NCBI GenBank assembly: GCA_041664585.1
Contig: JBAYKL010000004.1
Coordinates: 19,775-83,774 of the forward strand
Length of the DNA stretch: 64,000 bases
Direction: 5' to 3'
Source of the DNA: Minisyncoccota bacterium
Lineage (GTDB): Bacteria > Patescibacteriota > Minisyncoccia > Phycocordibacterales > GWA1-40-21
The position numbers and the translations under genes are program-made. The notes under the pieces are model-generated. The model ran no database searches. It was not told the origin of the DNA and saw only the letters and a list, made by a program, of their open reading frames with translations. Numbering within the stretch: the first letter of the stretch is position 1; the number at the start of each line of letters is the position of its first letter. Below are positions 1-64,000 of the stretch, one piece after another.

Positions 1-12
1 TTTAAATAAAAA

Positions 13-43
13 AGAGGGCCTGTGATGCAGGCTCTCTTTTTTA
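13..43. terminator. Bidirectional rho-independent terminator. 10-bp stem (agagggcctg / caggctctct) flanked by A and T runs, immediately 3' of jag.
   Basis: Hairpin and T-run read directly from sequence. Confidence 0.6.
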
Positions 44-44
44 T

Positions 45-542
45 TTAACCTACGTATTTTATAACAACCCTTCTCTCCCTTCCTTCTCCAATAGACTCTG
101 TTTTAATGCCCTGTTGATCTGTAAGAGCCCCATGGACCACTAAACGCTCATAAGACGACATTGGTTCCATCTCCACATCACTCTTGAGATCACGCACCCT
201 ATTCGCAAGCATGGTAGCTTTTGTCTTAATCTTTTCAACCATACTACTTTGATAGTCATTTACATCTATTGCAAACTGAGATGATACGCCTTCATCACCT
301 TTGCAAACCATTCTTTTAATAAGATGAGTTAGTGCTTGAAAATTGTCTCCTCTGTCTCCGATAAGCAATCCTGACTCCGTGCTTTTTATTACAAAAACAG
401 TTCTGTTTGTTAAACCATCTTCAGTGATTTCAACAGAATCAAGTTTAACACCCATAAGCTTTACTAGAGATTCTATCATCTCTTTGGTCTTTGATTTATC
501 TATTGGCTTTGAAACTGTGTTGTTATTTATATTTGGTTCCAT
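45..542 (-). CDS. jag: Jag/KhpB-type RNA-binding protein (KH + R3H domains), the usual partner of YidC.
   Basis: 165 aa; conserved position downstream of yidC; G-rich R3H-like C-terminal region. Confidence 0.75.
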   Translation of the reverse strand: MEPNINNNTVSKPIDKSKTKEMIESLVKLMGVKLDSVEITEDGLTNRTVFVIKSTESGLLIGDRGDNFQALTHLIKRMVCKGDEGVSSQFAIDVNDYQSSMVEKIKTKATMLANRVRDLKSDVEMEPMSSYERLVVHGALTDQQGIKTESIGEGRERRVVIKYVG

Positions 543-601
543 TTTTTTATCTCCACTTTTATTTCTGATTACTCAGGTTTTTGTGAAAACTGGTTACATG
601 G

Positions 602-1351
602 TTAAATTACTGTTACTCCCGATTTTGCCTCTTTTCCTCTTCTCATATAAAACTCTTGACCGATAGCAAACACACTACCTGTTATTAAATATAAAGATAC
701 TACAACAGGGAAGCTTCTTGCAACTAGAAAAATGATTACAGGCATTACATACTTCATTTGCATGTTCATACTCTTAGCAAGTTCATCCTTAAAATCATCC
801 TTTTGCCCCTTAATCTTAGCCTTTTTAGGTGTCTTTGGTATCGTAAGCTGCATCTGGAAGAATTGTGCTAAAGCAGCAAAAACAGCAAATATTGTACTTG
901 TTTTTGTAATGTCTATACCAAAGAACATCATATTTACCATATCTGGTGCCTTAACAAAAGAATATAAAACATTATGATCGATGTTTGGTAAACCTCCTCT
1001 TAGAAATACGTAGTAAAGAGCTATAAGAACGGGGAGCTGAATGAACATAAGAGCGATACCAGAAAAAGGGTTTAGATTCTTTTCTTTATATAGTGCCATT
1101 ATCTTTTCTGCTTGTGCTTGTTTATTGTCCTTATACTTAGCCTTAATTTCATTCATTTCTGGCTCCATCTTCTTCATCTCAAGTTGAGTACGAATAGATT
1201 TTTTGGAAAGGGGGAATAGAGCCACTTTTACAATACAAGTGAATAGAATTACGGCTACGCCGACATTAATAAAAGGAATATAGGCTAATAAAAGGATTAG
1301 GCCGTTATAAAGCGGAGCATAGAAAAAGTTTTGAAATATATAATGGAACAT
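602..1351 (-). CDS. yidC: Membrane protein insertase YidC (short Gram-positive-like form).
   Basis: 249 aa multi-pass membrane protein in rnpA-yidC-jag synteny; YidC-like TM pattern. Confidence 0.85.
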   Translation of the reverse strand: MFHYIFQNFFYAPLYNGLILLLAYIPFINVGVAVILFTCIVKVALFPLSKKSIRTQLEMKKMEPEMNEIKAKYKDNKQAQAEKIMALYKEKNLNPFSGIALMFIQLPVLIALYYVFLRGGLPNIDHNVLYSFVKAPDMVNMMFFGIDITKTSTIFAVFAALAQFFQMQLTIPKTPKKAKIKGQKDDFKDELAKSMNMQMKYVMPVIIFLVARSFPVVVSLYLITGSVFAIGQEFYMRRGKEAKSGVTVI

Positions 1352-1395
1352 GTAGAGATTGTAGCAGATTTGGGGGAGTTAAGAAAGGACCGAAT

Positions 1396-1788
1396 TTAGT
1401 TGTTTTTAAAACTTTCTATCTGGAAAATACCCGTTACCTTTAGATTGAGTTCTTGGAAGTTTGTCCTATTTTTAACCAAGGTATTGCTATAAAAGGGTTC
1501 GGCGTCTTCTCTACATGATAATGTTATATGAGGAGCTTCATTTTCTGATAGGTTTGTCTTAACAACTGCCGCCTGACCCTTTTCATCAAAGCAAAAACCA
1601 ATAATTTCAAGCTCGATTCGTTTGCCTATATAACCTTCATATTTTTTATACACAACATCGTCAGGTTTATAAGCCACCGTCATATGGTGGTAATATATTT
1701 TATTATGTACTGATTTAATATTTTCCTTCAAAAAATCTATCGACTCATTATCCAAAGTAACTAACATGTAGCCGTTAAATTCATTCAT
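1396..1788 (-). CDS. Small 2H-phosphoesterase-like protein (LigT / 2',3'-cyclic phosphodiesterase-like).
   Basis: Two H-x-T-x motifs (HMTV and HITL) about 60 aa apart, the 2H superfamily signature; 130 aa. Confidence 0.4.
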   Translation of the reverse strand: MNEFNGYMLVTLDNESIDFLKENIKSVHNKIYYHHMTVAYKPDDVVYKKYEGYIGKRIELEIIGFCFDEKGQAAVVKTNLSENEAPHITLSCREDAEPFYSNTLVKNRTNFQELNLKVTGIFQIESFKNN

Positions 1789-1790
1789 AT

Positions 1791-2147
1791 TTATATAATT
1801 TTAGTGAGAATACTCTCTAAAACTTTTTTAATATCTGAGTAACTAGGTACTTTTTCTGATTTCTTAGCAAAAATAACAACCGTCTTTTTAAGATCTGGTT
1901 TTATTTTATCCAAATTTTTTTCAATTACATCACTCATCCTTCTTTTTATAAGATGTCTACCTGCTGAAGTTTTTTCAACTTTTTTTGATATAACTATAGC
2001 AAAGCCAGTCTTTTCTGGGGTCTTTCTAGAGACCTTCGCATATACAGTAGGGGAATCAAGGGTTATTCCTGTTCTAATAGTGTTCTCTATATCAACCCTC
2101 GTAGCTCTATATTTCCTTGGAATCATAATTAGTCTATATAATATCAC
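1791..2147 (-). CDS. rnpA: Ribonuclease P protein component.
   Basis: 118 aa basic protein; RHLIKRR motif; rpmH-rnpA-yidC synteny. Confidence 0.85.
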   Translation of the reverse strand: MILYRLIMIPRKYRATRVDIENTIRTGITLDSPTVYAKVSRKTPEKTGFAIVISKKVEKTSAGRHLIKRRMSDVIEKNLDKIKPDLKKTVVIFAKKSEKVPSYSDIKKVLESILTKII

Positions 2148-2183
2148 TATATATCAAAAAAGGGCACCAAGGCCCTTTTTTAT

Positions 2184-2321
2184 TTATACTGTTGTTAATC
2201 TCTTTCTGCCCTTTACTCTCCTTTTGCTCAAAACCCTCTTTCCATATGCTGTTTTGCTTCTTACCAAAAAACCATGGGTTTTTGCTCTCTTTCTTTTTTT
2301 AGGTTGATATGTTTCTGACAT
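2184..2321 (-). CDS. rpmH: 50S ribosomal protein L34. The start was trimmed to the internal Met ([12 protein letters not shown]...).
   Basis: 45-aa highly basic product matching the L34 consensus; the ATG complement is at 2319-2321. Confidence 0.85.
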
Positions 2322-2389
2322 AATGTAGGAGTATAAACCAAAAAAAACTTTTTGTAAAGTATTTTTAATATCAAAATATATTATTATTA

Positions 2390-2449
2390 GTATCCACGAG
2401 ATATACACAGCTTATGCACAAAAGTAAATTTTAATAAAAACTATCCACA
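2390..2449. promoter_or_regulatory. DnaA-box cluster upstream of dnaA: gTATCCACg at 2390-2398 and cTATCCACA at 2441-2449.
   Basis: 8/9 and 7/9 matches to TTATCCACA in the rpmH-dnaA intergenic region. Confidence 0.5.
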
Positions 2450-2473
2450 ATTTATAATAAGGTAAACAAAAAC

Positions 2474-3805
2474 ATGGTTGAAAATAAAACTCTTTGGACG
2501 AATGTGTTGGCTGAAATAGAACTTAGTTTATCTAAAGCTAATTTTAGTATGTGGTTTAAGGATACCTTTATTCTTAAACAAGATGATGGGGTAGTATATC
2601 TTGGTGTACCAAATGTCTTTGTAAAAGATTGGTTATTAAATAAATATCATAAAGATATATTGAAGAACCTCAGGACCTTTGGGGAAAACATTAGAAATGT
2701 TGAATATGTTGTTTCTAAAGAAGAACAAAAAAACATCCTTAAAACACCAACCTTCCATAATCAGCTGCCTCTGAACGATTTTTATATAAACAAGGAAGAC
2801 AATCTTAATCCAAAATATACTTTTGAAACCTTTGTCGTCGGTCCATTCAATGAATTAGCTCACGCAGCTTCTCAAGCGATTCTCAAAAAACAAGCTGCGT
2901 ACAATCCACTCTTTATTTTCGGTAGCACAGGTCACGGAAAGACCCATCTTATACAAGCACTAGGGAACCACTACAAATCGGCAGATCAAAATAAAAAGGT
3001 TTACTACATTACCTCAGAAAAATTTGTTAACGATTACTTAAATTCTCTTAACAATGGAACGGCGAATAATTTTAAAGAGAAATATAGAAAGTATGACATC
3101 CTTATAATAGACGACATACAATTTCTTTCTAAAAAGGATAAGTCTCAGGAGGAGTTTTTCCATTTGTTTAATACACTACACGAAAATAATAAACAACTTA
3201 TACTTTCTTCGGATAAACACCCAAACTTCATCCCTGATATCGAGGAAAGAATAAAATCTAGATTCAATGCCGGTATGATAGTAGAGATACAAAAGCCTGA
3301 TTTTGAGTCTAGAATTCAGATATTTAGTAAGAAATCTTCACTTATAGGACTTTCACTCTCAAACGATATAATAGAGTACCTGGCGGCTTCTGTAGACGGT
3401 AATATAAGGGAATTAGAGGGCATTCTAAACCTCATCCTTTGCCAATCTCAATTAAAAAATAAGGAGATGACACTTAACGAAATAAAAGATTTGGTTAAAA
3501 ATACAACCAAACTAAAGAAAAGTGTTTCTATTAAAGATGTTATTAAAATAATAGCAGAATACTACGGTATAGAAGAGGCTAATATCTATAAGAAAGGGAG
3601 AAAAAAAGAAGTAATTAAACCAAGACAGGTTATAATGTATATATTAAGAGACGATTTTGATATCTCATTCCCTTCAATAGGAGAAAAAGTAGGGAATAGA
3701 GATCACTCAACTGTAATACACTCATACGAAAAGATTAAAAGTGATTTAAAAACCGATCCCGATTTAGCACAAGAGATAAGTCAGATACGTTCGATGTTGA
3801 AATAG
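2474..3805 (+). CDS. dnaA: Chromosomal replication initiator DnaA.
   Basis: 443 aa; Walker A GSTGHGKTHL; AAA+ and C-terminal DNA-binding domain motifs. Confidence 0.95.
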   Translation: MVENKTLWTNVLAEIELSLSKANFSMWFKDTFILKQDDGVVYLGVPNVFVKDWLLNKYHKDILKNLRTFGENIRNVEYVVSKEEQKNILKTPTFHNQLPLNDFYINKEDNLNPKYTFETFVVGPFNELAHAASQAILKKQAAYNPLFIFGSTGHGKTHLIQALGNHYKSADQNKKVYYITSEKFVNDYLNSLNNGTANNFKEKYRKYDILIIDDIQFLSKKDKSQEEFFHLFNTLHENNKQLILSSDKHPNFIPDIEERIKSRFNAGMIVEIQKPDFESRIQIFSKKSSLIGLSLSNDIIEYLAASVDGNIRELEGILNLILCQSQLKNKEMTLNEIKDLVKNTTKLKKSVSIKDVIKIIAEYYGIEEANIYKKGRKKEVIKPRQVIMYILRDDFDISFPSIGEKVGNRDHSTVIHSYEKIKSDLKTDPDLAQEISQIRSMLK

Positions 3806-4023
3806 TTGTTTATAAGTTATTGATAACAAGTATGTAAGGTTGTTTATAAGAAATTGATAACTTTTAAGTAAAAATTATACACTTTGATACAACCAGCTAA
3901 TAAACAAAATAGGAAAGAAAATATTATAAAAATATGTTCATAAATAAAGACGAAAAAAGTTTTAAACAAGTAAACAGATATAATAATAAGTAAGGTATTT
4001 TATTAATTAAAAGAAACAAGAAT
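3806..4023. promoter_or_regulatory. AT-rich dnaA-dnaN intergenic region, a putative oriC/DUE. It carries two direct repeats, TTGTTTATAAG(TT/AA)ATTGATAAC, at 3806-3827 and 3840-3861.
   Basis: 218-bp, >80% AT spacer with a 22-bp direct repeat containing TTATCAAT-like degenerate DnaA boxes on the complementary strand. Confidence 0.45.
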
Positions 4024-5124
4024 ATGAAAATAGAATGTGTTAAAGATAAATTACATATAGCGGTGTCTAAAGCAGAGAAGATTGCTAGTAAAAATATTTC
4101 TCTACCAGTTCTTTCATGTTTATTGTTTGAAACAAGAAAAAATATTTTAGTTATCAGATCTACTAATCTTGATTTGGGTTTAGAAATATCTATTCCGGTA
4201 AAAGTTGAGGAAGAGGGAAGGGTTGCTGTTCCGGCTCAAGTTATAAGCAGTTTTTTGAACAATCTATCGGATGATAAAAATATTAAGCTAGAAACCATCG
4301 ATAATATCCTTAAGGTGTATTCTTCAAATAGCGAAGCTAATATTAAAACTCTCCCCGTAGATGATTTTCCTACAGTACCTATGATAGATGAAGGTAAGGT
4401 TTGCAAGATAAATATAAAAGATTTAGTTGGTGGTATAAAGTCTGTCATCTATAGTGCTTCAACTTCTTCTGTAAAACCAGAGCTTGCTAGCGTATATATG
4501 TATTCAGAGGATGATAATTTTGTTTTTGTTGCTACAGATTCGTTTAGACTCGCAGAAAAGAAAATTAAAAACAGAAAGCCTATAGATATAAATGGTATTC
4601 TCATCCCTTTCAAAAATGCAGCCGATATCTTAAAGATCGTCGATGGTAATGATGGAGAAATAGAAATAAATTGTACAAAAAATCAGATATCTTTTAGTTT
4701 TGATGGTATATATCTTGTTTCTAGAGTTATTGACGGAGTATTTCCTGATTACAAACAGATTTTACCAAAAGAAACAAAAACTAGTATTGTTGTTTTGAAA
4801 CAAGATTTAGTGAACGCACTAAAGCTATCAAATATCTTTTCTGACACGTTTAATCAAATGAATATTTTAGTTTCAGTAGAGAATAAAACTCTTACCGTAA
4901 AAACAAAGAATTCAAATATTGGTGAAAATGTAAATAAAATAGATTCAACTATAGAAGGGGAGAGTATAGACGTTAATTTTAATTATAAGTACATAGTTGA
5001 TTGTTTGCCATTAATTTCATCAGATAGTATTTCTCTTTCTTTTGCTGGTTTGAATAAGCCTATGGTTATAAAAGGAGTATCTGATAAGAGCTTCACATAT
5101 CTTGTGATGCCTATGAATAGGTAA
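4024..5124 (+). CDS. dnaN: DNA polymerase III beta sliding clamp.
   Basis: 366 aa, three-domain clamp architecture, immediately downstream of dnaA. Confidence 0.9.
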   Translation: MKIECVKDKLHIAVSKAEKIASKNISLPVLSCLLFETRKNILVIRSTNLDLGLEISIPVKVEEEGRVAVPAQVISSFLNNLSDDKNIKLETIDNILKVYSSNSEANIKTLPVDDFPTVPMIDEGKVCKINIKDLVGGIKSVIYSASTSSVKPELASVYMYSEDDNFVFVATDSFRLAEKKIKNRKPIDINGILIPFKNAADILKIVDGNDGEIEINCTKNQISFSFDGIYLVSRVIDGVFPDYKQILPKETKTSIVVLKQDLVNALKLSNIFSDTFNQMNILVSVENKTLTVKTKNSNIGENVNKIDSTIEGESIDVNFNYKYIVDCLPLISSDSISLSFAGLNKPMVIKGVSDKSFTYLVMPMNR

Positions 5125-5132
5125 AAATAATT

Positions 5133-5759
5133 ATGAATAAAAAAGAAATTTGGGATAACATTTCTAAACAGGTTGATAATCTAACTGATGCTTTGGGTAT
5201 GTCAGTTGATGAAAAAATTAAACCAGTTGTTATCTCCCTTAATGCTTTAGGTATATGTACGTCATCTTCTTGCGGAGGACATTTTGATGATGGGCGCTTT
5301 CTTTTTCCTGGTATCATTTGCGAAGCGTTTAATAAGCCAGAATACCGATGGACAGGGGAAGGGGAGATTATAGAATCAATTTTCGATAAATATAAAATTG
5401 AGCCGAGACAGAAAAACATGATTTTTTGGCCAGGGAATGAGGCTGCAGAAAATGAATATTATGAAAGGACGAGAAACGTTTTGGAAACATTAGAGTATTT
5501 TGAATGGGATAGGGGAAACTATTTTATTGCGAAAAAAGCATTCGAAATTATTAAAGCTTTTAACGAACAAGGTACACATCCTGAAGATATCAAGATCTCA
5601 TATGGAGGTATGTATCCAGGATGCTCGATAGACATAGCCGGAGATGATCTAATGTTGAAAACCCTGACCGAAGATATTCTAAAAGGAAAAATTATAAAAG
5701 CTCAAAAGGAGATGGATGCTTTTGGTGCTTTTCTGAAAGACACATTTTTTAATAACTAA
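5133..5759 (+). CDS. Hypothetical protein (208 aa) with a CTSSSCGGH cysteine pair. It occupies the slot where recF is normally found.
   Basis: Intact ORF, no Walker motif, no recognisable family. Confidence 0.4.
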   Translation: MNKKEIWDNISKQVDNLTDALGMSVDEKIKPVVISLNALGICTSSSCGGHFDDGRFLFPGIICEAFNKPEYRWTGEGEIIESIFDKYKIEPRQKNMIFWPGNEAAENEYYERTRNVLETLEYFEWDRGNYFIAKKAFEIIKAFNEQGTHPEDIKISYGGMYPGCSIDIAGDDLMLKTLTEDILKGKIIKAQKEMDAFGAFLKDTFFNN

Positions 5760-5763
5760 AGTC

Positions 5764-6018
5764 ATGTTCGATATAGCAAAATATCTAGAAAAGTTTACTG
5801 TACTGGCGAATTCTCGTCATTTTTTACGTGATTCTGTACAGGGAGCAATAAAAGAAATTTGTGGTATAGAAATAGATCCTAAAAAAATAGAAGTAAAAGA
5901 TTTTGTGGCAAGAATAAATGAAAGGCCAATTATAAAGAGTGAAATCTTTTTGAAAAAAAATAGAATTCTTTCATCTCTCAAAGACAAAACAGGGGGGAAG
6001 GTGATAGATATAATATAA
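5764..6018 (+). CDS. Small hypothetical protein (84 aa). The C-terminus weakly resembles DUF721/DciA-like proteins found after dnaN/recF in other bacteria.
   Basis: KSEIFLKKNRILSSL-type C-terminal motif and origin-proximal position; weak. Confidence 0.3.
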   Translation: MFDIAKYLEKFTVLANSRHFLRDSVQGAIKEICGIEIDPKKIEVKDFVARINERPIIKSEIFLKKNRILSSLKDKTGGKVIDII

Positions 6019-6040
6019 AAACCGCCTTTAGGCGGTTTTT
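6017..6040. terminator. Bidirectional terminator aaaaccgcctttaggcggttttt between the 84-aa gene (+) and the PBP gene (-).
   Basis: Perfect 6-bp GC stem flanked by A and T runs. Confidence 0.7.
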
Positions 6041-6043
6041 ATA

Positions 6044-8596
6044 TTATTTGATTTTCAAGTTTATCGTTTTTTCTGATTTATTATAAACCTTGTCTGTAAC
6101 GATTACCTTTAGCTGATTGTCTGTTCCTACAAAATCCTCTGATGACGGTATAAAATTTATTAAGTAAGGTTTATCAGAAGATGATCCTATAAATTGATTA
6201 TTCAGATAGTAGTCTACTTTTGAGATTTGATATGTAGATTGAATTACCGGGATAATATTTATCGTTTGGTCTTTGTTATATTCAGTATTTGTACTCGGTG
6301 ATATTATTTGTACTTTTGGTAAGGTATTCTCTGTGTGCACGTCGTCATAATTTGTTGGTTTTGTAGGAAATGCCATTGGGTTTTTTTCTAACCATTTTTG
6401 CAAACCATACTCCCAGTTTTCAAATTGGTAATCATTGTTTGGGTTTTCTGGAATCGGGCCTAATGGATCTTTTTTATCTACCCAATATAGTATTGAGTGT
6501 ATATTTGGTATTGCTCTTTCTTCTTGTGTTTCTGTTGGTGTCAATTCTGTTGCAAGTTTGCCAGATATTTTATCAATTAGATAGGTATCGTTACCCTGCC
6601 ATATGCCCCCGATTATCGGTTTAAGATCTATAACTGTCTGTTCCTGCGGTTGCTTAAATGATTCTTCGGGTACTGTCTTTAATACCTCGTTCATTACCTC
6701 ATGCCACATTGGCGCGACTATAAGTCCGGCGACTTTCTTCTCCATTGGTGTATTGTCATTATTTCCAGCCCACATGCCGTAAACAATACTTGGAGTATAA
6801 CCAATAATCCAAGCATCTTTGTAGTCGTTCGTTGTACCAGTTTTTGATGCAACAGTTCTGCCAGGGTAGTACATTACTGAGTGATATCCATATGCTGGTA
6901 CCTTAGCTTCGTCATCAGAAAGTATGCTGTTTATTTTTAGTGCACTATCCTCACTTAGTCCGAATCTTGGTTTGGACTCATATTTTTCCAAGACATTTCC
7001 TTTCTGATCTTCAATTGAAATTATTCCAGTATAGGGAAGTCTTGTACCGTTGTTTGCGAATACCCCGTACGCACTTACTTCTTCTAGAAGAGAAACCTCT
7101 CCGCCTCCGAGAACCAGCGTAAGCCCATATCTGTCTGGCTCGGCTAAACTTGTGATACCCATAGACTTTGCTGTTTCTATTGAGTCTTTTATTCCTGCCA
7201 AGTATAGCGTTTTTATTGCGATAATGTTTCTTGATTCAGCAAGGGCGGATCTCAATGTCATTGGACCCTTAAATATATTGTCATAATTGTCTGGCATATA
7301 ACAAGAATTTTCCGGAGTGATTTCTGCCGAAGGGTTTCTTGGTTTACCATCTGGTGTACAAGAGCTTTGAAATTCTGTTTGGGCATCAAACAGAACGGTT
7401 TCTGGTGTATACCCTTTATTGAAAGCTGTGGCGTATACGAATGGTTTAAAGGTTGAACCAGGTTGTCTCAGGGCCAAGGCGATATTATAATTTCCATCTA
7501 TTTCTTTATCAAAATAATCTCTAGAACCAACCATTACTAGTATTTGTCCTGTTTTTGGATCTATGGCTACACCGGCCGCGTTTTCGGCATTAAACTTTTC
7601 CTTGTTTTCTAATGCTCTTTTCTTAATTATCTCCTCCGCTTTTGATTGCAGATCATAATCAAGAGTGGTAATTACTTTATAGCCATTTTCCTGCATTGCA
7701 TTCTCTCCGTATTTTTGTACAAGATATTGTTTTATGAATTCGACAAAGTGCGGAGCTTTAATACCATATTGTTCTCTGGGTATAAAAGTTACATCCTCTT
7801 TTGTTGCAGAATCATACTCATCCTTTGTAATGAAATTATTTTCGAGCATTTTACTTAGAACAAGCTTTTGTCTAATTTTTAACTTTTCTAAGTTTTGCCC
7901 ATATGGAGAATAGAAGGTGGGAGCTTGGGGGATGGCGGCAAGGTATGCTGATTCTGCAAGGGTTACATCTGCAGCACTTTTATTAAAAAATCTTTGCGCT
8001 GCTTCTTCCACGCCATATAGGTTTCCTCCATATGGAGTCTCGTTCAAATAGATAGAGAGGATTTGTTCCTTGCTCATTATTTTTTCTATCTTTAGAGACA
8101 AAACCCACTCTTTGAGCTTTCTAGAAATCTTCTTTTCTGTTGTAAGGAGAGAGTTTTTAATAACCTGTTGGGTAATTGTAGACCCACCTTGTCCATATCC
8201 ACCACTAAGTACATTTGAAAGAACGGCTCTTATAATAGATTTTATTTTTATACCATGATGCTGATAGAATTCGGCGTCTTCTATGGCCACAGTAGCGTTT
8301 TTTACATTTCTGGAAATACTCTCAAAAGAGATTTGGGTTCTCTTCATTTCTTCATGAACATCATATAGAAGTATTTTCCCAGTACGATCGTATATCTTTG
8401 TGGATTGGGCAACTATTCTATTCTCAAAAGAATTTAAATCTGGTATTTGGAAAGTGGATATCCATATAAGTAAGGATCCAGAGACGACAAAAAATAAAGC
8501 GATTAGGAGTAAGAGAACTTTTTTCCAGTGTGTTGTTAAGGTACGAGAGTATTTTTTGGTATGCTTTTTAATATTATGAATGTGTTTTTTGTACAT
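6044..8596 (-). CDS. Class A penicillin-binding protein (bifunctional GT51 transglycosylase / transpeptidase) with a C-terminal extension.
   Basis: 850 aa; N-terminal TM; GT51 motifs (EDAEFYQHHG, GGSTITQQ); SxxK-type transpeptidase region. Confidence 0.85.
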   Translation of the reverse strand: MYKKHIHNIKKHTKKYSRTLTTHWKKVLLLLIALFFVVSGSLLIWISTFQIPDLNSFENRIVAQSTKIYDRTGKILLYDVHEEMKRTQISFESISRNVKNATVAIEDAEFYQHHGIKIKSIIRAVLSNVLSGGYGQGGSTITQQVIKNSLLTTEKKISRKLKEWVLSLKIEKIMSKEQILSIYLNETPYGGNLYGVEEAAQRFFNKSAADVTLAESAYLAAIPQAPTFYSPYGQNLEKLKIRQKLVLSKMLENNFITKDEYDSATKEDVTFIPREQYGIKAPHFVEFIKQYLVQKYGENAMQENGYKVITTLDYDLQSKAEEIIKKRALENKEKFNAENAAGVAIDPKTGQILVMVGSRDYFDKEIDGNYNIALALRQPGSTFKPFVYATAFNKGYTPETVLFDAQTEFQSSCTPDGKPRNPSAEITPENSCYMPDNYDNIFKGPMTLRSALAESRNIIAIKTLYLAGIKDSIETAKSMGITSLAEPDRYGLTLVLGGGEVSLLEEVSAYGVFANNGTRLPYTGIISIEDQKGNVLEKYESKPRFGLSEDSALKINSILSDDEAKVPAYGYHSVMYYPGRTVASKTGTTNDYKDAWIIGYTPSIVYGMWAGNNDNTPMEKKVAGLIVAPMWHEVMNEVLKTVPEESFKQPQEQTVIDLKPIIGGIWQGNDTYLIDKISGKLATELTPTETQEERAIPNIHSILYWVDKKDPLGPIPENPNNDYQFENWEYGLQKWLEKNPMAFPTKPTNYDDVHTENTLPKVQIISPSTNTEYNKDQTINIIPVIQSTYQISKVDYYLNNQFIGSSSDKPYLINFIPSSEDFVGTDNQLKVIVTDKVYNKSEKTINLKIK

Positions 8597-8692
8597 AGAT
8601 GTATATTATACCATAATATCGTGTTCACTTATTAATACGTCACAACTAAACATATTGGTGCAAAAAAGTCTTATTTATGATAAATTTAGAGG

Positions 8693-9895
8693 ATGAAAAT
8701 AGATACAGATCCTAAGAAAATAGAAGATTTTTTGACACGAGGTGTTGAAAATATTTTCCCTAATAAAGAGTTTGTTAAGAAACAGCTTTTGAGTGGTAAG
8801 AAACTAAAGATGTATCTAGGCATTGATCCTACAGGACCGACTCTTCATTTGGGGCATGCTGTTCCTCTAAAGAAGTTAAAAGAATTTCAAGCTTTAGGAC
8901 ACCAAGTTATTTTACTGATAGGTGATTTTACTGGAATGATTGGAGATCCTTCAGATAAAAATTCAACGAGAAAACAACTAACGAGAAAGGAGGTTTTGAA
9001 CAATTGTAAATTATATAAGAAACAAGCCTCTTTGTTTTTGAAATTTGGTTTTGGTGGTGCTAAGTTAAAATATAATTCAACATGGTTGGGTAAAATGAAA
9101 TTTGGAGACGTACTGTCTCTTGCTTCTAAGATGACAGTGGATCAAATGTTGAAGAGGGATATGTTTCAAAAAAGAATTGAGGCTAATAAACCCATTCATA
9201 TTCACGAGTTTATGTACCCGCTTATGCAAGGTTATGATTCTTTTGTCTTAAACGTTGAGGGTGAAATTGGTGGGAATGATCAAATGTTTAACATGCTCAC
9301 AGGAAGAGATCTGTTAAAAGAAATTTCTGGTAAAGAAAAGTTCGTTATAACAACTAAACTTCTCGAAGATGCAAACGGCAAGAAAATGGGTAAGACTGAT
9401 GGTAACGCTGTTTCTATGCTTGATGATGAATTTGAGATGTATGGAAAAGTAATGAGCTGGACAGATGGCATGATGTTGCCAGCTTTTGAAATCTCTACAG
9501 ATGTTTCAATGGAAAAGATGGCTGAAATAAAAGAACAATTAGAAAAAGGAATAAATCCAAGAGAAATAAAAGGAATTCTCGCTAGAGAAATTGTAAAGGT
9601 GTATTACGGAGAAAAAAGAGCCCAAAAAGCAGAAGAAAACTTTATAGCAACCTTTAAGAAAGGTGGAATTCCAGAAGATATACAAGAAATTAAAATAGAA
9701 AAGGGAAGCGGGCTATGTAATGCTGTTGTTTCAAATAAAATTGTTCCATCGAATACAGAATTCAGGAGATTGATTACTGCGGGGGCAATAAGTGATATGA
9801 AAACTGGAGAGAAAATCACCGATCCAAACTTTAAGATAGAATCTGAAATCGTTTTGAAAATCGGTAAAAAGACTTTTGTAAAAATTCTTGTATGA
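8693..9895 (+). CDS. tyrS: Tyrosyl-tRNA synthetase.
   Basis: HLGH class I motif (PTGPTLHLGHAV), KMGKT (KMSKS-like), C-terminal S4-like domain. Confidence 0.9.
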   Translation: MKIDTDPKKIEDFLTRGVENIFPNKEFVKKQLLSGKKLKMYLGIDPTGPTLHLGHAVPLKKLKEFQALGHQVILLIGDFTGMIGDPSDKNSTRKQLTRKEVLNNCKLYKKQASLFLKFGFGGAKLKYNSTWLGKMKFGDVLSLASKMTVDQMLKRDMFQKRIEANKPIHIHEFMYPLMQGYDSFVLNVEGEIGGNDQMFNMLTGRDLLKEISGKEKFVITTKLLEDANGKKMGKTDGNAVSMLDDEFEMYGKVMSWTDGMMLPAFEISTDVSMEKMAEIKEQLEKGINPREIKGILAREIVKVYYGEKRAQKAEENFIATFKKGGIPEDIQEIKIEKGSGLCNAVVSNKIVPSNTEFRRLITAGAISDMKTGEKITDPNFKIESEIVLKIGKKTFVKILV

Positions 9896-10365
9896 GAATC
9901 ATTTCAATAGACCCAGGATATGAAAGAATGGGCGTTGCTATAATAGATAAGGTTCAAGGAGGGAAGGAAACTCTAATCTTTTCTGAATGTTTTAAAACTA
10001 CCACAAAAATTTCTCATGATAAACGTCTCGGGCTTATTGGTTCTGAAGTAGAGAAGGTTATAAAAGAATTTGAACCGAAAGCTATGGCTATAGAAAACTT
10101 GTTTTTCAAAACAAATGCTAAAACAGCTATGCATGTAGCAGAAGCTAGGGGAGTGATGCTCTATGAAGCTGCGAAGAATGGATTAGGGGTAAGAGAGTTT
10201 ACACCGATGGAAATAAAAGTGGCTGTGACTGGATATGGTAAAAGCGAAAAGACTCAAGTGACAGAGATGGTGAAGAGATTAATTAAGATAGATAAGAAAA
10301 TAAAGTATGATGATGAGTTTGACGCGATAGCAGTGGGGCTTACATACTTTGCAATAGTAAAATAA
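9892..10365 (+). CDS. ruvC: Holliday junction resolvase RuvC. It overlaps the tyrS stop by 4 nt.
   Basis: 157 aa; MRIISIDPG start typical of RuvC; acidic catalytic residues. Confidence 0.85.
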   Translation: MRIISIDPGYERMGVAIIDKVQGGKETLIFSECFKTTTKISHDKRLGLIGSEVEKVIKEFEPKAMAIENLFFKTNAKTAMHVAEARGVMLYEAAKNGLGVREFTPMEIKVAVTGYGKSEKTQVTEMVKRLIKIDKKIKYDDEFDAIAVGLTYFAIVK

Positions 10366-10386
10366 AAACCGCCCAAAGGCGGTTTT
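10364..10386. terminator. Terminator aaaaccgcccaaaggcggtttt. It belongs to the same hairpin family as the one at 6017.
   Basis: GC stem plus T-run. Confidence 0.65.
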
Positions 10387-10389
10387 ACT

Positions 10390-10599
10390 TTACCATTCGT
10401 CGTTTGTTCTGAAGTCTAGTTCTTCTAGCTCATCATCTTCTCCAGCGAGAAGTTCTTCCTCCTCCAACCCTGTAGGAGAGGCATCATCAAAAGCTTCGAG
10501 AGCATCATCTGAAAGTAAGCCAGAAGATTTTTCTTCCGTTTCTTCTCCCTCTTCTTTTACATCACCTTTCTCTTCAACATCACCTTTCTTTTTTGCCAT
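10390..10599 (-). CDS. Extremely acidic 69-aa protein (Asp/Glu-rich, C-terminal ...NDEW).
   Basis: ORF with AT-rich upstream region; composition read directly. Confidence 0.4.
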   Translation of the reverse strand: MAKKKGDVEEKGDVKEEGEETEEKSSGLLSDDALEAFDDASPTGLEEEELLAGEDDELEELDFRTNDEW

Positions 10600-10689
10600 A
10601 TATTTAAAATATTTTTATCTTATTAATACTCATAAATGAGTAATTACGTATATTGTCTAAAGTTTTGGAAATTTTGCAAATATCAAAAC

Positions 10690-10698
10690 TGTGGATAA
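10690..10698. promoter_or_regulatory. Perfect DnaA box (TGTGGATAA) in the upstream region of the acidic-protein gene.
   Basis: Exact 9-mer. Confidence 0.3.
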
Positions 10699-10747
10699 CC
10701 AAAGGTAGCAGAAAGGTGGGGAAGTGTAAAGAGAAAATATACAAAAA

Positions 10748-10779
10748 GACCCCAATAATAAGGAGGGGTCAGAAAAAAG
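10748..10779 (-). terminator. Terminator hairpin gacccc-N11-ggggtc followed by a T-run on the minus strand, 3' of the membrane-protein gene.
   Basis: Read directly. Confidence 0.5.
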
Positions 10780-10783
10780 AATA

Positions 10784-11401
10784 TTATTTCTTCTTAAAGA
10801 ATGCGTATATCGGTATGGCTATTACGGGTATAAACATAAGTCCCACGATATTATTCTCCTTAATAGTTGGCGCATTGCCCCCATCATAAAAAAATACCAT
10901 CTGAAGAAATGCCCACAAAACCCATAACCCTGCAAACACGTAGATACTGTGCGCAATCCTTCCGAGTATGCTTAAGGGTTTGTATTTTTTAAGGACAACC
11001 TTCGGTGAAGTCGTAGGTGGTGCAGCAGCAACCTTGTTGTTTTGCAAAGAGATATTTTTTTTACTTGATTTTCTATTTAAAATCAATAGTAATGGAAGTA
11101 AGATTAACCACACTATCGCAACACCTATTTTTTCAAGAGACCCATAATCAGGGTTAGCTATTACATCTACAGTAAACATCGCTAGCCACATTAAAAGTAA
11201 GGATAAAAAAATTAAATTTGTACCGCCCGTTATCCCTTTTGAGATCTTACTCGAATTTTTAAGTTCAGCCGTTTTTTTAAAAGCCTCGTTTATATCAGCC
11301 TCAGTCCATCCACCAGTAGTTAGCTCACTAATTAAACTTTCTTTAGTCGCACCTTCAGAAACCTTTTTGTTTATGTATTCAAGTAGTTCTTGATTTATCA
11401 T
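10784..11401 (-). CDS. Hypothetical membrane protein (205 aa) with a soluble N-terminal domain followed by about 4 TM segments.
   Basis: Hydrophobicity pattern. Confidence 0.45.
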   Translation of the reverse strand: MINQELLEYINKKVSEGATKESLISELTTGGWTEADINEAFKKTAELKNSSKISKGITGGTNLIFLSLLLMWLAMFTVDVIANPDYGSLEKIGVAIVWLILLPLLLILNRKSSKKNISLQNNKVAAAPPTTSPKVVLKKYKPLSILGRIAHSIYVFAGLWVLWAFLQMVFFYDGGNAPTIKENNIVGLMFIPVIAIPIYAFFKKK

Positions 11402-11474
11402 ATATCAAATTATATCAAAGACATATATAAAGTATACTAAATAAAAAAGCCCGCAATTTATTGCAGGCTTTTTC

Positions 11475-12020
11475 TTATTCTTCTATCCCTTCCTCCACAT
11501 TCGTATAAACTTCCTGCACATCATCGTTATCTTCTAGTGCATCAAGTAGTTTTTCTAATTTCTCTGCATCTTCATCAGATATCGGCATCGTTGTTTTTGG
11601 AATCCATCCTTCGCGTGTTTTTTCAAATGCCCAAGAAGCACTTCCAGGAGTTGCTAGGGAAGAGCCGTTATTTGAAAGAATATGTTTAACTTCACCAGCT
11701 GCCCTATTTTTGTTGTCTGTAAGCACATCTATTATAACAGCAATACCTCCTGGACCGTATGATTCATAAGTGATTTCTTCCATATCGGCGCTATTATCAG
11801 TCGAAGCTTTTTTTACAGCTCTTTCAATGTTGTCACTAGGCATATTCGCTTCCTTGGCCTTTTCTATAACGGCTCGTACACCAGGAGCATTAATATCTCC
11901 TTTTGCTTTCTTAGCTTCAACTGTTAGAAGTCTAACAATCTTTGTAAAGACTTTGCTTTTTTGTGCATCGTTTTTTGCTTTGAGTCTTTTTATTTTTGAA
12001 AATTTATTGTGTCCGCTCAT
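11475..12020 (-). CDS. yebC: YebC/PmpR-family protein, a shortened 181-aa form.
   Basis: N-terminal MSGHNKFSKIKRLKAK... and the ESYGPGG / NKNRAA motifs align with YebC; roughly 60 aa shorter than typical. Confidence 0.7.
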   Translation of the reverse strand: MSGHNKFSKIKRLKAKNDAQKSKVFTKIVRLLTVEAKKAKGDINAPGVRAVIEKAKEANMPSDNIERAVKKASTDNSADMEEITYESYGPGGIAVIIDVLTDNKNRAAGEVKHILSNNGSSLATPGSASWAFEKTREGWIPKTTMPISDEDAEKLEKLLDALEDNDDVQEVYTNVEEGIEE

Positions 12021-12033
12021 AACTTTAATTTAA

Positions 12034-13077
12034 TTATTCCAAATCCAACCCTTTTAATTTCTTTCCTAAATGTTTCCTCGCTCTATCTGTAACCACTCTT
12101 CCTCTAGAAGTTCTTTCTATAAAACCGAGTTGTAATAGATATGGTTCGTATACGTCTTCTATTGTTGATTGCTCTTCTGAAAGGGAAGCGGCGAGAGTAT
12201 TGAGTCCTACTGGTCCGCCGTTAAATTTGTCTTCAATAACATTGAGCATCGCTCTGTCTACGGCATTCAGTCCCACATTATCTATCCCAAGCATCTCCAA
12301 AGATTCCTTTACGATATCATTTGTGAGCTTTTGTTCTCTTATTTGGGCCAAATCTCTACTTCTTTTCAATAAATAGTTAGCTGTTCTAGGAGTAGATCTG
12401 CTTCTCTTGGCTATTTCTTCTTTTGCTTCATTGTCTATCTCAACATTTAATATTTTTGCAGACCTTTCTATGATTTTTCCTATTTCTTCTTCAGTATAAA
12501 AATCCAATTTGAATACACCTCCAGAAAAACGAGAGCGAAGTGGTGCAGAAAGCATAGCAATACGAGTGGTCGCAGCTATAAGAGTGAAAGCAGGGAGCTC
12601 TAACTGTATTGTTCTAGCACTTGGACCCTTACCAATAATAATATCAAGCACACCAGACTCCATAGCAGGGTAGAGGACTTCTTCAATCGCCTTATTTAAT
12701 CTATGAATCTCATCTATAAAAAGAATATCACCAGGCGAAAGGTTTGTAAGTATAGAAGCGAGGTCTCCAACCTTTTCTATTGCAGGGCCTGAGGTAGCTT
12801 TAAGCTGCGCACGTGTTTCGTGTGCTATTAAGTGTGCCAGAGTTGTCTTTCCAAGGCCCGGAGGACCATAGAAAAGTAAGTGTTCAGGTGGGTGTTGTCT
12901 TTGTTTTGCAGCAGTGAGAAGTATTTTTAAGTTTTCTTTTATATTTTTTTGACCAATGTATTCATCCCAAGAATTTGGTCTTAGTGTCTGATCAAGAAAT
13001 TTTGTATCTGTAATTTTAGGGCTTATTTCTTGAGTATTTTCAGTATTTGTAATTTTATTGTCATTTTTGCTTGACAT
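12034..13077 (-). CDS. ruvB: Holliday junction branch-migration helicase RuvB.
   Basis: 347 aa; AAA+ Walker [12 protein letters not shown]; RuvB N- and C-terminal domains. No ruvA lies adjacent. Confidence 0.9.
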
Positions 13078-13098
13078 AATATTTATTTATGCTATACT
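13071..13098 (+). promoter_or_regulatory. Near-consensus sigma70 promoter TTGACA-16-TATACT, pointing into the ruvB-pilB intergenic region.
   Basis: -35 at 13071-13076, -10 at 13093-13098. Confidence 0.45.
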
Positions 13099-13104
13099 CT
13101 TACC

Positions 13105-13356
13105 AGAGCCTAAATGACGGGCTTTTTTGTTTCCTTAATAATTCGTTCAGGTTATAAATCTCTAAACAATTATATTCGCAAGAATTTACGAGTTTTTTTT
13201 CAAGGACACGTTGGTTTATTTCTTCGGAAATATTGCTGAAGTTATCCTTAAAGACTAATTTAACTTTTTACCGCCAGGTTTAAAGTATTGTTTAGAGATT
13301 TATGTTCTGAACTTCTCATTCAAGCATTGCCGAAGAGGTGATGCTTGTTTGTTTTT
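13105..13356 (+). ncRNA. Candidate ~250-nt structured small RNA (or MITE-like element). The promoter-to-terminator unit contains a 25-bp long-range inverted repeat (13146-13168 / 13285-13310) and an internal hairpin cttcGGAAATATTGCTgaag.
   Basis: Consensus promoter upstream, terminator aagcat-N13-atgctt + gtttgttttt at 13321-13356, a 17-bp perfect plus 5-bp extended inverted repeat, and no credible ORF. Confidence 0.3.
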
Positions 13357-13407
13357 ATATTATTCTCTTTTAAATTTTATGCAAGCACCAAAAAATTTAA
13401 AACACGA

Positions 13408-15108
13408 CTAGATTTTTATTTCAAGATCTATAACTCTACCAAGTTCATCGAATGTGCTTATACCTCTGAGGATTTTTAATACACCATCTTGCTTCATATC
13501 TAGAATATTTTGAGATCTCGATGCTTGTTTTACACTTTCTTCGCTTGGGTTGTTTGTGATAGCTTCCCCTACATCTTTTGTGGCAAGAACAGCTTCACAT
13601 ATAGCGACTCTACCTTTATATCCTGTGCCGTTACATTTATCACAACCTTTTGCTTCCCAGACTTTTTCTGACTGTGTTCCTTCCAAATATGTCTTATCAT
13701 CTATAGAAGCAACCGTTTCTTCAATAATTTTCTTCTCTTTTTCATTTGGAGGTCTTTCTTGTTTACAATTCAAACAAAGTTTTCTTATAAGTCTTTGCGC
13801 CATAACTACATTCACTGCGGAGGTAATAATCTGAGGATTTACTGATAGCTCAATGAGTCTTGGGAAAGCACCAACAGCACTGTTTGTGTGTAGGGTAGAG
13901 AATACCAAGTGTCCAGTAAGGGCTGCATTGATAGCAGTACTTGCTGTTTCGCTATCTCTGATTTCTCCAACCATTATCACATCTGGGTCTTGTCTAAGAG
14001 CGGCTCTAAGACCAGCTAAGAATGTATATCCTTTGTCTTCTTCAACTTGTGTCTGCACAACACCATTTAGGTGATATTCGATAGGGTCTTCAATTGTGAG
14101 TATTTTGATATCTTGAGAGTTTATTTTCTTCATGAATGCATACAGAGTAGTTGTTTTACCAGATCCAGTAGGACCAGTTATGAGGAGCATCCCGTTTGGT
14201 TTTTGAATTTGTTCCAATAGGATCGCTAGTGTTCTTGGTTCTATGCCCAAACTCTCTAATGGCACAGAAATTGATTTTGGATTCAAAAGTCTCATAACAA
14301 TGGATTCATTGTACGCGCCAGGAAGCACAGAGGTTCTTATTTGTATTTCACTATCTTGTATTTTTACAGCGAATCTTCCGTCTTGCGCTTCTGATTTTAT
14401 GTTTAACTTAAGACCAGAAAGTAATTTTATTCTAGAAAGGATTAAGGAATATGTAGGGAGATCGAATTTAATTATGTCTATAAGAACACCATCAAGTCTG
14501 AATCTCATTCTGACTTCTGTTTCTTCTGGCTCAATGTGAATATCGGAAGCCCCAAGAGCTAGAGACCCAGCAAGCATAATCTCCATTATCTTAGAAATTC
14601 TGTAAGCTTGTTTTATTCCGTTTAATTCTCCTGTAAGTCTTATAACATCCTGAACAACCTTTATTTGGTTTGTGAGTTCTACAACATGTTCATTAGAGAT
14701 ATCAAAGCTTCCAGCTTTGCTTTCAGATGCATATGACAAATCTTTATATCTGGACCAAGCTTTCTCTAAACTCTTTCTTGAAACCATGTGCATGGTAGGG
14801 AAGTAGCCATCTTCATCTAACTGCTTGATTATGGCCAAAGTCTTCTCGTTCTTAGGAGAGAGAACTGCAACTTGTACTCTTTTTGCAACAGCATCAAATA
14901 TGGCGAGATTGCCTAATTTAGCATTTTCTTCGTTTATTATTCTCAGTGCATCGGAGTTAATGGGTACTGGTCCAAGGTCTAAATAGTTTAATCCATACCT
15001 ATCAGCCAGAAGTTTTGCAACATCCTCCTCTTCTACTTTGCGCATTTCTTCCATGCGTTTGTTTTGTTTTTCTTCATCAAAGACTACCATATGACAATAT
15101 GATAACAT
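13408..15108 (-). CDS. pilB: Type IV pilus / T2SS assembly ATPase (PilB/GspE family), paralog 1.
   Basis: 566 aa; GspII_E N-terminal domain; Walker A GPTGSGKTTT; Asp and His boxes; tetracysteine motif CLNC...CDKCNGTG. Confidence 0.85.
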   Translation of the reverse strand: MLSYCHMVVFDEEKQNKRMEEMRKVEEEDVAKLLADRYGLNYLDLGPVPINSDALRIINEENAKLGNLAIFDAVAKRVQVAVLSPKNEKTLAIIKQLDEDGYFPTMHMVSRKSLEKAWSRYKDLSYASESKAGSFDISNEHVVELTNQIKVVQDVIRLTGELNGIKQAYRISKIMEIMLAGSLALGASDIHIEPEETEVRMRFRLDGVLIDIIKFDLPTYSLILSRIKLLSGLKLNIKSEAQDGRFAVKIQDSEIQIRTSVLPGAYNESIVMRLLNPKSISVPLESLGIEPRTLAILLEQIQKPNGMLLITGPTGSGKTTTLYAFMKKINSQDIKILTIEDPIEYHLNGVVQTQVEEDKGYTFLAGLRAALRQDPDVIMVGEIRDSETASTAINAALTGHLVFSTLHTNSAVGAFPRLIELSVNPQIITSAVNVVMAQRLIRKLCLNCKQERPPNEKEKKIIEETVASIDDKTYLEGTQSEKVWEAKGCDKCNGTGYKGRVAICEAVLATKDVGEAITNNPSEESVKQASRSQNILDMKQDGVLKILRGISTFDELGRVIDLEIKI

Positions 15109-15180
15109 TTTAAAAGAATTTTCTCCAAGGGTTTGATATTTTTAAAAAAAATAATTGAAATATTACACCATAAAAAGAGG

Positions 15181-15208
15181 TTGACACACAAGCTATCTGT
15201 AGTATAAT
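15181..15208 (+). promoter_or_regulatory. Consensus sigma70 promoter TTGACA-16-TATAAT.
   Basis: -35 at 15181-15186, -10 at 15203-15208. Confidence 0.6.
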
Positions 15209-15251
15209 ACTTGGGAAGGTGGGTTTTGATATCTTAACAAGAAAGGAGATT

Positions 15252-15566
15252 ATGAAAACTACCATTTTGATTGTTTTGTTCTTTGTCTGTGTGACGTTTA
15301 CAGCACAGCAGGCAACTGCTGCTGATGTTCGGTGGGGTGTGTCCATAAGTCCTGGTGTCATTGTTTACGACTCTCCTCAGTATGAGCGTAGGTTGGTCGT
15401 AACCAGAGATTATTACGGCAACGTAATTGAAAGTCATTACGAACTGGTACCTGTGTACATGCCACCTCCGCCCCCGCCGCGTTATTACCCAGTTGTTTAT
15501 CCTTGGTTTACAATTGGTAGTTCGCACCATCATGGTCACCATGGCCATCACGGGGGACATCGCTAA
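15252..15566 (+). CDS. Small secreted Pro/Tyr/His-rich protein A (104 aa precursor with Sec signal peptide, PPPPPP run, C-terminal HHHGHHGHHGGH).
   Basis: Strong RBS aaaggagat 5 nt before ATG 15252; signal peptide MKTTILIVLFFVCVTFTAQQATA. Confidence 0.6.
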   Translation: MKTTILIVLFFVCVTFTAQQATAADVRWGVSISPGVIVYDSPQYERRLVVTRDYYGNVIESHYELVPVYMPPPPPPRYYPVVYPWFTIGSSHHHGHHGHHGGHR

Positions 15567-15584
15567 TTAAGTCGGCTTAGGCCA

Positions 15585-15612
15585 AAAAGCGAGGAAATTC
15601 CTCGCTTTTTTT
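15585..15612 (+). terminator. Terminator gcgaggaaattcctcgc followed by T8.
   Basis: Perfect 6-bp stem and U-run. Confidence 0.7.
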
Positions 15613-15627
15613 ATATCTAAAATATGC

Positions 15628-15655
15628 TTGACAAACATTTCATTTAGTGTATAAT
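15628..15655 (+). promoter_or_regulatory. Consensus sigma70 promoter TTGACA-16-TATAAT for the second small secreted protein.
   Basis: -35 at 15628-15633, -10 at 15650-15655. Confidence 0.6.
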
Positions 15656-15707
15656 GGTATACAAAGGTATTGTTTTCAAGAATCTTAAACAAAAGGAAGG
15701 AGATCTC

Positions 15708-16091
15708 ATGAAAACTGTAAGTTTGTTCATTCTATGCGTGGTGTGCTTTGCTCAGGTGTCTGTCGCTGACGGCTGGAATCTTAATGTTAATTTTCCGCCT
15801 CCGCCGCAGCAACAGGTGATAGTGGTTCGTGAACCCGCACCCCCTCCGGTAGTTATATACCGCGAGGCGCCGCCGGTTGTTATTTACGAACAACCTCGGC
15901 GCTGGGGATATTCCTACGAATATGAATACCAGGCTGGTATATCAATTTCGATAGGGAGTGGCGGAGGTCATTACCCCAGTCATTACAACGACCGTAATCA
16001 TTACGAACGTCGTCGTGGTGGTGACCCGTGGGGATCACACAATGCACCAGTTGATACACCGCATCGTCCAGCTAACAACTGTGCTTGGTAA
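15708..16091 (+). CDS. Small secreted Pro/Tyr/His-rich protein B, a paralog of A (127 aa precursor with PPPP and VVIY repeats, His-rich tail).
   Basis: RBS aaggaaggag; signal peptide MKTVSLFILCVVCFAQVSVA; motifs shared with protein A. Confidence 0.6.
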   Translation: MKTVSLFILCVVCFAQVSVADGWNLNVNFPPPPQQQVIVVREPAPPPVVIYREAPPVVIYEQPRRWGYSYEYEYQAGISISIGSGGGHYPSHYNDRNHYERRRGGDPWGSHNAPVDTPHRPANNCAW

Positions 16092-16107
16092 AGACGAGTC
16101 GGTACGA

Positions 16108-16138
16108 ACGGCGAGGATTAAACCCCTCGCTGTTTTTT
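16108..16138 (+). terminator. Terminator gcgagg-attaaacc-cctcgc followed by a T-run.
   Basis: Read directly. Confidence 0.65.
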
Positions 16139-16174
16139 ATTTCCAAATTTTCTTTTTATGATAATATCTTATTT

Positions 16175-16609
16175 ATGAAGATATTAAGTAAATCTTTAGA
16201 AGATACAGAAAAAATAGCCAAAGATTTTTTGGAGAAACTTGCGCTATCTTCTTTTGAAGAGGCAACTATTGTAGGGCTTTATGGAGACCTTGGGTCAGGG
16301 AAGACCACTTTCACACAATCCATAGCAAAAATATTTGGTATTAAAGAGGATATTACAAGTCCGACTTTTGTTATTGAAAAAATATATTCCTTAGAGAATC
16401 CTTTTTATCATAATCTTATACACATAGACGCATATCGCCTAGAATATACAAAAGAAATGCATGCTCTTGGTTGGGAAAATATTTCTAAAAATCCACATAA
16501 TATTATATTTATAGAATGGCCAGAAAGAGTAATAGACGCTTTGCCAGAAAATCATTTGAAAATAAACTTTAAATTTGTTTCGGAGAATGAGAGGGAGATA
16601 GAGATTTAA
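16175..16609 (+). CDS. tsaE: tRNA threonylcarbamoyladenosine biosynthesis ATPase TsaE. The start was trimmed to MKILSKS.
   Basis: 144 aa; P-loop GDLGSGKTTF typical of TsaE/YjeE. Confidence 0.75.
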   Translation: MKILSKSLEDTEKIAKDFLEKLALSSFEEATIVGLYGDLGSGKTTFTQSIAKIFGIKEDITSPTFVIEKIYSLENPFYHNLIHIDAYRLEYTKEMHALGWENISKNPHNIIFIEWPERVIDALPENHLKINFKFVSENEREIEI

Positions 16610-16649
16610 TTATCCACATCTTGCCAAGGTGCTAGGGGGGGGCTATAAT
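16610..16649 (+). promoter_or_regulatory. Promoter TTGCCA-17-TATAAT for the 16657 gene. A G8 homopolymer (16635-16642) lies inside the spacer and a perfect DnaA box TTATCCACA (16610-16618) abuts the -35.
   Basis: -35 at 16621-16626, -10 at 16644-16649. The ATG is 7 nt downstream, so the mRNA is leaderless. Confidence 0.5.
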
Positions 16650-16656
16650 AGTAGAA

Positions 16657-18891
16657 ATGAAATTCAAACAATTTCTAATTTCTGCTGGTATTGTTCTAAT
16701 ATCCATTTTTGTCATTGTCGGTATTGTTTCTGCCACTCACAATCTATATTCTTCCAAACAAACATCAGAATCTACTTTCCACTCTCTAAATGATATATAC
16801 AATCTAATAATGTCAGGAACAGAGAAGGCAACTCCCGATAGCCTAACCTCCACATCTGTTTCTCCCACAGCAACCACCTCACATTCCATAGGAGAGATCT
16901 ACACCATATTAGCTAATATAAAGGTAAACAAAGCTACTTCTACATACAGCTCACTTACTCCAACATCTGCACCAGGAGGTACAGGTTATACCCTAGAAGA
17001 CATATGGAATTTAATAAACAACTCTACATATGCTGCAGAAGGTAATCATGATATTACAAAAGCAACTACTCCTTCTGCTTCTATGCATACTACCTCAGAC
17101 ATATATACATATTTAAATGATACATTTAAGGTAAATCTTGCATTGAATAAGGTAAGAAGTGGAGCATACTATTTTGGTAACTCAAACCCTGGTACCTTTG
17201 TCATAGCTAATCTCGGTGAATACTGTGAGGCTAATGATGAGTGTAATACAAACTACTGTGGGGATGATAGTTGGTATGGCTGGCAGACTGGGACTACGCA
17301 ATGTACTACAGGGGAAATCGGATCAGTTTGTAATAATGCGAATCAGTGTTCTACAAATATTTGTGGTTATGGGCAATGTTCTGATGGTGCTGTGGGGAGG
17401 GGGTGTGATAGTGATAGTCAGTGTACATTAGGGCATTGTGATACAGCGGTTACAGGTTCTTGCACAGATGGAAATATTGGTTCAGATTGTGACTCTAATG
17501 CAGATTGTTCTACAGGATTATATTGTGGGGATACACAATGGATGTATAGTTCACCAGCGTGTACCGACGGTTCCGCAGGTCAATACTGTGGAGGACCAGA
17601 TTCATGTGCTCCAGGGAATTATTGTAATTATAATGATTATACTTGTACTGCTACTGATGGGGAAATAGGGTCAGGGTGTGGACAGAATTCTGATTGCGGC
17701 TCTGGATATTGTGATCAGTATAATAGTTATACTTGTACTAACGGAGGAGTTGGAGTTGGTTGCAGTGCTGGTAATCAATGCTCCTCAGGGTATTGTAATA
17801 CTGATTTCAATGAATGTTCTACCGGACAAATAGGTGCACCTTGTGGAGCGACTGGAGACTGTATATCTACTTACTGTGGATATGATTTCAGTCAAGCTTC
17901 TTCTTTCTGTACTAACGGAGGTATTGGAGAAGGTTGTAGTTATAATGCAGCTTGTGTTTCTGGATATTGTGACGTCTTTAATTCCCAATGTTCTGATGGA
18001 AGTATAGGGTCTGGGTGTACGAATAATAATCAGTGCTCTTCAAACCTATGTAGTTCTGTGGTCAATGAATGTATTAGTGGAGATATTGGTTCTTCTTGTA
18101 CTGTTGGGCAGGAATGCGATTCAACCTATTGTGATACCTTTAATGGTATATGTAAGACTGATGGGGCTATTGGAAGTGCCTGCGGATTACATTCTGAATG
18201 TGATTCTGAATTCTGCTCAAGTAATGTTTGTACTGCAGCAACTCTAACATCTAGACTTTCCGCCTATTGGAATTTTAATGAAACTTCTGGAACAGCAGCT
18301 AGCGATTCTTCTGGGAATGGAAAGGTTGGAGTTCTTGTAAGCGGCGTATTAGTAAATCAAACTGGTAAGTTGGGGACAGGTTTCAGATTTGATGGGACAA
18401 ATGACGTCGTCACAGTAAACAACATTGACATTAAAGATTCCTCATTTACATTTTCTGTCTGGGTTGCGAATACAAAGGCTGGTAATAGCTCTCCATTTTC
18501 TATGGGCTCTTCTGGCACCACGAATGGTTATCTATGGATAAGAAAAGTTACTACTACTAATAAAGTGGGATTTGGTTTCCATAATTATGGAACTTATGTA
18601 AATAGTAATAATAGTATGAGTACTAATGGTACTTGGGAGCACTGGGTCTTTGTGTATAAGCTTGGAGTAGGTAAAAAAATATATAAGAACGGTGTTCTTG
18701 ATATAACTGATTCTAATACACAAGCATTCAAATACCCAAGTGGGCAATTAAGAATAGGACATTCTTTTGATGCTGGACAATATCTTGGTGGAACAATGGA
18801 CGAAATCGGATTATGGAACCGCGCACTTACTGCAGACGAAGTCACTCAACTCTATAATGGAGGTGCTGGACTTGGTTACTCATCTTTCTAA
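16657..18891 (+). CDS. Large secreted surface protein, paralog 1. Domain order: signal peptide, three S/T-rich approx 40-aa repeats, about 11 tandem 4-Cys repeats (C-x-DG-x-IGS-x-C...C-S-G-x-C), C-terminal LamG/ConA-like lectin domain.
   Basis: 744 aa; repeat periodicity read from the translation; LamG_3-like motifs (LSAYWNFNETSG...GLWNRALTADEV). Confidence 0.7.
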   Translation: MKFKQFLISAGIVLISIFVIVGIVSATHNLYSSKQTSESTFHSLNDIYNLIMSGTEKATPDSLTSTSVSPTATTSHSIGEIYTILANIKVNKATSTYSSLTPTSAPGGTGYTLEDIWNLINNSTYAAEGNHDITKATTPSASMHTTSDIYTYLNDTFKVNLALNKVRSGAYYFGNSNPGTFVIANLGEYCEANDECNTNYCGDDSWYGWQTGTTQCTTGEIGSVCNNANQCSTNICGYGQCSDGAVGRGCDSDSQCTLGHCDTAVTGSCTDGNIGSDCDSNADCSTGLYCGDTQWMYSSPACTDGSAGQYCGGPDSCAPGNYCNYNDYTCTATDGEIGSGCGQNSDCGSGYCDQYNSYTCTNGGVGVGCSAGNQCSSGYCNTDFNECSTGQIGAPCGATGDCISTYCGYDFSQASSFCTNGGIGEGCSYNAACVSGYCDVFNSQCSDGSIGSGCTNNNQCSSNLCSSVVNECISGDIGSSCTVGQECDSTYCDTFNGICKTDGAIGSACGLHSECDSEFCSSNVCTAATLTSRLSAYWNFNETSGTAASDSSGNGKVGVLVSGVLVNQTGKLGTGFRFDGTNDVVTVNNIDIKDSSFTFSVWVANTKAGNSSPFSMGSSGTTNGYLWIRKVTTTNKVGFGFHNYGTYVNSNNSMSTNGTWEHWVFVYKLGVGKKIYKNGVLDITDSNTQAFKYPSGQLRIGHSFDAGQYLGGTMDEIGLWNRALTADEVTQLYNGGAGLGYSSF

Positions 18892-18900
18892 AATAAACAA

Positions 18901-18928
18901 AAAACGGCCAGAAAATGGCCGTTTTTTC
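18901..18928 (+). terminator. Terminator aaaacggccagaaaatggccgtttttt.
   Basis: 7-bp stem plus T-run. Confidence 0.7.
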
Positions 18929-18954
18929 TTTGTAAAAAATGCTATAATTACTCC

Positions 18955-21330
18955 ATGGAAAAGAAAAAAACACTTGTACTGCTTGATGTTCATGCAATTG
19001 TTCATCGTGCATATCATGCACTTCCAGATTTTGCTACAAGTAGTGGAGAGCCAACAGGTGCACTATACGGACTTTCCACAATGCTATTAAAAATTATCTC
19101 TGATTTAAAACCGGATTATATTATTGCATGTTACGATTTACCAAAACCAACTTACAGACATGAAGCTTACAAAGAATATAAGGCGGGGAGAGCAAAGTCC
19201 GATGACGAACTTGTTTCTCAATTAAAAAAGTCTTACGAAATATTCAAGGCTTTTAATATTCCTGTATATTCCAAAGAAGGTTTTGAAGCAGATGATATGA
19301 TCGGAACTATAGTAGAGAATAATAAAAAAGAGAAAAATATAAATATAGTGATTGCTTCTGGAGACATGGATACTCTTCAGCTTGTAGAAGGGGACAAGGT
19401 GAGAGTATATACTTTGAAGAAGGGAATTAAAGATACAATTATTTATAACGAAGAAGCTGTAAAAGAAAGATTTGGTTTTGGTCCAGAACTCCTACCAGAT
19501 TACAAAGGCCTTCGTGGAGATCCGTCCGATAACATTATTGGTATAAAAGGGATTGGGGAAAAAACTGCCACAGATTTAATAATAAATTTTGGTTCCATAG
19601 AAAATATTTATAAAGCGATCAAGAAGGATAAGAATAAACTTTTAGAAGCCGGAATAAAAACAAGAATTATAGATTTACTTGTAGAAGGGGAGGAAGAAGC
19701 AAATTTTTCAAAAATGTTGGGGACAATAAGGCGTGATGCACCAATAGATTTTGCGCTACCAGAAAAAGAATGGAAAGAAGATATAAATATAGAAAACATA
19801 AGTAATTTGTGGTCATCTCTTGAATTCAGAACTCTTGGCGCAAGACTGAAAGATGTTTTGATAAATAAAATGAAAAAGGAAGGTGTAGTTGAAGAAGAAA
19901 AAATCAGTATAAAAGAAACCGATACTAACACTGAAGAAATAAAAGAACTTTCTATAATCCTTTGGCTTATAAATTCCAACATCACAACCCCTACGTTAGA
20001 AGATATTTTTAATTTCACTAGAACAAAATCTTTAGAAGACGCAAAAAAAGTTTTGTATGAAGAATTAGAAAAAAGAAATCTCGGAAAAGTATGGAACGAT
20101 ATAGAGAAACCTATTTTACCTATTGTTATCCAAATGCAAAATAAAGGCGTAAAGATTAATAAAGAAGAATTACAAAAACTTTCAGTAAAATATCATGAAA
20201 GCTTGGATAAATTGCAAAGCAAAATATGGGAATATGCCGGACAGGAGTTTAACGTAAACTCTCCTAAACAGCTTGGTGAAATTCTTTTTGTGAAGCTTGA
20301 ACTTAAGCCTAAGAATCAGAAAAAGACAGGCGCAGGGGCACTTTCTACGAAAGAATCAGAGCTTGAAAAGATGAGAGATATGCACCCCATAATCCCTTTA
20401 ATTTTTGAGTACAGAGAATTACAGAAGTTACTTTCTACCTACATAGATGTTATTCCTACACTTTTAGATGATAACAATAGACTTCATGCAAAATTCTTGC
20501 AGGCGGGAACCACCACAGGACGTATGGCTTCTTCAGAACCAAATTTGCAGAATATTCCAAATGGTAGTGAGCTTGGGAGGAATATAAGAAAAGCTTTTAT
20601 AACAGAGAAAGGTTATAAGCTAGTGGCTTTTGATTATTCTCAGGTTGAGCTTAGGATTGCAGCTTTTCTTTCAAAGGATAAAACACTGTTAGAAATCTTT
20701 AGAAAGGGAGAAGATGTACATACTGCTGTTGCAGCAAAAGTTTTTAATGTTTCTCTTGAAGATGTAGATAAAGAAATGAGAAGAAAAGCTAAGGTGATTA
20801 ACTTTGGAATCATATATGGTATGGGAGTGAATGCTTTGAAAACAAATCTTGGTACAAGTAGGGAAGAGGCTCAGCTTTTCTATAATGAATACTTTAGAAA
20901 TTTTGATGGTTTGGCTAAATATTTAGAGAATGTAAAGATTGATGCTGAGAGACTTGGATATACAGAAACTTTTTTTGGTAGAAGAAGATATTTTGAAGGA
21001 TTAAGATCTAAAGTTCCTTTTATTAAAGCGATGGCTGAAAGAATGGCGATAAATGCACCGATACAGGGAACAGAAGCAGATGTTGTGAAGATCGCTATGG
21101 CTAAAGTAAATGATTATTTAGAAAAGGAAAGGTTAAAAGAAAAAGTTTCTCTTATCCTCCAAGTACACGATGAACTTGTTTATGAAATAGAAGATAGTTT
21201 AGTAGAAAAAGTCGCACCGAAAATAAAAGAAATAATGGAGACGCTAGTTTCTCCAAAAGAAACAGAAGGCGTTGCTTTAAAGGTTGGCGTGTCAGTAGGG
21301 GATGATTGGAAGAGCATGAAGGGAATATAA
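18955..21330 (+). CDS. polA: DNA polymerase I (5'-3' exonuclease + polymerase; apparently lacking a functional 3'-5' exonuclease domain, Taq-like length).
   Basis: 791 aa; motif B RRKAKVINFGIIYG; motif C QVHDELVYE; extended -10 TGCTATAAT sits 6 nt before the ATG, so the mRNA is leaderless. Confidence 0.9.
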   Translation: MEKKKTLVLLDVHAIVHRAYHALPDFATSSGEPTGALYGLSTMLLKIISDLKPDYIIACYDLPKPTYRHEAYKEYKAGRAKSDDELVSQLKKSYEIFKAFNIPVYSKEGFEADDMIGTIVENNKKEKNINIVIASGDMDTLQLVEGDKVRVYTLKKGIKDTIIYNEEAVKERFGFGPELLPDYKGLRGDPSDNIIGIKGIGEKTATDLIINFGSIENIYKAIKKDKNKLLEAGIKTRIIDLLVEGEEEANFSKMLGTIRRDAPIDFALPEKEWKEDINIENISNLWSSLEFRTLGARLKDVLINKMKKEGVVEEEKISIKETDTNTEEIKELSIILWLINSNITTPTLEDIFNFTRTKSLEDAKKVLYEELEKRNLGKVWNDIEKPILPIVIQMQNKGVKINKEELQKLSVKYHESLDKLQSKIWEYAGQEFNVNSPKQLGEILFVKLELKPKNQKKTGAGALSTKESELEKMRDMHPIIPLIFEYRELQKLLSTYIDVIPTLLDDNNRLHAKFLQAGTTTGRMASSEPNLQNIPNGSELGRNIRKAFITEKGYKLVAFDYSQVELRIAAFLSKDKTLLEIFRKGEDVHTAVAAKVFNVSLEDVDKEMRRKAKVINFGIIYGMGVNALKTNLGTSREEAQLFYNEYFRNFDGLAKYLENVKIDAERLGYTETFFGRRRYFEGLRSKVPFIKAMAERMAINAPIQGTEADVVKIAMAKVNDYLEKERLKEKVSLILQVHDELVYEIEDSLVEKVAPKIKEIMETLVSPKETEGVALKVGVSVGDDWKSMKGI

Positions 21331-21359
21331 AAAGAGGTTCGCGAAGCGAACCTCTTTTT
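21330..21359. terminator. Bidirectional terminator aagaggttcgcgaagcgaacctcttttt between polA (+) and tig (-).
   Basis: 11-bp stem with A/T flanks; nearly identical to the hairpin at 62714. Confidence 0.75.
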
Positions 21360-21360
21360 G

Positions 21361-22419
21361 TTATTTCTGTTCTTCTAAAAATTTCCAAACTTTTTCATTA
21401 ACTAACTGCATTTCTACATATGCTCTTGTTCTCTCTGGGTCAGCGCCTTTGTAATATTCAATAAGTTTAGCTGTTTCTTTTTCTATTTCTTCTTTATCTG
21501 CTTCTAATTTTTCTTCAATAGCTATCTTTTGTAATATTATTTGAAGTTTTGCTCTCTTCTCTGCATCTGGAATCCATTCTTTCTTTAAATCCTCAATTGA
21601 TTTTTTAATGTGTTTTAAGTAGTCCTCTAATTTCAAACCCATTCTAGCTATATCATCTGCAAATTGAGCTTCCATTTTCATGATCTCATTTTCTACAAGA
21701 GTTTTTGGCATTTCAATCTTAGAATCTTCAATAATATTTTCTATTATTGTAAGTTTGTTTTTATCTTTTGCTTTGAATTCTTTTTCCTTAGAGATATTTT
21801 CTTTTAACTTTGTCTTGAAATCAGCTACATCTGTAAATTCACCAAGTTTCTTTACAAATTCATCACTTACTTCTGGTAGGGGAATCTCCTCACCTTCTTT
21901 ATGGGTTTCACCTGGAGCATGAGTATGGTTTTGTTGTGCATACATCTTTCTGATTTCTTCAATCGTGTCTTCTACTTGTTTATCAGAAACTTCTTCCACT
22001 TTTAATTCTTTAGAATTTTCTTTTTTAGCTATTTTTTTATAGTCGGCAAGTTTTACTTCTGGCATTGTTGTAATAACAATCTTAAATTCTATTGGAGCGC
22101 CAATAGCTATTTTAGATATAGATATATTTGGTCTACCCAAGAAGTTTATTTTAGCTTCTGCTATTATTTCTATAGCACAATCATTTATTGCAAGTTCAGA
22201 AGCATCCTCAATTAATCCAAGTTCACCAATTTTTTCTTTGAGCATATTTTCAGGAACTTTTCCTTTTCTAAAGCCTGGCATTTCAGCAACAGTCTGAAAA
22301 TCTTTTAAGGCTTTTACTTTATATGATTCAAGGTCTCCTTGTTCTATTTCCGCTGTAATTTCTACTTCGCAGTCAGGAAGCTTTTTTGTATCTTTTATCT
22401 TATATATTTTGTTTTTCAT
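21361..22419 (-). CDS. tig: Trigger factor (short form).
   Basis: 352 aa; ribosome-binding GFRKGKVP signature. Confidence 0.8.
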   Translation of the reverse strand: MKNKIYKIKDTKKLPDCEVEITAEIEQGDLESYKVKALKDFQTVAEMPGFRKGKVPENMLKEKIGELGLIEDASELAINDCAIEIIAEAKINFLGRPNISISKIAIGAPIEFKIVITTMPEVKLADYKKIAKKENSKELKVEEVSDKQVEDTIEEIRKMYAQQNHTHAPGETHKEGEEIPLPEVSDEFVKKLGEFTDVADFKTKLKENISKEKEFKAKDKNKLTIIENIIEDSKIEMPKTLVENEIMKMEAQFADDIARMGLKLEDYLKHIKKSIEDLKKEWIPDAEKRAKLQIILQKIAIEEKLEADKEEIEKETAKLIEYYKGADPERTRAYVEMQLVNEKVWKFLEEQK

Positions 22420-22488
22420 ATAAAATGCAGTTTATACGAAAAAGGGGAAAAATGCAAAAGGATGAACATTTCGTGTTCATCCTTTTGT

Positions 22489-22698
22489 TTATTGTATTGT
22501 TGATGTAGAAACTTCTTTTATAATCTCTCCTTCATTGACTGTTGCTGTCTGTCTTGCTGAATCTAACAAGGCCTGGAAACTTTTTTGTCTCTCGATACCT
22601 TTTTGATAGAAATAATAGGCTCCGGCTAAAAGAATAATAACAACTATAATTGCTCCAATCATCGTTCCTATGCTATTAGATCCTTTAGAGTTATCCAT
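22489..22698 (-). CDS. Small single-TM membrane protein (69 aa).
   Basis: Hydrophobic core GAIIVVIILLAGAYYFY; terminator downstream. Confidence 0.4.
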   Translation of the reverse strand: MDNSKGSNSIGTMIGAIIVVIILLAGAYYFYQKGIERQKSFQALLDSARQTATVNEGEIIKEVSTSTIQ

Positions 22699-22742
22699 AC
22701 TGAAATTGTATATTTTTTCTAAAAAAAAGCAAACAGAAATTA

Positions 22743-22768
22743 AAAAACCACCGAACGGTGGTTTTTTA
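22743..22768. terminator. Bidirectional terminator aaaaaaccaccgaacggtggtttttt, 3' of nusA.
   Basis: Read directly. Confidence 0.7.
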
Positions 22769-22770
22769 AT

Positions 22771-23976
22771 TTATTTTGTTTCCTTATCTTCCGTAGGTTC
22801 TTCTACGAATTCTCCCTCAACAGCTATTATATCTATCTTCCAACCAGTAAGTTTTGCTGCTAAGCGAACATTTTGTCCACCTTTACCAATAGCTAGTGAT
22901 TGTTGCTCTGCAGCCACTTCAACAACAGCCTTCTTTTCTGTTTCGTCTATTGTTACGCTAAGAGCTTGAGCAGGAGACAAGGCATCTTCTATGAATTTCT
23001 TAGGATCTGCTGACCATTCCATAAGGTCAATCTTTTCTCCACCGAGTTCTGACATAACTGTTGAAACTCTAACACCTCTTTGCCCAACAAGTGAACCAAC
23101 AGGATCAATATGATCGCTTTTTGATACAACGGCAATTTTTGATCTTGATCCAGCTTCTCTTGCGATAGCTTTTATTTCTACTGTTCCGTCATTTAATTCA
23201 GGAGCTTCTGTTTTGAATAATTCTTCCAAGAATTTTGGATGTGATCTTGAGAGTCTCAAGAATATTCCTTTTGGAGTTTCTTCTACTTTGTATAGATATC
23301 CTCTGATTCTTTCTCCAGGATTATATTTTTCTCCAGGGATCTGTTCTTCGAAAGGGAGTACCGCAGTAGCTTTACCCATATCTACGAATACATTTCCTCT
23401 TTCTGTTCTTTGTACTGTACCAGTAATTATTTTTCCTTCCTTTTCTCCGTATTCATTGAATACAGAAACTTTTTCTGCTTCTCTGATTTTTTGTATAATG
23501 ACTTGCTTTGCAGTTTGAGCAGCAATTCTTCCGAAATCACTCTTCTCTTCAAGAGGGAATATAAGCTCATCACCGATTTGTGAATCTCTTTTTATTTTCT
23601 TAGCATCTTCGATGAAGATATGGTGTTCAGGGTTGTAGTAAACTATCTTTTCGCCAGTCTCTTCGTTGATTTCAATTTTCTCTCCATCAAACTTATCGAA
23701 ACCTCTTTCTCTTTTGTAGTCTTTGTTGTCTTCTTTTGGAGCTTCTTCTTTTATAAGAACAGCATCCTTGTCTACGACAAGTTTAACCTGCAAGAATTCA
23801 GCCTTTCCGCTGTTAAGGTCTACTTTTGCTTTTATTATTTGTCCTTTTTTCCCATATTCTTTTTTATAGGCAGTAGCAAGAGACATTTCAATAGCTTCAA
23901 GCATTTTTTCTCTTGGTATTCCTCTTTCTGCTTCCATCTGTTCTATAACAGAATTTATTACTTTTAGGTCTAACAT
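22771..23976 (-). CDS. nusA: Transcription termination/antitermination factor NusA. The start was set at MLDLKV by alignment to NusA N-termini; the upstream extension to 24030 would encode the leader hairpin.
   Basis: NTD, S1, KH1 and KH2 domains; E. coli-like GIPREKM motif 16 aa from the chosen start. Confidence 0.85.
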   Translation of the reverse strand: MLDLKVINSVIEQMEAERGIPREKMLEAIEMSLATAYKKEYGKKGQIIKAKVDLNSGKAEFLQVKLVVDKDAVLIKEEAPKEDNKDYKRERGFDKFDGEKIEINEETGEKIVYYNPEHHIFIEDAKKIKRDSQIGDELIFPLEEKSDFGRIAAQTAKQVIIQKIREAEKVSVFNEYGEKEGKIITGTVQRTERGNVFVDMGKATAVLPFEEQIPGEKYNPGERIRGYLYKVEETPKGIFLRLSRSHPKFLEELFKTEAPELNDGTVEIKAIAREAGSRSKIAVVSKSDHIDPVGSLVGQRGVRVSTVMSELGGEKIDLMEWSADPKKFIEDALSPAQALSVTIDETEKKAVVEVAAEQQSLAIGKGGQNVRLAAKLTGWKIDIIAVEGEFVEEPTEDKETK

Positions 23977-23995
23977 ATTAGTGTTTATTAACTTT

Positions 23996-24030
23996 TCTAA
24001 AAAAACGGGTTCGCCTTTCGGGCGAACCAA
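23996..24030 (-). promoter_or_regulatory. Intrinsic terminator/attenuator hairpin (ggttcgcccgaaaggcgaacc + U7 on the minus strand) in the nusA 5' leader, 30 nt upstream of the nusA start.
   Basis: 9-bp GC-rich stem followed by a U-run oriented with nusA. Confidence 0.45.
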
Positions 24031-24051
24031 TTACTAAACAATAGTATCAAA

Positions 24052-24080
24052 TTGCTATTTTTTGTCAATCGTTTTATAAT
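24052..24080 (+). promoter_or_regulatory. Promoter TTGCTA-17-TATAAT; an ATG lies 6 nt downstream, so the mRNA is leaderless.
   Basis: -35 at 24052-24057, -10 at 24075-24080. Confidence 0.45.
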
Positions 24081-24086
24081 TTGTGC

Positions 24087-24551
24087 ATGAAAAACGCCAC
24101 CCATTTCGATTTTTATAAGAAAAAAAACTTTCTCGTATATTTTTCTTCTTTGATTGTTATATTAATTTTAATTACGATTGTTTATTTCTCCTATTTTCAT
24201 AAAAAGGCAGATGTTGCCCCTGTGTCGCAAATTCAGAGATCTCTTATAGATACAAGGTTCCTCGTTTTATATGGAGAAGTCTCTAAGATAGGAAAAGCTT
24301 TTGTAAATATTGAAATCAGAAAAGATTCTAAACTAACAGACTATGTATTTGATGATGCCGGTAATATTAAAGTAGTAGTAGGACCTAGTTTAATTATAAA
24401 AGGATTCGATGTTGATAAAAAAGTTTATAGAGATTTAAAGATCTCTGATATTAAAATAGGCGATTTTATTACTGTTTATATAGATAATGCAACTTCTTCT
24501 GGATATAAGGCGATGGGCATAAAAGTTTTTAGTGAAAATATTATCAAATAA
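24087..24551 (+). CDS. Hypothetical membrane-anchored protein (N-terminal TM, approx 110-aa extracytoplasmic domain) immediately upstream of the giant surface protein.
   Basis: ORF; TM helix LVYFSSLIVILILITIVYFSYF. Confidence 0.45.
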   Translation: MKNATHFDFYKKKNFLVYFSSLIVILILITIVYFSYFHKKADVAPVSQIQRSLIDTRFLVLYGEVSKIGKAFVNIEIRKDSKLTDYVFDDAGNIKVVVGPSLIIKGFDVDKKVYRDLKISDIKIGDFITVYIDNATSSGYKAMGIKVFSENIIK

Positions 24552-24553
24552 AT

Positions 24554-27500
24554 ATGAAATTAAGATCAAAATTAATTTTAATATCTCTTGTTTCGTTGTC
24601 TTTTTGTTTTGTTTCTTCTGTTTTTGCTGCCGGTTGTGGAAAGGAATATTCATCAGAAGGGGATTACTATTATCAGTGTGATGGAACTCAGGTTACACAA
24701 ACGGCTGTTGTAATGTTCGGAGATATTATAGATAATTTTACGAATTCATCGACTACGGCTTCTTGGAGGTTTTATGATGGTGTAAACAAAAGAGAAGCTT
24801 TTTATACAACGGTTTTACCGCCGTTAAACGTTAGTTTAGTCATCTCCTCTAGTAGAACCGACTATGATATATTTACCGCTGCTGGCTCGCCCACATTTCC
24901 TGTAAACATTACTTTAACTATTGCTTCTGGAACGGTGGTATCTTCTACTAGAAGTGATAGGGGAGCAATTTATGGTAGTCAAAATCTACCAGCGGGATCT
25001 ATTGTTTCTATAATAAATAACGGAGCTATTATTGGAAGAGGAGGAGACGGAGGTGGAGCTGCTGGTCCAAATTGGCTTACAAATGGTGTTGGTTCACAAA
25101 ACGGTGGATCTGCTATTTCGTTAGTTGCTAATTCTAGTATTGTCACAAATAATGGGAAAATTTATGGCGGAGGAGGCGGAGGTGGCTATTGTCCTAAGGG
25201 AGGTCCAATTGGTGTGTATTATCCTGGTGATCCTGTTTATGTTTGGGGAGGTGCTGGAGGCGGAGCAGGAGGTAGCTCTGGTGGTCACGGATCATGCGGT
25301 TATGCACAAGGTGGTACTTCTGGAATAAACGGTACTCCAGGTAATGGTATTACGTGTAGCGGTAAGGGTGGCGGTGCCGGAGGTTCTTATGGTTCTCCTG
25401 GGGTTGTAGCTACTTGTACGGCCGGTCAAGATTACTGGATGGGCCCAGCTGCCGGAGGTAACTCTATATTAACTAGTAATTTTGATTTATGTATTGATGG
25501 AAACTCTTCTAGTACTGTAAAAGGGGATATTAGTAGTGCTTATAATGTAAGTTGTCCTTTTACTAAAGCACCGCTTCCTACCGTTACAATTTCAGCTACT
25601 CCTAACCCAGTAGTTTATGGTAACTCTAGCGTCGTAACATGGTCTTCGACAAACACTGTGTCGTGCTCTGCGGTGGATGGATGGGCTACCTCTAGCTCAA
25701 TAAGCGGATCTGCAAATATTAATATCTTGAGATTGAATAAAAGTTTTACGATATCTTGTGTAACAAATAATGGAACTATTACTTATGCAACTACTACGGT
25801 ACAGGTAAGCCCCGCTCCACCTACGTCCCAGAGGATGATAAATTCTGGTCTTATCGGATACTGGCCCTTTGATGAAGCGTCTGGATCAAAAGCAGTAGAT
25901 TATTCTGTTAATGGTAATGATGGAAATATTCTCAATGGGGTTTCAATAAATCAGCCTGGTAAAATTGGAAGAGCTTATGGTTTTGATGGTGTTGATGATA
26001 TTGTTAACCTTGGCAATTTTGATTCATATCTTGTTGGTAAAGAAAATTTATCTTTTTCTGCTTGGATAAAAGGAGATACTTTTAATACTAATAAAACTAT
26101 TTTATCAAACACACTTGATGGTGCTGCACAGTTAGAATTTTATATTAACCCAACAAGTATATCTTTTTGTGACTATACCAATGGGGTGCCAAATGGTTGG
26201 TGTCCAGGTGTTTTTAATCAAAGTCTTAGTTTAAGTAGTTGGCATCTTCTAGTTGCTGTATTTCGTCCTGGCACGGTTGAACTTTTTGTTGATGGTGTGT
26301 CTGTCGGTAGTAAATCTGTATCTGGTGCAACAGCGAGACAGTCTGGTTCAAATGCCAAGAATCTTATAATTGGTGGGAGGTCTGTTGCTAGTTATATGAA
26401 TAAGTGGGACGGCATGATAGATGAGGTGGCTATTTGGGATAGGCCTCTTTCAAGCCAGGATGTTTTTGATTTGTATAATGGTGGTCAAGGTATGAGCTTA
26501 ATCAATTCTTGTCCTTCTGGGGAAGAATATATTTATACTGGTAGCTATGATGTTCCACCTTCAACATATGATATTCCTGATACTATGAATTGTGGATGTG
26601 GAGATGATTCAAATTCTTGTGGTTGTGGTGATTCTTACTCTTGCCCATGTGGTGATTCAAATAGTTGCCCTTGCGGGGATGATTCAATGTCTTGTGAGTG
26701 TGGAGACGATTCTTATTCTTGCAGTTGTGGAGATTATGGATGTGAAATCTGGGAAGGTTCATATGATTGTGCGTGTGGTAATGAAATTTATCTTCCAGAA
26801 GAATGGGGTTATTGTTGTGAAGACTTGGTGCCAGACACAATGTCTTGTGAGTGTGGGGACGATTCTTATTCTTGTGGATATTGGGGAGACGAGCCTTGCG
26901 GCGATGATTCCTATTCTTGTGCCTGTGGCGATGAATACTGGGAGCCATACGAATGTTTATGTAGTATGGAATATTATGAGCCTGATACTATGGATTGTTA
27001 TTGTGGAGATCAGGAGGTTTGTGTCGTTGATAACAATAATTGTTCTTGTGGAGACTCTTACTCTTGCGCGTGTGGTAACGATTCTAATTCTTGTCCGTGT
27101 GGCGGAGACCTAAATTCTTGTTTTTGTGGAGATGATCCTTACACTTGCGGTTGCGGAGATGAAACGATGTCTTGTCTTTGTGATAACGCTTATAGTACAT
27201 ATGTTCCAGGATGGACTGAATACACTGGACGTTGTGTCCCGACAGATACTTTAGAAACCTTTATTGTGTCCCCAAGTGAAGTTCTTCCTGACAATAAATT
27301 TAATTTAAGTTATCGTACAAGCAACTTCAACCCTGGGGATACTTGCGTTGCTTCTGGTGGTTATGGTTGGTCTGGAACCCTCAATACAAATCCGACTATA
27401 CAGATAGAGGTTGGACCAATACCGACAAGCAAGACTTTTAATTTGATTTGTACTAGGGCCTCAGATAGCAAAACCGCTTCCGATTCAAAAACTATTAATC

Positions 27501-27847
27501 TAATTACACAACAACCAAATCATCTTACTTATACGGAAGAGGATGGTGTGGTGTGTAGTGTTGAGCAAGCAGGTAGAAATGGAAAGATATATGTAAACAA
27601 AAATACCATTTGGACATTAAATTCCCCAGTGGATTTATTAAACTATTCTATATCTACAGAATGGTTTGGTGATGGTATTAATACAATAACGAACTCTACG
27701 AGTACGTCTAAAATTTATACAACCGTTGGTCTTAAAAAAATAGCAGCCACTACAACTGCGACTAAGATTGGAGGAACCACCTACTATCTTATTTGTTCTA
27801 CCTCTACAAATGTTATTTTAGGTAACGATCTTATAAAGGAGATTTAG
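24554..27847 (+). CDS. Giant secreted surface protein (1097 aa). Domain order: signal peptide, Gly-rich low-complexity region, LamG/ConA-like domain, array of Cys-rich C-x-C-G-D-(D/S)-S-x-S mini-repeats, Ig-like C-terminal region.
   Basis: Signal peptide MKLRSKLILISLVSLSFCFVSSVFA; LamG motifs (GYWPFDEASG...AIWDRPLSSQDV) shared with the 16657 and 35864 proteins. Confidence 0.7.
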   Translation: MKLRSKLILISLVSLSFCFVSSVFAAGCGKEYSSEGDYYYQCDGTQVTQTAVVMFGDIIDNFTNSSTTASWRFYDGVNKREAFYTTVLPPLNVSLVISSSRTDYDIFTAAGSPTFPVNITLTIASGTVVSSTRSDRGAIYGSQNLPAGSIVSIINNGAIIGRGGDGGGAAGPNWLTNGVGSQNGGSAISLVANSSIVTNNGKIYGGGGGGGYCPKGGPIGVYYPGDPVYVWGGAGGGAGGSSGGHGSCGYAQGGTSGINGTPGNGITCSGKGGGAGGSYGSPGVVATCTAGQDYWMGPAAGGNSILTSNFDLCIDGNSSSTVKGDISSAYNVSCPFTKAPLPTVTISATPNPVVYGNSSVVTWSSTNTVSCSAVDGWATSSSISGSANINILRLNKSFTISCVTNNGTITYATTTVQVSPAPPTSQRMINSGLIGYWPFDEASGSKAVDYSVNGNDGNILNGVSINQPGKIGRAYGFDGVDDIVNLGNFDSYLVGKENLSFSAWIKGDTFNTNKTILSNTLDGAAQLEFYINPTSISFCDYTNGVPNGWCPGVFNQSLSLSSWHLLVAVFRPGTVELFVDGVSVGSKSVSGATARQSGSNAKNLIIGGRSVASYMNKWDGMIDEVAIWDRPLSSQDVFDLYNGGQGMSLINSCPSGEEYIYTGSYDVPPSTYDIPDTMNCGCGDDSNSCGCGDSYSCPCGDSNSCPCGDDSMSCECGDDSYSCSCGDYGCEIWEGSYDCACGNEIYLPEEWGYCCEDLVPDTMSCECGDDSYSCGYWGDEPCGDDSYSCACGDEYWEPYECLCSMEYYEPDTMDCYCGDQEVCVVDNNNCSCGDSYSCACGNDSNSCPCGGDLNSCFCGDDPYTCGCGDETMSCLCDNAYSTYVPGWTEYTGRCVPTDTLETFIVSPSEVLPDNKFNLSYRTSNFNPGDTCVASGGYGWSGTLNTNPTIQIEVGPIPTSKTFNLICTRASDSKTASDSKTINLITQQPNHLTYTEEDGVVCSVEQAGRNGKIYVNKNTIWTLNSPVDLLNYSISTEWFGDGINTITNSTSTSKIYTTVGLKKIAATTTATKIGGTTYYLICSTSTNVILGNDLIKEI
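26583..27180 (+). repeat. Imperfect tandem DNA repeats with a 24/27-bp period (TGYnnnTGYGGnGAYkmnwmyTCT) encoding about 20 CxCGDDSxS units. They include a nested ~35-bp duplicate (26687-26722 and 26837-26876).
   Basis: Periodicity visible in both the nucleotide sequence and the translation. Confidence 0.7.
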
Positions 27848-27865
27848 TATGAATTATACAAAGGG

Positions 27866-27905
27866 TGGGTATAAGGAGTTTATCTTTTTATTATACTCCT
27901 AAATT
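27866..27905 (+). terminator. Hairpin aggagt-N14-actcct plus a T-rich tract after the giant gene.
   Basis: Read directly; weaker U-run. Confidence 0.4.
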
Positions 27906-27948
27906 CCTATTTCTTTATATTACGATAATGATATAATTATTTGTAATT

Positions 27949-29730
27949 ATGCAACTTGATAATAAACAAATCAAAGAATTTATTATAGATGCGGGGCTTG
28001 TGAGCCGAACAGAATATGATGAAATGGAAAAAGAGGCAGATGCTTTAGTCCATGGTTCTGGTCAATTCAACAAAAAGGATACAGTAGAAAAGCTCCTTGT
28101 TAGCAAGGGAAAGATTTCAGAGGATGATTTACGCAGAGCCCAAGCATATGTTTACGGTATTCCATTTGTAGATCTAAAAGGGCAGAAGATAGATTTTATG
28201 GTTCTTTCTCTTATACCAGAACCTATTGCTAGAAAAAACAATATTGTTGCATTTAGAAGAAATATTGATTCTCTTGAGGTTGCAATGTTAGATACAGATG
28301 ATCTTGCTTCAATTGAATTTATAAAGAAGAAAGTTGGGCTAAAGATTTCACCTCGTCTTACTGACACCGACTCTATTAAGAGTGCAATTCTACAATATCA
28401 AAAAAGTCTAAAAGCTGAATTTGGTGACTTAATACAAAAAGATGTTGCCGCTTTAAAGACTACTGACACGTCTGTGGTGGCGGGTGATTCTCCAAATGAC
28501 TCTCTCAAAAAACTTGCAGAAGATTTACCCGTTGTTCGTATTGTAGATACTCTTCTTAAACATGCTGTATTACAGAATGCTTCTGATATTCATATGGAAT
28601 GTATGGAGAATGAAATGCTTGTGAGATATAGGATTGATGGACTTTTGCATGATGCAATGATTCTTCCAAAAAATGCTTCAATGAGTATTACGGCTAGAAT
28701 AAAAGTTCTTGCTAGCTTAAAGCTGGATGAAAAGAGATTGCCACAAGATGGTAGATTCAAAATCGATGTAAATGGTGAGCCAGTTTCTTTCAGGGTCTCA
28801 ATTATTCCTACATATTTTGGAGAGAAAACGGTTATGAGGCTTTTGAGAGAGGGAGGCGGGGGCTACACTCTTGAGTCTATGGGTTTCCATGGAGAAACAT
28901 TAGAGAGAATATATGAAGCTACAAAACAGGCAAATGGCATGATCCTTACGACTGGTCCTACTGGATCTGGTAAAACAACAACCTTGTATTCCATACTAGA
29001 AATCCTCAATACTCCAGATGTAAATATTTCTACTATCGAAGACCCTATCGAATATCAAATGCCTAGAGTAAATCAAACCCAAGTAAAACCAGAGATTGGT
29101 TTTACATTCGCTAATGGTTTAAGATCTTTAGTTAGGCAAGATCCAGATATCATAATGGTTGGAGAAATCAGAGACACCGAAACGGCATCTCTTGCTGTAA
29201 ATGCAGCTCTTACTGGACACTTGGTTCTTTCAACTTTACACACCAATAGCGCTGCTGGTGCAGTACCTAGGCTTATAGATATGAAGATAGAGCCTTTTCT
29301 ACTTGTTTCTACAATAAATATAATAATGGCGCAAAGACTTGTAAGAAGACTAGGAAAAGTAAAGGAAAAATATTTGCTTTCTAAAACAGAACTTCAGGAA
29401 CTATCTAAAGTAGTAGATATGAATAGAGTCTTAGAATTTTTAAAAGCAGAAAAAGTTGTTGGAGAAAAGGATGATTGGAGTAAAATTCATTTCTATAAAC
29501 CAAAAGAATCAGAGGATGCAAAAGATGGTTTCTCTGGCAGAGTCGGAATACATGAAGCGCTTAGGATGACGGGGACTATAAAAGACTCGATTATGAAAGG
29601 AGCTACATCAGACGAAATAGACGCACAAGCTAAAAAAGAAGGCATGATCTCAATGTTTGAAGACGGTGTCTTCAAAGCTGCTTCTGGACTTACCACTCTT
29701 GAGGAAGTTTTGAGAGTGGTTTCTGAGTAA
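27949..29730 (+). CDS. pilB: Type IV pilus assembly ATPase PilB/GspE, paralog 2.
   Basis: 593 aa; Walker A GPTGSGKTTTLY; Asp/His boxes; upstream of pilC. Confidence 0.85.
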   Translation: MQLDNKQIKEFIIDAGLVSRTEYDEMEKEADALVHGSGQFNKKDTVEKLLVSKGKISEDDLRRAQAYVYGIPFVDLKGQKIDFMVLSLIPEPIARKNNIVAFRRNIDSLEVAMLDTDDLASIEFIKKKVGLKISPRLTDTDSIKSAILQYQKSLKAEFGDLIQKDVAALKTTDTSVVAGDSPNDSLKKLAEDLPVVRIVDTLLKHAVLQNASDIHMECMENEMLVRYRIDGLLHDAMILPKNASMSITARIKVLASLKLDEKRLPQDGRFKIDVNGEPVSFRVSIIPTYFGEKTVMRLLREGGGGYTLESMGFHGETLERIYEATKQANGMILTTGPTGSGKTTTLYSILEILNTPDVNISTIEDPIEYQMPRVNQTQVKPEIGFTFANGLRSLVRQDPDIIMVGEIRDTETASLAVNAALTGHLVLSTLHTNSAAGAVPRLIDMKIEPFLLVSTINIIMAQRLVRRLGKVKEKYLLSKTELQELSKVVDMNRVLEFLKAEKVVGEKDDWSKIHFYKPKESEDAKDGFSGRVGIHEALRMTGTIKDSIMKGATSDEIDAQAKKEGMISMFEDGVFKAASGLTTLEEVLRVVSE

Positions 29731-29741
29731 AATAAATTAAA

Positions 29742-30953
29742 ATGCATTTTAAATTTAAAGCGGTAAAAAGTAGCGGAGAGAAATATGAAGGAGTGAGAGA
29801 ATCTCGCGATAAGTTTTCTTTATATGCAGAGATAAAAGCAGAAGGGGATACTTTAATTACAGCAAAAGAGATTTTTAAAAAAACTTCTAGTTTTTCAAAA
29901 ATTGATGGTTTTATAAATAGAGTTCCAATGCATCAGAGAATAATCTTTGCTAAGAATTTAGGCTCTATGTTAGATGCAGGTCTTTCTTTGGCCCGTGCTT
30001 TAGCTGTTCTCGAGAAGCAGGTAAAGAATGGAAAGCTAAAAAGTATAATTACTTCAATTTCTATTGATATCAAAACCGGTAGAACTCTAAGTGAAGCACT
30101 AAGACCTTATCCAGACACTTTTTCCCAACTTTTTATTTCCATGGTAAAAGCAGGAGAAGAAAGCGGAAAGCTTTCCGAATCTCTTATTATAGTAGCCGCA
30201 CAAATGGATGGTAATTATAAACTTAAGCAGAAGATAAAGGGAGCAATGATATATCCGGCTGTTATTATCTCCATCATGATTATTATTGGTGTTCTTATGC
30301 TCATCTTTGTCGTACCTAGCGTTACGGCTACATTTAAGGATTTAAAAATTCAACTTCCTTTTCTAACTAGAATTCTTATTGGCGCTAGTGACTTTTTGAA
30401 AAATAATATATTTATTTCTTTTATTGCCGTCATTGCCGTTTCGGTTGGTACATATTTATTATCAATTTCATCTAAGGGCAAAAGATTTTTGGATGGACTG
30501 TTTCTAAAAATGCCAGTGGTAGGGGATTTGGTAAGGGAAACTAATTCGGCTAGAACAGCCAGAACAATTTCATCTCTTCTTTCTTCTGGTGTGGCTTTTG
30601 CAGAGGCGATCTCTATAACTCAGGATGTTGTACAGAATTCTTTTTTCAAAGATATTCTTAAGGAAGCTCGTATAAAGGTTGAAAAAGGAGAAACGATTTC
30701 GAGTGTGTTTTTAAGTAAAACAAATATTTGCCCTATTTTTATAGGAGAAATGATGAGTGTTGGGGAAGAGACAGGAAGACTTCCGTCTATGCTTATGGAG
30801 GTTGCACTTTTTTATGAAAATTCAGTAGATCAAAAGACGAAAGATCTTTCTACTATAGTGGAGCCAGTACTTATGGTTATTATAGGCGTAGCCGTTGGAT
30901 TCTTTGCTCTTGCTATGATCACTCCAATATATTCTTTGATGGATACAATTTAG
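29742..30953 (+). CDS. pilC: Type IV pilus inner-membrane platform protein PilC (GspF family).
   Basis: 403 aa; duplicated GspF domains; 3 TM segments. Confidence 0.85.
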   Translation: MHFKFKAVKSSGEKYEGVRESRDKFSLYAEIKAEGDTLITAKEIFKKTSSFSKIDGFINRVPMHQRIIFAKNLGSMLDAGLSLARALAVLEKQVKNGKLKSIITSISIDIKTGRTLSEALRPYPDTFSQLFISMVKAGEESGKLSESLIIVAAQMDGNYKLKQKIKGAMIYPAVIISIMIIIGVLMLIFVVPSVTATFKDLKIQLPFLTRILIGASDFLKNNIFISFIAVIAVSVGTYLLSISSKGKRFLDGLFLKMPVVGDLVRETNSARTARTISSLLSSGVAFAEAISITQDVVQNSFFKDILKEARIKVEKGETISSVFLSKTNICPIFIGEMMSVGEETGRLPSMLMEVALFYENSVDQKTKDLSTIVEPVLMVIIGVAVGFFALAMITPIYSLMDTI

Positions 30954-30971
30954 AAGTGGCAAATTAATTTA

Positions 30972-31463
30972 ATGCAAAAGAAAAATCTTAAAAGAGGAAT
31001 ATTACTTGTTGAGGTTATCATATCTGTTTTTATTATTTCTGTTGTTGTGAGCGTGCTTATAACAGCAAGTAATTTGTATTTAACAGCTTCCTCTTCTGGT
31101 TTGAAATCTACAAAGGCAATGTACTTTGCTCAGGAGGGGATGGAGGCCGTTAGAATTATAAGAGACAAGTCTTGGCAGGACTTTCAGAGCCTTAATGAAG
31201 GAGAAGATTATTACTTGTATTTTTCAATATCTGCTTCAAGTACCTGGAATGCAACGACATCGGTTTTCTATAAAACTACAGGTGGTATAGATAGATGGTT
31301 TGTGATAAGCCCTGTGCGTCGTGCGTATACTAGAATTACAGAAGGTGAAGGAGAGGTTGATCTATATACAAAGAAAGTTGATGTTTTTGTTTCCTGGCAA
31401 GATAGGGAAAGGGTGATTACAAAAACATTATCAACCTATTTAACAAAAATAATTCCAGATTAA
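30972..31463 (+). CDS. Prepilin-type protein (class III signal: KRG / ILLVE with Glu+5).
   Basis: N-terminal motif KRGILLVEVIISVFII. Confidence 0.65.
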   Translation: MQKKNLKRGILLVEVIISVFIISVVVSVLITASNLYLTASSSGLKSTKAMYFAQEGMEAVRIIRDKSWQDFQSLNEGEDYYLYFSISASSTWNATTSVFYKTTGGIDRWFVISPVRRAYTRITEGEGEVDLYTKKVDVFVSWQDRERVITKTLSTYLTKIIPD

Positions 31464-31978
31464 TGAATAAAACATCATTTAAAAAAGGGTTTTCTTTTCC
31501 AGAAATATTGGTTTATATAGCCATCATGACCACTATCTTACTTATTGTCGTTAATATAGTTTTTTTTGTTTCAAAATCCATAAGACAATCATCCTCATAT
31601 AATAATATAAGAAACTCAGCAGTATTTGGTTTAGAGAAAATTAAAAAAGAGGTAATGTCTTCATATGGGATTGATTTAAATCAGAGCGTGTTCGATTCTT
31701 CAAATGGGGTTCTTGTTTTAAATTCAAAAGATGAGAATGATATTTCTAAAACGATCAAATTTTATTTAGACGACGGTTTGGTGAAGATGGACATTGACGG
31801 AGATTTTGCGAGCACAGTTACTTACAGTGACACGAGAGTTTTGAAACTATTTTTTGTACCAATAGACACTGTAAATTCCAAGGGTGTAAAAATAGAGATG
31901 GGTATTAGCGGGGAGGGTACCAATTTTTTGGTTGCCGAAGATTTCTATAGTACTGTTGTCCTAAGAAACTCATATTAA
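31463..31978 (+). CDS. Prepilin-type protein (KKG / FSFPE with Glu+5).
   Basis: N-terminal motif KKGFSFPEILVYIAIM; 1-nt overlap with the upstream gene. Confidence 0.65.
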   Translation: MNKTSFKKGFSFPEILVYIAIMTTILLIVVNIVFFVSKSIRQSSSYNNIRNSAVFGLEKIKKEVMSSYGIDLNQSVFDSSNGVLVLNSKDENDISKTIKFYLDDGLVKMDIDGDFASTVTYSDTRVLKLFFVPIDTVNSKGVKIEMGISGEGTNFLVAEDFYSTVVLRNSY

Positions 31979-31980
31979 TT

Positions 31981-32379
31981 ATGAATACTGTTATCAAAAG
32001 ACAAAATAATTTAAAGAGTGGACAGGTAATGATTTTGACCGCTATCTTTTTTGTTGTTTTTACATCTGGTATCTGTTTGGGTTTGATAGACCCAGTAGTA
32101 GAACAAATAAAAAATTCCAATTATTATTGGAATTTAAATGAAAGTTATTATTTAGTAGAAGCTGGAGTTGAGGATGTTGCTTATAGATTTAAAGGTAACG
32201 TAAATATGAATGGAGAAGAGACAACCTTGATAAATCAATCCGGAATTGTTACCGACATATCAGAGCAGGACGGTAATGGTATCACAGTTTCTGCATTGGG
32301 TGATGAAAGAGTAAGGACTGAACTAAAAAAGGGCATCGATGAACAACCCTTTGAGATATTAAATTGGAGAGAAATATAG
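31981..32379 (+). CDS. Minor pilin-like protein lacking Glu+5 (PilX-like N-terminus KSGQVMILTAIFFVV).
   Basis: Hydrophobic N-terminal helix after a G; operon context. Confidence 0.45.
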   Translation: MNTVIKRQNNLKSGQVMILTAIFFVVFTSGICLGLIDPVVEQIKNSNYYWNLNESYYLVEAGVEDVAYRFKGNVNMNGEETTLINQSGIVTDISEQDGNGITVSALGDERVRTELKKGIDEQPFEILNWREI

Positions 32380-32440
32380 TTATTTGAGAATAAGGCTATT
32401 TCTTCCAAAAAACACCATTTGGTGATAATATGTTTATTAT

Positions 32441-33610
32441 ATGAATAGTGATAAAAACTCTAAATTAGTTATAAATATTACAGCAGGGTCTTTCTTTAAG
32501 GCCGTATTAATTGTCTTGGGTCTATGGTTTTTGTTTTTTATTAAGGATTTAGTCTTGGTTGTTTTGACAGCCGTTGTTATTGCATCAAGTATCGAACCTT
32601 TAGTAACCTGGTTTAAGAAATTTAAAATAGCTCGTTTACCAAGTGTTATTATTACTTACCTTACTCTTCTCGCTATGTTCGTCGGACTATTTTATTTCTT
32701 TGTGCCATCAGTTTTAAATGAGGCATCAAGTTTTCTTTCTTCCGTCCCTAAGTATTTAGAAACAACTCCTCTCTGGAACCCTTTGAATGTTAATAAAGAA
32801 GATGTTACAAAAACCCAAAAGATTGCGCAAACTCTTTCTGCAGGCATAAGTGATCCTGAGCAGCTTGCCGCTAATCTTACCAGTCAGGGGCTAAGTACTA
32901 TAAAAGCTTCAGGCTTAGGTCTTAAGGACATCATATCTGGTATTCAAAGTGTTACATCAAATGTGTCGGATGGTTTTATTAAAATAGTTTCAGCTGTATT
33001 CGGTGGACTTCTATCTTTTATTCTTATTGTGGTTATTTCTTTCTATCTCGCAGTACAAGAAGATGGTGTGGCGAAATTCCTTGGACTTATTACTCCAGTA
33101 AAACATGAAAAGTATATTGTTGATTTATGGAAGAGATCACAGAGAAAAATAGGGCAGTGGATGCAGGGTCAGCTTTTGCTTATGATTCTCATAGGAGTTT
33201 TAACATATCTTGGCCTTATGATCTTAGGTGTAAAAAATGCGATTCTTCTCGCTGTCCTTGCTGGTCTCCTTGAGATCATTCCTTTGTTTGGTCCAGTTAT
33301 AGCTGCTATTCCAGCAATACTTGTCTCTTTTGTAGATGGGGGGATCACTGCTGGTTTGTTGGTTACAGGCCTTTACGTTATTGTTCAACAATTTGAGAAT
33401 CACCTCATTTATCCGCTTGTTGTAAAGAAGATTGTTGGAGTTTCTCCAATTTTTGTCATTCTCTCTATTATTATCGGTGCAAAATTAGCTGGTTTCTTGG
33501 GCGTTGTACTTTCAGTTCCAATAATTTCTGCAATCATGGAATTTGTTGATGATATAGATAGAAGAAAAACTCTTTTTTGGCGAAAGGCAGAAGAATCAAA
33601 AGAATCCTAA
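32441..33610 (+). CDS. AI-2E family transporter (PerM/YhhT-like, UPF0118).
   Basis: 389 aa; 8 TM; conserved EPLV and PLFGP regions. Confidence 0.75.
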   Translation: MNSDKNSKLVINITAGSFFKAVLIVLGLWFLFFIKDLVLVVLTAVVIASSIEPLVTWFKKFKIARLPSVIITYLTLLAMFVGLFYFFVPSVLNEASSFLSSVPKYLETTPLWNPLNVNKEDVTKTQKIAQTLSAGISDPEQLAANLTSQGLSTIKASGLGLKDIISGIQSVTSNVSDGFIKIVSAVFGGLLSFILIVVISFYLAVQEDGVAKFLGLITPVKHEKYIVDLWKRSQRKIGQWMQGQLLLMILIGVLTYLGLMILGVKNAILLAVLAGLLEIIPLFGPVIAAIPAILVSFVDGGITAGLLVTGLYVIVQQFENHLIYPLVVKKIVGVSPIFVILSIIIGAKLAGFLGVVLSVPIISAIMEFVDDIDRRKTLFWRKAEESKES

Positions 33611-35052
33611 TGAAAAAACCATTTTATATTACAACTACTCTTCCATATGTGAACGCTAAGGCCCATATAGGACACGCTTTAGAATTTACACGTGCGGATA
33701 TTATAGCTCGTTACAAAAAACTCGCTGGGTATGAAGTGTTTTTTAATACAGGATCAGATGAGCATGGAATAAAGATTTATAATAAAGCTCAAGAAGAAGG
33801 AAAGGATGTACAGACCTATGTGGATGAATATGCTCAAAAGCTAAAAGACGTTTTGAAGATGCTTGGGATATCAGAAGATATAAATTTCATCAGAACGACT
33901 GATGAAAGCCACATAAAAGCAGCACAAGAGTTTTGGAGAAGGTGTGATAAAAATGGATTTATATATAAAAAGAATTACAAAATAAAATATTGTGTCGGTT
34001 GTGAATTACAGAAATCAGATTCTGAGCTTGTAAATGGAAAATGTCCTGATCACCCAAATAGAGAGTTAGAGCTTATAGATGAAGAAAATTATTTTTTCAA
34101 ATTTTCTGCACTTGGTGAAAGACTCTTGAAATTCTATGAAGAAAATACAAAGTTTGTTATCCCTGATTTTAGATTTAATGAAATAAAAGCTTTTGTAAAA
34201 AGAGGACTGTCTGATTTTAGTATTTCAAGATTAAAATCTAAGATGCCGTGGGGGATAGAAGTACCAGGAGATGAAAACCAAGTGATGTATGTTTGGTTTG
34301 ATGCTCTTGTAAACTATATTTCTGCTATTGGTTGGCCAGATGATTTAGAAAAATTTAACAAATGGCATGTAGAGACTGGTGGAGTGGTGCAGTATTGTGG
34401 GAAGGATAATCTTCGTCAGCAGTCAGCGATGTGGCAAGCAATGCTTATGGCTGCAGATTTACCAAATTCAAAAACTATTGTAATAGACGGCTTTATTACA
34501 GGTGCCGGAGGTATAAAGATGAGTAAAAGCTTGGGTAATGTTGTTGATCCAATAGACCTTATAAATGAATACGGAACAGATGCTTTGAGATATTACCTTG
34601 CAAGAGAAGTTTCTTCTTTCGAAGATACACCTTTTACAAAGGAGATGTTTAAGGAATCATATAATGCAAATCTTGCAAATGGATTGGGGAATCTTGTGAG
34701 TAGAATAATGAAGATGGCAGAAAGTAATTTATCTGAACCGGTTTCAATTACAGAAATATTTAGTTCAGAAGAATATGTAAAATACATAGAGTCATACGAT
34801 ATTCAAAAAGCTACAGATTTAATTTGGAAAAAGATTGCTGAAATGGATTCTAAAATACAAAGTACTCAACCATTTAAATTAGTAAAGACTGATAAAGAAA
34901 AAGGGTGTGAGATTATAAAAGAATTAGTAAAAGACCTATCTGCTATTAGTGATTTACTTTTACCAATTCTTCCAGAAACTTCTGAGAAAATTAAAGCTTT
35001 GATTGTTTCAAACAAATCTCCAGAAAAGCCTCTCTTCCTAAGAAAAGAATAG
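33610..35052 (+). CDS. metG: Methionyl-tRNA synthetase (short form). The start was trimmed to MKKPFYITT.
   Basis: HIGH (AHIGHALEF), KMSKS (IKMSKSLGN), zinc knuckle CVGC...CPDH. Confidence 0.9.
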   Translation: MKKPFYITTTLPYVNAKAHIGHALEFTRADIIARYKKLAGYEVFFNTGSDEHGIKIYNKAQEEGKDVQTYVDEYAQKLKDVLKMLGISEDINFIRTTDESHIKAAQEFWRRCDKNGFIYKKNYKIKYCVGCELQKSDSELVNGKCPDHPNRELELIDEENYFFKFSALGERLLKFYEENTKFVIPDFRFNEIKAFVKRGLSDFSISRLKSKMPWGIEVPGDENQVMYVWFDALVNYISAIGWPDDLEKFNKWHVETGGVVQYCGKDNLRQQSAMWQAMLMAADLPNSKTIVIDGFITGAGGIKMSKSLGNVVDPIDLINEYGTDALRYYLAREVSSFEDTPFTKEMFKESYNANLANGLGNLVSRIMKMAESNLSEPVSITEIFSSEEYVKYIESYDIQKATDLIWKKIAEMDSKIQSTQPFKLVKTDKEKGCEIIKELVKDLSAISDLLLPILPETSEKIKALIVSNKSPEKPLFLRKE

Positions 35053-35053
35053 T

Positions 35054-35824
35054 ATGGAAATTAAATATATAGACATTCACTCCCACCTCGGTTTTGAAGA
35101 CTATGGTAATGATATAGGAGAAGTAATAAAAAGAATGCACGAGAATGGTGTAGCTACTATTACGATAGGTACTGGTTTAGAAAGCTCTAAGGAAGCCGTA
35201 AGAATCGCAGAAGAGAATGAAAATATTTGGGCATGTATTGGTGCTCATCCAGATGATAATTCAGACGAAAGTTTTGATGAGAACGAATATGAGAAGCTTG
35301 TAAAAAGTTCCAAAGTTGTAGCCATAGGGGAATGCGGTTTAGATTATTTTAGAATTAAACCAGAAGATGTAGAAATAAAAGAAAAACAGAAAGCAGAATT
35401 CATAAAACAAATAGAGTTTGCTATTAAATACAATAAACCTTTAATGTTACACATTAGAAATGCACATGATGATGCATATGAAATATTAAAGAAATATGAA
35501 GGAAGAGTAAGAGGAGACTTACATTTCTTCACTTCAAATATTACAAACGCGAAAAGATTTACAGATCTAGGTTTTACAATTTCTTTTCCAGGACTCATTA
35601 CCTACATGAGAGATTTTGATAAAATAATAAAAAGTATTTCGCTTGATAAGATCCACGCAGAGACAGATGCTCCTTTTGTTGCACCTGTTCCACACAGGGG
35701 AGAGAGGAACGAGCCTTCATATGTTATAGAAATGTATAAGAAAATAGCGGAAATTAGAGGAGAAGATTTTGATACAGTTAGGATTCATTTAATTGAAAAT
35801 GCTAAGAAATTGTTTGGGATATAA
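35054..35824 (+). CDS. tatD: TatD-family metal-dependent hydrolase (DNase).
   Basis: 256 aa; HSHLGF N-terminal His motif, conserved ECGLDY. Confidence 0.85.
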   Translation: MEIKYIDIHSHLGFEDYGNDIGEVIKRMHENGVATITIGTGLESSKEAVRIAEENENIWACIGAHPDDNSDESFDENEYEKLVKSSKVVAIGECGLDYFRIKPEDVEIKEKQKAEFIKQIEFAIKYNKPLMLHIRNAHDDAYEILKKYEGRVRGDLHFFTSNITNAKRFTDLGFTISFPGLITYMRDFDKIIKSISLDKIHAETDAPFVAPVPHRGERNEPSYVIEMYKKIAEIRGEDFDTVRIHLIENAKKLFGI

Positions 35825-35863
35825 GCATTGCTCCCATCTCTTCAGTACGCTATAATATCCCTA

Positions 35864-38005
35864 ATGACCAAGAAACTAACAACTCTTTCTATACTTTTAG
35901 TTACTCTAGTCTTAATAACCGGAATCACAGCTGCTACTCATGTTCTTATACCAAATAAACAAACTTCAGAATCTACCTTTCACTCCCTAAACGATATCTA
36001 CAATCTAATAATGTCAGGTACAACAAAAGATGTACCAAACTCTCCTGTATTTACAACAAATACTCCCACAGCAACCACCTCACACTCCATAGGAGAGATC
36101 TACACCATATTAGCTAATATAAAAGTAGACAAAGCTTCAAGCACTACAGGTTCACTTATTCCAACTGCTTCTGCATCAACAGACTACACTTTAGAAGATA
36201 TATGGAATTTAATAAATAACGGTACATATGCTACCAAAGGAGCACACCTCAGAGCTACTACTTCTAGTCCCGTTCCTACTATGCATACCACTTCAGAGAT
36301 CTATGACCACTTAAACACAACATTCAGAAACAATCTTTCATTAAGTAAAGTCAGAAGTGGCGCATACTATTTCGGGAACTCAAATCCTGGTACTTTTGTT
36401 ATGGCTAATCTTGATGAATACTGCGATGCTAATGATGAGTGTTCGACTGGGTGGTGTGGGGATGATAGTTGGTATGGCTGGCAGACTGGGACTACACAAT
36501 GTACTACAGGAGAAATCGGATCAGTTTGTAATAACGTAAATCAATGTTCTACAGGGTACTGTGGTTACGGACGATGTACCGATGGCTCTATAGGTAGTAT
36601 GTGTGATTCAAACAGTCAGTGCTCGACAGGGTTCTGTGATGTAAATGTCACTAGTACTTGTACTGATGGAAGTATAGGTTCAGGTTGTGGTTCCAACGCC
36701 GACTGCGCTACAGGATTGTATTGTGGAGACGTATACGGAAATTATGGTTACCCAACATGTACTGATGGTTCTGTAGGCCAATATTGTGGGCCAGATTCAT
36801 GTGCCCCAGGTAATTATTGTAACTATAACGATTATACTTGCGCTGCTACTGATGGAAACTTAGGTTCAAGCTGTGGACGACAATCCGATTGCGATGCTGG
36901 GTTGTATTGTAGTGAAGTAAGTTATACATGTACTGATGGCTCTGTTGGCGCAGCTTGTTACCAGGGTAATCAATGCTCTTCAGGGTATTGTAATACTGAC
37001 TTTAGTGAATGTACTACTGGTGCACTAGGAGATGCTTGTGGAGCTAATGGAGATTGTATCTCTGCTTATTGTGGATATGACGGAGTACAGAGTTTCTGTA
37101 CTGACGGAAGTATTGGTTCAGATTGTAATACTAATATTGCTTGCTCATCAAACCTTTGTAGTACAGTAACTGGCCAATGTATTAGTGGTGAGGTTGGTTC
37201 TACTTGTACTGTATCTCAAGAATGTACTTCTACTTATTGTGATACTTCAATTGGTGAGTGTAAGTTGAACGGAGAAGATGGGACTTCTTGTGGAGGAGCT
37301 TCTGAGTGTGACTCATATCTCTGCTCAAGTAATATTTGTACCATATATCCTTTGTTAGATTTTCTTGTAGCTTATTATCCTCTAGACGAGATATATAATA
37401 CTAACAAGACCCGCGATTTGTACGAAAGCTCATTAGATGGAACATTATATGGTAATACTTCAGTGTATAGTCCTGGTAAGGTTAATGGAGCGTTTACGTT
37501 TGATGGTAACGGAGATTACATAAATGTCCCAGGCGCTCAATTCAATTTAGATGATCAATTTACGATCTCTCTTTGGTACAATTCTTCAAAAGATACAACC
37601 GCTGCAAATACTTGGACTGGTATTGCTAGTAAGGGCGGTTACAGTAATAGCTGGAGACTTTTGGATCTCGGCAAACATTTCCAGTTACAATTGACCTTTG
37701 GTACAGACACAACTCCATCCAGAACAATTAATTCTCCATCTTGGACGATTGGTACCTGGCATCATTTGGTGGTTACTTATGATAGGTCTAATATTTACAC
37801 ATATTTTGATGGGGCTCTTGTTGGTAGTCCAATAGCAGAAACAAGGACTTTAAAAACTAGCGTCCAGTCTTTGCAAATTGGTTTTGCTCAATTCTCTAAC
37901 AAAGGAAACATAGATGAATTTGCTATATGGAAACGTGCACTTACCGTAAACGAAGTTGCCCAGCTTTATAATAATGGTAATGGCATGAGTATTATTACTC
38001 CATAG
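35864..38005 (+). CDS. Large secreted surface protein, paralog 2 of the 16657 gene (same S/T repeats, 4-Cys repeats and LamG domain). An alternative TTG start is at 35828.
   Basis: Long identical peptide stretches with paralog 1 (TSESTFHSLNDIYNLIMSGT, CGDDSWYGWQTGTTQCTTGEIGSVCNN); promoter TTGCTC-17-TATAAT at 35828-35856 lies 7 nt before ATG 35864. Confidence 0.7.
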   Translation: MTKKLTTLSILLVTLVLITGITAATHVLIPNKQTSESTFHSLNDIYNLIMSGTTKDVPNSPVFTTNTPTATTSHSIGEIYTILANIKVDKASSTTGSLIPTASASTDYTLEDIWNLINNGTYATKGAHLRATTSSPVPTMHTTSEIYDHLNTTFRNNLSLSKVRSGAYYFGNSNPGTFVMANLDEYCDANDECSTGWCGDDSWYGWQTGTTQCTTGEIGSVCNNVNQCSTGYCGYGRCTDGSIGSMCDSNSQCSTGFCDVNVTSTCTDGSIGSGCGSNADCATGLYCGDVYGNYGYPTCTDGSVGQYCGPDSCAPGNYCNYNDYTCAATDGNLGSSCGRQSDCDAGLYCSEVSYTCTDGSVGAACYQGNQCSSGYCNTDFSECTTGALGDACGANGDCISAYCGYDGVQSFCTDGSIGSDCNTNIACSSNLCSTVTGQCISGEVGSTCTVSQECTSTYCDTSIGECKLNGEDGTSCGGASECDSYLCSSNICTIYPLLDFLVAYYPLDEIYNTNKTRDLYESSLDGTLYGNTSVYSPGKVNGAFTFDGNGDYINVPGAQFNLDDQFTISLWYNSSKDTTAANTWTGIASKGGYSNSWRLLDLGKHFQLQLTFGTDTTPSRTINSPSWTIGTWHHLVVTYDRSNIYTYFDGALVGSPIAETRTLKTSVQSLQIGFAQFSNKGNIDEFAIWKRALTVNEVAQLYNNGNGMSIITP

Positions 38006-38018
38006 TAAAATAAACAGA

Positions 38019-38053
38019 AAAGGCGGGCCCTTCGTGCCCGCCTTTTGCATTTC
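38019..38053 (+). terminator. Terminator ggcgggcccttcgtgcccgcc followed by a T-run.
   Basis: 8-bp GC stem. Confidence 0.75.
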
Positions 38054-38080
38054 TCTCTCTGTTAAGATATCATTTGCCTA

Positions 38081-38953
38081 ATGGAAACAAAAACCTTAAT
38101 AACAAAACCAAGCGCCGATTACGAGCTCTTAGATTCTGGTAATGAAGAAAAACTTGAGAGATATGGTAAATATATTTTGAGAAGACCAGACCCACAAGCT
38201 TTGTGGAGGAAGCTTTTACCAGAAAGTGATTGGAAAAATGCCAATGCGTATTTCTTTCGTGATAGCGATAGACAGGGTTGGAAGAAGAATTCAGAAATGC
38301 CAGATGAGTGGCAGATTTCTTTTGGTGATTTGAAATTCAACATTAAACCAACAGCTTTTAAACATACCGGAGTATTTCCAGAACAAGAACCAAATTGGAA
38401 TTGGATAAAAGAAAAAGTTAAAAATGCAAATAGACCTATAAAAGTTTTAAATCTTTTCGGATATACTGGTGGTGCTACTATTGCTGGTCTTTCTGCTGGA
38501 GCAGAAGTGACACATATAGATAGTTCAAAGACATCTTTAGCTTGGGCAAAAGAAAATGCAGAGATTTCTGGATTGAAAGACAAGCCAGCAAGATGGCTAC
38601 TTGATGATGCTAGAAAATTTGTGATGAGAGAAATAAAGAGAGAGGTTAAGTATGATGGAATAATAATGGACCCACCTTCTTTTGGTAGAGGGGGGAAGAA
38701 TGAACTCTGGAAGATAGAAGAAGACTTTTTAGATCTTTTAGATTCTTGTGCAAAAATACTTTCTGATAAACCGATTTTCTTTTTGGTAAATGGCTATGCT
38801 GCAGGATATTCTGCTCATGCCTATAAAAACGCACTTGCTCCGATAGTAGAAAAATACGGTGGAGAAATAGAGATAGGGGAACTAACAATAGAAGAATCAA
38901 AATCTGGCAGACTTCTACCTTGTGGTATATTTGCCCGTTGGTCTTCTAAGTAA
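38081..38953 (+). CDS. Class I SAM-dependent methyltransferase, RlmI/YccW-like (rRNA m5C methyltransferase family) without a PUA domain.
   Basis: 290 aa; Rossmann region LNLFGYTGGATIAG; DPPSFGRG motif. Confidence 0.6.
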   Translation: METKTLITKPSADYELLDSGNEEKLERYGKYILRRPDPQALWRKLLPESDWKNANAYFFRDSDRQGWKKNSEMPDEWQISFGDLKFNIKPTAFKHTGVFPEQEPNWNWIKEKVKNANRPIKVLNLFGYTGGATIAGLSAGAEVTHIDSSKTSLAWAKENAEISGLKDKPARWLLDDARKFVMREIKREVKYDGIIMDPPSFGRGGKNELWKIEEDFLDLLDSCAKILSDKPIFFLVNGYAAGYSAHAYKNALAPIVEKYGGEIEIGELTIEESKSGRLLPCGIFARWSSK

Positions 38954-38965
38954 TTTAAACTCAAT

Positions 38966-39799
38966 ATGATATTAGATGGCAAAAAAGTCCGTGATTTTTT
39001 AGCGGAAAATATAAAAAAAGAATTAAATAAGATTGGGCAAAAACCCAAGCTTGTTATTTTACAAGTCGGAAATGACGAGAGATCTTCCGCATATGTAAAA
39101 CAAAAGAAAATTTTTGGAGAAAAACTAGGATTTGAAGTTGAGTATGTGCAGTTTGATAAAAAAGTTTTGGAGAAGGAATTAATTTCCAGAATTAATAAAT
39201 ATAATGAGGATAAAAATACTAATGGAATAATTATTCAACTTCCTCTCCCTAAGAATCTGGACACCTTAAAGATTATTGAATCAGTTTCTTCAGAAAAAGA
39301 TGTAGATGGATTAAATTCTAAAAATTTGAGATTGGTACTTGAGGGTAGAAGCGGGGGATTTATTCCAGCGACCACAAAAGGTATTTTTTCTCTACTAGAT
39401 TTTTATAAAATAAATATAGAAGGTAAAAAAGTTGTAGTAGTAGGGAGGTCTCTGCTAGTGGGTAGACCAACAGCCTTAATGTTTTTGAATAGAAATGCTA
39501 CAGTGACGGTTTGCCATACAAAGACAAAGAACTTAAAACAAGAAATCCTAAGGGCTGACATAGTTGTTTCGGCTGTTGGGCACCCAAATCTAATTAAAAA
39601 GAGTTTTGTTAGAAGTGGGCAGATAATAATAGATGTCGGTATTACAAAAGTTGGAGATATTCTAGTCGGCGATGTGGATTATAGGGCTGTAAATAGGCTT
39701 GTGAAGGCCATAACTCCTGTTCCCGGTGGTATTGGTCCAATGACTGTTATTTCTCTCTTCGAAAACCTTTTGTTAGCCCATAGAAGACAGAATAGTTAG
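38966..39799 (+). CDS. folD: Bifunctional methylene-THF dehydrogenase/cyclohydrolase.
   Basis: 277 aa; FolD N-terminal and NAD-binding GRS..VGRP motifs. Confidence 0.9.
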   Translation: MILDGKKVRDFLAENIKKELNKIGQKPKLVILQVGNDERSSAYVKQKKIFGEKLGFEVEYVQFDKKVLEKELISRINKYNEDKNTNGIIIQLPLPKNLDTLKIIESVSSEKDVDGLNSKNLRLVLEGRSGGFIPATTKGIFSLLDFYKINIEGKKVVVVGRSLLVGRPTALMFLNRNATVTVCHTKTKNLKQEILRADIVVSAVGHPNLIKKSFVRSGQIIIDVGITKVGDILVGDVDYRAVNRLVKAITPVPGGIGPMTVISLFENLLLAHRRQNS

Positions 39800-39839
39800 T
39801 GTGATATAATAGTGAGGTTACTAGTTAATTATAAAAAAT

Positions 39840-40631
39840 ATGGATAATAAAATTGATATGTTGTTAAGCAACAAATGTTTAAAGAAAATACTAATAGCTC
39901 TAGCTGTTATTATTTCTCTTTTTGTTGTTGTGAAAATAGCAAAGGATATGAAGGAGTTTAAGTATATAGGTGATAACGCAGTAAGAAATTCTATTACTGT
40001 CGCTGGAAAAGGTGAGCTTATGGTAAAACCAGATATCGCTAATATTTCTTTTTCTATAACAGCTGAAGATATGGATGTGTCTAAAGCAAGTGACGTGGTA
40101 AATAAGAATATGGCGGAAGTTATAGCAAGCCTTAAGGCGAATGGTGTGTCTGAAAAAGATATAAAGACTACTGATTATAATATCTATCCTAGATATGATT
40201 ATGTAAAAGATGTCAGCATGTATTATTCTGGTAAACAAGTACTTGCAGGGTATAGCGTAACTCAAAGTATTGATTTGAAGATCAGAGATCTATCAAAGAC
40301 AGGTAAGATAATTACAGATCTTGGTAGTTTGAAAGTTACAAATATGAGTGGTCTCACTTTCACAAATGATAAGTATGATGATTTGGTAAAGCAAGCAAGA
40401 GAAGATGCTATAAAGCAAGCAAGAGCAGAAGCTAAGAAGCTTGCTAAATCTCTCGATGTAGATCTTGGGGATATTATTTCTTTCTCAGACAACAATAATT
40501 CTCCAATATACTATGCTAGAGATATGATGAAGTCATCTACTCTAGGAATGGGTGTTCCAGAAGCTGCTGTAGTTCCAACAGGGGAGAATAAGATTGTTTC
40601 AAATGTAAGCATTACTTACGAAATTAAGTAA
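39840..40631 (+). CDS. SIMPL-domain (DUF541, YggE-like) secreted/membrane-anchored protein.
   Basis: TM then ITVAGKGELMVKPDIANISFSI signature. Confidence 0.7.
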   Translation: MDNKIDMLLSNKCLKKILIALAVIISLFVVVKIAKDMKEFKYIGDNAVRNSITVAGKGELMVKPDIANISFSITAEDMDVSKASDVVNKNMAEVIASLKANGVSEKDIKTTDYNIYPRYDYVKDVSMYYSGKQVLAGYSVTQSIDLKIRDLSKTGKIITDLGSLKVTNMSGLTFTNDKYDDLVKQAREDAIKQARAEAKKLAKSLDVDLGDIISFSDNNNSPIYYARDMMKSSTLGMGVPEAAVVPTGENKIVSNVSITYEIK

Positions 40632-40652
40632 ATAAAGGCTATAAATTAATAG

Positions 40653-40694
40653 AAAAGAGGGCTGGATGCAAAGCATCTAGCCCTCTTGCATTTT
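40653..40694 (+). terminator. Terminator agagggctggatgc-aaa-gcatctagccctct followed by a T-run.
   Basis: 14-bp stem. Confidence 0.75.
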
Positions 40695-40763
40695 ATACCT
40701 ACTATGTGGTATTGTATTAATAAGCCCGCAAGGGCGGTTTTTTAAAGATTAATAAATTTCAAT

Positions 40764-40944
40764 CATGTCAAAACTATCAAATTACATTTTGGAAACAAAA
40801 GGAGAATTAAAGCACGTAAGTTGGCCTACAAAAAAACAGACGCTTATATTTACTTCACTTGTAATAATTATCTCAATCGGAGTTGCTATTTCTCTTGGTC
40901 TTTTTGACTATCTTTTTACAAGCATTTTAAAGATGTTTATATAA
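40764..40944 (+). CDS. secE: Preprotein translocase subunit SecE, interrupted by an apparent 1-nt frameshift at the aaaaggg homopolymer (~40797-40803). N-terminus MSKLSNYILETKG is in frame 0; ELKHVSWPTKKQTLIFTSLVIIISIGVAISLGLFDYLFTSILKMFI is in frame +1. It is absent from the ORF track.
   Basis: Manual translation of both frames; a SecE-like KxVxWP motif plus TM helix directly upstream of nusG; removing one A or one G restores a 59-aa SecE. Confidence 0.6.
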
Positions 40945-40945
40945 T

Positions 40946-41491
40946 ATGGCGAAACAAACTATAGAGGAAGGAAGACACTGGTACGCTATTCACACCTATG
41001 CTGGGTATGAAAATGCTGTTGCTAGAAATTTGAAACAGAGAATCGATTCTTTAAATATGAATGGAAAGATTTTTGATGTGGTTGTTCCTGTAGAAAAGAA
41101 AATTAAAATAAAAGGAAATAAAAGAGTTGAAGAAGAAGAGAAGATATATCCCGGATACATTTTAGTAGATATGTTGGTAGACGATGAATCTTGGTTCGTT
41201 GTCAGAAACACTCCTAGAGTTACTGGTTTCGTTGGTGCTGGAGTATATCCTGTACCACTTACTCCAAAAGAAGTAGAATTCTTCTTAGGAAAGATGGGTG
41301 ATCAGAAAGTTACTCACGACGTTGCTTTCGCAAAAGGGGAGGATGTAAAGATAGTAGACGGTCCTTTCAAAGATTTAGAGGGAAAGATAAGTGAGATAGA
41401 TAGCGAGAAGGGTAAGGCGAGAGTTATGGTCCTTATGTTCGGTAGAGAAACTTCAGTCGAGCTTGATCTTCTACAGATAAGAAAAGCTTAG
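40946..41491 (+). CDS. nusG: Transcription antiterminator NusG.
   Basis: 181 aa; NGN domain WYAIHTYAGYE; KOW motif. Confidence 0.9.
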   Translation: MAKQTIEEGRHWYAIHTYAGYENAVARNLKQRIDSLNMNGKIFDVVVPVEKKIKIKGNKRVEEEEKIYPGYILVDMLVDDESWFVVRNTPRVTGFVGAGVYPVPLTPKEVEFFLGKMGDQKVTHDVAFAKGEDVKIVDGPFKDLEGKISEIDSEKGKARVMVLMFGRETSVELDLLQIRKA

Positions 41492-41554
41492 CTTTACTTT
41501 CAGTCCAATTTCTGATACTTTATTCAAGCCTCTCAATAACTAATTAAAAAACAA

Positions 41555-41980
41555 ATGGCCAAGAAAATAACAAAAAAATTAAAACTTCAAATAGCTGCGG
41601 GTAAAGCTACCCCAGCTCCACCTATCGGTCCGGCTTTGGGTCAAGCAGGTATAAACATTGGTGACTTCGTCAACAAGTTCAATACAGCAACCAAAGACAA
41701 GATCGGAGACGTATTACCAGTAGTCATTACAGTTTATGAAGACAGATCTTATGATTTCATTCTTAAGACTCCTCCAACAGCCAGTATGATACTTAAGGCC
41801 CTTGGACAAGAAAAAGGTTCAGGTAAGCCAAATACAAAGAAAATAGGCTCAATCACAAAGGCTCAAGTAAAAGAAATTGCAGAAAAGAAGCTTGTAGATA
41901 TGAACGCAAACGATATAGCAGGTGCTATGAAAATGGTAGAAGGTGCGGCAAATTCTATGGGGGTTGAAGTAAAAGGATAA
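41555..41980 (+). CDS. rplK: 50S ribosomal protein L11. It is not followed by rplA.
   Basis: 141 aa; [14 protein letters not shown] motif. Confidence 0.9.
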
Positions 41981-41989
41981 TAAATTAAA

Positions 41990-42027
41990 TAAAAAGGCGG
42001 AATGCGAGAGCATTCCGCCTTTTGCAT
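41990..42027 (+). terminator. Terminator ggcggaatgc-gagag-cattccgcc followed by a T-run.
   Basis: 10-bp stem. Confidence 0.75.
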
Positions 42028-42085
42028 TATTTTTTTCTCCTTGTCTACTCTTTGCAAGAGCTACTAAAAGAGTAAAATTATATGT

Positions 42086-42580
42086 ATGGAAAATACTAAA
42101 CATGTGAGACCAAGTTGGGATGAATATTTTATTCAATTAACAGAGCTTGTTGGTTCACGTGGTACTTGTGATCGCGGTCGTGCCGGATCTGTCATTGTAA
42201 AAAACAAAAGAATTATTGCTACGGGATATGTAGGAGCACCAGCTGGTTTACCAAGTTGTGATGAAGTGGGGCATGAGATGCATACCGTCACTCACGAAGA
42301 TGGAACTGTTTCTAAACACTGTATTAGAACTGGTCACGCAGAACAAAATGCGATAAATAATGCAGCACGTATTGGTGTTGCTACAGAAGGTGCCACCTTA
42401 TATTGCAAAATGACCCCTTGTTATAAGTGTGCTCAAAGTATTATCAATGCGGGTATTGTTAGAGTAGTGGCCGCTCAGGATTATCATAGTGGAGCAAGGA
42501 GCAAAGAAATTTTTAAAGAAACTGGTGTTGAGTTCGAGCTGTTGAAAGAGGAAATGACAACTTACGAAAATATGAAATAA
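42086..42580 (+). CDS. dCMP deaminase (ComEB-type CMP/dCMP deaminase zinc-binding).
   Basis: HAEQNAI and PCYKCAQ zinc-ligand motifs. Confidence 0.85.
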   Translation: MENTKHVRPSWDEYFIQLTELVGSRGTCDRGRAGSVIVKNKRIIATGYVGAPAGLPSCDEVGHEMHTVTHEDGTVSKHCIRTGHAEQNAINNAARIGVATEGATLYCKMTPCYKCAQSIINAGIVRVVAAQDYHSGARSKEIFKETGVEFELLKEEMTTYENMK

Positions 42581-42587
42581 AATATTT

Positions 42588-43139
42588 ATGAATAGAATCA
42601 TCTTAGCTGTAGTTGGTTTGCCTGGGTCTGGAAAAACAGAAGCAATAAATTATCTCATGGAGAAATATAAATGGCCGAAAGTTTATTTCGGCGATGTTAC
42701 TTTTGATGAAATGAAATTACGTGGTTTAGATATAAATGAAAAAAATGAAAGATTTGTGAGAGAAGATTTGAGGGCAAAATATGGCCAGCTTGTATATGCT
42801 CAAAAAGTTATTGAGAAAATAAAAAATATAAAAGAAGATACTAATATTTTAGTTGAGAGTTTGTATAGTTGGGATGAATATTTGGAATTCAAAAAAGAAT
42901 TCGGAGATTCTTTTAAGGTACTGGCGATTTATTCTTCACCAGAAACTCGCATCAAAAGACTTTCTGGCAGACCAATTCGTCCGCTTTCTAGAGAAGAAGT
43001 TGAATCTAGAGATTATTCCCAGATAGAGAATCTTAAACAAGCTGGCCCTATAGCAAGGGCGAATTTTACAATAGTAAATGAGGGTGAAATGGGGGAATTG
43101 TGCAGTGGAATTGATAAAATTGTTAGCAATATTTTATAA
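42588..43139 (+). CDS. P-loop nucleoside/nucleotide kinase-like protein of unknown specificity. A (d)NMP kinase is inferred from context.
   Basis: Walker A GLPGSGKTEA at the N-terminus; 183 aa; embedded in the dTMP-synthesis cluster. Confidence 0.45.
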   Translation: MNRIILAVVGLPGSGKTEAINYLMEKYKWPKVYFGDVTFDEMKLRGLDINEKNERFVREDLRAKYGQLVYAQKVIEKIKNIKEDTNILVESLYSWDEYLEFKKEFGDSFKVLAIYSSPETRIKRLSGRPIRPLSREEVESRDYSQIENLKQAGPIARANFTIVNEGEMGELCSGIDKIVSNIL

Positions 43140-43209
43140 TTGCTATTAGTTTATTTTTTGCTATTGTTTTAATAGATTTGTAATTTTAAACCTAAAATAA
43201 GGAGACTAT

Positions 43210-43836
43210 ATGAAAAAGGGATTATTTATAGTAATTGATAGCGGCGAAGGAGCTGGAAAGACTTCACAATTAAACCGTGCCAAGGAGATTTACGGTGACT
43301 CGCTGGTTTTAACTAGAGAACCAGGTGGTTCACCTTATGCTGAAGAGATTCGTCATATAATATTAAAATCTCCTTATGCAGCACAGGCAGATGCAAAAAC
43401 TTTGTTTGCTTTGTTTTGGGCAGCAAGAGCTGATCATTTAAAAAATACCGTTATCCCAGCATTAGAATCTGGGAAGACAGTAATATCTGATCGGTTTGAT
43501 TCGTCAACTTTTGCTTATCAAATTATTGCTCAGGGCGCCAAAGAATTGAAAGATTTTTTTTGGCAGATGCGAGATTTCTATCTCGGCGATCTCAAACCAG
43601 ATCTCTATATATACTTTGATATTGATCCAGTTATAGGGTTATCTCGCAAAAATAATCAGGGGGCAGATGAACGTAATCATTTCGAAGATCGAGAGATCGA
43701 ATTTCACAAAAAACTTCGGGAGGGTTACAAAGAGTTTATTACCCATGTTCCCCATGCTGTGATTGATGCTAGTCAACCAATCGATAAGGTCTGGGATGAT
43801 TTTAGATTAGTTTTAGAAAAATCTTTTGGGAACTAG
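43210..43836 (+). CDS. tmk: Thymidylate kinase.
   Basis: P-loop DSGEGAGKTSQ; TREPGG motif. Confidence 0.9.
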   Translation: MKKGLFIVIDSGEGAGKTSQLNRAKEIYGDSLVLTREPGGSPYAEEIRHIILKSPYAAQADAKTLFALFWAARADHLKNTVIPALESGKTVISDRFDSSTFAYQIIAQGAKELKDFFWQMRDFYLGDLKPDLYIYFDIDPVIGLSRKNNQGADERNHFEDREIEFHKKLREGYKEFITHVPHAVIDASQPIDKVWDDFRLVLEKSFGN

Positions 43837-43846
43837 CAACTCAAAA

Positions 43847-43877
43847 GAAAAAGGCATCCGAACGGATGCCTTTTTTG
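43847..43877. terminator. Bidirectional terminator aaaaaggcatccgaacggatgcctttttt between tmk (+) and folA (-).
   Basis: 9-bp stem with A/T flanks. Confidence 0.75.
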
Positions 43878-43881
43878 TTTT

Positions 43882-44382
43882 CTACTGTTTCCTTATGAAT
43901 TCCTGAAAGACGAAGTCGTAAGAATTTCTTTCGTCCTTCTCGTGTAGTTCGGATGAAACCATTTTCCAACCCTCTCCTAGGTTAGCATGGAAGTAAGCAT
44001 CGCCCTCACAATCAGCAGATACTTCAGTTATGTACAGTTTACTCGTTTTTGGTAGAAGCTGTTTGTAGATTTCAGCTCCACCAATAATAAACACCTCCTC
44101 TTCGTTGTTTGAGAACTTTTTAATAATTTCGTCTACAGACTTGGCTACTGTACAACCAGGAGCATCAAAATTACCTTGAGAGGTAATGACAATGTTTTCT
44201 CTATCCGGTAGTCCATGCCCGAGTCTTTTGACTATCGATTCATAGGTTTTTCGGCCCATGATTACTTTGTGGCCTCTGGTAATCTTGGCGAAATGTTTCA
44301 GATCATCAGAAAGCTTCCACGGGAGATCTCCTCCCTTACCGATCACTCCATTTTTTGCGATAGCTACAATGATTGATATCAT
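43882..44382 (-). CDS. folA: Dihydrofolate reductase.
   Basis: 166 aa; IVAIAKNGVIGKGGDLPW N-terminus. Confidence 0.9.
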   Translation of the reverse strand: MISIIVAIAKNGVIGKGGDLPWKLSDDLKHFAKITRGHKVIMGRKTYESIVKRLGHGLPDRENIVITSQGNFDAPGCTVAKSVDEIIKKFSNNEEEVFIIGGAEIYKQLLPKTSKLYITEVSADCEGDAYFHANLGEGWKMVSSELHEKDERNSYDFVFQEFIRKQ

Positions 44383-44398
44383 ATTTTTTTCTTTCTAC

Positions 44399-45226
44399 TT
44401 ACACGATCATTTTGGCTGCGATTGAGGGATGGAACTCGTAATCAACAAGTTTGATATCATCCATCGTGAACTTATCAAGCTCTTTTATTTCTGGATTCAA
44501 CCAGAGTTTAGGTAACTTTTTCGGTTCACGAGAAAGTTGTTCCTTCACCGCATCGAAATGCTCATGATAAATATGGGCATCGTTTAGTGTGAGAACACAT
44601 TCATGAGGTTCCATTCCAACCACTTGCGCGACCATTGCTAGTAGTAATGCATAAGAAGCAATATTGAAAGGAACTCCCAGAAACATATCACAGCTTCGTT
44701 GTGTCATATGTAATGATAATTTTCCGTTAGCGACAAAAAACTGGAAGATCATATGACAAGGCGGCAACGCCATCTGGTCAAGTTCTCCAGGATTCCATGC
44801 TGATACGACGAGGCGTCTGTCGCTCGGATCTGTTTTGAGTTTGTTGATTATATTTGCTATTTGATCAACTTCAGATCCATCTGGCTTTTTCCAATGTCTC
44901 CATTGGACACCATAAACTCGGCCGAGATCGCCAGGGAATTTTGCTTTTGGTTTCCAGTATGGAGCCTCAGCGTTGTCTGTCCAGATTGTATGGTCTTTGC
45001 CCATTATTTCTTTAAGACGTTCATCGCTGTCGCTACCTTCCAAAAACCATAGAAGTTCACCTTTGACTGCATTAAATGCGAGTTTTTTTGTTGTAACAGC
45101 CGGAAAGCCATCCGCCAAATTAAAACGCATTTGAATAGCAAAACAAGCCCTTGTCACTGCATTTCTGCCCTGACGATCGACACCTTTTTCTAGAATCTGT
45201 CGCAATACATCATTATATGTTTTCAT
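44399..45226 (-). CDS. thyA: Thymidylate synthase ThyA.
   Basis: 275 aa; catalytic Cys region LPPCHMIFQF. Confidence 0.9.
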   Translation of the reverse strand: MKTYNDVLRQILEKGVDRQGRNAVTRACFAIQMRFNLADGFPAVTTKKLAFNAVKGELLWFLEGSDSDERLKEIMGKDHTIWTDNAEAPYWKPKAKFPGDLGRVYGVQWRHWKKPDGSEVDQIANIINKLKTDPSDRRLVVSAWNPGELDQMALPPCHMIFQFFVANGKLSLHMTQRSCDMFLGVPFNIASYALLLAMVAQVVGMEPHECVLTLNDAHIYHEHFDAVKEQLSREPKKLPKLWLNPEIKELDKFTMDDIKLVDYEFHPSIAAKMIV

Positions 45227-45365
45227 GTTTTTTCTTTTATTATTAAAAAACCGACTTTGATTCTTTTCTATAATATCTCTTATCTATTAAAAAACAAGCT
45301 TGTTATTAACCATAATTTAACTTAATATTATTAATATAAATACATTATTATTAAATACAAAATCT

Positions 45366-46538
45366 ATGAAAGATAAACAAATAGAAAAGCTAATAAAAGC
45401 AGAGGAAGTAAGACAGAAAAAAACTATTTCTCTCATTGCTTCTGAAAATTATGTTTCTGAAGACGTTTTGAAAGCTCTTGGTTCAAAATTTACAAATAAA
45501 TATTCCGAAGGATATCCGGGCAAAAGATATTACAAAGGGCAAACTTTTACGGATAAAGTAGAAATACTTTGTAAAGAAAGAGCCCTTAAGCTTTTTGGTC
45601 TTTCGAAAAATAATTGGGCTGTAAATGTCCAAGCGCTTTCTGGATCACCCGCGAATCTCGCTGTATATCTTGCACTTGTAACTGTTGGAGGGAAGGTGAT
45701 GGGTATGACCCTAAGTCACGGTGGACATCTTACACATGGACACAAAGTTTCTGCTACAGGAAAGATTTGGAATCAAATACCATACGGAGTAAATAAAGAT
45801 ACAGAAGTTATTGATTATGAAGAATTGAAAAAGATTGCGGTGGAAAATAAACCAAATATGATAATTGCTGGTTTTACTGCATATCCAAGAGTCGTAGATT
45901 TTAAAAAGTTTAGAGAAATTGCAGATATTTGCGGAGCAATACTTATGGTAGACATGTCTCACTTTGCTGGGCTTGTTGCTGGTAAGGCATATCCTTCACC
46001 ATTTCCATATGCAGATGTTGTAACAACTACAGTACATAAAACTTTACGTGGTCCAAGAAGTGCTCTTATCTTTTCTAAAATAGACGAGAGAGAATTTGAT
46101 AAGAAGATAGACAAAGCTGTATTTCCAGGACTTCAGGGTGGCCCACACATGAATCAAGTGGCTGCTGTTGCTGTAGCTTTGAAAGAAGCGAGTACCCCTG
46201 CTTTTAAATCATATGCAAAACAAGTAATTAAAAATGCAAAAGTTCTTGCGGAAGAATTAAAAAAGCTTGGTTGGAAAATCGTTTCGGGGGGTACTGATAG
46301 TCATCTTATTTTGGTGGATACTTGGATGGAAGGTAAGGGAATAAGTGGAGAAGAGGCGAGTAACAGACTTGAGAAAGATGGAATTATTGTAAATAAAAAT
46401 ACTATTCCAAATGAAACTAGAAGTCCTATGGATCCATCTGGAATTCGCTTGGGTACTGCTGGGGAAACTACTCGTGGAGCGAAAGAGAAAGATATGATAA
46501 AGCTTGCGAAGAGAATTGGTAAAATACTTAAAAAATAA
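45366..46538 (+). CDS. glyA: Serine hydroxymethyltransferase.
   Basis: 390 aa; PLP-lysine motif TTTVHKTLRGPR. Confidence 0.9.
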   Translation: MKDKQIEKLIKAEEVRQKKTISLIASENYVSEDVLKALGSKFTNKYSEGYPGKRYYKGQTFTDKVEILCKERALKLFGLSKNNWAVNVQALSGSPANLAVYLALVTVGGKVMGMTLSHGGHLTHGHKVSATGKIWNQIPYGVNKDTEVIDYEELKKIAVENKPNMIIAGFTAYPRVVDFKKFREIADICGAILMVDMSHFAGLVAGKAYPSPFPYADVVTTTVHKTLRGPRSALIFSKIDEREFDKKIDKAVFPGLQGGPHMNQVAAVAVALKEASTPAFKSYAKQVIKNAKVLAEELKKLGWKIVSGGTDSHLILVDTWMEGKGISGEEASNRLEKDGIIVNKNTIPNETRSPMDPSGIRLGTAGETTRGAKEKDMIKLAKRIGKILKK

Positions 46539-46539
46539 A

Positions 46540-46962
46540 ATGCAGTTGAAAATCAAAAAACTTATTGAAGACGCAATAATTCCAAAATATGCAACAAAAG
46601 ATGACGCAGGAATGGATCTTTTTGCTATAGAAAATGTTGAATTAGAACCAATGCAGAGAGCTCAAATTGGTACAGGTATTGCTATGGAAATTCCAGAAGG
46701 ACACGTTGGACTTATTTGGGATAAAAGTGGTTTGTCACATAAATTTGGGATTAAGACTTTGGGTGGGGTAGTAGACTCTGGATATAGAGGAGAAATAAAA
46801 ATTGGTGTGATAAATCTTGGAAAAGAAAAATATGTTTTTGAAAAAGGACACAAAGTCGCTCAGATGATAATTCAGAAAAAAGAAACCCCAGAAATAGTCG
46901 AAGCAACAGAACTTAATAATTCAGAAAGAGGGGAAGGAGGTTTTGGTTCCACAGGTAAATAA
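46540..46962 (+). CDS. dut: dUTP diphosphatase. The start was trimmed to MQLKIKK.
   Basis: 140 aa; dUTPase motifs AGMDL, GLIWDKSGL, VDSGYRGE. Confidence 0.85.
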   Translation: MQLKIKKLIEDAIIPKYATKDDAGMDLFAIENVELEPMQRAQIGTGIAMEIPEGHVGLIWDKSGLSHKFGIKTLGGVVDSGYRGEIKIGVINLGKEKYVFEKGHKVAQMIIQKKETPEIVEATELNNSERGEGGFGSTGK

Positions 46963-46997
46963 AGGACATTATTTTCTTTTTGTGCTAATCTTTTTCT

Positions 46998-48305
46998 ATG
47001 ATTAAAAAGGTAGTTAAAAAAACAGTATCTACAAAAGCAAAACCTAAGGCTTCTAAGCTAGAAGTCGTTAGTTATGATGTGGTTGTTGTTGGAGGTGGCC
47101 CTGCTGGGCTCATGGCTGCTGGTGTAGCCGCTAAGGATGGTGCAAAGGTACTTGTTATAGAAAAGAATGAAGAACTCGGTAAGAAGCTCCTTATTTCAGG
47201 CGGAGGCAGATGTAATATTACAAACGCTAATCCAAATCATAGAGATTTTGTTTCTAAATATGGAAAGAAAGGGAATTTTCTTTTTACACCTTTCTCTATT
47301 TTTAGTGTAAACGATTCAATTAAATTTTTTAATGATCTTGGGCTTAAAACAAAAGTTGAGCCAGGATTCAGAGTTTTCCCAGAAAGTAATAATTCAATAG
47401 ATGTTTTAGAGACTCTTGTAAGATATGCAAAAAATAATGGAGTTGAATTTAAGCTTTCCGCTGAAGTAGATAAGTTTAAGAAAGTCGGGGAGAAAATTTC
47501 TTCTATTGTTCTCAAAAATAGAGAAGAGATAAAAGCAAAAAGTTTTGTTTTAGCTACTGGAGGCAAATCTCATCCAGAAACTGGTTCTACTGGGGATGGT
47601 TTTAAATGGCTTAAGGAACTAGGACACAAGGTAGCGGATTCCAATCCATCACTTGTGCCAATAAAAATAAAAGAACTTTGGATAGGGGATTTTGCCGGTA
47701 TTACACTGGAAAATGTGGGTATTTCTGTATGGCAAGATTCAAAAAAGATTATAAATAAAAAAGGCAGAATACTTTTTACTCATGAAGGTGCTTCTGGGCC
47801 GACGATATTAAATATGAGTAAGGACATTGGAGATTTACTTCAATACGGGGAAACAAAAGTTGCAGTAGACTTTTTCCCTGGTATTGGATTAGACGAATTA
47901 CATGAAAAGTTTAAAAAGCTTTTTGAATTACATAGTAGTAAAAAGATTAAGAATCTTATTATAAATGAAGTTCCAGCTAAAATATTCTTGAAAATCTTAG
48001 GTCTACTTAAAATAGATGGAGATATCGAAATGCATTCAATTATGAGAGAGGAGAGAATCGCTATTATAGATAAATTAAAAAAGTTTGAGCTAAGAGTTAG
48101 CGGACTTCTTGGATATGACAAGGCTATTATCTCAAGTGGGGGATTAGATTTGAAAGAAGTGGATTTTAGAACAATGAAATCGAAACTTTTTGATAATCTT
48201 TTCTTTGTTGGAGATCTACTAGATTTCGATAGACCCTCCGGAGGTTTTTCGTTACAGCTCTGTTGGACCACGGGATATGTTGCAGGTAAAAATTCAGCAA
48301 ATTAA
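46998..48305 (+). CDS. HI0933-like FAD-dependent flavoprotein (BaiN/aminoacetone-oxidase family).
   Basis: GGGPAGLMAAG dinucleotide-binding motif and GGGRCNITN family signature. Confidence 0.75.
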   Translation: MIKKVVKKTVSTKAKPKASKLEVVSYDVVVVGGGPAGLMAAGVAAKDGAKVLVIEKNEELGKKLLISGGGRCNITNANPNHRDFVSKYGKKGNFLFTPFSIFSVNDSIKFFNDLGLKTKVEPGFRVFPESNNSIDVLETLVRYAKNNGVEFKLSAEVDKFKKVGEKISSIVLKNREEIKAKSFVLATGGKSHPETGSTGDGFKWLKELGHKVADSNPSLVPIKIKELWIGDFAGITLENVGISVWQDSKKIINKKGRILFTHEGASGPTILNMSKDIGDLLQYGETKVAVDFFPGIGLDELHEKFKKLFELHSSKKIKNLIINEVPAKIFLKILGLLKIDGDIEMHSIMREERIAIIDKLKKFELRVSGLLGYDKAIISSGGLDLKEVDFRTMKSKLFDNLFFVGDLLDFDRPSGGFSLQLCWTTGYVAGKNSAN

Positions 48306-48316
48306 TTATTGATAAT

Positions 48317-48356
48317 AAAAACACACATCTACGCTATGGCGTAGATGTGTGTTTTT
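48317..48356. terminator. Bidirectional terminator aacacacatctacgc-tatg-gcgtagatgtgtgtt with A/T flanks.
   Basis: 15-bp stem. Confidence 0.8.
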
Positions 48357-48360
48357 AAAT

Positions 48361-49296
48361 TTAATCCAAAAACTTTGTAGGCATCCCTCTTTGTACAGGA
48401 TAAGTATCTTTATCTATAGGCCTTTGGAAACAAAATCTTCCCATGCCATGTTTCCAGTTTTCATTTTCTGCCCCATATTTATAAGCTATGTTCATATCTT
48501 GCTCGGTAGTACTTTCTGTTTTAAAAGTGGCACAAAGTTCAAAACTATTTGCTGACAATCTTCTGTATTCATAATTTTGTTTTGTTTCGGGGTCTGTAGG
48601 AATTATGAAACTGCTAATAGGATCTTTTAGAGCATCTAGGCTTGCTGGTACTTCACCTTTGATTTGCCATTGTGTATAAACGATTTGGCTCTGTATATTC
48701 ATGAGGTCGCTTATTCTTTGCTTATCCATTCTCACAGCTCTTTGTTTCGCTGGTGAGCCAATAGTCATCATCCCACCTACTGCCGCTATTATTACAATCA
48801 CTGATATCGCATATATAGATATTTTTGTTTTTTTGGAAATTATTGCCGGGTCTCTCTTTAGATCGCTTAAACAATATCTAAATATCGTAACAGCAACGGC
48901 GAGAACTACCAAAACTTTTAATATAAATCTTGTCGTTAGATCTTCTGCTCCGAGAAATCTATAAACTAAAGTTACGAGGTCTACCGCAATAGCTAAACCA
49001 GAAACAAAGAGCGTAAGAAAAATTAACCATCTTCTTACCCAGATATCTTTTTTCTCTGGGAAAGCTTTTAAATCTTTATTCACTATAAAGGTTATATATA
49101 TAAAAGCGGGGAAGAAGATTATAAGAGCAGCAAGGGAGCTTCTTATTGTGCCCTCAAGTCCATACATCATATCTCCTGGTAGGGAGAAATATTTATTTAT
49201 TATTTGGAATAGGAGAACTATGAAGCTTATGGAGCTCACATAAAGTCCTATAAGAATACCTAAATATAAAAAGAAGTCTTTTGCTGTGGTTTTCAT
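48361..49296 (-). CDS. Hypothetical multi-pass membrane protein (311 aa) with a approx 110-aa C-terminal soluble domain.
   Basis: ORF plus hydrophobicity. Confidence 0.45.
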   Translation of the reverse strand: MKTTAKDFFLYLGILIGLYVSSISFIVLLFQIINKYFSLPGDMMYGLEGTIRSSLAALIIFFPAFIYITFIVNKDLKAFPEKKDIWVRRWLIFLTLFVSGLAIAVDLVTLVYRFLGAEDLTTRFILKVLVVLAVAVTIFRYCLSDLKRDPAIISKKTKISIYAISVIVIIAAVGGMMTIGSPAKQRAVRMDKQRISDLMNIQSQIVYTQWQIKGEVPASLDALKDPISSFIIPTDPETKQNYEYRRLSANSFELCATFKTESTTEQDMNIAYKYGAENENWKHGMGRFCFQRPIDKDTYPVQRGMPTKFLD

Positions 49297-49368
49297 AAAA
49301 TTATTAAATTAATTAGTAATATGTAAATTATACACTTTTTCCTTATAATAGGGTATTATAAAGGCAAG

Positions 49369-51096
49369 ATGATTAAAGAAGCATTAGAAAATTCAATAAA
49401 AATAGCCCTTTGGGAGCTTAAAATAGAAGAAAGCAAAATCCCTAAGATAAACCTAGAACATCCGGAAGATTCTTCTCGTGGGGATTATTCTACAAATATT
49501 GCCATGGTGCTTGCTAAGGCAGTAGCTCAAAATCCTAGAGAACTAGCAGAAAAAATAGTTGCTGAAATAAATGATAATAAACCGAAAGAAATTAAAAATG
49601 TTGAAATGGCAGGTCCTGGTTTCATAAATTTCTTTTTGTCTGATTCTTTTTTTGCCGAACAAATAAAAAGTATTTTAAAATCTGAAAAAACTTTTGGGAA
49701 TAATAAAAAGTTAAAAGGTCAGAAGACGGTTATTGAATACACAGATCCAAATCCTTTCAAAGAATTTCATATTGGGCATTTGATGAACAATACGATAGGA
49801 GAGTCTGTTTCTAGAATTATTGAGGCTAATGGAGCAAAGATTATCCGTGCTTGTTATCAGGGTGATGTGGGTCTTCATGTAGCAAAAACAATTTGGGGTG
49901 TACAAAAGATGATTTCTGAAGATCCAAAAAACAAAAAAAAGTTTTTTGATATAAAACAAGGTTCTGCTTTATGGGGTAAAGCGTATGCAGTAGGTGCGAA
50001 AGCATATAATGATGAGGAAGCCAAGAAAGTTATTACAGAGATTAATAAAAAAGTTTATACTAAGTCTGATAAAGAAGTAAATAAAATTTATTCAGCTGGT
50101 AGGAAGGCTTCACTCAAGGCTTTTGAAAGAGTTTATAAATTATTAGATACAAAATTTAACAATTTCTTTTTTGAGAGTCAGTCTACAAAATTTGGTACAG
50201 ATACCGTCTTAAAAAATATTGACAATGGAATTTTTGAAAGAAGTAACGGCGCAGTAATTTTTAAAGGAGAGAATTATGGTTTACATACTAGAGTTTTTAT
50301 AAACAGCGAAGGTCTCCCTACATATGAAGCAAAAGATCTTGGGCTAGCGAAACTCAAAGACAATACTTTACATTATGATAAGTCCATTATTGTTACAGCT
50401 AATGAACAGAGCGCATATTTTACCGTACTTTTAAAAGCAATGAGCTTGATTTTTCCAGATTTAGCAGAAAAGACTAGTCATATATCTCATGGTATGCTTC
50501 GTATGCCTTCAGGGAAAATGTCTTCGAGAACAGGAGACGTAGTTTCTGCTACCTCTTTACTCAAAGACATAGAAGAAAGGGTGATGGAAAAGATGGTGGA
50601 TAGAAAAATGACTAAAAAAGAAAAAGCAAAAGTTGCTGAATGGATTTCTGTCGCGTCTCTCAGATATTCAATTCTTAAGCAAATGACTGGTAAAGATATT
50701 ATTTTTGATTTTGATAAATCACTTTCCTTTGAAGGGGATTCGGGTCCATACTTACAATATTCATACGCAAGAGCGAAATCTGTTTTGAGAAAAGCTGTGA
50801 AAGAAAGAGTTAAGATTAAAGCTATTAAAATAGATGGTGAAGTTTCAGAGATAGAAAAAATACTGTATAGATTCCCAGAGATAGTAGAAAGAGCGGGGGA
50901 GGAGTATGCACCAAACTATATTGCCACATATTTAATACAACTTTCCTCCGTCTTTAACGGATATTATGCAAATAATAAAATTGTAGATAAAGAAGACAAG
51001 AATTCTGCATATAGATTAGCTATTACAAAAGCATTTAGTATTGTCTTAAAAAATGGTCTGAAACTTTTAGGTATCTCCGCACCAGAAAAGATGTAA
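49369..51096 (+). CDS. argS: Arginyl-tRNA synthetase.
   Basis: 575 aa; HIGH motif FHIGHLMN; anticodon-binding DALR-like C-terminus. Confidence 0.9.
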   Translation: MIKEALENSIKIALWELKIEESKIPKINLEHPEDSSRGDYSTNIAMVLAKAVAQNPRELAEKIVAEINDNKPKEIKNVEMAGPGFINFFLSDSFFAEQIKSILKSEKTFGNNKKLKGQKTVIEYTDPNPFKEFHIGHLMNNTIGESVSRIIEANGAKIIRACYQGDVGLHVAKTIWGVQKMISEDPKNKKKFFDIKQGSALWGKAYAVGAKAYNDEEAKKVITEINKKVYTKSDKEVNKIYSAGRKASLKAFERVYKLLDTKFNNFFFESQSTKFGTDTVLKNIDNGIFERSNGAVIFKGENYGLHTRVFINSEGLPTYEAKDLGLAKLKDNTLHYDKSIIVTANEQSAYFTVLLKAMSLIFPDLAEKTSHISHGMLRMPSGKMSSRTGDVVSATSLLKDIEERVMEKMVDRKMTKKEKAKVAEWISVASLRYSILKQMTGKDIIFDFDKSLSFEGDSGPYLQYSYARAKSVLRKAVKERVKIKAIKIDGEVSEIEKILYRFPEIVERAGEEYAPNYIATYLIQLSSVFNGYYANNKIVDKEDKNSAYRLAITKAFSIVLKNGLKLLGISAPEKM

Positions 51097-51139
51097 ACTT
51101 TTTTGTTTTGACAAAAAATATAAAAGGTATTTAATACCA

Positions 51140-51495
51140 TATAGATTTAGTTGTACGAGTTATGGTGATTCGTGCACTCAAAACAGGAAGGTAGGTTAGG
51201 AATGTGTAGGACCCATAAGATTAGAGACAGACACATGTTGATTGGGAATCGCCACGCGACACACCGAGGCGAATTAAAGCCTCAATCAAGGAGTAAGCGT
51301 GTTCTCAAAAAGATTTTTCGGCGTATCCAAAGGGAGTGTCACGCTGCCACAGACCAAAGAAGGGAGCTGGAGGTCAGAGAGCACTCTTGTAATTACGGAG
51401 GGCTAAATAAACTTTTAAGGAAGGCGTGTGCGGTTTCTGTGCGTGATGATGGGGAACTACTAATTATAAGTATTCCATAGTTTTAAGTCATGGAA
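51140..51495 (+). ncRNA. GC-rich (~48% vs ~33% local background) approx 360-nt non-coding island between argS and ileS, ending in a strong terminator. It is a candidate structured ncRNA (RNase P RNA-sized; identity unresolved) or a long cis-regulatory leader.
   Basis: Compositional island; the only ORF (51172-51480) has an Arg/His/Cys-rich nonsense composition; multiple local helices (gaggcgaauuaaagccuc, aaaaagauuuuu); possible -35 TTGACA at 51108. Confidence 0.35.
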
Positions 51496-51527
51496 TAAAA
51501 ACCCGGTTCAGGTTAACCGGGTTTTTC
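51496..51527. terminator. Hairpin aacccggtt-caggttaa-ccgggtt with A5/T5 flanks (bidirectional).
   Basis: Read directly. Confidence 0.75.
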
Positions 51528-51586
51528 TTTGCCTCTTTTTCTATTTCACTAAATTTGCTACAATAAGTTTCTAAAGATAAAATTAT

Positions 51587-54500
51587 ATGGATACACCAAA
51601 AAAGAGTAAAAATGCTGAAAAAGAAGAAGAATTATTAAAATTTTGGCAGGAGAATAAAATTTTTGAAAAGACTTTAACAAAAGATTCACCAAAAGGTGAG
51701 TACGTCTTTTACGATGGACCTCCTTTTGCTACTGGTATACCCCATTTTGGTCACATTCTCGCTGGGACAATGAAAGATTTTGTGGGGAGGTATAAAACAA
51801 TGAGAGGATATCATGTTCCAAGAAAATGGGGATGGGATTGTCATGGCTTACCGGTAGAAAATATTGTTCAAGATGAGATGGGTTTGAAATCAAAAAAAGA
51901 TATCGAAGATTTTGGTTTAGAAAAATTCAATGATACCGCTAGAAGTAAAGTTTTTACATACGCAGATGTTTGGAAAAAGGTTGTTCCAAGAATGGGACGT
52001 TTTGTAGATATGGAAGATGACTACAAGACATTGAATCCAAGTTACTCAGAAAGTGTTTGGTGGGCCTTCAAAAAATTACAGGATAAAGGATTAATCTATG
52101 AAGGTTTCAAATCAATGCATCTTTGTCCGCATTGTGGGACAACCCTTTCAAACTTTGAGGTAGGGCAGGGGTATAAAGATATCACTGATATTTCAGTCAC
52201 AGCTAAATTTGAATTGGTGGATGAGCTAGGTACTTTTTTCCTTGCATGGACGACAACCCCGTGGACTCTTCCTGGTAACGTTGCTTTGGCTATAAATGCT
52301 GAAATTGATTATGTGAAAATAAAAGTGGGAGAAGAGAAATTTATCCTTGCTGAATCAAGACTGTCTGCGATAAAAGAATCTTATGAAATCTTAGAGAAAT
52401 TCAGTGGAGAAAAAATAGTCGGTAAATCATACAAACCACTTTTTGATTATTACAATAATGAAAAACTTATAAACAAAGAGAATGGCTTTAAGGTTTGTTC
52501 TGCTGGCTTTGTAACTACTGAAGATGGTACTGGTATTGTACATATCGCTCCAGCTTTTGGAGAAGATGATATGAATCTTGGAAAAGAAAAGAAACTTCCT
52601 TTTATCCAACATGTAAATATGGCGGGAGAATTTACTCCTGAAGTTATAGATTTCGTAGGACAAAAAGTAAAACCAAAAGATGATCACCAAAAAGCAGATA
52701 TTGATGTTATTAAATTCTTAGCCGGCAAAAACTCCTTATATGCAAAAGAAAAATTTACTCACTCATATCCTCACTGTTGGAGATGTGATACACCACTTCT
52801 AAATTACGCGACAAGTTCTTGGTTTGTTGAGGTTACAAAAATTAAGAATGAGCTTATAGAAGCAAATAATAAAATTGGTTGGATACCAAAAGAAATAGGA
52901 GAGGGAAGATTTGGTAAATGGCTTGAAAATGTTCGTGACTGGTCTATTTCTCGTTCTAGATTCTGGGGTGCTCCTTTGCCTGTATGGAGATGTGGAAAAT
53001 GTAAGGATAATCATTTTATTGGTTCAATAGAAGATATCAAAAAACAAACAACAAGAAACAACAAATTCTTGGTTGTTCGCCATGGTGAAGCAGAGAGCAA
53101 CGTTTTGGGCATTTTAAGTTCAAATCCAAAAGTAAATCACTCTCTTACACAAAATGGTAAAGACCAAGCCGTAGAGGCAGGAGAAAAACTTAAGGATTCA
53201 AAAGTAGATGTTATTTATTGTTCACCTTTTGTAAGGACAAAAGAAACAGCAGAGCTTATCGCAAAACAAATTGGATATCCTGTAGAAAAAATAGTTTTTG
53301 ACGAAAGGCTTCATGAAATATATGTAGGTGTTCTTGATGGTAAGCCGGATGCAGAATATCAAGCGTTCTTTGAGTCAAGAGGAGCCAAATTCTGGAAGAC
53401 TCCAGAGGGAGGGGAGAATTATACTACTGTAAAAAACAGAATGACTGATTTCCTTTATGACATAAATTCGAAAAATGAAGGCAAAAATATTTTAATCGTT
53501 TCTCATAACACCCCAATCTGGCTTATGTTCGGCGGTGCCTCTGGTATGACACCAGAACAACTTATGGACATGAGAGAGAATGGTAAACCTTTTATTTACA
53601 ATTCAGAAATAAAGGAGTTAGAGTTTGCACCAATTCCGCATAATAGAAATTATGAATTAGATTTACACAGACCATTTATTGATGAGCTTATTCTCCCATG
53701 CAAGTGCGGAGGAGAAAAGGAGCGTATCCCAGAAGTTTTTGATTGTTGGTTTGAATCTGGATCCATGCCTTTTGCTCAGTCTCATTATCCATTTGAGAAT
53801 TTAGATAAATTTAATCCAGAAAAAGGTATTGGTTTCCCAGCAGACTTTATTGCTGAAGGAGTAGATCAAACTAGAGGATGGTTCTATTCTATGCTTGTGC
53901 TTTCTGTTGCTTTGTTCGGGCAGTCTTCATATAAAAATGTTGTTGTTAACGGAATTGTTCTTGCCGAAGATGGGCAGAAGATGGCCAAGAGATTGAAAAA
54001 TTACACAGATCCGATGGAATTGGCAGATAAATTTAGTGCAGATGCAATGAGATATTACTTATTGTCTTCAAGTGTTATGAAAGCAGAAGATTTGAAATTC
54101 TCAGATGAAGGAGTTGATGAAGTTGTAAAGAAAGTAATCATGAGACTTCAAAATGTTCATTCTTTCTATGAAATGTATGGTGGTAAAGATTTGAAAGACA
54201 AAGTTGGAATTTCTGAAAATGTTTTGGATAGATGGATTCTTGCTCGTTTGAAAGAGACAGCGACACAGATGACAAAATCTACAGAAAAATATGAGCTTGA
54301 TAGAGCAACTTGGCCTATAGCTGATTTCATTGAAGATCTTTCCGTATGGTATTTAAGAAGATCAAGAGATAGATTTAAATCAGAAAATATTTCTGATAGA
54401 AATTTTGCTATAAATACAACAAAAGAAATTATTCTAAATGTTTCTAAGTTAATCGCACCATCAATGCCATTTTTGGCTGAAGATTTGTACAAGAAAATTG

Positions 54501-55036
54501 GGGGAGAAAAAGAAAGTGTACATTTAGAAACTTGGCCAGAGGAATTTGTAGGAGAACTTACAAAGGAAGAGACAGAGACTATCGAAAATATGAAAGATGT
54601 TAGAAATGCTGTTTCTCTTGGGTTAGAATCTAGAGCAAAATCTGGAATTAAGGTTAGACAACCTTTAGCTAAGATACAAATTCAGAGTGAAAAACTAAAA
54701 GGTAAGCAAGAATATTTGGACTTGGTTAAAGATGAAGTAAATGTGAAAGAAGTAATTACAGATAAAAATATTTCTGAATTAGTAGTACTTGATACAAATA
54801 TTACACCAGATTTAAAAGACGAAGGTGATGTGAGAGATTTGATCAGAAGTATTCAAGAAGAAAGAAAGAACAGAAAACTAAGCCCAAATGATCTGATTGG
54901 ACTTACTGTAGATACTAACAATAGTAGTTTGGTAGAAAAATTTAAAGATGAAATAGTTAGGGTTACTAATGTTAAGGATATTTCATATGGTGAAAATTCT
55001 AATCAAGAAAATATCTTCGTTAAATTCCTAAAATAG
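51587..55036 (+). CDS. ileS: Isoleucyl-tRNA synthetase (type 2-like) carrying an internal approx 200-aa inserted domain.
   Basis: HIGH (PHFGHILAG), KMSKS (KMAKRLKN), CP1 editing region, C-terminal anticodon-binding domain; continuous 1149-aa ORF. Confidence 0.9.
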   Translation: MDTPKKSKNAEKEEELLKFWQENKIFEKTLTKDSPKGEYVFYDGPPFATGIPHFGHILAGTMKDFVGRYKTMRGYHVPRKWGWDCHGLPVENIVQDEMGLKSKKDIEDFGLEKFNDTARSKVFTYADVWKKVVPRMGRFVDMEDDYKTLNPSYSESVWWAFKKLQDKGLIYEGFKSMHLCPHCGTTLSNFEVGQGYKDITDISVTAKFELVDELGTFFLAWTTTPWTLPGNVALAINAEIDYVKIKVGEEKFILAESRLSAIKESYEILEKFSGEKIVGKSYKPLFDYYNNEKLINKENGFKVCSAGFVTTEDGTGIVHIAPAFGEDDMNLGKEKKLPFIQHVNMAGEFTPEVIDFVGQKVKPKDDHQKADIDVIKFLAGKNSLYAKEKFTHSYPHCWRCDTPLLNYATSSWFVEVTKIKNELIEANNKIGWIPKEIGEGRFGKWLENVRDWSISRSRFWGAPLPVWRCGKCKDNHFIGSIEDIKKQTTRNNKFLVVRHGEAESNVLGILSSNPKVNHSLTQNGKDQAVEAGEKLKDSKVDVIYCSPFVRTKETAELIAKQIGYPVEKIVFDERLHEIYVGVLDGKPDAEYQAFFESRGAKFWKTPEGGENYTTVKNRMTDFLYDINSKNEGKNILIVSHNTPIWLMFGGASGMTPEQLMDMRENGKPFIYNSEIKELEFAPIPHNRNYELDLHRPFIDELILPCKCGGEKERIPEVFDCWFESGSMPFAQSHYPFENLDKFNPEKGIGFPADFIAEGVDQTRGWFYSMLVLSVALFGQSSYKNVVVNGIVLAEDGQKMAKRLKNYTDPMELADKFSADAMRYYLLSSSVMKAEDLKFSDEGVDEVVKKVIMRLQNVHSFYEMYGGKDLKDKVGISENVLDRWILARLKETATQMTKSTEKYELDRATWPIADFIEDLSVWYLRRSRDRFKSENISDRNFAINTTKEIILNVSKLIAPSMPFLAEDLYKKIGGEKESVHLETWPEEFVGELTKEETETIENMKDVRNAVSLGLESRAKSGIKVRQPLAKIQIQSEKLKGKQEYLDLVKDEVNVKEVITDKNISELVVLDTNITPDLKDEGDVRDLIRSIQEERKNRKLSPNDLIGLTVDTNNSSLVEKFKDEIVRVTNVKDISYGENSNQENIFVKFLK
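53060..53560 (+). other. Histidine-phosphatase (phosphoglycerate-mutase superfamily) domain inserted in-frame within ileS, between the two halves of the zinc-knuckle (WRCGKC ... PCKCGG).
   Basis: Perfect PGAM phosphohistidine signature [LIVM]-x-RHG-[EQ]-x-x-x-N (LVVRHGEAESN at codons ~495-505), SPFVRTKETA and ILIVSHNTPI downstream motifs. The flanking IleRS motifs (ISRSRFWGAPLPVW / EVFDCWFESGSMPF) are normally about 55 aa apart but are about 255 aa apart here. Confidence 0.6.
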
Positions 55037-55057
55037 TTAGTTTGTAAAAAGTTTGCC

Positions 55058-55642
55058 GTGCATCACATATATACAACTGAAGCGATTCTTATAAAAAGTG
55101 TCCCAATAGGGGAGGCTAATCGTCTTTACTTTTTGCTCACTAAAGATCTTGGTCTTATTAAGGCTACTGCTCAGAGCGTTAGGTCTCCAAAATCAAAACT
55201 AAATGGACACCTCCAGGTTTTTTGTCTAGTAAAAATATCCGTTGTAAAAGGTAAAGATATTTGGCGTATTACTAGTGTTGAATCCATATTACAAAATGGT
55301 CTTATCCGACACGCTGGCAAACTTTCTGTTTTACACAACATATCGAAGCTTTTTTTGAGGCTTGTTCATGGAGAAGAAAAAAACGAAGAGCTTTTTGAGT
55401 GTATCAAGTCTGCATATATCATCTGTCGTGATGCCGACCTGTCTCACGAGGAGCTTAGATTGGCTGAAGTACTCACTGTTCTTAGGATGATGCATTTCCT
55501 TGGATATATAAAAAAAACTGAAGGACTTTCTGCTTTCTCGGAGAAAGTAAATCTTACACCAGAAATATTAGAAAACTTTAGCAAAAATAAAAAACAAGCA
55601 ATTTTAGAAATAAACAACGCGCTTAAGGAAACCCATCTGTAA
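55058..55642 (+). CDS. recO: DNA repair protein RecO (short form without the zinc finger).
   Basis: 194 aa; N-terminal OB-fold pattern aligned with RecO (ILIKSVPIGEANRLYFLLTKDLGLIKATAQSVRSPKSKL). Confidence 0.55.
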   Translation: MHHIYTTEAILIKSVPIGEANRLYFLLTKDLGLIKATAQSVRSPKSKLNGHLQVFCLVKISVVKGKDIWRITSVESILQNGLIRHAGKLSVLHNISKLFLRLVHGEEKNEELFECIKSAYIICRDADLSHEELRLAEVLTVLRMMHFLGYIKKTEGLSAFSEKVNLTPEILENFSKNKKQAILEINNALKETHL

Positions 55643-55665
55643 TTATGGTATAATGTTTTAACATT

Positions 55666-57588
55666 ATGTTTTATCCAAACGAAGAAGAAAAAAGAAATAA
55701 GCTCGAAGATATTAAAAAGGGTCTTTATTCTCGTGAAAACAAAACCTTTTCTCAAAAGAAAAGACATCTATTGAGTTCTAGAGTGGTTGAGGCCAACACA
55801 GACTGGTCAGGAGAAGATCTTAAAAAAGAATCTGATTTTAAGGTGCCATACAAGAAGATTTTTTTAATAGCGATAGCCTTTTTTGTCTTTGCGATCGGAT
55901 TCGCTTCGTATAAGTTTTTTATTTCTGGGAATATGATTTCTGGAGATAATGTAGATATATTAATACGTGGACCTGTTTCTATCGCCGGAGGGGAAGAATT
56001 ACCTCTTGATGTTGAGGTGAAGAACAAAAACAACGTTGATTTAAAGGTTGTCGATCTTAAAATACAATACCCAGATGGTACCAGAAATACATCTGACCTT
56101 TCCGTTCCTCTTATAAGATATAGTGAGTTGCTGGGGGATATAAATACTGGTAAGAGCGTCAAACGTCTTTTGAAGTCGGTTTTGTTTGGAGAAGAGAATG
56201 TAAAAAAAGATATTAAATTTACTGTGGAATATAGGGTTCCCGGGTCTAATGCCATCTTCTACAAGGAAAAAATATATTCTGTTCTAATAAATTCCTCACC
56301 TATTAATTTGAAGGTTTTAGGTGTCGGTGAAATCAGTGCCAACCAACAGACAGAATTTGTTCTAGAAATTGAATCAAATTCGCTTTCTATGATTAAGAAT
56401 TTGATTTTAAAAGTTGATTATCCTTTCGGTTTCGATTACATTTCTGCTAGCCCAAAACCCTTTTCTGTTGATAATAGCGTTTGGAATATAGGGGATCTCG
56501 AGCCTGGGGCTAAGAGAACGATAAAAATTTCTGGTTCCGTAAATGGTCAGGATGGGGAAGAGAGGGTATTCAGATTTACTGTGGGCACTCCTGATAAGCT
56601 AGACGAAAAAACCATCAATACTGCATTCTCTGTTTACACAGCGAATGTCTTAATTAAGAAGCCTTTTCTCGGTGTTAATTTATTTATTAATGGAGATTCT
56701 GCAAAAGAAGTGGTTGTGACTAGTGGAAGTAAAATCAATGCTGGTGTTGTTTGGCAGAATAATCTTGTAAGTAATATTTACGATGTAGCAATAAAGGTTA
56801 AGCTTAGTGGTCCAGTTTTAAACAAGAGTAGTATTAGGGTTGAAAATGGTTTTTATAATTCCGTTGATAACACGATAACTTTTGATAAACAAAAAGATAA
56901 AACATTTGCTTCAGTAAGTCCTGGTTATGAAGGCGAAAATGGTTTTACTTTTTCTATTTTTGGTCCAGAATCTCAGGTTGGTTCATCGATTAATAATCCA
57001 GAAATCTTGATGGATATAAGTGTCATGGGGAATCGTGTTCAGGGAGGTGGTGTTTCTCAAGATCTACTTTATTCAAGCTCTAAGAAGATAAAAGTTGCTT
57101 CAGTCTTAAAGCTTTATTCTCGTGGTTTTAGAACGATTGGCCCGTTTGAAAATAGCGGTCCAATGCCACCGAAAGCAGAACAAGAAAGCACTTATACCAT
57201 CACATGGTCTGCAACTAATTTACTGAATGATGTTAACAATGCTAAGGTTTCAGCAATATTACCATCGTATATAAAGTGGAACAATCTCACGAGTCCTTCT
57301 ATAGAAAAAATTGAGTTTAATCCTTCAAATAGTGAAGTAACTTGGAATATTGGTGGCATAAAGGCAGGTACTGGCTCGATCTACTACCCAAGAGATGTAT
57401 CTTTCAGTATTTCGTTTACACCAAGCTTGAGTCAAGTCGGAACGTCTCCAGAAATCGTTGGACAAGCGACTATAACTGGCACAGATTCTTTTACTGGTGT
57501 TGAGGTTGGAGAGGTGAGAACTTTTGTAAACACTCAACTTACTAGTGACCCAGCATACAGCAATGGTTATGGTACAGTAGGTAATTAG
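55666..57588 (+). CDS. Large membrane-anchored hypothetical protein (640 aa; single N-terminal TM, long beta-rich extracytoplasmic region, possible repeated Ig-like/CARDB-like domains).
   Basis: TM IFLIAIAFFVFAIGFASYKFFI; no recognisable catalytic motifs. Confidence 0.4.
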   Translation: MFYPNEEEKRNKLEDIKKGLYSRENKTFSQKKRHLLSSRVVEANTDWSGEDLKKESDFKVPYKKIFLIAIAFFVFAIGFASYKFFISGNMISGDNVDILIRGPVSIAGGEELPLDVEVKNKNNVDLKVVDLKIQYPDGTRNTSDLSVPLIRYSELLGDINTGKSVKRLLKSVLFGEENVKKDIKFTVEYRVPGSNAIFYKEKIYSVLINSSPINLKVLGVGEISANQQTEFVLEIESNSLSMIKNLILKVDYPFGFDYISASPKPFSVDNSVWNIGDLEPGAKRTIKISGSVNGQDGEERVFRFTVGTPDKLDEKTINTAFSVYTANVLIKKPFLGVNLFINGDSAKEVVVTSGSKINAGVVWQNNLVSNIYDVAIKVKLSGPVLNKSSIRVENGFYNSVDNTITFDKQKDKTFASVSPGYEGENGFTFSIFGPESQVGSSINNPEILMDISVMGNRVQGGGVSQDLLYSSSKKIKVASVLKLYSRGFRTIGPFENSGPMPPKAEQESTYTITWSATNLLNDVNNAKVSAILPSYIKWNNLTSPSIEKIEFNPSNSEVTWNIGGIKAGTGSIYYPRDVSFSISFTPSLSQVGTSPEIVGQATITGTDSFTGVEVGEVRTFVNTQLTSDPAYSNGYGTVGN

Positions 57589-57648
57589 GTTTGCTAAAAA
57601 TCAATTTTTAGTTATTATTTGGTTTATTACAATTTATAATTAAACACA

Positions 57649-58980
57649 ATGGCGAAACCAGAAAAAACAGTAGAACAGTTAAAAATGGAAAACATCATTT
57701 CTCTTTGTAAGAGAAGGGGTTTTATTTTCCAAGGATCCGAAATATACGGAGGGCTTGCCGGTACTTGGGATTATGGCCCATATGGTGTTACTTTAAAAAA
57801 TAATGTAAAAGACTATTGGTGGAAGAAGTTTGTTACTGACAGAGAAGATATGTATGGAATGGATGCTGCTATTCTCATGAATCAAAATGTTTGGAAAGCC
57901 ACAGGGCATGTTGGTGGTTTTTCTGATCCGCTTTCCGAATGTAAAAAATGTAAAAAGAGATTTCGTACAGATCAGCTTCCAGACAAAAAGAAATGTCCAG
58001 AGTGTGGTGGGGAGATGGGGGAAGAGAGACAATTTAATATGCTTTTTAAAACAAATGTCGGTGCGATAGCAGATGACACATCTGTATCATACTTGAGACC
58101 TGAGACTGCACAGGGTATGTTTGTAAACTACAAAAATATTATTGATTCATTCCATCCAAAACTTCCTTTTGGTATGGCTCAGATAGGGAAGGCATTTAGA
58201 AATGAAATTGCTCCTAGAGATTTTACATTTAGATCAAGAGAGTTTGAGCAAATGGAAATTGAGTATCTTATAAAGCCAGATACTTGGAAAGAGCTTTTTG
58301 AACACTTTAGGACAGAAATGCTTGATTGGATAAAAGAAATTGGTCTTAAACAAGAAAATGTTTATGAGCATGAGATTTCCGATGAAGACAGAGCTTTCTA
58401 CTCAAAGAGGACAATAGATTTTGAATTTGATTTTCCTTTTGGAAGAAGCGAATTATATGGTTTAGCATACAGAACAGATTACGATCTAAGTAGACACTCA
58501 AAGTCTTCTGGTATTGATTTAATATATGTAGATGAAGAGACAAGAGAAAAGATAACACCACACTGTATTGAGCCTTCTTTGGGGGTTGATAGAACAGTGC
58601 TGGCTATTCTCACATCAGCATATACTGAGGATGAACTTGGTGGAGAGAAGAGAACATATTTAAAATTTGTTCCAAAGATGGCCCCAGTAAAGATTGCTGT
58701 ATTTCCACTTTTGAAAAATAAACCACAGCTTGTAGAAAAGGCTAGAGAAGTATACAAAGATCTTAAGAAAGAATTTGGTCTAGTAGAATTTGATGATAAT
58801 GGAAATATAGGTAAGAGATATAGAAGACAAGATGAAATAGGCACACCATATTGTGTAACTGTAGATTTTGATACAGTAGAGAAAGATAGTTCTGTGACGG
58901 TGAGAGATAGAGATACTGGTAAGCAGGAGAGAATAGAAATATCTAAACTCGTGGGTTATTTGAAAGAAAAACTAAATTAA
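57649..58980 (+). CDS. glyQS: Glycyl-tRNA synthetase (alpha2 dimeric type).
   Basis: 443 aa; class II motifs; C-terminal anticodon-binding domain. Confidence 0.85.
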   Translation: MAKPEKTVEQLKMENIISLCKRRGFIFQGSEIYGGLAGTWDYGPYGVTLKNNVKDYWWKKFVTDREDMYGMDAAILMNQNVWKATGHVGGFSDPLSECKKCKKRFRTDQLPDKKKCPECGGEMGEERQFNMLFKTNVGAIADDTSVSYLRPETAQGMFVNYKNIIDSFHPKLPFGMAQIGKAFRNEIAPRDFTFRSREFEQMEIEYLIKPDTWKELFEHFRTEMLDWIKEIGLKQENVYEHEISDEDRAFYSKRTIDFEFDFPFGRSELYGLAYRTDYDLSRHSKSSGIDLIYVDEETREKITPHCIEPSLGVDRTVLAILTSAYTEDELGGEKRTYLKFVPKMAPVKIAVFPLLKNKPQLVEKAREVYKDLKKEFGLVEFDDNGNIGKRYRRQDEIGTPYCVTVDFDTVEKDSSVTVRDRDTGKQERIEISKLVGYLKEKLN

Positions 58981-58982
58981 AC

Positions 58983-59009
58983 AAAAAGTCGCCCTCGGGC
59001 GACTTTTTG
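58983..59009 (+). terminator. Terminator aagtcgccctcgggcgactt followed by a T-run.
   Basis: 8-bp stem. Confidence 0.75.
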
Positions 59010-59091
59010 TTTGACAGCAGCCTATTCTTTGATAGTGTTAGTTTTGAATAGGGTTGTTCGTTTTAGGAAATTATAAATAGGAGGGACTTGT

Positions 59092-59511
59092 ATGCAGGCT
59101 AGGATTGCTAAGTTTAGTGCTTATTGGGATACAGAGGGGTTCAGACCAGATTTGGCCGTCACGAATGTCACTAGATTCTTGGTCGGCTGTGAAATTGTCG
59201 TCTTACCTTGCGGAGCTTTGTTTTTAAGCAAGGGAGTTGGTAATAAATATCCGACTTCGATTTTCCAGATAGACCTTAGCATCGAGACAAACGAGACTTT
59301 CTTTACGAGGTTTAGCGATATCGTCACTTTTGACGATGGCGGTTTTTTTACCTCATGCAAATCTTACAGCATCGGTGGTGTGGAGGCTGTAATTTATGGA
59401 GTGGATGGGGATTATCGTATGTTCGCAAATCGCTACGGCCATTTGTGTATCAAGAAAGTCCCAGGGGATCCAGGGGAGATAATGTTCAAACCAGATTTCC
59501 CAGTCACTTAA
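59092..59511 (+). CDS. Hypothetical protein (139 aa) with GC content higher than its neighbours (~45%).
   Basis: RBS aggaggg 7 nt upstream; own terminator at 59523-59549. Confidence 0.45.
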   Translation: MQARIAKFSAYWDTEGFRPDLAVTNVTRFLVGCEIVVLPCGALFLSKGVGNKYPTSIFQIDLSIETNETFFTRFSDIVTFDDGGFFTSCKSYSIGGVEAVIYGVDGDYRMFANRYGHLCIKKVPGDPGEIMFKPDFPVT

Positions 59512-59522
59512 TTTTGTAAGGC

Positions 59523-59549
59523 GGCCGTGAATTTCACGGCTGTTTTTTT
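59523..59549 (+). terminator. Terminator ggccgtgaa-ttt-cacggc followed by T7.
   Basis: Read directly. Confidence 0.7.
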
Positions 59550-59575
59550 ATGCCATTTTTTGCTATATTGAGTAT

Positions 59576-60844
59576 ATGAATTATAAAAGAAAAGTTTTAA
59601 AAAATGGTTTAAGAATTATCACTGTTCCGATGAGAGAAAATCCTACAGCGACTGTGCTTGTGCTTGTAGAGGCTGGATCTAAGTATGAGAACAAAGAGAA
59701 TAATGGGCTTTCTCATTTCTTGGAGCACATGTGTTTTAAGGGTACTGTAAAAAGACCTTCATCAGCCACAATAACAAAAGAATTAGACGGTATCGGGGCG
59801 CATTACAATGCTTTTACTTCACAAGAATTTACTGGATATTTTGCGAAAGCAGATTATAAGAATTTAGACAAAATACTAGATGTTGTTTCGGATATGTATT
59901 TGAACCCGGTTTTTGATGAGAAAGAGATAGAAAAAGAGAAGGGGGTTATTATTGAGGAGATAAATATGTACAAAGATTTACCCCAAGCAACCGTTCAAGA
60001 AGAGTTTGCTAAACTATTGTATGGGGATGTTCCAGCTGGTTGGACTATTGCAGGGCCTAAGGAAAACATCCTTAAGATGAGACGTACAGATTTTATTGAT
60101 TATAGAAATAAACACTATGTTGCAAGTGCTACTACAGTGATAGTCGCAGGAAAATTTGATGATAAAACAATTACTAAGAAAATATCGAAGGCTTTTGCTG
60201 ATATAGGTAAGTGGAAGAAAGGGGAGAAAAAGAAAGTCGTAGAGTCACAAAAAGAACCACAAGCATCTTTATACTATAAAGATACAGATCAAACACACAT
60301 GGTTATTGGGGTTCGTGCCTTTGACACATATAGTAAATACAATTCAGTACTGAATATCATTCAAGGAATTTTGTCTGGAGGATTAAGTTCTCGTCTTTTC
60401 CAGAAAATGAGAGATGAGATGGGTATTTGCTATTATGTCAGAGCAGAGAAAGATGCATCTACAGATCATGGAAATTTTTCTGTTTCAGCTGGAGTTGACA
60501 GCAAAAGAGTGAAGGACGCTATAACTGCGATAATAGATGAGTTTAAGAAGCTAAAGACAGAATTAGTAGGGGAAGAAGAGCTTAATAAAGTAAAACAATA
60601 TTTAATTGGTAGCATGCGTCTAGGATTAGAATCCTCAGATGATATTGCAGGATTCTTTGGTCACCAGGAAATTCTTAGGAAACCTATTAAAAATACAGAG
60701 GATATTATAAAAGAGATAAAAGCAGTAAAAGCAGAGGATATCAAATATTTGGCTGAGAAAATCTTTAGAAATGAAAGTTTAAATCTTTCTATTGTAGGTA
60801 AATTTAAGGAAAAACAGGAATTTATTAACATTCTCAAATTTTAG
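59576..60844 (+). CDS. M16-family zinc metallopeptidase (insulinase-like).
   Basis: Inverted zinc motif HFLEH (HxxEH) at the N-terminus; 422 aa. Confidence 0.8.
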   Translation: MNYKRKVLKNGLRIITVPMRENPTATVLVLVEAGSKYENKENNGLSHFLEHMCFKGTVKRPSSATITKELDGIGAHYNAFTSQEFTGYFAKADYKNLDKILDVVSDMYLNPVFDEKEIEKEKGVIIEEINMYKDLPQATVQEEFAKLLYGDVPAGWTIAGPKENILKMRRTDFIDYRNKHYVASATTVIVAGKFDDKTITKKISKAFADIGKWKKGEKKKVVESQKEPQASLYYKDTDQTHMVIGVRAFDTYSKYNSVLNIIQGILSGGLSSRLFQKMRDEMGICYYVRAEKDASTDHGNFSVSAGVDSKRVKDAITAIIDEFKKLKTELVGEEELNKVKQYLIGSMRLGLESSDDIAGFFGHQEILRKPIKNTEDIIKEIKAVKAEDIKYLAEKIFRNESLNLSIVGKFKEKQEFINILKF

Positions 60845-60891
60845 TCAAATCGGGATTGCAATTTATAAAATCTTGTGCTAATCTTACGCCC

Positions 60892-61407
60892 ATGAGTAAA
60901 AAGTCAATAAATCCAAAAATAGAAGGAGAAAAGGTATATGAAGTAGGATATCATATCATTTCTACTGTAGCGGAAGAGGGTATATCAGCTGAAGTTGATA
61001 AGATCAAAGCTATTCTTAGCAAAGAAAAGGCCGTTGTTATATCTGAAGAAACTCCTAAATTAAGACCTTTAGCATATAAAATCAAAAAAGCTTTCGGTGG
61101 ACAATACAAAACCTTCGAAAAAGCTTATTTCGGTTGGGTAAAGTTTGCTTTAAATGAAGGTGCAGATATTGCAAATATTGATAGCGCGTTGAAGGCAAGT
61201 GATACGGTTCTTAGATATATTTTGGTAAAAACTACTAAAGAAAACACCATGTACTCTCCAAAGATTACTGTTTTCTCAGATAAGGAGAGCAAGATTAAAG
61301 TTCTTACACACAAAGAACCAAAAGAAGCTAAGTCTGCTTCTATTGAAGAAATTGATAAATCTATAGACGAACTCGTCTCAGATTCAGAAGAAGAAGTTAA
61401 AATTTAA
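60892..61407 (+). CDS. rpsF: 30S ribosomal protein S6 with an acidic C-terminal tail. The start was trimmed to MSKKSINPK.
   Basis: S6 fold pattern (YEVGYHIIS...RPLAYKIKK...YFGWVKF); rpsF-ssb-rpsR synteny. Confidence 0.75.
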   Translation: MSKKSINPKIEGEKVYEVGYHIISTVAEEGISAEVDKIKAILSKEKAVVISEETPKLRPLAYKIKKAFGGQYKTFEKAYFGWVKFALNEGADIANIDSALKASDTVLRYILVKTTKENTMYSPKITVFSDKESKIKVLTHKEPKEAKSASIEEIDKSIDELVSDSEEEVKI

Positions 61408-61419
61408 TTAATATAAAAT

Positions 61420-61875
61420 ATGAATTTAAACAGAGCTCTGATTTTTGGTAATTTAACAAAAGATCCGGAATTGAAATCACTTCCTTCTGGAACAAAAGTT
61501 ACTTCTTTTGGTGTTGCCACAAATAGAACCTGGAAAGATAAAAATGGTGCGAAGCAAGAAGAGGTTACATTTCACAACGTAGTTGCGTTTGGAAAACAAG
61601 CTGAAGTTCTCGCTCAGTACATGAAGAAAGGGAAGAGTATCTTCGTAGAAGGAAGAATTACCAACAGATCTTGGGATGACAAGGATGGAACAAAGAAATA
61701 CAGATCAGAAATAACTCTTGAGAATTTCCAATTTGGTCCTAGTGCTCCTGGTGCTGGAGGATATCAGGCAGATGGTGGAAGTAAAGAAGCCTCACCTTCA
61801 AAAAGCAAAGCTCCAGAGATGGACACAATAGAGTACCCAACAGAAGAGATAAACCCAGAAGATATACCTTTTTAA
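61420..61875 (+). CDS. ssb: Single-stranded DNA-binding protein.
   Basis: OB fold; C-terminal acidic tail ending DIPF. Confidence 0.9.
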   Translation: MNLNRALIFGNLTKDPELKSLPSGTKVTSFGVATNRTWKDKNGAKQEEVTFHNVVAFGKQAEVLAQYMKKGKSIFVEGRITNRSWDDKDGTKKYRSEITLENFQFGPSAPGAGGYQADGGSKEASPSKSKAPEMDTIEYPTEEINPEDIPF

Positions 61876-61894
61876 AAAATAAAATATAAATCAA

Positions 61895-62095
61895 ATGAAA
61901 CAGTGTTTTTTTTCACAAAATAATATAGAACAAATAGACTACAAAGATGTAGAGCTTCTTAAGAAGTTCCTTAATCCTCACGCAAGAGTACAAGGAAAGA
62001 AGAAGACTTACGTTTGTGCTAAGAGCCAAAGACAGCTTTCTCAAGCTGTTAAGAGAGCAAGATATATGGCCCTTTTGCCTTATATCGCTAGATAG
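61895..62095 (+). CDS. rpsR: 30S ribosomal protein S18.
   Basis: 66 aa; conserved S18 core. Confidence 0.85.
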   Translation: MKQCFFSQNNIEQIDYKDVELLKKFLNPHARVQGKKKTYVCAKSQRQLSQAVKRARYMALLPYIAR

Positions 62096-62128
62096 TTTTA
62101 AGTGGGGTTAATTTAATTATAGAAATCT

Positions 62129-62701
62129 ATGGGAATGCTAGAATACAGTGATATTGTAGAGAGAAAGGTTATTGTATATGAGGGACAACCTCTAGAAGTT
62201 TTGAGTTCCCATGTTTTCAGAAAACAACAGAGAAAACCAGTAAATGCTACTAAATTAAGAAATATGATGACTGGTAAGATTACAGAAATCTCTTTCCACC
62301 AATCAGAAAAAGTAGAGGAAGCTGATATTCAATACAAAGATGCAAAGTTTATGTATAAGAATAAGGGTGAATTTTGGTTCTGTGATCCTACAAACCCAGC
62401 GAACAGATTTGAATTAGATGAAGATCTTATCGGTACTCCAGCCAAATTTATGAAAGTGAATTCTTTGGTTGAGACAATGATTTTTGATGAAAAAGTTATC
62501 GGCGTGAAGCTTCCTATAAAGGTTGAGCTCAAAGTTACAGAAGCTCCTCCTGCAGTAAAAGGGGATACATCAACAGGCGGTAACAAACAGATTACTCTAG
62601 AAAGCGGTGCTGTTATAAACGCTCCATTGTTTATAAAAGAAGGTGAACTTATTTCAGTAAATACAACAACAGGGGAATATTGCGGAAGAGTAAATAACTA
62701 A
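62129..62701 (+). CDS. efp: Elongation factor P.
   Basis: 190 aa; three-domain EF-P pattern; KPVNATKLRNMMTG loop. Confidence 0.85.
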   Translation: MGMLEYSDIVERKVIVYEGQPLEVLSSHVFRKQQRKPVNATKLRNMMTGKITEISFHQSEKVEEADIQYKDAKFMYKNKGEFWFCDPTNPANRFELDEDLIGTPAKFMKVNSLVETMIFDEKVIGVKLPIKVELKVTEAPPAVKGDTSTGGNKQITLESGAVINAPLFIKEGELISVNTTTGEYCGRVNN

Positions 62702-62713
62702 ATTTATATAACA

Positions 62714-62747
62714 AAAAAGAGGTTCGCAATGCGAACCTCTTTTTTGT
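62714..62747. terminator. Bidirectional terminator aagaggttcgcaatgcgaacctctttttt between efp (+) and recA (-). It is a near-copy of the hairpin at 21330.
   Basis: 11-bp stem. Confidence 0.8.
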
Positions 62748-62752
62748 TATAT

Positions 62753-63835
62753 TTATATTTCTTTCAACTTCTCTCTAATCACTTTAAGTATCTCATCAGA
62801 TACTTTTGTATTTTCTTTCAAGAATGTCCTCGCTGAATCATATCCTCTCCCTATTTTTTCTCCGTTATATTCATATGAAGATCCAGATTTTTTGACTATA
62901 CCCATTTTCTCTCCAAGAGCGAGCATTTCTCCTTCTCTTGAGATACCTTCATTGTACATGAGGTCAAATTCTGTTTGTTTGAAAGGCGCTGCAACTTTAT
63001 TTTTAACCACTTTTACTCTTACACGTCCTCCCATTATTTCTTCGCCTTTTTTAATTTGAGCAATTCTTCTTATATCAAGTCTTACAGATGTATAGAATTT
63101 CAAAGCTTTTCCTCCTGGAGTTGTTTCTGGGTTACCAAACATTACACCAATCTGCATTCTGATTTGGTTTATGAAAATTACAACGGTTTTAGACTTCGCG
63201 ACGATGGCGGTAAGTTTCCTAAGAGCTTGAGACATAAGTCTGGCTTGTTTACCTACATGATATGCTCCCATATCTCCTTCAATTTCATCTTTTGGTGTAA
63301 GTGCCGCTACAGAGTCTATGACAATAACATCCATTTTTCCAGAGCGTACAAGGCTGTCTACGATGTCTAAAGCTTGCTCACCTGTATCAGGCTGTGAGAT
63401 TAAAAGCTCTTCAATTTTGACTCCAAGCTTTCTTGCATATTCAGGGTCCATGGCATGTTCTGCGTCAATGTAGGCGCAAATACCATCTAATTTTTGGGCT
63501 TCTGCTACTGCGTGGAGTGCGAGGGTTGTTTTACCAGAAGATTCTGGTCCAAATATTTCGATGATCCTTCCACGAGGGAAGCCACCTACTCCGAGAGCGG
63601 CATCTAAACCAAGAGAACCAGTAGAAATTGAATTTATATTTACTTTTGGTTTGTCTCCAAGCATCATAATAGCTTCATCACCAAATTTGGTTTTGATAGC
63701 TTGCATGGCATCTTCTAGCTTGTTCATGCTTGTTTTGTGAGATTTTGCCTTTGCGGAATCTGTTTCCTCGACAGACATTTCTGTGTCTAATTCGGTATCT
63801 TCCACAACTTTTTTACCCTTTGTTTTTTTAGCCAT
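62753..63835 (-). CDS. recA: Recombinase RecA.
   Basis: 360 aa; Walker [13 protein letters not shown]; L1/L2 loops. Confidence 0.95.
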
Positions 63836-64000
63836 TTTATTAATAATTAAACTTTTAATATATACGGATTATATCATTTTTATTTATAAATCACCTCAAG
63901 CGTTTTTTGTGTGTTTCTTCCAAATTTATCATTTGCCTTTAGTGTGAGGACATTATATCCATAGGAGAGAAGCATTTCTTCACTGAAATTTCCTTTTTCG

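Follow-up and report, generated by a model that had tools for sequence, protein, structure and literature searches.

The ileS gene of a small candidate-phyla-radiation (CPR) bacterium encodes, in one polypeptide, a functional-looking type-2 isoleucyl-tRNA synthetase (IleRS) and, nested within its second zinc knuckle, a complete histidine phosphatase that looks active. The gene lies in the stretch of 64,000 nucleotides of DNA analysed here (the window). The Arg-His-Arg-Glu-His set of the nested domain is intact and its pattern of conservation indicates that it is under purifying selection; judged from the related loci inspected, the nested phosphatase is a lineage-wide trait across a large clade of Paceibacteria and not the oddity of one genome. 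Few enzymes are as conserved as the aminoacyl-tRNA synthetases, and the domains added to them usually bring editing, complex assembly or signalling; to our knowledge, a nested second catalytic domain other than CP1 is rare in the bacterial synthetases. The original prediction held that this is not a described IleRS architecture, which stands as far as papers are concerned, since a full-text search of the literature found no description of a phosphatase within IleRS, but not for automatic annotation, where such proteins already carry labels such as the JGI entry 'isoleucyl-tRNA synthetase/phosphohistidine phosphatase SixA/...'.

The synthetase and the site of insertion

The reading frame is continuous for 1149 codons plus stop, as had been predicted from the letters alone, and the whole protein scores 867.2 bits against the NCBIfam ileS equivalog TIGR00392, above its cut-off of 621.4. 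Type 2 enzymes are closer than type 1, with an E value of 1e-229 for P. megaterium IleRS2 (8c8v) versus 6e-98 and 3e-90 for the IleRS1 structures 1ffy and 8c9e, while the NCBIfam models for MupA and MupB match with 764 and 752 bits, both under their exception cut-offs. The synthetase retains its class I signatures, HIGH and a KMSKS-type motif, together with both zinc sites and the editing motifs of CP1 (WTTTPWT, rich in Thr, and GTGxVHxAP), of which W221-P229 and G314-D328 are invariant across 60 homologues; KMSK[RSH] is found in most homologues and the KMAK form in at least 14 of 121. Isoleucine-specific aminoacylation of tRNA-Ile is the predicted activity of the product. The features of the gene are collected in Table 1.

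Table 1. Features of the ileS gene and of the phosphatase nested in it, in nucleotide positions of the window (aa, residues of the protein).
Feature	Position	Strand	Basis or remark
Type-2 (eukaryote-like) IleRS with nested phosphatase	51587..55036	+	TIGR00392; best solved relative P. megaterium IleRS2 8c8v
HIGH signature HFGH, aa 53-56	51743..51754	+	homologues HYGH or HFGH
CP2-CP3 linker VRDWSISRSRFWG, aa 449-461	52931..52969	+	counterpart of yeast 453-ARDWNVSRNRYWG-465
Zinc knuckle 2, first half CGKC, aa 469-472	52991..53002	+	C469, C472 invariant in 60 homologues
N-side linker, aa 473-491, predicted helix 481-488	53003..53059	+	first copy of host CP3 motif, FIGSIEDIKK
Predicted histidine phosphatase (His_Phos_1, branch 1), aa 492-672	53060..53602	+	Pfam match aa 495-662, nt 53069-53572
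RHG motif: R498, putative nucleophile H499, G500	53078..53086	+	R in 336/336, H in 335/336 copies
R550, second phosphate-binding arginine (SPFVRT)	53234..53236	+	336/336 copies
E577, putative proton donor (RLHEIYVG)	53315..53317	+	E in 326/336, D in 7/336 copies
H640, second catalytic histidine (IVSHNTP)	53504..53506	+	336/336 copies
C-side linker and rest of CP3, aa 673-704	53603..53698	+	second copy of host motif, SEIKELE; conserved DLHRPFIDE
Zinc knuckle 2, second half CKC, aa 705-707	53699..53707	+	sequence motif
KMSKS signature, here KMAKR, aa 798-802	53978..53992	+	Ser-to-Ala variant
Anticodon-binding domain (Anticodon_1), aa 881-1028	54227..54670	+	Pfam match

The insert sits in the CP3 subdomain, where it separates CGKC 469-472 from CKC 705-707, the halves of zinc knuckle 2, in frame and within one ORF, just as had been claimed for the split-knuckle loop, and the strings quoted in support (CGKC, LVVRHGEAESN, SPFVRTKETA, ILIVSHNTPI, CKC and both conserved flanks) were all found in their places. 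The upstream flank ISRSRFWGAPLPVW ends at W467 and the downstream flank EVFDCWFESGSMPF begins at aa 716. From W467 to E716 there are 248 residues, close to the roughly 255 predicted, and about 50 in relatives that have no insert (predicted, 50-60); in such relatives the distance from SRxRxWG to DxWFxSG is 73-81 aa. In the alignment to 8c8v, residues 8-488 of the query match 9-478 of the chain and residues 675-1109 match 471-905, which marks the segment as a pure insertion of about 190 aa, and in Pfam the His_Phos_1 match splits the tRNA-synt_1 hit. The interval first proposed for the phosphatase, 52990-53710, describes the stretch from one knuckle half to the other, whereas the phosphatase domain proper spans only about 53060-53602. 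Shortly before the insert lies the CP2-CP3 linker, whose counterpart in yeast IleRS, 453-ARDWNVSRNRYWG-465, lines the reveromycin A pocket at the tRNA binding site (PMC7955072).

A motif of the host CP3 is present twice, one copy on each side of the insert. At the DNA level the repeat at the flanks is short, with an identity of only 78%, and the GC content of the insert (0.34-0.38) is close to that of its flanks; there being no compositional signature, the insertion is old, and a recent horizontal insertion was rejected. An intein or homing element was likewise rejected, since Pfam gives only His_Phos_1 in the insert and the junctions (...NNKF/LVV... and ...FIYN/SEIK...) are without the Cys/Ser/Thr and His-Asn boundaries of inteins.

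The nested domain is of the small histidine phosphatase type

Pfam His_Phos_1 (PF00300) matches aa 495-662 with an E value of 1.1e-36 and 126.8 bits against a threshold of 21.7, over profile positions 2-169 of 194. Equivalents of R498, H499, R550, E577 and H640 are invariant in representatives that are 32-79% identical to each other. Mean pairwise identity is 0.61 in the phosphatase domain, against 0.62 in the anticodon-binding domain and 0.50 in the C-terminal one; by this measure the guest is conserved as strongly as the anticodon-binding domain of its host.

Structure prediction with AlphaFold gives the insert the histidine phosphatase superfamily fold (pLDDT 93.3 for the domain). A model of the full-length protein has a pTM of 0.64. 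Searched with Foldseek, the domain model retrieves PspA (4ij5) and PhoE (1h2e) at a probability of 1.00 and TM scores of 0.79-0.80, and a sequence comparison with solved proteins likewise places PhoE, PspA and CobC nearest (E about 1e-12). Scaled to target length, TM scores are about 0.67-0.73 for PspA, PhoE, CobC and GpgP and about 0.56-0.63 for most mutases; two proteins depart from this pattern, 1fzt, a compact mutase of S. pombe, which reaches 0.70, and TIGAR, a longer phosphatase, at only 0.57-0.59. The domains are not basic, with a median pI of 6.5 and one of 5.9 for the domain in the window.

The 'PGAM-like' label of the original prediction is therefore to be read narrowly: the domain is a complete histidine phosphatase, as proposed, but of the small PhoE-, PspA- or CobC-like type and not a phosphoglycerate mutase. 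That the glycolytic cofactor-dependent phosphoglycerate mutase (dPGM) of the organism had become fused into IleRS is very improbable. A dPGM is marked by HGN at the second histidine, by Arg/Lys residues that bind the substrate and by a C-terminal tail. The best NCBIfam match of the insert is indeed the short archaeal-type dPGM model, at 93.7 bits, and PGAM-type structures are among the fold matches, but all mutase models remain far under their cut-offs (NF038349, 93.7 versus 225 bits; PRK01295, 42.8 versus 316; PRK01112, 42.7 versus 320; GpmB, 48.4 versus 261), SHNTP rather than HGN is found at the second histidine, and the domain of only about 180 aa ends some 30 residues past H640, without mutase-specific insertions or C-terminal tail; its fold is generally nearer the small phosphatases, and the mutase identity was rejected. 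None of the named small phosphatase models in NCBIfam was passed either (PRK13463, 77.6 versus 277 bits; PhserinePhPspA, 73.4 versus 350), nor any CobC model (ribazole_cobC, 74.9 versus 162.9; PRK15004, 60.1 versus 250).

Distribution among CPR bacteria

Each of the 120 homologues nearest to the protein in the database (56-93% identity) combines the IleRS domains with PF00300. Scanning GTDB with a narrow pattern brought up 235 species, and in each of the 80 loci inspected, all of them in Paceibacteria/Parcubacteria genomes assembled from metagenomes, the phosphatase occupies CP3 of IleRS. The survey of relatives envisaged with the original prediction thus returned the same insertion throughout. 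A single ORF encodes it in 75 of the 80, and the five broken frames are as expected for draft genomes. Many independent projects yielded the same junctions, which recur over 120 protein clusters and 80 species loci, on contigs that include some of 0.6-0.75 Mb and a closed chromosome of 682 kb. An assembly chimera or unnoticed frameshift, named beforehand as what could undo the observation, has next to no likelihood against this recurrence and was rejected.

In IleRS of the Gracilibacteria/Peregrinibacteria type the same phosphatase family occurs at three sharply defined sites, around aa 486 (46 proteins), 732-748 (19 proteins) and 867 (60 proteins), sometimes at all three (P0281 and P0278), and P0152 has four copies. 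Every complete copy has the full catalytic set, and truncated copies keep what their sequence covers; the architecture of P0266 is found on six contigs, one of 1.06 Mb. The CP3 position, which had been suggested to tolerate insertions, is one of three recurrent sites in CPR IleRS. Other guests of CPR IleRS include GNAT acetyltransferases, P-loop kinases, a serine hydrolase and, at the same sites, nuclease- or transposase-like domains such as DUF559 and Y1_Tnp, while a tandem HAD phosphatase takes the place of the histidine phosphatase in P0337 (a single protein on a single contig). The kinase-like domains are limited to some Gracilibacteria-type relatives. When the insert was used in an exhaustive search, the best 150 hits contained no multi-domain protein other than IleRS or fragments of it. 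The neighbourhoods of the nearest free-standing homologues, P0234 and P0235, which are on short contigs, held nothing informative.

Proposed function and alternative readings

The reading we favour, in which we place about as much belief as doubt, is that of a bifunctional protein in which a type-2 IleRS would share one polypeptide with a tethered phosphomonoesterase, a compact PhoE-, PspA- or CobC-type histidine phosphatase. The phosphatase would stand on the tip of the zinc-knuckle hairpin in CP3, between the two Rossmann-fold halves, and would hydrolyse a phosphomonoester by way of a phospho-histidine intermediate at H499. Since sister CPR lineages use three surface sites and carry one to four copies, the property under selection is probably physical and stoichiometric coupling to IleRS rather than precise placement, and this use of several sites argues against functions that need exact placement beside the active site. 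The likeliest class of substrate would be a small diffusible phosphomonoester, either a nucleotide or a phosphometabolite tied to aminoacylation or salvage, with a tRNA end in the synthetic site somewhat less likely. The host is always IleRS, which a role as a generic metabolic phosphatase would leave unexplained.

A role directed at RNA is favoured by the position of the CP3 site, which directly follows the linker lining the pocket for the tRNA 3' end, and by the P-loop kinase (AAA_33/PSTK-like) that some relatives add, whose best match, a weak one, is to seryl-tRNA(Sec) kinase. The phosphatase might then serve tRNA end-healing or quality control, removing a 2'/3'-phosphate or pyrophosphate from the 3' end of tRNA-Ile after damage by, for example, a nuclease or toxin, as a second hydrolytic satellite that would be analogous to CP1 editing. 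A kinase paired with a phosphatase is the logic of T4 Pnkp; one relative has a HAD phosphatase, and the partial match of the insert (82 bits) to NF005567, a model of an RNase H/acid phosphatase fusion, shows that enzymes acting on nucleic acids are among the partners of His_Phos. We nevertheless regard end-healing as unlikely. In many lineages CP3 is free of the domain, which is confined to the junction of the SC-fold and anticodon domains or to the alpha3-beta4 loop; the phosphatase domains are neutral to acidic; we know of no branch-1 histidine phosphatase that acts on RNA ends; and Pfam finds no kinase domain in the window's protein, which thus has no pairing of the Pnkp type. A wider version, which we put forward only tentatively, would make IleRS a platform for accessory enzymes in CPR bacteria, the phosphatase acting on tRNA-Ile (a 3'-phosphate or pyrophosphate at CCA) or on phosphorylated IleRS. 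If true, aminoacylation would have a hitherto unrecognized, hard-wired layer of repair or counter-toxin activity, independently recruited to three sites.

HipA/HipT-type kinases phosphorylate the KMSKS loop of other class I synthetases. The phosphatase could correspondingly be a built-in countermeasure that reverses an inhibitory phosphorylation of IleRS or detoxifies an inhibitor directed at it, a reading we consider quite improbable. It would suit the companions seen in relatives (GNAT, P-loop kinase, serine hydrolase), which are typical classes of antibiotic-modification enzymes, the Ser-to-Ala variant of KMSKS in the window's IleRS and some homologues, and the frequency with which IleRS is targeted by natural products (PMC10485003, PMC7955072). 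Conservation throughout the clade and across deep divergence, however, is easier to reconcile with housekeeping than with an arms race. We also know of no phosphorylated IleRS inhibitor and no kinase toxin directed at IleRS. PADLOC gave no significant match, only one marginal hit (E 3e-4) to a relative's kinase segment, and a component of anti-phage defence was rejected as an identity.

There is similarly little probability that the phosphatase is a passenger, unrelated to IleRS or functionless, that came to rest, perhaps as part of a mobile insertion, where an essential gene has a permissive loop, and was then carried along. Such a view would fit the many unrelated guests that CPR IleRS accepts at the same sites, DUF559 and Y1_Tnp included, and the duplicated CP3 motif at the flanks. 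Pairwise identities of synthetase core and phosphatase correlate overall (Pearson 0.90) and are incongruent for distant pairs (Spearman 0.02), where deep divergence leaves the comparison uninformative. Against a passenger stand the essentially invariant catalytic residues over 336 copies, conservation on a par with genuine IleRS domains, the recurrence of one family at three sites with IleRS as the sole host among the best 150 hits, the even base composition, and the absence of intein or homing-endonuclease domains by Pfam and of intein-type junction residues.

Hundreds of uncultured species of ultra-small, host-dependent bacteria have retained in their IleRS a phosphatase whose active site is intact. 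In sister lineages the same domain family occupies three sites of this one enzyme, and the searches showed it in no other host protein. The pattern points to an unrecognized link that would couple isoleucine charging to dephosphorylation. Knowing the substrate could expose a new step of tRNA or nucleotide handling, or of translation defence, in organisms of minimal metabolism. The insertions also provide a natural map of the domain-accepting loops of a class I synthetase, which may be useful for enzyme engineering.

Comparison with known systems

P. megaterium IleRS2 (8c8v) and T. thermophilus IleRS (1ile) are collinear with the whole synthetase (E 1e-229 and 1e-215) and share with it the HIGH, KMSKS-type and CP1 editing motifs, a pair of Cys4 zinc sites and, at the C terminus, the DUF5915 region. 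Unlike 8c8v, the CPR enzyme has about 190 extra phosphatase residues between positions 478 and 479 of that chain, and KMAKR in place of KMSKS. The guest resembles PhoE/YhfR (1ebb, 1h2e), the phosphoserine phosphatase PspA (4ij5) and CobC (6nru) in fold (TM 0.76-0.80), in the Arg-His-Arg-Glu-His set and in compactness, but is only 24-26% identical to these free-standing enzymes and is nested in another one; because it scores under all the NCBIfam equivalog cut-offs, their substrates cannot be carried over to it.

A precedent for a small catalytic domain embedded in the synthetase is the IleRS-GNAT protein of NF040702, and GNAT co-occurs with the phosphatase in CPR relatives; the window's IleRS, in contrast, is without GNAT (330.8 bits versus a cut-off of 1999, and no GNAT family by Pfam). 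His_Phos_1 is likewise joined to a second enzyme in the RNase H/acid phosphatase fusion of NF005567 and in PFK-2/FBPase-2, but those are end-to-end fusions with other partners, whereas here the domain is nested in IleRS. A further parallel is the CP1 editing domain of class Ia synthetases, also a hydrolytic domain in the connective-peptide region between the Rossmann halves, from which the phosphatase differs in its unrelated fold, in its predicted action on a phosphomonoester rather than an aminoacyl ester, in its CP3 site and in being specific to a lineage.

Results

A phosphatase domain within ileS

The original prediction of a histidine-phosphatase insert in a continuous IleRS frame is borne out. 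The gene is a single open reading frame of 1149 codons in which the two pieces of the Pfam domain tRNA-synt_1 flank a His_Phos_1 match at aa 495-662 (E 1.1e-36, 126.8 bits, profile positions 2-169 of 194), with Anticodon_1 and then DUF5915 downstream, while the whole protein scores 867 bits against the NCBIfam ileS equivalog TIGR00392 (cut-off 621). The strings originally quoted are all present: CGKC (469-472), RHG (498-500), SPFVRT (R550), IVSHNTP (H640), CKC (705-707) and EVFDCWFESGSMPF (from aa 716). Alignment to 8c8v, the P. megaterium IleRS2 structure and closest solved relative, runs in two blocks (query 8-488 to chain 9-478 and 675-1109 to 471-905), and about 190 residues are therefore pure insertion; the SRxRxWG to DxWFxSG spacing is 271 residues against 73-81 in insert-less relatives. 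The GC content of the insert is unremarkable relative to the remainder of ileS. The architecture is, with near certainty, real.

Judged from its sequence, the host enzyme is a functional-looking type-2 IleRS, and the whole protein, insert included, shows every testable defining feature of IleRS type 2 and His_Phos branch 1; the NCBIfam 'ileS with GNAT' type was rejected. Its KMSKS loop has alanine in place of serine, as in at least 14 of 121 homologues (KMAK), and the HIGH motif reads HxGN in place of HxGH in at least six homologues. In yeast IleRS, CP3 (residues 459-526) is the region following the linker 453-ARDWNVSRNRYWG-465, which forms part of the reveromycin A pocket at the tRNA binding site (PMC7955072). 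The phosphatase accordingly occupies the tip of the CP3 zinc hairpin, and the segment lining the tRNA pocket lies about 30 residues upstream of it. The host CP3 motif of insert-less relatives, (V/F)IGSxEELEK, is present on both insert flanks (FIGSIEDIKK and FIYNSEIKELE), accompanied by a weak direct repeat in the DNA (18 nt, 78%, 576 nt apart); the duplication may have been left behind by the insertion (a target duplication) or may be structurally required.

Features of the window, of the IleRS proteins and of related loci (aa, window-protein numbering)
Feature	Location	Remarks
ileS	window 51587-55036 (+)	
HIGH motif, HFGH	window IleRS	intact; invariant across 60 homologues
KMSKS-type loop, KMAKR	window 53978-53992	intact; listed among motifs invariant in 60 homologues
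CP1 editing motifs, WTTTPWT and GTGIVHIAPAFGEDD	window IleRS	intact; invariant across 60 homologues
Zinc site 1, CPHC and CWRC	window IleRS	intact; invariant across 60 homologues
Zinc site 2, CGKC and CKC	window IleRS	intact; invariant across 60 homologues
Linker equivalent to yeast 453-465, VRDWSISRSRFWG	aa 449-461	
Flanking CP3-motif copies	window 53003-53059 (aa 473-491) and 53579-53625 (aa 665-680)	both align to the same eight 8c8v residues
CP3 site	about aa 486	insert in 52 proteins, phosphatase in 46
Alpha3-beta4 loop site	about aa 732-748	insert in 34 proteins, phosphatase in 19
SC-fold/anticodon-domain junction site	about aa 867	insert in 64 proteins, phosphatase in 60
Editing-domain site	about aa 220-300	insert in 6 proteins, phosphatase in 0
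argS-ileS gap	window 51100-51586 (+)	argS stop 51096, ileS start 51587
TTGACA in gap	about 51108	
Hairpin then T-run, aaaacccggttcaggttaaccgggttttt	about 51499-51527	
Match to gap, upstream of ileS	L001 2682-3148	479 nt, 70% identity
Laminin_G_3 ORFs	window 16657-18891, 24554-27847, 35828-38005	744, 1097, 725 aa
T2SSE pilus ATPases, two	window 13408-15108, 27949-29730	
IleRS with extra N-terminal-part insertion	L045 1138-5197	also L053, L063
PemK/MazF-type toxin gene	L085 3536-3928	directly upstream of P0337 ileS
P0195 IleRS ORF	L084 6001-9201	Y1_Tnp, His_Phos and GNAT inserts

Recurrence of the insertion

PF00300 and the IleRS domains occur together in all 120 best database homologues (56-93% identity, 1029-1210 aa), many of them on contigs of 100-750 kb; those with names are Paceibacterota or Minisyncoccia, metagenome-assembled. 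A GTDB scan with two narrow peptide patterns, one genome per species, matched 235 species, and the phosphatase lies at the same IleRS site in 80 of the 80 loci kept, in an unbroken single ORF in 75. Organism names include Paceibacterota, Taylorbacteria, Campbellbacteria, Nomurabacteria and Parcubacteria, the taxonomic extent being read from deposited record titles, some clearly generic ('uncultured Candidatus Saccharibacteria'). This shared architecture in homologues and loci rules out an artefact or one-off, and an assembly artefact retains next to no probability. The locus L001 (Loclat_bin-14315), with an insert 97% identical to that of the window, probably represents the same or a sister species. 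Paceibacteria/Campbellbacteria enzymes at L045, L053 and L063 carry a further insertion in the N-terminal part besides the CP3 phosphatase; that of L045 (~160 aa) contains the motif HSLGA, in which it is similar to P0327 with its serine-hydrolase insert.

The inserted domain

Every one of 336 domain copies taken from homologues and loci has R498, R550 and H640; H499 is found in 335 and E577, as E or D, in 333, and these five residues are invariant even among representatives 32-79% identical to one another. The insert has a mean pairwise identity of 0.61, the anticodon-binding domain 0.62 and the C-terminal domain 0.50, and selection on the insert therefore resembles that on true domains of the synthetase. 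In AlphaFold models the insert forms a confident domain, both within the full protein (pLDDT ~85-95 over aa 490-670) and alone (93.3). It is very probably catalytically active.

Its Foldseek neighbours are small phosphatases (PspA 4ij5, PhoE 1h2e, TIGAR, CobC, a riboflavin-pathway phosphatase and GpgP; query-normalised TM 0.74-0.80). Target-normalised TM is ~0.67-0.73 for PspA, PhoE, CobC and GpgP against ~0.56-0.63 for most phosphoglycerate mutases; two proteins depart from this, the S. pombe mutase 1fzt, which is compact and reaches 0.70, and TIGAR, a longer phosphatase, at 0.57-0.59. PhoE, PspA and CobC are the nearest solved proteins by sequence (E ~1e-12). The insert scores far under every cut-off of the NCBIfam equivalogs for dPGM, PspA, CobC and GpmB, so that the phosphatase family is clear but the substrate is not transferable from named members. 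Of the 'PGAM-like' domain first proposed, the complete histidine-phosphatase signature stands, while the likeness is nearer to small phosphatases than to most mutases. On those scores dPGM, PspA or CobC equivalog identity was rejected, and a glycolytic dPGM is highly improbable; intein identity was also rejected.

Copies, sites and other occupants

An exhaustive phmmer search of 1.84 billion representative proteins with the insert gave 124 matches at E <= 1e-30, nearly all IleRS or IleRS fragments; about ten are free-standing proteins of ~200 aa each, and no host other than IleRS was found among them. By that search the phosphatase keeps to IleRS as its host, and mapping insertions of at least 80 aa onto the numbering of the window protein shows it recurring at three sites. 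Some proteins hold more than one copy: P0281 and P0278 have a phosphatase at all three main sites, P0152 has four, and P0266, seen on six contigs (one of 1.06 Mb), has two, both at non-CP3 sites. The relatives of P0266 bear the names Gracilibacteria, Peregrinibacteria or Peribacteria; their lengths run from 1200 to 1860 aa, and PF00300 is found in nearly all of them. Copies that share a protein have an identity of only 30-36% and are therefore old; the full catalytic set is kept by every complete copy, and truncated ones retain as much of it as their sequence spans. About ten relatives are insert-less, so that IleRS function in itself does not require the domain. Purifying selection acts on the arrangement, which is ancient and extends across the clade.

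The sites also accommodate other in-frame domains: GNAT acetyltransferases, a P-loop kinase (AAA_33/AAA_18) for which seryl-tRNA(Sec) kinase is the best, though weak, match, DUF559, a serine hydrolase, an IS200-type Y1 domain and a segment with a weak MuF_C-like match. In P0276-P0392, relatives of P0266, and at loci L083-L085, extra domains occupy three or four fixed sites, often beside one to three histidine phosphatases. In P0337 the place of His_Phos is taken by a tandem pair of HAD phosphatases, their DxDG motifs intact; the ORF is continuous, on a 38-kb contig, and a search for a second HAD-in-IleRS example found none beyond this single protein. Further upstream of its ileS and the toxin gene lie a PRK-family (PF00485) kinase and a CCA-adding-enzyme-like gene (PolyA_pol, weak HD match). 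The P0195 ORF ends directly after its GNAT insert, with no frame continuing into beta4, KMSKS and the anticodon-binding region in the remaining 0.5 kb of the contig; gene splitting, pseudogenization or misassembly could each account for this.

Other features of the window

The other genes (ArgRS, RecO, a class II synthetase, PBP, Pol I, type IV pilus ATPases and laminin-G surface proteins) fit a CPR bacterium. The Laminin_G_3 ORFs probably encode episymbiont proteins that serve at the cell surface or in adhesion; one of them also gives a weak Gp38-like (phage tail-fibre) match. The argS-ileS gap has a GC content of 0.42-0.45 against ~0.33 around it, ends in a clean hairpin and T-run, and has an RNA fold z-score of -2.46; no Rfam family matches it at gathering score, nor does it contain a tRNA or tmRNA. 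A structured RNA of ~380 nt may have gone unannotated here.

Discussion

A functional-looking IleRS and a histidine phosphatase with an intact catalytic set are combined in one polypeptide. The phosphatase would hydrolyse a phosphomonoester via phospho-H499. What is selected would seem to be tethering to IleRS rather than fixed geometry beside the synthetic site, because whole lineages use only the aa-867 junction or the alpha3-beta4 loop and copy number ranges from one to four. We give about even credence to a phosphomonoesterase tethered to IleRS and, more tentatively, suggest a small molecule, a diffusible nucleotide or phosphometabolite, as its substrate. The variability in site, the non-basic surface (pI 5.9, slightly acidic; family median 6.5) and the likeness to small-molecule phosphatases make this somewhat likelier than a tRNA end.

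The main rival, a role in tRNA end-healing or quality control, would accord with the CP3 location adjoining the tRNA-pocket linker and with the accompanying kinase and HAD domains, reminiscent of Pnkp; however, the lineages with a phosphatase only at the other two sites, the varying copy number, the domain surface and the small-molecule resemblance all count against it, and we consider it unlikely. A countermeasure against toxins or inhibitors is improbable, and the chance of an unrelated passenger domain is equally slim.

The architecture was originally held to be undescribed for IleRS, and the full-text literature searched yielded no description of a phosphatase within any aminoacyl-tRNA synthetase; some relatives bear composite names given by automatic pipelines, and the proteins are therefore in databases while the phenomenon is apparently undiscussed in the searchable literature. 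An accessory domain on a synthetase is of a known kind, but a phosphatase within IleRS appears new to the literature searched. The nearest functional analogy is the CP1 editing domain, also a hydrolase nested between the Rossmann halves, although fold, chemistry and position all differ. In the RNase H/acid phosphatase fusion and in PFK-2/FBPase-2 the histidine phosphatase is joined end-to-end, whereas here it is nested.
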